Source: an uncultured virus (IMG/VR IMGVR_UViG_3300022822_000010) (lineage: Duplodnaviria; Heunggongvirae; Uroviricota; Caudoviricetes). From it: a DNA stretch of 20,000 bases. The stretch lies in IMG/VR virus record IMGVR_UViG_3300022822_000010. The stretch is one strand, 5' to 3'. The first letter of the stretch is position 1; each line of letters opens with the position of its first letter. Below the pieces are notes generated by a model that worked only from the letters and a program-made list of their open reading frames with translations, was not told the origin of the DNA and made no database searches. The position numbers and the translations under genes were made by a program. Shown here piece after piece: positions 1-20,000 of the stretch.

Positions 1-460
1 ACGATTGTTCGTCACCAAAGTCATCGGAATCGTAATCACCGCAAGTAAAGAATTCTGAGAAGGCCCCTTGCTCGATATACTTGAATCTAATATCTTGTTG
101 CCTCTTCTCTTTTGCTAAGCGACGCAAGAATGCGTAGAATGCTATTTGCGTAAAATAAGAGAATGCGTTAGGTTTTTTTGTTCGAGTCGCTTTTGTGATA
201 TCATAATTGTTAATGGCTTTTAAACAGTTTTCAACAGCGTCCATTACCATCTCTTCGCGATAAGTGTATCTTATAAAGTTAGGTCTAAACGACAGTCCAT
301 CAGAAATCTTTAGAAAGCAGGTAGCGATATAGTCAGTGACTATGGGTACGGGTTTATCTTCTAACTTAGCTTCATTAGATAGTTTCACGTAATCATAGAC
401 TGCGTTTGAAAAGTCTCTGTTGTTCACATAATGAGGTTTTTCTTTCTTATCTTCTTTCAT
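1..460 (-). CDS. gp55: T4-like late-transcription sigma factor gp55 (3' end outside window)
   Basis: Not in the ORF track; translated by hand from ATG at 460: MKEDKKEKPHYVNNRDFSNAVYDY...DYIATCFLKISDGLSFRPNFIRYTYREEMVMDAVENCLKAINNYD...NAFSYFTQIAFYAFLRRLAKEKRQ. HYVNN, RPNFxxYTYREEM and NAFSYFTQIAxxAFLRR are gp55 hallmarks. Confidence 0.96.
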   Translation of the reverse strand, partial: MKEDKKEKPHYVNNRDFSNAVYDYVKLSNEAKLEDKPVPIVTDYIATCFLKISDGLSFRPNFIRYTYREEMVMDAVENCLKAINNYDITKATRTKKPNAFSYFTQIAFYAFLRRLAKEKRQQDIRFKYIEQGAFSEFFTCGDYDSDDFGDEQS

Positions 461-493
461 TTAAAGTAGCCCAGTTGTTAGTATTACTCCCCT

Positions 494-522
494 ATTATAC
501 TATATTTCGCGCTATTAGTAAA
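494..522 (-). promoter_or_regulatory. sigma70-type (early) promoter for gp55
   Basis: Minus strand TTTACT (522-517), 17-nt spacer, TATAAT (499-494), with AT-rich UP-like sequence upstream; the -10 box is about 35 nt before the gp55 ATG. Confidence 0.8.
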
Positions 523-546
523 GCCTTATTTAATTAAAAATAAAGC

Positions 547-575
547 TTGACTTTATGAGTAAAATAGGTTATAAT
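547..575 (+). promoter_or_regulatory. near-consensus sigma70 promoter, divergent from gp55, no downstream ORF
   Basis: TTGACT (547-552), 17-nt spacer, TATAAT (570-575), preceded by an A/T tract at about 526-544. Confidence 0.75.
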
Positions 576-609
576 AAGGAACCCCGCCGCAGCCAGAGTA
601 GTAGTAGTT

Positions 610-630
610 TAAGCAAAGCCCTTCGGGCAG
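610..630 (-). terminator. probable intrinsic terminator ending the gp3-uvsY-uvsW-Sm-like transcript
   Basis: Minus strand GCCC-GAA-GGGC followed by TTTGCTT, just after the stop at 633. The stem is short and the U-tract imperfect. Confidence 0.5.
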
Positions 631-632
631 GT

Positions 633-986
633 CTAGTGAATGGTATCGGATATAGGTAAAGTATAATCAGTATCCATTATCGATACAGCTTGAGAGATGA
701 TGGCGTTTAAGTAATTCCCTTTCATATCATCTTTTACTTGGCATGATGCCTCTATATGAGATTTGTAGACTACACAGTGATCTTCCTTATTCACGGGAAA
801 GTATTCTTCAAAGTCGAAGTAGAAAGTCCCATCAGTATCTCCGATCTTTATAAGTTTATAAGCGCTGTCCAGTATATAGCGATCATCTTCTTGATCATTT
901 ACGATAGCAATTATCTCAGTACCTGAAGACATCTTAATGTGTCTTATATCTAGATTAGACGCTTCTTCTTCTACACAATCTTTCAT
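633..986 (-). CDS. conserved small acidic protein, probable Sm-like fold (gene between uvsW and gp55 in marine T4-like phages)
   Basis: 117 aa; IRHIKMSSGTEIIAIV matches the 'KLxSGEEII' start typical of T4-like Sm-like proteins; ATGA overlap with uvsW; syntenic position. Confidence 0.6.
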   Translation of the reverse strand: MKDCVEEEASNLDIRHIKMSSGTEIIAIVNDQEDDRYILDSAYKLIKIGDTDGTFYFDFEEYFPVNKEDHCVVYKSHIEASCQVKDDMKGNYLNAIISQAVSIMDTDYTLPISDTIH

Positions 987-2476
987 TTGAATTCTACCTC
1001 ATAAATATTGTAAGTGAATTTCTCTTTAGCATAAACCGCTATACGAACACCAGCATGGTTGAGCGTGTAATTCTTCTTAGACTTCCAATGGAAATCATCT
1101 GCTACATCGAACAACATTGCTGTCTGACCATTATCGGCTATTCTTAAGCTTCTACCGATACTTTGTAAAATCTTAATCTGAGACTTACTTGGTGCCGCAA
1201 ATATTACATTATGAAGATTTCTTATATTAACACCAGTAGAGAATACTTGGAGCGAAGCGACAATCACTGCGTCTTTCTCCGTCTCCGTAATCTTTCTCAC
1301 CATCTCGCGCGTATCAACGTCTGTAGCACCAGAGACAAAGAATATTTTTCTCCCTCTTCTGGCCTTCTCTTGAATCATCTCGTGAAGTAACTTACCATGC
1401 TTTATACGTTGAAACAACACGAGCGTATTACCTTCTTGATCTACTGCTAAGTTTGTTAAAAACTTGTTTCGCTTCTCGTGTTCGATGATGTAATTAATTT
1501 CGGCTTGGTAGTCCATCTTGACTACTTCGCGGCATTCGTCGTCGCCATACTTTAATAGTAGCACGTTAATATCTAGGGCCGATATGTGGCCTTGATCCAT
1601 AAGTGTCTTAGTAGTCGTGACTTTGAATACGGGGCCGAACATACCTTCAAGTTGTAGCTTATGAGTATGCTCGCCGCCGATCGTACCCGTTGTACCAAGC
1701 CTGTACTCGGCTTCTTTTAACTTTGACATAATTGATGAGAGTGACTTAGCTTTGGCAGTGTGACACTCGTCTACAATACCCATCCCGAACCTAGCAAACC
1801 ACGGCGTTTGTAGATTATAAATCGATTGCCAAGTTGATATAAGAATTTTCTTTTTGATAAACTTATCTTTACCACCATATATCTTATGACACAATTCTTC
1901 AACATCAAAGCCACGGTCGTGTGTAGAGTAATCCGAAAAGTCGTCATACATCTGAGCAACAAGGGCTGTAGTCGGCACAACAATTAGGATATCTTTGTCG
2001 TAATTCTTCATGTAATGTCGAAGCATCGTGTAAATAATCAGCGACTTACCCGAAGCCGTTGGTGATAATAACAAGCTGTTCTTAGTTCTAATCGCGTGAT
2101 GAACCGCATCAAGCTGAAAATCTCGATGTTCGATTACTTCGCCGCGTGAAGTGAAGGTACAATCCTTTATGAAACTCATGTCTACGTCGTATGATGCTCC
2201 AGGTGAGCCGTAATAATTGTTGAACTTAACCTCAAGCGCATAATCTCTCGATTTACAAAACTCTTCAAGGTATTTAAACAACCCAACAGGCAATTCGTTT
2301 TTACGTGAATCCCAAAGTCTTATTTTACCGTCCCACATTTTATTCTTGAAACTAGGGATGAAAGCGTATCCGGGGACGAAAAAACAGAAAAAGTCGCTTA
2401 GTTCATTAGATATTCCGCGATCACATTCAATGTGTAAGAATGCGTGATTCTTCTTTTGTACAACTAACGTATCCAT
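983..2476 (-). CDS. uvsW: UvsW SF2 DNA/RNA-DNA helicase
   Basis: WDGKIRL N-terminal motif, Walker A SPTASGKS, DECH, GTTGT, QSIGRSLR. Start moved from 2506 to ATG 2476 (MDTLVVQKKN), just after the uvsY stop. Confidence 0.97.
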   Translation of the reverse strand: MDTLVVQKKNHAFLHIECDRGISNELSDFFCFFVPGYAFIPSFKNKMWDGKIRLWDSRKNELPVGLFKYLEEFCKSRDYALEVKFNNYYGSPGASYDVDMSFIKDCTFTSRGEVIEHRDFQLDAVHHAIRTKNSLLLSPTASGKSLIIYTMLRHYMKNYDKDILIVVPTTALVAQMYDDFSDYSTHDRGFDVEELCHKIYGGKDKFIKKKILISTWQSIYNLQTPWFARFGMGIVDECHTAKAKSLSSIMSKLKEAEYRLGTTGTIGGEHTHKLQLEGMFGPVFKVTTTKTLMDQGHISALDINVLLLKYGDDECREVVKMDYQAEINYIIEHEKRNKFLTNLAVDQEGNTLVLFQRIKHGKLLHEMIQEKARRGRKIFFVSGATDVDTREMVRKITETEKDAVIVASLQVFSTGVNIRNLHNVIFAAPSKSQIKILQSIGRSLRIADNGQTAMLFDVADDFHWKSKKNYTLNHAGVRIAVYAKEKFTYNIYEVEFK

Positions 2477-2478
2477 AA

Positions 2479-2925
2479 TTAAGCACCTGCGGTAAATTTC
2501 CGCCATTCTATAATGTTTTTAATAGTATTGCCCCTGAATCGAACATTACCCATAATCTCGTTTAGAGTCTCAACCGTAATCTTTATCTCATCTATGCTAT
2601 ACTTAGCCTCAATTAAGTCAGGGTCAGCATCATAAAATTTATCCATATCACTTTTCATGACTCTCAAGCCGTTCAGCGGGTCGTAATCCCAACCAAGATC
2701 ATCCATTTCTTCTTTAGATAACTTACCGTTGTACCAAAGAAACTTATTCTTGACGAGTATGCTATATTTTGCTTCGCGCTTTTTGAGAATCATTCTGTGT
2801 ACTGATAGAATTTCTAGGTATTTGCTGTGTATTCTAGCTGATGCGATTGAGGCATCGTCTAGTAGATTTTGGTCAATAATCGAGTCTTCTTTCCACATTG
2901 ATATAATTTTTTCGAGGTCAAGCAT
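2479..2925 (-). CDS. uvsY: UvsY recombination mediator
   Basis: 148 aa; WKEDSIID, IHSKYL, WYNGK, IKNIIEWRKFTAG motifs; adjacent to uvsW. Confidence 0.93.
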   Translation of the reverse strand: MLDLEKIISMWKEDSIIDQNLLDDASIASARIHSKYLEILSVHRMILKKREAKYSILVKNKFLWYNGKLSKEEMDDLGWDYDPLNGLRVMKSDMDKFYDADPDLIEAKYSIDEIKITVETLNEIMGNVRFRGNTIKNIIEWRKFTAGA

Positions 2926-2937
2926 ATAGTCGCCATG

Positions 2938-3450
2938 TTAAAGTATTTTATAATAAGAGTATTCAAAGCTAACCGAAGCCATAAGGTATTCGATGGTTTC
3001 GACGCCGCTGTCAAATTCGAGGGTAGATAATGAAACGGGGAATGCGCTAGCAAACAGTATTTCTTTTATTGGATTGTTGTGAGAGTCTAGTATGATTAAT
3101 GTAATATCTCGTTGCTTCGTTGCCGTAAAATTGCTGTCGGGATTATTTACTTGACCGACGATCCAATCGTGTATCTCTATATAGTTAGTCAATTTCTCAT
3201 CAACTATGAACTGTAAGTCTAACGGAGAATATTCGATGCGGTCCCCAATCATACCTACATTTCTCTGCGTAGCGCTGTAGTTCGCTTTTGGTAGTGATAT
3301 CGGTGGTATTGATGCGGTCTTTACAAGATATTCGACATTCTTGTATGTCATGTTATCTATGACTAACGCAAAACTGTTTGGAGCAAGAAAGTTAATATCT
3401 TTGTTTTTGGTACTCTCTTTTGCTAAGTCTATATCTGTATTATATATCAT
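2938..3450 (-). CDS. gp3: tail completion / tube terminator protein gp3
   Basis: NFLAPNSF, GDRIEYSPLxxxFIVDExLxNYxEIHDW, DITLIILDSHNNP, FPVSLSTLEF, SFEYSYY; lies after gp23. Confidence 0.9.
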   Translation of the reverse strand: MIYNTDIDLAKESTKNKDINFLAPNSFALVIDNMTYKNVEYLVKTASIPPISLPKANYSATQRNVGMIGDRIEYSPLDLQFIVDEKLTNYIEIHDWIVGQVNNPDSNFTATKQRDITLIILDSHNNPIKEILFASAFPVSLSTLEFDSGVETIEYLMASVSFEYSYYKIL

Positions 3451-3474
3451 TTATTCGCCTCCATAGGGTAATTG

Positions 3475-3482
3475 TATTTATA
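3475..3482 (-). promoter_or_regulatory. T4 late promoter TATAAATA (gp3-uvsY-uvsW operon)
   Basis: Exact TATAAATA on the minus strand, intergenic, followed by GGAGG RBS and the gp3 ATG. Confidence 0.88.
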
Positions 3483-3513
3483 AGGCATTTCGATAAGTGT
3501 AAACTCAAGACGT

Positions 3514-3536
3514 AAAAAAGGGGCCGAAGCCCCTTT
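3514..3536 (-). terminator. intrinsic terminator after gp23
   Basis: Minus strand AAAGGGGC-TTCG-GCCCC-TTTTTT: C(UUCG)G tetraloop hairpin plus U-tract. Confidence 0.93.
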
Positions 3537-3558
3537 AGATATTAAAGCAAATTAGCAC

Positions 3559-4893
3559 TTATGCTAAGATGTTACGTACTCCGAAGATACGGTAGTATAA
3601 ATTACTACGAACCGCACCAATCTCACCAGTCTGATCCATGTACGGGTTAGCAACCATACCGTAACGGGTCTTGAAACCGATTTTTGGTTGGAAAGTATTT
3701 TCACCAACAGCGCGAACCATAGTTAATGGGACATACGGTGCGTAGAAGATACCAGCATCATAAGCATTTGAACCTTTGTAGCCAACAGTAACATAGTTCT
3801 GAGTAGCGTATGGGTCAAGATAAACTTTAAGTCCACCAGTTACAACACCGACAAAAGTAGTACCAGTCACGTCAGACGCGATCGCAGCATTTCCTGATAG
3901 GGCTGTAGTGTTATCTAACAAACCAGAAGCAGAAAGGATAGCAGCAACGTCGGCAGAAACCAACATGAAGTTACCTTTACCACGACGTGTGTCGATAGCG
4001 ATTTGGTTAGCTTCACGCATAATGTGAACAAGCAAACCTTTATACTTTTCTAGAGACCAACGACCGTCTGAGTCAGTAGCTAAGTCAAATACACCTTTAA
4101 CAGCAACTTCAGCTTGCTGAGCGCCTAACTTCGCGCGGGTGTTAATTGTACGAACAACTTCACGGTTTATCTCGGCAAGAATCTCGCCAGATAGGATAGT
4201 CGCTAATTCACTTTCAGCGTCTAGGCCATGGATAGCTTTAAGGTCTTGCGCTAATTCCATTGTGTATTCTGCTTTCAAAGCACGAGACTTAGCAGTTACA
4301 GTAGTCTTGTCGATTGAGAAGCTCATTTCTGGGAAAGAGTTATCAGCAGCATCACCTAGTGCTTCGGCTTCAGCGGTACTCATACCCGTACCAACAATTG
4401 AGCTAGCAGCAGCATCGACGATATCATTACTATCGGCATCAGCGAATGGGTCAGCAATACCAGTAGCAGAACCAACAGTTGCTTGATTACCAGAAAATGC
4501 GGTGTCGGCTTCGTTGAACAATGCTTCAGTACCGTTGTTTGTTCCATCACGGTTCTTAGCGTAAGTTGACTTCATTGCGAAGATAAGTCCAGTTGGACCA
4601 GTCATTGGTTGTACACCAGCAATATCATAAGCAATAAGGTTAGGCATAGCACGTCTCACCAACGAGATCAAGATTGGATCCCATTTAGCAGCACCAACAA
4701 CAGAAGAGTTGTTAGAAACCGGAGCAGCTTCTGTCATAAAGTTAGAGTGGTTATTCTCTTCTGCGAGAGCCTTCTCTGTGTTTTCTAGCAATACTGCGGT
4801 AACAGCAGCACGGTGCGAGTCAGCAAATGCTGGCGCGTCGGTAGACTCCATTACTGGTGCCCATTTTTTCTTTAAGAGTTCTGAGTTAAACAT
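3559..4893 (-). CDS. gp23: major capsid protein gp23
   Basis: DPILISLVRRAMPNLIAYDIAGVQPMTGPTGLIFAM, AKSRALKAEYTMELAQDLKAIHGLDAE, YAPYVPL, FQPKIGFKTRYG; probable gp21 cut at FMTE55|AAP. Confidence 0.99.
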   Translation of the reverse strand: MFNSELLKKKWAPVMESTDAPAFADSHRAAVTAVLLENTEKALAEENNHSNFMTEAAPVSNNSSVVGAAKWDPILISLVRRAMPNLIAYDIAGVQPMTGPTGLIFAMKSTYAKNRDGTNNGTEALFNEADTAFSGNQATVGSATGIADPFADADSNDIVDAAASSIVGTGMSTAEAEALGDAADNSFPEMSFSIDKTTVTAKSRALKAEYTMELAQDLKAIHGLDAESELATILSGEILAEINREVVRTINTRAKLGAQQAEVAVKGVFDLATDSDGRWSLEKYKGLLVHIMREANQIAIDTRRGKGNFMLVSADVAAILSASGLLDNTTALSGNAAIASDVTGTTFVGVVTGGLKVYLDPYATQNYVTVGYKGSNAYDAGIFYAPYVPLTMVRAVGENTFQPKIGFKTRYGMVANPYMDQTGEIGAVRSNLYYRIFGVRNILA

Positions 4894-4911
4894 TTTGTAA
4901 ATCCTTGGTAT

Positions 4912-5967
4912 TTAGTGAGATTTTTTTAGAGCGGTAAGATAAGATTCCATACGGCTACTAACGATTGGGTCACCGCTTTCTTGTAGCTCTTCAGCTTCGT
5001 CTTTTACGACTACGGTCTTAATTTTAAAATAGCTTTCTTTGATAGTCGCGATCTTAGAAGTGAATGCTTTCTCGTTACGGAAGTCTACATCTTCGACTAA
5101 AGACTTGAGTTTTTCGCCTTGGGCAGCAGATAGATCAGCGGAATTTTCCGATATAATCTTGTCTCTCATTAGAATCTTATTAGCTTCATATAGCGACATA
5201 GCTTTCTGAACCTCTTCATTATAGGATTCTTCGAGTTCTTCTACTTTAAGCGCAAGTTCTTCTACTAGGTCCGCTTTACTTTCTGGTACTTCGATGTAAT
5301 GTTCAGAAAATACGCTTTGAAGTTTCTCCATAAACGACTCTGAAATTTCGGAACGCAAACCGCTATCAACCGCCAGCTTGTTTTCTTCCATCCAAGACTC
5401 AACTACGTAGTTTAAATAAGAATCTACTTTTTCTACGAGGTCTGTTTTGACAGCAGTAATTTCTTCCGATAATACTTCAGCGTATTGATCTTCGAGACTA
5501 TCGACAGCTTCTGATAATTTTGATGCCATAGCAGCCTCAAAAATAACACCAGCTTTTTCGCGGAATGCTTCAGACAAAGTAGCTTCGCCTTCAACAAGCG
5601 CATCTAGATCGTCGCCAAAATCAACATCTTCCAGCTTGGTCTTAGGCATTTCTGCAGAAGCTCTTGATTTTTTCGCAACAGGCTTTTTTGCTACTTTCTT
5701 AGCAGAAGCTTTAATAGCAGCGAATGTAGCATCATCGGCTCCGTTAATAGCTAAATCTAAATCTTCGTCCAAATCGTCTTCATCTTCGTCTTCGTCGTCT
5801 TCGTCGTAATCTTCGCCTTCGTTGTATCCAGCTCGCATAGTCATTTTCTTTTTAGCCGACATCGACATCTTGTCTTTCATTTCAGCTTTCAATTTTTTTT
5901 CCGCGATTAAATCAGTGTCTTCGACGATTTCATCTTGGAGGTCAGTCTTATTAACGTTTTTCAACAT
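4912..5967 (-). CDS. gp22: prohead core scaffold protein gp22
   Basis: LSEAFREKAGVIFEAA, KVDSYLNYVVESWMEEN, FSEHYIEVPE, KIATIKESYF, MESYLTAL. Start set at ATG 5967 (AGGAG RBS at 5978-5982) rather than GTG 6030. Confidence 0.95.
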   Translation of the reverse strand: MLKNVNKTDLQDEIVEDTDLIAEKKLKAEMKDKMSMSAKKKMTMRAGYNEGEDYDEDDEDEDEDDLDEDLDLAINGADDATFAAIKASAKKVAKKPVAKKSRASAEMPKTKLEDVDFGDDLDALVEGEATLSEAFREKAGVIFEAAMASKLSEAVDSLEDQYAEVLSEEITAVKTDLVEKVDSYLNYVVESWMEENKLAVDSGLRSEISESFMEKLQSVFSEHYIEVPESKADLVEELALKVEELEESYNEEVQKAMSLYEANKILMRDKIISENSADLSAAQGEKLKSLVEDVDFRNEKAFTSKIATIKESYFKIKTVVVKDEAEELQESGDPIVSSRMESYLTALKKSH

Positions 5968-6070
5968 TATTGTTATACTCCTATGAGTTAAAGTTCGAGA
6001 GGACACCGCTAATTGCAATCTCAGTCTCACTTACCATACTTTCAAAATGCCCATTATTATATTTACTTCT

Positions 6071-6078
6071 TATTTATA
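6071..6078 (-). promoter_or_regulatory. T4 late promoter TATAAATA (gp22-gp23)
   Basis: Exact motif immediately after the gp21 stop. Confidence 0.85.
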
Positions 6079-6079
6079 C

Positions 6080-6730
6080 TTATAAAGTATTTAAGAAATT
6101 CTTGAACAAACGCATTGACGTATCTGCATCAATGATTTTGTGATTCTCTTTTACAAACTTGGTCTGGTTCTCAAGCACCTCTTTAGTCCACTCACCGCGT
6201 GAGTTAAATATCCATTCAGCGCCTTCCATTATACCGTTAACAAACGCGTCGTGGGCGCTAGGGTCCTGAACGATATCGACTGTACTTAACATAAAATCTT
6301 TTCCGACAGTCAAAGTACCATCGCGCTGTCTATCAACCGAACCCATACCGCGAGTTGAGACGCCTAGTTTGACCCCGCCCTCAAGCAAGTCTTGCGCTAT
6401 CATTCCCATCGGGGTGTTTAATATCTTTGCTTTACCGATAACATTGTCGCCTTCCCAAACTAACGAAGTGATAAGATGAGACACTTTATCTAAATTAATA
6501 GTTGGCCCTTCGGGGTGATTAAGTTCACCGACCGAACGACCTTTGGAAACTTGCTCCGTGACGTATTTGTTTACAGCGCCTTCCATGATTGATTTAGGGT
6601 ATACTCGACCGTTACGATTCTTGGCTTCACTTTGCATGAAGATACCTTCAATGAATTGAATCTTCTTACCGCCAACCGCTTCTGATATATATTCAAGCTC
6701 TTGCTCAAAGTCTTCGCTTAATAGTTTCAT
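6080..6730 (-). CDS. gp21: prohead protease gp21
   Basis: IEGIFMQSEAKNRNGRVYP, GELNHP, VSH, LGVSTRGMGS, DIVQDPSAHDAFV. Confidence 0.98.
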   Translation of the reverse strand: MKLLSEDFEQELEYISEAVGGKKIQFIEGIFMQSEAKNRNGRVYPKSIMEGAVNKYVTEQVSKGRSVGELNHPEGPTINLDKVSHLITSLVWEGDNVIGKAKILNTPMGMIAQDLLEGGVKLGVSTRGMGSVDRQRDGTLTVGKDFMLSTVDIVQDPSAHDAFVNGIMEGAEWIFNSRGEWTKEVLENQTKFVKENHKIIDADTSMRLFKNFLNTL

Positions 6731-6731
6731 A

Positions 6732-6932
6732 TTATTGCCCCATTAGTTCGACAAATTGGTAGATGGCTTCTTCAGCTGCCTTGATACTCTCAAACTTATC
6801 TAACACATCACCATCTATTGTTGCGACAAATTTCGAACCCGATTTTTTAATAACGGCTTTGTGTTTCATTTTACCGACAGCAAATGACTTACCCGAAGCT
6901 TCCGCGATAAGTTGCTTATAAGTCTTCATCAT
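6732..6932 (-). CDS. small prohead core / internal head protein at the gp68 position
   Basis: 66 aa between gp67 and gp21; N-terminus MKTYKQLIAE resembles the T4 capsid-targeting sequence. Start could be 6929. Confidence 0.7.
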   Translation of the reverse strand: MMKTYKQLIAEASGKSFAVGKMKHKAVIKKSGSKFVATIDGDVLDKFESIKAAEEAIYQFVELMGQ

Positions 6933-7086
6933 CGACCGCTTTCTGAGGACTCATTGATGCGCCAATTTCGGGTCGTCTTGCTTCGATTGCGTCCGATATA
7001 CGACTTCTTAGTTCGCCGGTGAACTCTGATTTGGCTTCAGAGGTGTTACCGTTTTCGAGAGCGGTAATAAAATTTTCGATTGACAT
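6916..7086 (-). CDS. gp67: prohead core protein gp67
   Basis: Not in the ORF track; hand translation MSIENFITALENGNTSEAKSEFTGELRSRISDAIEARRPEIGASMSPQKAVDDEDL (56 aa); AAGGA RBS and late promoter upstream; directly after the portal as in T4. Confidence 0.85.
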   Translation of the reverse strand: MSIENFITALENGNTSEAKSEFTGELRSRISDAIEARRPEIGASMSPQKAVDDEDL

Positions 7087-7104
7087 AATTAGTTTCCTTT
7101 AAGT

Positions 7105-7112
7105 TATTTATA
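7105..7112 (-). promoter_or_regulatory. T4 late promoter TATAAATA (gp67-gp21)
   Basis: Exact motif in the gp20-gp67 gap. Confidence 0.88.
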
Positions 7113-7129
7113 ATAATAATTATTTTAAG

Positions 7130-9004
7130 TTATTCTTCATCAAGTTCGTTACTTTCGTCAACAGGAACGCAATTTGGTACTTGCTTGCCTCCTTTCTTTT
7201 TCATGCCAACTTGTTTGTATCCATCCCAACAAGGGTCGTCGTCTTCTTCACTAACGCTATCTTTAGGGACGCAGTTTGGCACTTGCTTACCATTCTTATT
7301 TTTCATACCAAGTTGAGTGTAATTTTTCCAACAAGGGTCGTTTTCGTCTTCATTTACATCTTCTATGGGTACGCAGTTTGGCACTTGCTTACCATTCTTA
7401 TTTTTCATGCCGAGCTGTTGATAACCATCCCAGCAAGGGTCGTCTTTATCTTTCTTCTTTTCGGTTATAATAGGCCCCTCAACATTTTTGCTTTCAAACG
7501 AGTCTGACGGGGTTGGGTTGGCTTTTTCTTCAGCTTCAATTTGTTTTATAATTTCCGCAATCTCGTCTTCTTTCTGCATTAAGATATTCTTACGAACCCA
7601 TTCAGCGCTGTAATAACGCCCGACAAACTCATCAACTTCTCTTAGCGTACCGATTCGCTCGCGAAGCAATTCAGCATTCTTCATCTCAGCAAAATAAGAG
7701 TCGCTTATGTAATCGACGTTAATATACTGCCTCATGTCTTCCCACTCTTCTTGGGTAACGACGCCTTTCAAAATAAGTTGAGTTTGAAGTAAGTCGATGA
7801 ACAAGTATGAGAATTTCTTTCTGAGACGGTTGATTAACTTTTGGAATTTTAATTCTTCGCGAGTAGTCTCTGATGCCCGTCCTAAACTCACCATAGCATT
7901 ATCTTCGGGGTTTAATCTGGAATACGGGACAACGAGCGATTTATAGACCTTCTTTTGGAAGTATACTATATCGTCGATTTGTCCAAGGTTCTCTCCACCC
8001 GGCAACGTTGTGATTTCAGTACCGCGACCACCTTCACGACGAGGCAACCAGAAATCTTCTAGCATAGACATGTGAGCTTTGTCGTCTTTCATTTCGCCTG
8101 TAGTAGCGTCATAAACCATTTTATTACGATAGCGATTCATGATTCCTTGTAAGTAAGCTTCAGCCTTACCTTTAGGCAAATTACCAACATCGATATAGAA
8201 TATGCGTCTCTCGGGTGCGCGCGACAATCGATAGATAACAAGAGCGTCTTCCATCATACGTAATTGGTTAATTGGCTTCATCGATTTATGAAGATACGAA
8301 TGAACCTGTGTTCTTGATGGATCTAATAACCCGCTTGTTACGTAGGCAATCGAGTCTTTTGATATTTTTAATCCAGTAGCGGATGCATGGTTTGTTACGT
8401 TACCGATACCGCCTTTTTCAAATATGAAGTATTCGTCTGTACCTGTTATCAATTCCGTACCAGTTTTGGGGTCTTTATCCTTGATAATTTCTCTAATTTT
8501 ACGTATCTTTGTAGAGTCGATCGGACGTATGTCAATCAATCCTTCTTTTGGGTTAGCTTCGTCTATAATCTTGTGGAAATAGATTCTACCGTCTACATAC
8601 CAACGCTTGAATATGTCGTGAGCATACCAATTCAAATTAAGGAGGTTACACACGTGCTCAAACTCTGATCGGATCATATCTTTGATTTTGTCTGGTTGAT
8701 CAAGGTCGTCCATTATTAACCCCACCGGAGTCGAACCTTCATCAGATACGATCGCTTCATTAACGATATCGTCGATCGCAGCATCAGCTTCGCCTTGTTG
8801 GGCAGCTTCGCGATATTTAAGAATTAATTCGCGGTCATTTTTAGCGCGAGTACCTTCCATGTCGAGGTATGCGCCGTAGTGCCCACCAGCATCGACCGTA
8901 TAGCCGCCGTCATCTTCTTCGCCCGAAGGGACGAAAGAGACTTTTTTACTCTCTATCTCCTCTTCGGCTTTATTCCTACTAATAGTGTACCCAAAGATTT
9001 CCAT
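7130..9004 (-). CDS. gp20: portal vertex protein gp20 with about 120-aa C-terminal repeat extension
   Basis: WYVDGRIYFHK, NQLRMMEDALVIYRLSRAPERRIFYIDVGNLPKGKAE, EDFWLPRREGGRGTEITTLPGG; 624 aa versus about 524 aa in T4. Confidence 0.99.
   Translation of the reverse strand: MEIFGYTISRNKAEEEIESKKVSFVPSGEEDDGGYTVDAGGHYGAYLDMEGTRAKNDRELILKYREAAQQGEADAAIDDIVNEAIVSDEGSTPVGLIMDDLDQPDKIKDMIRSEFEHVCNLLNLNWYAHDIFKRWYVDGRIYFHKIIDEANPKEGLIDIRPIDSTKIRKIREIIKDKDPKTGTELITGTDEYFIFEKGGIGNVTNHASATGLKISKDSIAYVTSGLLDPSRTQVHSYLHKSMKPINQLRMMEDALVIYRLSRAPERRIFYIDVGNLPKGKAEAYLQGIMNRYRNKMVYDATTGEMKDDKAHMSMLEDFWLPRREGGRGTEITTLPGGENLGQIDDIVYFQKKVYKSLVVPYSRLNPEDNAMVSLGRASETTREELKFQKLINRLRKKFSYLFIDLLQTQLILKGVVTQEEWEDMRQYINVDYISDSYFAEMKNAELLRERIGTLREVDEFVGRYYSAEWVRKNILMQKEDEIAEIIKQIEAEEKANPTPSDSFESKNVEGPIITEKKKDKDDPCWDGYQQLGMKNKNGKQVPNCVPIEDVNEDENDPCWKNYTQLGMKNKNGKQVPNCVPKDSVSEEDDDPCWDGYKQVGMKKKGGKQVPNCVPVDESNELDEE
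7163..7444 (-). repeat. three tandem coding repeats, 102-nt (34-aa) period, in the portal C-terminus
   Basis: Cores at 7367-7444, 7265-7342 and 7163-7240 encode DDPCWDGYQQLGMKNKNGKQVPNCVP, NDPCWKNYTQLGMKNKNGKQVPNCVP and DDPCWDGYKQVGMKKKGGKQVPNCVP; 38 nt are identical between 7269-7306 and 7371-7408. Confidence 0.97.
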
Positions 9005-9034
9005 TATTTACTCATTAATTATTTGTTTACTATC

Positions 9035-9042
9035 TATTTATA
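9035..9042 (-). promoter_or_regulatory. T4 late promoter TATAAATA (gp20)
   Basis: Exact motif just downstream of the gp19 terminator and upstream of the gp20 ATG. Confidence 0.87.
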
Positions 9043-9046
9043 ACAT

Positions 9047-9070
9047 AAAAAAGGGGCCTTAAGCCCCTTT
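9047..9070 (-). terminator. intrinsic terminator after gp19
   Basis: Minus strand AAAGGGGC-TTAAG-GCCCC-TTTTTT; same stem as the gp23 terminator. Confidence 0.92.
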
Positions 9071-9084
9071 ACGCGTAAACTAGA

Positions 9085-9597
9085 TTATAATCGAGAGAAG
9101 CTAGTGACTTGAAACTCAACGGTAAATTCTTCGATAGTGTTCTCGGAATCATAACTCAAATCGATCGCGGATATATTCGAAGGCCAGACACCGACAAACT
9201 TATATCCAGTTTGCTTATTTCCGGCACGGTCTAGTTGATAAACCGTACCATCAGACATATATAAAGAAGGCTCTTGAAGCTCAGATATATTCGTGCCTAC
9301 TGCGTTCAATCGGTCCATCCAGTCTTCAATAGACTTTCGTATCTTCATATCGACGTCATTGACGACGGTCACGGTCCAAGGTTCGAAAGTACGATCTCCT
9401 GCTATCTGTAATTGCCGACCTCGGAAAGGGATCATAATCGGCGAGATTACAGACGAAGGTAGGACCGAACCCTTTACAAGAAACATATCGTTTCCATTTA
9501 ACCCTTGAGCAAGTACCGGCAACTCGACTTCGAAGTAGTTAGCGCGAGCACCACCACCGATCAAAGCTGCCTTCATGTTTTCTATATTTAAAGCCAT
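9085..9597 (-). CDS. gp19: tail tube protein gp19
   Basis: GGGARANYFEV, PFRGRQLQIAGDRTFEPWTVTVVND, VYQLDR, WPSNISAIDLSYD, IEEFTVEF. Confidence 0.97.
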   Translation of the reverse strand: MALNIENMKAALIGGGARANYFEVELPVLAQGLNGNDMFLVKGSVLPSSVISPIMIPFRGRQLQIAGDRTFEPWTVTVVNDVDMKIRKSIEDWMDRLNAVGTNISELQEPSLYMSDGTVYQLDRAGNKQTGYKFVGVWPSNISAIDLSYDSENTIEEFTVEFQVTSFSRL

Positions 9598-9608
9598 TAT
9601 CTTATTCC

Positions 9609-11282
9609 TTATTTACCGATGATTTCGTTAAAGTCTACACCAGTTCGAGTAGCGATGAAATTCAATGTTATGAAGTTAATTGAACGGTTAGGCTTAATAT
9701 AAATATCAGCAACAAATCCGTTAGTGTCTATTACTTGACCAGTGTTGTTGGTAGTATCACAAACAACTTCAAAATCTATTATACCACGACGACCCAAAAC
9801 GTTTCTTAAGAATGGTTCAACCGTTCCGCGAAATTGCGCTCTGGTGAAAGAATCGTTAAACTCAAACAACTGAAACTTAGCAGCAGTTGCTATAGCCTTT
9901 TCAAGTACGATAAACAACCGACGAACATTTATGCGGTCGAATGCGCTCGGTTTTGATTGAGCCGTTCTATCGCCAAACAAAATAGTCCCTTCTCCGGGAA
10001 AAGTAACGATTGGGTTAATACGCGATTGGTATAACTCGTCGCGGAAAGCTTTTTTAGGATTAAACGCAACTTTCGTAACAGCGCGTAATACGCCGCGATT
10101 ATAACCAGCTGGAGAAAACCAAGTGTCTGCTACGTTGTCGGTATAAGCGCATAAACCAGCGACAGAAGAAGAAGCAGGAATCCAAAGATATTGATCGTTG
10201 TACTTGTCGTATACTTTAAGCGCAGTTGAGTCGATAACAGCGTATGAAGAAGATCCTATTAAATCTGCCCATGCGATTAAATTAGAAGTTGGGTCGTCTA
10301 CGCCAACAGTTAAACTAGCAGGAGGCGAAACAAAGGCAACGCAATCTTTACGAGAATTAGCAATCGAAATCACGTAATTCGCTAAGGTAGCAGATGTGTC
10401 TTCAAACTTCGGCGTGAATAATAGCGAAACATCAACTGTCTCAGCGTCTGCGAAAAGATCAAAACCTAATTGATAGTCACCAACACTCAAAGCACCCGAG
10501 TCTGCGCCACCGACAAAGGAGTATTCAACTAAAGCAGACAATTGAGTAAATGCTTGTCCAGCAACTTCATTACCAGAATCCGTTAATCCCGAATCTGCGG
10601 CAGCAAACCAAACATACTTTGAATTATTATTTAATACATCTTTGTAATAGTTTGTAGCACCGTCGTTTGTTTTAGCGTCTAAGCCTTGGGATACGAATCC
10701 AAAAGTTTCTAGAATCGTGTTTGGTGTTCCGGTTAAAGAACCGCCTTCATCAAGGACGACAATATGTAATTCATCATTAGAACCACCGCGACCTGCGGCA
10801 TAATCAGAAGTGCCAGGAGCAGATACGAATTGGGTCTTATAGGCCCAAGAAGCGTAAGACGTTGCGTCACCGCAGATTTCAACTTTTAGCGTGTTACCTA
10901 TAACTCCGGGATATTTGGCTATAAGCTCAAGCTCGCCCGTAAAAGTTTGTGACTGATAATCGTCGGTATTTTTTACCACGATATCAGTTGACGATGCATC
11001 GTTGTTAGCATTCTTAGCAGAGTCGGTCACTTTACGTACTAACCGAAGCGCATTGCCGTATTTTAAAAAGTAAGCTGCTGTCATAAAATCGACCATGCCT
11101 GCGGCAGTTGGTTTTCCGAATTTATTAAGCATGTTAGTTTCAGATGACACCAAAGAAATTTCGTCTACCGGCCCCCATGGAAAGTTACCAACAAAGGCAC
11201 CAGTCGATGAAGCTACAGCAGGGATTACGTTGGTAAGATCAATTTCATTGACGTCTACGCCGGGAGATAATTGAAATGACAT
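9609..11282 (-). CDS. gp18: contractile tail sheath protein gp18
   Basis: SFQLSPGVDVNEIDLT, FPWGP, WFSPAGYNRG, SAFDRINVRRLF, IKPNRSINFITLNFIATRTGVDF. Confidence 0.98.
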   Translation of the reverse strand: MSFQLSPGVDVNEIDLTNVIPAVASSTGAFVGNFPWGPVDEISLVSSETNMLNKFGKPTAAGMVDFMTAAYFLKYGNALRLVRKVTDSAKNANNDASSTDIVVKNTDDYQSQTFTGELELIAKYPGVIGNTLKVEICGDATSYASWAYKTQFVSAPGTSDYAAGRGGSNDELHIVVLDEGGSLTGTPNTILETFGFVSQGLDAKTNDGATNYYKDVLNNNSKYVWFAAADSGLTDSGNEVAGQAFTQLSALVEYSFVGGADSGALSVGDYQLGFDLFADAETVDVSLLFTPKFEDTSATLANYVISIANSRKDCVAFVSPPASLTVGVDDPTSNLIAWADLIGSSSYAVIDSTALKVYDKYNDQYLWIPASSSVAGLCAYTDNVADTWFSPAGYNRGVLRAVTKVAFNPKKAFRDELYQSRINPIVTFPGEGTILFGDRTAQSKPSAFDRINVRRLFIVLEKAIATAAKFQLFEFNDSFTRAQFRGTVEPFLRNVLGRRGIIDFEVVCDTTNNTGQVIDTNGFVADIYIKPNRSINFITLNFIATRTGVDFNEIIGK

Positions 11283-11343
11283 AATTGTTTATCCTCAATA
11301 GATATAATAAGTGTTCATAATACGGTATTTTCTCAATTACTTT

Positions 11344-11351
11344 TATTTATA
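11344..11351 (-). promoter_or_regulatory. T4 late promoter TATAAATA (gp18-gp19)
   Basis: Exact motif right after the gp17 stop. Confidence 0.87.
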
Positions 11352-11353
11352 AT

Positions 11354-12973
11354 TTAGAAGTATTTAGAGCACGGAAAAGTACCATCCCACAAAAACTCTT
11401 CAGGCATGCCGGGAACGTCTTCATTTAATCCGTTGTCTATAAATCCGAAAGGCACAACCGCGTCTTCGATCATCCTTATATTTTCGCCGTGAATAAGCAT
11501 TCTTACATCAACATCAGCTAACTCAGTGAAAAATGGATTAGTCGAGAACCAACCGAACATAACTAGATTCATCACTAAGTCGTCGTGATTACCTTTCGAT
11601 GCCTCGTATGAACTTCCAACAGCTTCGAAGCAAGATAATTCGACAATAGTTTCATGGTCAACAATCACTAGCTTATTTTCTTCAATCAAATCTTTGATGT
11701 TAGAACAACCGATGCGTTTAACTTTCTTGGTCATATTGACGCCAAGGTCTTTAGCTTTGACCGTAGATTCTACAAACACGTTTTCGTATTCTATCTCATA
11801 ATACAAACCATTACATACGACCGAACCCTGATCATTAGACTCGATGACTACATAAGCCTCATTATACGCCATAGCATATTTGTAGATGACATCAGGGAAT
11901 AATAATGGGCTGATCATATTATCGCGATACACACCAACTTGTTGAAACGGTCTTGCTGTTACGTCGATTACATTAAATGTTGAGTAATCTTGACCCCGCC
12001 CTTTAGCAACGTCCACAAATATCATATAGTTGTGGTCTTCGATAGGCTTTTCGTATACCTTCATTGACCCTTGAGTGTATACAGGAGATTTAGCGCTCAT
12101 CTTTAATAAGTGATCGCCTGATATTAAAGTAGCCCCGCTTCCGATAAAGTCGTTACCAAATTCTTGTTTGAACTGTAGCTCAGAAGTGTTACCGATGGTG
12201 TCTTTTTTCCATTGCGCATCTCTGCCGGGAACATCCCACCAGTCCACTCTAAATGGGTTATATGTATTAGTCTTTTGTACGGCCCCTTCCCATATTTTAT
12301 GAAAAGTGTTACCAAGACCATTAGCCGTTGATGTTATGATTACTTTGGTAGATTTACCCGAAGATATTACTGGGAATACACCAGTATAGAATACCGCATC
12401 ATTTTCAACAAACGCAAACTCATCAAGATAGAGTAAGTTTACAGACAAACCACGAATAGATGAGGCAGAAGTAGCAGCAGCGATAATTCTAGAATTGTTG
12501 CTGAATGTAATCTCGCCTTTGTTTAGCGTCTTCGTCCCCGGCTGGAGCCAGAATGGAAGGTTTTCGAGCATTAACGTAATACGTCCAACCATCTCGCGCG
12601 CAGTTGCGGCTTTGTTTGCTAAAATTGCTACAAGCTTAGTCGCATGAAATAAAGAATACCATAACAAATACCCGCATGAAGAAATCGATTTACCTGATTG
12701 CCTACAAGCTAATACAATACTGTACTTGGATTCGTTGAAGTGGTCAAACATTTTTTCTTGATATGGATATAACTCGAATGGTACCAACCCGTGATCGAGG
12801 TGTATTACTTTTAAATATTTGGTACAAAAATACACAGGGTCTCTCATACACCTAGCGTATTCTGTTATTTGATCCTTTGAGAAATTGGAAACAACCCCGT
12901 CGCGCTTTACGTTAGGGTTGCCTAGATACCCGTTTTCTTTACATTTTTCTGTATCATGTATCATTTTTGTCAT
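11354..12973 (-). CDS. gp17: terminase large subunit gp17
   Basis: YLGNPNVKR, Walker A RQSGKS, Walker B LYLDEFAFV, ITSTANG, nuclease DVAKGRGQDYS and HDDLVM; no intein or intron seen. Start may be 12964. Confidence 0.98.
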   Translation of the reverse strand: MTKMIHDTEKCKENGYLGNPNVKRDGVVSNFSKDQITEYARCMRDPVYFCTKYLKVIHLDHGLVPFELYPYQEKMFDHFNESKYSIVLACRQSGKSISSCGYLLWYSLFHATKLVAILANKAATAREMVGRITLMLENLPFWLQPGTKTLNKGEITFSNNSRIIAAATSASSIRGLSVNLLYLDEFAFVENDAVFYTGVFPVISSGKSTKVIITSTANGLGNTFHKIWEGAVQKTNTYNPFRVDWWDVPGRDAQWKKDTIGNTSELQFKQEFGNDFIGSGATLISGDHLLKMSAKSPVYTQGSMKVYEKPIEDHNYMIFVDVAKGRGQDYSTFNVIDVTARPFQQVGVYRDNMISPLLFPDVIYKYAMAYNEAYVVIESNDQGSVVCNGLYYEIEYENVFVESTVKAKDLGVNMTKKVKRIGCSNIKDLIEENKLVIVDHETIVELSCFEAVGSSYEASKGNHDDLVMNLVMFGWFSTNPFFTELADVDVRMLIHGENIRMIEDAVVPFGFIDNGLNEDVPGMPEEFLWDGTFPCSKYF

Positions 12974-13316
12974 TTACAACTTTCGATTCGTCAAATTTAC
13001 CTTGTAGCATTTGTTGAAGAGCAGCAGTGTCCCCTACAAATAAGTTATTATTGGTTACAGGCTTATCAAGAAGTGCTGGCAAATTTGATTCTCCCTTCTG
13101 CACTTCTTTCTTGTTGCGTTGTAACTGCATTAGCTTATCGGCTATTTCGGCATTCTGTTTCATCATCGTTGATAGGACCTCGAAAGCTTTTGGAGTCTCG
13201 CTATCCCGCACCAAATCCATCATGATCTCAATAGCATCATTGCCTTTATTAACTAGATCTTGATAATGCTTTCTCGCAAATTCGTAATCTTCTTCAATGT
13301 CGTCTTTCTTAGCCAT
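12954..13316 (-). CDS. gp16: terminase small subunit gp16
   Basis: DYEFAR, SETPKAFEV, VTNNNLFVGDTAALQ; between gp15 and gp17. Start set at ATG 13316, overlapping the gp15 end. Confidence 0.92.
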   Translation of the reverse strand: MAKKDDIEEDYEFARKHYQDLVNKGNDAIEIMMDLVRDSETPKAFEVLSTMMKQNAEIADKLMQLQRNKKEVQKGESNLPALLDKPVTNNNLFVGDTAALQQMLQGKFDESKVVNDKNDT

Positions 13317-14259
13317 TCCAATTCTCAACTTGTGTTAATATTGTCGTATTATTGCCTGAGTTATCTGTTATCGTTTCATTTAACTCAAATAAACCGTCGA
13401 TAAATTTAATTGTTATATCATTACCGTCTATATGCGTTACATACCCGCTAGAAACAGAAGTTGTACCAACCACTTCTAGTCCAGTAACAAACCCCGACGC
13501 GTCATTTAAACCGAGTGTCAGTGTTTCTGGTAATCCGATTGTTCTAATTTCAGTCACTGTGTGTGGGTCATCTTTAGATTCGACCGTGAACGGATCGACT
13601 CTCAATATTTGAGAATGTACGTTTTTATTATCTACTTTCATATTTACCTCAACTTGCTTAATAATCGAGGTATCGTTTACTCCACCATAAAATCTAATCT
13701 TGGATTCAAATTCCAAGGTATATACGATAGTTCGTCTAGTTATCAAATCGCCTTCATAATCATCGGCCAAACTTATGGATGATAAAATGAAAGGCATATC
13801 GTTGTTAAATTCGTTATTAACTTGCTTAACAGTGACGGTGTACTCGGGTTGAAAGTATGGTATTATCTGCTCGATTATCTGAAGCGCATCATCTTGATTC
13901 TTAGTCATGATACTTAGCTGAAAACCTACTCTATAATATACGGGACCCAGCACGCTTTTTCCGTCACCATACTTCATTCTATGAGTTTTCTGGTGCTTAG
14001 TCGTACCATCGTAAGTAAGCGAATTCATCTCAAACGACATTCTAGGCAGCTTGATCGCTACTTTCGGGTCTGTTAAATCTTCTTGTTGTTCTATCCTTGA
14101 GAGAAACTTTTGCTTCGGTCCATATGCTAATGGAACTTTGGTAATATTCAAAACGTTATCTGAACCATCTTTTCTGATGATCGATATATCATTAAACAGC
14201 GTACCGAATACAGCCACTGCTCGCCTTATTGTTTCGTGATAAAAATGCGAATTTAACAT
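13309..14259 (-). CDS. gp15: tail sheath stabilizer/terminator gp15 with C-terminal beta-rich extension
   Basis: HFYHETIRRAVAVFGTLFNDI, KVPLAYGPKQKFL, LPRMSFE, DDALQIIEQIIPYFQP, DDYEGD. Confidence 0.96.
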   Translation of the reverse strand: MLNSHFYHETIRRAVAVFGTLFNDISIIRKDGSDNVLNITKVPLAYGPKQKFLSRIEQQEDLTDPKVAIKLPRMSFEMNSLTYDGTTKHQKTHRMKYGDGKSVLGPVYYRVGFQLSIMTKNQDDALQIIEQIIPYFQPEYTVTVKQVNNEFNNDMPFILSSISLADDYEGDLITRRTIVYTLEFESKIRFYGGVNDTSIIKQVEVNMKVDNKNVHSQILRVDPFTVESKDDPHTVTEIRTIGLPETLTLGLNDASGFVTGLEVVGTTSVSSGYVTHIDGNDITIKFIDGLFELNETITDNSGNNTTILTQVENWNG

Positions 14260-15119
14260 TATGTCGGTTCACCGAATGGGTTGTCTAGCGTAAAGTCGAT
14301 GATACCTTCTGCTTCGATCTCGAAGTCGTCGTTTTGAGTCCCCGATCCGGTATCATCTGTGGTATTGATTATCGTACCAATAGCCCCCGAAACTAAACCA
14401 GTTACTGAAGCCTCAGCCGAAAATACGTGATATAATCCATCAGACGTTTCTATATCAACTACCGTCAATTTGTTAGACGCTGTATTTATATCAACGATCT
14501 TTGCTGATAAGTTATCGCCTGATGGAAGTAGTTGTGATATGCGTTCACTCATATCGAATGTTCCTATAACATCAGACAATAATAATTCTGTCTTAAACCC
14601 AAGCGCCTCGATCGCGTCAAGTTCAGCAACGCCCGTATTAAAGTCTTCATCATTGTATTCGAATAATTTAGCTTGTAGCTTATATACCGGCAAATTAGAT
14701 AGCTGAAAAAACGGTTGCTCGTGCTCAACAAACGATATCTCGAAAAAAGATTTAGACAAAGAAAGATACAATAAGTCGCCTTCCATTGGTCTGATTTGAT
14801 CCTCAAGACTGCCTACTAAAGTATTCCACGTTCTTTTCGCAACAATGAAAGTCGCCTCGTCGCGAATTTCAAGCCCGAACTTGGCCATGAGATTCCCTTC
14901 GCCTTCGAACCCTTCTGTATTTTCGATATACATTTCCACTAGGTAAGAAGAATCGAATGAAGATTCTACATCCTCGTTCAGTATATTATCTTTGGTAACA
15001 ACGTCTCTTGGCAAATAATAGATATCTTCACCATAGAACTTTATCGACTCGATGACAATATCCGCAAACAAGTCTTGCTCGTTCGCTTTGTTGTGTTTTA
15101 CATATTGATTAGTGGCCAT
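14259..15119 (-). CDS. gp14: neck protein gp14
   Basis: EQDLxxDIVIESIKFYGEDIYYLPR, KFGLEIRDE, RPMEGDLLY, FEISFVEHEQPFFQL, NPFGE. Confidence 0.96.
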   Translation of the reverse strand: MATNQYVKHNKANEQDLFADIVIESIKFYGEDIYYLPRDVVTKDNILNEDVESSFDSSYLVEMYIENTEGFEGEGNLMAKFGLEIRDEATFIVAKRTWNTLVGSLEDQIRPMEGDLLYLSLSKSFFEISFVEHEQPFFQLSNLPVYKLQAKLFEYNDEDFNTGVAELDAIEALGFKTELLLSDVIGTFDMSERISQLLPSGDNLSAKIVDINTASNKLTVVDIETSDGLYHVFSAEASVTGLVSGAIGTIINTTDDTGSGTQNDDFEIEAEGIIDFTLDNPFGEPT

Positions 15120-15120
15120 A

Positions 15121-15870
15121 TTATCCTATACAGAAGTCTACAGGTAATTCCCAATTCAAGCGTATTTCTTCTTCGAGCGCAAGTATCTCAGCATTGGCCT
15201 CGTCAAATAATATTTGCCCATTAAACGTAACTCCGCCAGGAAGTAACATTCCCTCGAATTTTTTAAGGTTAATCCCCCACTGTCTTTTTATCAACTGCGT
15301 TGTATAGCGCTTTAGGTAAAAGTCATTATACACTTCGGTGTATTCTTCGGGATCAACGATAACAAATCCTTCGATCACGATGAAATCGCCTTCCTTAATA
15401 TCAACGCCCCACTCTACATCTATGTGAAGTTTGTTACCATGACGCTGAAATCTAGTATGAGCATCAGTACCGAATATATCATTCAACATACTGATAGTTT
15501 GTTGCGTTTGATAAAAGCTCGCGACGTTACCAACGACGTTCCCGCCCCGAATATCGTATACATCGTTTAGGGCCAGCTGGTAATTAACATTAAACATACC
15601 GCCAGAAGAACTCGTTGCTAGAGGCAATATTCTAGTGACGCTTGTCAAGTTTGCGCCAACTGTTATGTAGTTATTTACCATATCAGCTGCGGTAATTTGA
15701 TGTTTTAAAAATTCTCTCTTTATCGCATCGGAATGGTACTCTTGGTAAAGCGATAACGCTTCATCAACTCTGTCTGTTAACTGAGAAGATTCTACGTTGA
15801 CTTCGATTACCGGAGAACCTAAAGCCCGTAAGCAATAATCTATTAATTCTTGTCTGCTATTGATAGCCAT
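15121..15870 (-). CDS. gp13: neck protein gp13
   Basis: SRQELIDYCLRALGSPVIEVNV, VYNDFYLKRYTTQLIKRQWGINLKKFEGMLLPGGVTFNG. Confidence 0.96.
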   Translation of the reverse strand: MAINSRQELIDYCLRALGSPVIEVNVESSQLTDRVDEALSLYQEYHSDAIKREFLKHQITAADMVNNYITVGANLTSVTRILPLATSSSGGMFNVNYQLALNDVYDIRGGNVVGNVASFYQTQQTISMLNDIFGTDAHTRFQRHGNKLHIDVEWGVDIKEGDFIVIEGFVIVDPEEYTEVYNDFYLKRYTTQLIKRQWGINLKKFEGMLLPGGVTFNGQILFDEANAEILALEEEIRLNWELPVDFCIG

Positions 15871-15891
15871 TTTAAACCTTTATTTTATATA

Positions 15892-16404
15892 TTAACGTTT
15901 TCTGACCCAAGGAGTGTATACTAATTCAACGCCCAAAAACGAATCATAACCATTAGTATCTTTCCCTAACACGCAGCTGTGGTGCGTTAATTTGTAGTTA
16001 AGTTTAATTGGAAGTTGAACCCAATTAATAGCATTTACTCTTACGCCCATATTAGAAGTTCCTCTATCATCAACGCCGCCTTGTCTGCATTGAGGCGAAA
16101 CACCCTTTGTGTAGTCTATACCAATATAAACCTCAACAAAGTTTAGGTAAGTGACGTCGGTAAACTTCTTGAACATATCGCTTTGTTGGGCGTGAGCGTT
16201 GTTAGGTAAAAAGAAGAAGGTAATAATGAATAGGACTATTACGCCTATCCCCAATCCAGCGGACGCAACCGCCCCTTGAGATATGCTACCCTTAACCCAA
16301 TCTTTGAACTTGATATCGCTTCGCGCAAACGCGATAACTGTGTAAATTGCTAGTATTGATAAAAGCAAACCTATGAAAAACGACGTACCTATTAGTAAAT
16401 TCAT
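15892..16404 (-). CDS. hypothetical envelope protein: two hydrophobic helices, AHA signal-peptidase site, short outer-membrane beta-strand domain
   Basis: Hydrophobic segments at about aa 3-27 and 45-66, NAHA|QQ, alternating strands (VEVYIGIDY, MGVRVN, LNYKLTHHS, LGVELVY); GGAG RBS. The CDS is well supported; its function is not. Confidence 0.7.
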   Translation of the reverse strand: MNLLIGTSFFIGLLLSILAIYTVIAFARSDIKFKDWVKGSISQGAVASAGLGIGVIVLFIITFFFLPNNAHAQQSDMFKKFTDVTYLNFVEVYIGIDYTKGVSPQCRQGGVDDRGTSNMGVRVNAINWVQLPIKLNYKLTHHSCVLGKDTNGYDSFLGVELVYTPWVRKR

Positions 16405-16421
16405 TTAAAACTCCGTTAACT

Positions 16422-16868
16422 TTATTTAGGTGAATACGAATCCCAAACTGACATTGCGGCTAATTGTCCCGCCTCTAATCCAGTTTGTAGCTCGTCTGAT
16501 GTGATAGGGTATTTGATATTATCTATCATTACCCACTCCATGCTTTCTATAGACTCTCTTCTCATAACTTCTATAGCGTTTCTGATATTAGACTCGTCGC
16601 TAGTTCTGGTTTGCATTATGCGCCCATCACCAAAGTCGTGGACTAAACCATCAAGTGTTTTATTTCTCGATGCCTTAGCGTCGGCAGCAGATTTAACCGC
16701 GACTGCCTCTTTTTTGAGTTTAGCGTCTACTTTGATGACAGACCCGACGAGTACCCATAAATCTCGGTAGTCTTTACTTTCAGGTATCTCAGTGACTTCA
16801 ACCCAATCAATAAAGACCTGTGTGCCTGATACGGCTACTTTGCCATCTATTGTCTTAGCGTATGCCAT
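16422..16868 (-). CDS. tail-fibre assembly/chaperone protein, DUF4376-like
   Basis: Directly follows the fibre gene (TAATG overlap); DGRIMQTRxxDxxNI...WVMIDNIKYPITSDEL pattern typical of this family. Confidence 0.65.
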   Translation of the reverse strand: MAYAKTIDGKVAVSGTQVFIDWVEVTEIPESKDYRDLWVLVGSVIKVDAKLKKEAVAVKSAADAKASRNKTLDGLVHDFGDGRIMQTRTSDESNIRNAIEVMRRESIESMEWVMIDNIKYPITSDELQTGLEAGQLAAMSVWDSYSPK

Positions 16869-19486
16869 TAGCGCAGCCCTCCTACTGTTATAACGTTAGT
16901 ATTAAGACTATCCCCTAGAGTCCCGCCTGAGTTTCGACTGTATACAGTTATACTGCTTTCACTGTTTACGATTACTTGAGACTCGCGGTTGCTAGTTTGA
17001 ACAATCACCTGAGCTTTCTTAAAGTTGATAGCGCTTGACGTAATCAAATACGTACCAACACCAATATCAGCAACAAATAACCTACCGTTAGTATCATCTA
17101 CCAAAGGTGGTGAATCGCTGCCTTGAAATGTAAGCCTCCCAGTGACCGCACTACTATTAAGTAGCTCACCATGCACCGTGACATCACCATGATACTCAGC
17201 GTCAACACCTTTTACTTTAGCAACAGGATTATTAATGATTTGCGTAATGTCGCCATTGGTATCTGTCTTAACTGAGCCTAAGTACGTTCTAGTGACAGCA
17301 GCTTGAGTAGCATAATCTGTTAGTGTACCTGCGGTAACATCGTAGATGTCTGAGGGTAGTATGGTGTTGAACTCTAGTTCTGCTAATCCTGTGTAATTGT
17401 TGTCACCGTTGTTAGCTGTAATATTTATACGATAGTACAAGTACGCAATAGTGTTAGATACAGTTGAAAGATTTCCCCACAAAAAAGTGCTGTTACCTAC
17501 ATAGTCTGTTGACGTATAAGTAGAATCTACAGAAACCCAAGTAAATCCGTTTTGCGAACCTTCAATAGTAAATCTTTTTGGTACGTAACCCACGCTGTTT
17601 GCTTCTCTAAGTCTCCAAGATTTTAATACACGTTTTTCTTTGTATTTGTACTGAAGAAAAGAAGTTGTAGTAGACGGAATTAGCCAATGATTTACTCCTA
17701 AATCCGTAACTTTGTTAAAAGATTGATAAGCATAATAAGTTTTATTATTGTTATCAGTAAACTCACCACTAGCACTAGCAACACCTGTAGAACTTTCATA
17801 GTCAAAATGCTTGGCAGTCGTCCTCATATTTTTATCAGAAGACAACGGAGATTGAACACCAGAGTAGTCTTGGTTTTCTAGAGGTCGATTCTCGGTAGTC
17901 CCGTAAGAGCCACTTTGGTTTTTATAGACATAATAAGTTGAGTCTTCGTAGCCAGTACCAAACGTCATTGTGGTAGAACTAGGCACAAGCTCTTGAAGAT
18001 TGACTTCACCGTTTGCGTTGTATCCATTAGCGTGACTAATAAGCGTACCGTTTTCAATACTCAGTGTGTCAGCAGTCGTTGGGTAATCGTAATCTGTACG
18101 GCCCGTAGTTGAGTTAGTGTCAGCGTATGCTAGGAATAAGTATTCGTCGTTTAAGGTGTTTATAGCTTCATAATCTCCTATAATAGCAAAACCATTTTCG
18201 ACAAAGTCTATTTTTACTGTACTATCATTATCATCAGAATTACTTGTGTTAGCATATAAACTAAAATCCCCTCTAGCCACATCTTGAATTACCCAATGCC
18301 CATTGCTAGACAAATTCTTAACCATAACCCAAGCAGGTTTAAACCCGCAGTCAATATAGTTACCCGCAGCACCTGTCCCGATGTATTTTCCAACTTTTGA
18401 AACTTTTGGGATTGATGTGAAGTTGTAAGATATGAAGTTGTTTGAGCTGCTGTTTATAGCACTACCTGATCCTAGTGAAATAGTATTATCGGAAAAAAGC
18501 GTACTATAAGCAACACCAGCATCTTGCTGTTCATCCGCTAAATTAAGCTTTAATATGTGGGATTTATTTTTTAATATTTCTGAAAAAACTACCAAATTAA
18601 CATTTACATCTCTGCTTTTAAAAATAGTCAACTCAGGCACACGACCGAGATGATGCGGGATTTCGTGACCTGCTGCGCCATCACCTTCATAACCAACAAT
18701 ACTAAAGCCAAGCTGAGGGTTATAGTGAGCGGTGTACGCTTTGTTTCTGTTGGTTGTACCTGTAAACTTCTCAGTAGTTTGCCATGACCATGATATGTAG
18801 GTGTTAGTGTTGCCATTTTCGTTGTCGCTACCCCCTACACTAAAACCGTCGTCGTTAAAAGATGTTAAGCCATCTGCTTCTGTTGTTTCTGCGACAGTTA
18901 AATCACTTCTTAATTGCTGAGTCGCGCCTCTAACTGTGTCAAATAAATTATGGCTTCTGTTAGAGCCTCCATTTCGTTTTTTAACCCAAACAAGCCCACC
19001 AAAATCACCAGTGTCCATGTCTACGCCAGTGTCAATTGACTGAGTAGAACCGTTTCCTGTATAAGTCGTAGCACTAAAACCAACACGCTGAGATTGACCT
19101 TGAGATAAAGGTAGTTGTCCGACTGCTGCGTTACGATAAAGGCCCGACCCTTGTCTACTCTCAAGCAAAGATTGACTATTCTCTAGATCAGTAATATCAT
19201 TTTCGATTCCATCAATAAGAACCTGTTGAGAGTTCACTTCAAACGTTTTATATCCTACGACTTCTACGACGTCATTTAACGATGCTTGAAGAGTTAATTC
19301 GATCTGATAACCTGTCCCAGATATGTAGTCATCACCCTCGACTAGATGCGCTCCGTTTAGGTAAACATCAACGAATCCGGGAGTAAAACCCTTTGTCGGA
19401 AAGATAACTTGACCCGCAGTCGCGGTTATACTGTCTCGGGTTTGGGTCGATTGCGGTACTGGTTGATTTCCTACATACCCTGCCAT
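16868..19486 (-). CDS. tail fibre / virion appendage protein (872 aa) with three YxGxG repeats and an F5/8-type C (discoidin)-like domain
   Basis: N-terminal MAGYVGNQP...VDVYLNG module, short coiled coil, repeats YTGNGSTQSIDTG / YEGDGAAGHEIPHHLG / YIGTGAAGNYIDCGFKP, and PKRFTIEGSQNGFTW...YLYYRINITANNG...LAELEF. Confidence 0.75.
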   Translation of the reverse strand: MAGYVGNQPVPQSTQTRDSITATAGQVIFPTKGFTPGFVDVYLNGAHLVEGDDYISGTGYQIELTLQASLNDVVEVVGYKTFEVNSQQVLIDGIENDITDLENSQSLLESRQGSGLYRNAAVGQLPLSQGQSQRVGFSATTYTGNGSTQSIDTGVDMDTGDFGGLVWVKKRNGGSNRSHNLFDTVRGATQQLRSDLTVAETTEADGLTSFNDDGFSVGGSDNENGNTNTYISWSWQTTEKFTGTTNRNKAYTAHYNPQLGFSIVGYEGDGAAGHEIPHHLGRVPELTIFKSRDVNVNLVVFSEILKNKSHILKLNLADEQQDAGVAYSTLFSDNTISLGSGSAINSSSNNFISYNFTSIPKVSKVGKYIGTGAAGNYIDCGFKPAWVMVKNLSSNGHWVIQDVARGDFSLYANTSNSDDNDSTVKIDFVENGFAIIGDYEAINTLNDEYLFLAYADTNSTTGRTDYDYPTTADTLSIENGTLISHANGYNANGEVNLQELVPSSTTMTFGTGYEDSTYYVYKNQSGSYGTTENRPLENQDYSGVQSPLSSDKNMRTTAKHFDYESSTGVASASGEFTDNNNKTYYAYQSFNKVTDLGVNHWLIPSTTTSFLQYKYKEKRVLKSWRLREANSVGYVPKRFTIEGSQNGFTWVSVDSTYTSTDYVGNSTFLWGNLSTVSNTIAYLYYRINITANNGDNNYTGLAELEFNTILPSDIYDVTAGTLTDYATQAAVTRTYLGSVKTDTNGDITQIINNPVAKVKGVDAEYHGDVTVHGELLNSSAVTGRLTFQGSDSPPLVDDTNGRLFVADIGVGTYLITSSAINFKKAQVIVQTSNRESQVIVNSESSITVYSRNSGGTLGDSLNTNVITVGGLR

Positions 19487-19512
19487 TGTTATTACCTTTT
19501 AATATTTTCTAT

Positions 19513-19520
19513 TATTTATA
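19513..19520 (-). promoter_or_regulatory. T4 late promoter TATAAATA (fibre gene and downstream genes)
   Basis: Exact intergenic motif followed by AAAGGT RBS and ATG 19486. Confidence 0.85.
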
Positions 19521-19526
19521 TGCTTA

Positions 19527-19898
19527 TTATGTTGTTTCGCCGCGCTCTAAATCCGCAAAGTGTGCGGCCCATATAGCTGCTATCTGCGATTCTTGATCAT
19601 CTAAAGCTGCTTGCAGATCCTCGGTAGTAACAGCATACACCTTGTTATCTTCCATTTTCCACAAGGTTTGGCCTTTTTTGATACCGCCGATTAAGTTATC
19701 GCGATCCTCTTTGATTCTAATTTGTACAATCCTACCGTCTTTAAAATCATATGTGTCAATAGCAGCTAGTGCTATGTCTCGTATTTGAACAGACGACAAA
19801 GGTATGATAACGGGATCGGGAATTTTAACAAAAGTGTATACGCCATCAACCCACTCACCAGCGTAACCTTCTGGCCTTGGCCTAAGCCCAGCTCGGCT
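19527..19898 (-). pseudogene. second DUF4376-like tail-fibre chaperone, apparently missing its 5' end
   Basis: Paralogous to 16422-16868 (DFKDGRIVQIR...WKMEDNKVYAVTTEDLQ...AAIW). The frame stays open upstream of TTG 19799 (RPRPEGYAGEWVDGVYTFVKIPDPVIIP) to a TAA at 19899-19901 with no ATG/GTG/TTG. TTG 19799 has no RBS. It could instead be an intact short CDS. Confidence 0.45.
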
Positions 19899-19999
19899 TT
19901 ACCGGCCCTAGCAACTAAAGTTATAGTGGCGCTAACAGTTTCATTAACTAAAGATTTAGTAGTCGTACCGCCTGCATGGGCTTGGTTGACAATAATATT
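19772..19999 (-). CDS. 3' end of an upstream ORF, probably another tail fibre (partial)
   Basis: Open frame from the window edge: NIIVNQAHAGGTTTKSLVNETVSATITLVARAGKAELGLG...FKYET*; overlaps the chaperone frame by about 125 nt. Identity inferred only from context. Confidence 0.4.
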   Translation of the reverse strand, partial: NIIVNQAHAGGTTTKSLVNETVSATITLVARAGKAELGLGQGQKVTLVSGLMAYTLLLKFPIPLSYLCRLFKYET

Positions 20000-20000
20000 A

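Follow-up and report, generated by a model that had tools for sequence, protein, structure and literature searches.

A conserved orphan sigma70 promoter at the late-to-early gene border of marine T4-like phages: a candidate dispersed replication origin

Introduction

Bacteriophage T4 has at least five replication origins, and its early DNA synthesis starts in regions that are transcribed late (sections of PMC3016281). One of these origins, oriE, uses an early promoter, and R-loop formation at the origins needs no special sequence (sections of the same article); a G tract is therefore not a T4 trait. In the annotation of NC_000866, oriF uses the uvsY transcript, and the oriG and oriE primers run opposite the late genes 34 and 5. 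The oriF (ori uvsY) promoter is MotA-dependent, doubles as a gene promoter and reads uvsY in the sense direction into an A+T-rich unwinding element. T4 origins share no sequence motif, and their transcripts, as computed here, are not G-rich.

In ColE1 RNA II and at the mitochondrial CSB II, a G-rich segment of the transcript holds an RNA-DNA hybrid that is used as primer. Both ColE1 and mitochondrial origins are transcript-primed (sections of PMC3016281). Among marine T4-like phages, a single origin has been predicted for Syn9 (sections of PMC2984593), and cyanophage S-PM2 encodes CfrI, an antisense RNA at a gene 3' end (sections of PMC2984593 and PMC5931967).

Here we analyse a 20,000-nt stretch of an uncultured virus (IMG/VR record IMGVR_UViG_3300022822_000010; hereafter, the window) in which a strong promoter that serves no gene points against a late gene unit. 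The features newly seen are that the promoter and its leader form a multi-copy unit, that near-identical copies stand at unrelated late genes, and that cyanophages also carry copies in the sense orientation. The element is not described in the literature searched; the search did not extend to two possible sources of a start site or an origin, the Syn9 transcriptome paper (reportedly Doron et al., 2016) and the Syn9 genome paper (reportedly Weigele et al., 2007). It is likewise not described in the sections covered of PMC2984593, PMC12197685, PMC5931967 and PMC5082946, the last of which has antisense tables that, by their captions, concern the host.

Results

An orphan promoter between the Sm-like gene and gp55

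The window is part of a T4-like phage genome, and every recognisable gene lies on its minus strand. The 5' part of the gene for the late sigma factor gp55 (1..460, minus; phrog_234, E 1e-46) starts at 460 and runs past the window edge. Its sigma70-type promoter, TTTACT-17-TATAAT (494..522, minus; -35 box at 522-517, -10 box at 499-494), matches 10 of 12 consensus positions and is one of four forward promoters of the window phage with a common upstream A tract and TTTACT. Back-to-back with it stands the orphan sigma70-type promoter, TTGACT-17-TATAAT (547..575, plus; -35 box at 547-552, -10 box at 570-575), an 11/12 match and the best sigma70 site in the 20 kb window. The A/T core that separates the two -35 boxes (523..546) recurs upstream of unpaired promoters of the same phage and is probably UP-element DNA common to both. 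A fixed leader follows the orphan -10 box (576..606, plus), with an RNA start predicted from spacing at 581-582, and a GCCC-TTC-GGGC triloop palindrome lies at 618..628, 5 nt from the stop codon of the Sm-like gene. That gene (633..986, minus; 117 aa; phrog_527, 3e-8) is the last of a late unit comprising a tail-tube-like gene, uvsY (2479..2925, minus; PF11056), uvsW (983..2506, minus; matching annotated uvsW helicases) and the Sm-like gene, all headed by the late promoter TATAAATA (3475..3482, minus).

An earlier, sequence-only reading of the window had placed both promoters, the start site and the hairpin at these same positions, had judged the plus promoter the closer to consensus and had found no plus-strand gene behind it; all of this stands, the only plus-strand ORF being one of 56 aa (756-926) within the Sm-like gene. 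The gene labels gp55, uvsY and uvsW also hold. The "Sm-like" label is indirect: phrog_527 is common to the window protein and the Syn9 protein at the same place (gp143, which also matches PF16243 Sm_like), but the window protein itself has no Pfam match, and a relative (L006) reaches 14.7 bits for PF16243 against a cut-off of 29.4. In 46 of 53 representatives the last two residues of the Sm-like protein are a hydrophobic one and His; an acidic low-complexity tail precedes them, and this ending looks like a C-terminal docking motif.

The locus resembles T4 oriF in its nearness to uvsY and uvsW and in an RNA that would run toward the uvsW 3' end. Unlike at oriF, uvsY and uvsW here are co-directional late genes, and the orphan promoter has no gene of its own. 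Where a MotA box would be sought, at -30, the window and its relatives carry a standard -35 hexamer, and a promoter for host polymerase before late times is present as the predicted, conserved sigma70 site.

Three side observations concern the same stretch and its samples. In the gp55 leader (461-493, minus), the only strong G-rich stretch resembling a ribosome-binding site lies at or before the predicted start, 27 nt from the ATG; in relatives it lies about 8 nt before the ATG, and gp55 translation in the window phage may be weak or set differently. The gp20 portal ORF (7130-9004, minus; 624 aa) carries at its 3' end (7130-7480) three repeats of the cysteine/tryptophan motif PCW..GY...GMK.K.GKQVPNCVP, which come either from a genuine fusion at the C terminus or from reading on into a small repeat gene. 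Finally, runs X1 and X2 contain another gp55-bearing contig, diverged and of lower depth (matched to window 84-280), which belongs to a related phage present in these samples.

The mirror symmetry is a by-product of promoter consensus

The sequence-only reading had treated the two promoters as arms of an imperfect inverted repeat. The arms do pair at 30 of 47 positions around 534.5, but the symmetry is not a feature in its own right. Across 39 short-spacer loci, the two spacers of a locus are no more alike within a locus (0.448) than between loci (0.444, p=0.40), so that the arms do not covary, and third promoters (44, in 31 loci) are equally alike (0.465). The arms of a locus do have a -35 variant in common (p=0.0005) and, weakly, the upstream tract (p=0.04). 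Because the spacers lack covariation and third promoters are just as alike, we regard the mirror as incidental: it follows from the presence of the phage's sigma70 promoter consensus twice over. A hairpin or cruciform role for the repeat was rejected on the same grounds.

Conservation among relatives

The window holds 54 promoter-like sites, against a shuffle mean of 54.2. A scan of the window alone therefore proves nothing, and significance was taken from relatives: the best 80 of more than 600 gp55 relatives, one record identical to the window, and phage C48C1 (82 in total). A profile built from 29 of them found the Sm-like gene in 73; the other nine, mostly too short upstream, were left out. 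Counting as conserved any antisense promoter of at least 11/12 within 110 nt of the Sm-like stop, we find it kept in 67 of 73 loci (49 of 53 after dereplication), compared with 31 of 2650 shuffles and 2 of 318 other gene ends. One of those two gene ends (L072) is itself informative, in that the whole element stands there behind an inserted gene. The boxes on whose conservation the sequence-only reading had staked its case are thus retained.

Conservation reaches well into the cyanophages. Among 80 Syn9-like loci, all 79 with enough DNA to score carry the antisense promoter and a near-invariant motif, even where the motif overlaps the last codons of the upstream gene. By eye, the antisense promoter is also present in S-CAM7 and MED4-213; P-TIM40, Stenotrophomonas phage Ps15, Xanthomonas phage X1 and BUCT-ZZ01 have a short spacer or none and no antisense promoter, so their replication must start elsewhere. 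Of the 27 strict promoters in the 151-kb record G007, the orphan alone runs counter to the genes.

Loci with genes inserted before gp55 separate the two promoters. Of 15 such loci, six keep the antisense promoter (11-12/12) with no forward partner within 200 nt, six keep both, and three score below 11 at that place. The orphan promoter is real, under selection and independent of the gp55 promoter. In eight loci (L030, L045, L058, L062, L068, L071, L075 and L081), neither a sigma70 promoter nor a perfect late promoter lies within 200 nt of the genes inserted between element and gp55, and read-through seems to pass the element there. As a separate observation, the orphan spacer in some of these loci reads as a near-late-promoter on the opposite strand.

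Additional copies in the window phage and in other phages

When contigs of four runs were mapped on window positions 1-3000, 517-606 (plus) emerged as a repeated module. In run X1, which like run X2 may be a source of the window, the flanks have a depth of 37-39, and the pieces 517-591, 562-603 and 574-606 have 77, 120 and 70, contig depth being a rough guide. The repeat pieces have loose ends into two other contexts, both of which were located by exact 25-mer search. The copy on contig L214 is identical over 517-606, stands back-to-back with the nrdA promoter and points into the end of a phrog_6637 gene; the L216 copy occupies the space from gp4 to gp2, has a late promoter back-to-back with it, and matches 537-591 with three other letters and two gaps. 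Positions 562-603 are identical in all three places, and the identity of the three copies stops about 28-31 nt after the -10 box. All three orphan copies have TTGACT, whereas the four forward promoters have TTTACT and unrelated leaders. Tetranucleotide likeness to the window is 0.93 for L214 (best other 0.88) and 0.925 for L216 (best other 0.912). The two copies very probably come from the same phage as the window; that one genome has all three copies is deduced from the depths, the style of the promoters and the tetranucleotide values rather than read from a single contig.

The palindrome at 618..628 is probably a hairpin at the 3' end of the late mRNA and lineage-specific; L214 has a similar hairpin beside its late-gene stop, and L216 has none. 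On L214, two adjacent triloop palindromes (5915-5950; loops GAA/TTC and GTA/TAC, each closed by C-G) lie between the second copy and the late-gene stop. The same contig encodes a T4-type RNase H and, at 384-1250, a 288-aa virion-region ORF that ends in two near-identical repeats of about 55 aa.

The element also occurs at these places in other phages. Eighty loci were fetched for gp4 and 80 for nrdA; once duplicates and contig edges had been dropped, 4 of 48 distinct gp4 loci carried it at the end of the gene, and 2 of 41 distinct nrdA loci, besides L214, carried it ahead of nrdA. Two additional antisense promoters ahead of nrdA are without the G tract. C48C1 and the partial records G008 and G010 have a single copy, and G007 has a possible second copy as a gene promoter. 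A narrow consensus pattern gave 38 of 38 matches at the Sm/gp55 border, though the pattern was drawn from such copies. In every antisense copy examined the distance from a late-gene stop is about 27-57 nt, and the copy and the next promoter usually stand back-to-back.

Cyanophage copies in both orientations

Five cyanophage records carry the motif after a -10 box one to three times each. It has partial dyad symmetry and covers -6 to +11 at 2-3 promoters per genome. Orientation was read at 80 loci of at least 120 matches. Antisense copies number 56, with 53 at the Sm/gp55 border and three pointing into a long, probably virion, gene. Another 22 are sense copies, 12 before cpeT or cp12 and 10 before phrog_718, and the remaining two are unclear. 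In some cyanophages the motif runs directly into the ATG. The two Syn9 copies, at about 123.7 kb (minus) and 52.8 kb (plus), flank the main late block, and both point inward.

The phrog_718 gene is a conserved gene of 67-75 aa with no Pfam match that follows a sense copy near the early/late border (L204 5795-6007, which is Syn9 gp88; L181, L205, L206 and L208), and its product is a candidate partner of the element. Separately, locus L542, in a bin labelled Pirellulaceae, shows the cyanophage promoter motif followed by a cpeT-like start and is probably a mis-binned cyanophage contig.

A fixed, G+C-rich leader

The first 25 nt of the leader are G+C-rich. The window variant is C-rich and then purine-rich, and most relatives have a G tract followed by TATAC. 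Of 49 representatives, 34 have G as the seventh base past the -10 box. G makes up 45% of leader positions 13-30, compared with 20% behind 103 forward promoters. Runs of GGGG are present in 36 of the 49 leaders and behind 1 of the 103 forward promoters, and a purine plus TATAC, at a near-fixed offset, in 34 of 49 and 3 of 103, respectively. A -10-like hexamer (at least 5/6) begins 23-30 nt downstream of the -10 box in 25 of the 49 leaders and behind 18 of the 103 forward promoters. The -10 box (14.8 bits) anchors the leader more strongly than the stop codon does (9.0 bits). In relatives, nearest-neighbour energies favour an RNA-DNA hybrid over duplex by 6.0 kcal/mol at positions 7-30 and disfavour it further on. 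The window leader is atypical, being G+C-rich without a GGG run and with a hybrid gain of only -2.3 kcal/mol; locus L426, which has the window's first bases and then the G tract and TATAC, ties it to the family. The window leader is absent from 185,579 prokaryote genomes.

No A+T-rich unwinding element was found downstream of the orphan promoter in the window or in relatives. In the window, A+T is 0.43 at 7-60 nt and 0.59 at 31-100 nt (window mean 0.60); at 31-100 nt it is 0.64-0.65 in relatives, 0.63-0.66 behind forward promoters and 0.69-0.73 at T4 origins. Similarly, no GC or AT skew switch, one of the checks suggested by the sequence-only reading, was seen at the element in any of four long records (Syn9, G005, C48C1 and G007), a weak test given circularly permuted genomes with nearly all genes on one strand. 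In T4, a skew or strand switch lies near three origins, not all.

The suggestion that the orphan makes a structured RNA of about 50 nt ending at the 618..628 hairpin did not survive. The predicted RNA folds worse than shuffles (z +1.2 and +0.6), the 49 leaders fold no better than theirs (mean -3.98 vs -3.78 kcal/mol, p=0.69), no U tract follows the hairpin on the plus strand, and the L216 copy has no such hairpin. Rfam gave no match at gathering score (best E 0.68 for window 300-1200; none for five loci). Single leader hairpins with apparent compensatory changes are visible by eye. A conserved antisense ORF was also sought and rejected: the ORFs of relatives range patternlessly from 0 to 101 aa, several being a single codon.

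Discussion

We describe what appears from its sequence to be a self-contained cis unit of about 60 bp, composed of a strong host-sigma70 promoter and a G+C-rich leader of fixed length. Its core copy occupies the Sm-like/gp55 border, where late genes give way to early ones, in marine T4-like phages; further copies stand at the ends of other late genes. By analogy with T4, we tentatively propose, at somewhat less than even confidence, that the unit is a dispersed promoter-primed replication origin, placed like oriG and oriE and operating without an A+T-rich unwinding element. The sequence-only reading had offered an R-loop origin among its explanations, and this part of it gains genuine though indirect support from a conserved, multi-copy promoter and a T4-like mixture of contexts; the absence of an unwinding element and of a skew switch counts against it.

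Early in infection, host RNA polymerase would start at about 581 and make a short RNA whose first 25 nt would stay paired with the template or be held by a polymerase paused at TATAC, helped by negative supercoiling between the back-to-back promoters. After trimming by RNase H, the RNA 3' end would prime gp43, with gp44/62 loading gp45 there, and the resulting fork would enter the late-gene block. Origin use would end once gp55 takes over the polymerase and UvsW appears.

We place an origin first because a position-independent, multi-copy unit that is either gene-less against late genes or a gene promoter follows the pattern of T4 origins. The proposal draws further on the conservation of the promoter, its persistence without a forward partner, a leader anchored on the -10 box, the G-rich hybrid, copies at unrelated genes, the RNase H gene on the contig of the second copy, and cyanophage copies that are both antisense and gene promoters. 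Against it stand the missing A+T-rich element, the G-poor transcripts of T4 origins, the small hybrid gain of the window leader, the lack of a skew switch, the single copy in some records, the absence of the element from P-TIM40, Ps15, X1 and BUCT-ZZ01, and the fact that a transcription brake predicts the late-gene 3'-end position of every antisense copy equally well.

The likeness to oriG (ori34) and oriE lies in a promoter for the sigma70 polymerase, an RNA opposite a late gene, several sites, and a location in late-transcribed regions; the sense cyanophage copies double as gene promoters, as the oriF promoter does. Unlike oriG and oriE, the candidate origin described here lies between genes, at the 3' ends of late ones; its -35 box is of host type and it has no MotA site, and its leader is G+C-rich with no A+T-rich unwinding element. 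Its copies share one motif, whereas T4 origins share none. Lacking both a MotA box and an A+T-rich unwinding element, it falls outside the oriF/oriG class as that class is defined. As in ColE1 and at CSB II, the G-rich leader may hold a hybrid primer. However, the ColE1 primer is long and that of CSB II is made by a single-subunit polymerase, whereas the tract here is about 13 nt, lies at the extreme 5' end and is missing from the window variant.

Much of the same evidence could describe a generic boundary element at the ends of late units, a possibility we weigh seriously while holding it rather doubtful. A strong early promoter, a G+C-rich leader and a -10-like pause site would park polymerases or launch them head-on against read-through, or make antisense RNA to whichever late gene adjoins, and would thereby hold late genes (uvsW included) quiet early and shield the next promoter (gp55, nrdA, gp2). 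The spacing of every antisense copy from a late-gene stop, the usual back-to-back arrangement, the excess of -10-like hexamers at 23-30 nt, and the lack of an unwinding element or skew switch all suit such a brake, which explains the positions as well as an origin does. It fits less well with the 22 of 80 cyanophage copies that are sense promoters of cpeT/cp12 or phrog_718 and with the eight loci in which read-through seems to pass into promoterless inserted genes; nor does antisense transcription or collision need a fixed leader, and this one is identical at three places and near-invariant in cyanophages. An antisense RNA of narrower purpose has its precedent in CfrI, which is about 225 nt long and tied to psbA and a homing endonuclease gene; the element stands at uvsW/gp55 and at other late borders, with no fixed link to a single target gene. 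The predicted orphan transcript would overlap the Sm-like/uvsW mRNA on the opposite strand, and the sequence-only reading had considered an early antisense RNA that keeps UvsW off. An antisense RNA with one specific target would require no fixed leader and no sense copies. A uvsW-specific role is largely refuted, since copies stand behind phrog_6637, gp4, an inserted gene (L072) and a virion gene, besides those in the sense orientation. Together with two further narrow readings, a mirror hairpin or cruciform that hides the gp55 ribosome site in late read-through RNA and an antisense small protein with its start at the last His codon of the Sm-like gene, it is extremely unlikely. The stretch 488-580 does fold better than shuffles (z -2.4), the G tract is often Shine-Dalgarno-like, and the last His codon of the Sm-like gene is ATG or GTG on the opposite strand; against these, the arms do not covary, the element survives without its partner arm and behind other genes, the ORF lengths are patternless, and 7 of 53 Sm-like genes end in another residue.

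Two other readings center on the leader itself. A short trans-acting RNA of about 25-35 nt, multi-copy for dose and targeting a protein (perhaps the Sm-like neighbour) or a host RNA, would suit the point at which three-copy identity stops, the fixed leader length and the adjacent Sm-fold gene; we consider it improbable in that no terminator sets a 3' end, folding equals that of shuffles, Rfam gives no match, the sequence varies freely among clades, and the motif abuts the ATG in some cyanophages. Alternatively, a protein-binding site over the start may define a promoter class that co-regulates the orphan with cpeT/cp12 and phrog_718, the orphan transcript being minor. The imperfect dyad at cyanophage promoters and the split between TTGACT in all three orphan copies and TTTACT in all four forward promoters point that way. 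Yet the window's clade has no dyad, the keeping of an orphan promoter is left unexplained, and the exact cyanophage motif occurs in no cyanobacterial genome among 185,579 species (three matches, all in other taxa), which together make this reading highly improbable.

Returning to the proposed origin, the element gives exact, conserved candidate coordinates for the start of replication in cultured marine T4-like phages such as Syn9. A wider claim, that marine T4-like phages (Kyanoviridae and their heterotroph-infecting relatives) share an undescribed, sequence-defined origin family, in which a host-sigma70 promoter and a leader of 25 nt, rich in G+C, make their own primer without an A+T-rich element, seems to us somewhat unlikely as matters stand; if true, origin copies pointing into late blocks would, in addition, bring the gp45 clamp onto the DNA at the sites where late transcription relies on it. 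If the element is instead a brake, it would still be a control element that is near-universal at the late/early border in a very abundant group of viruses and that apparently has not been described.
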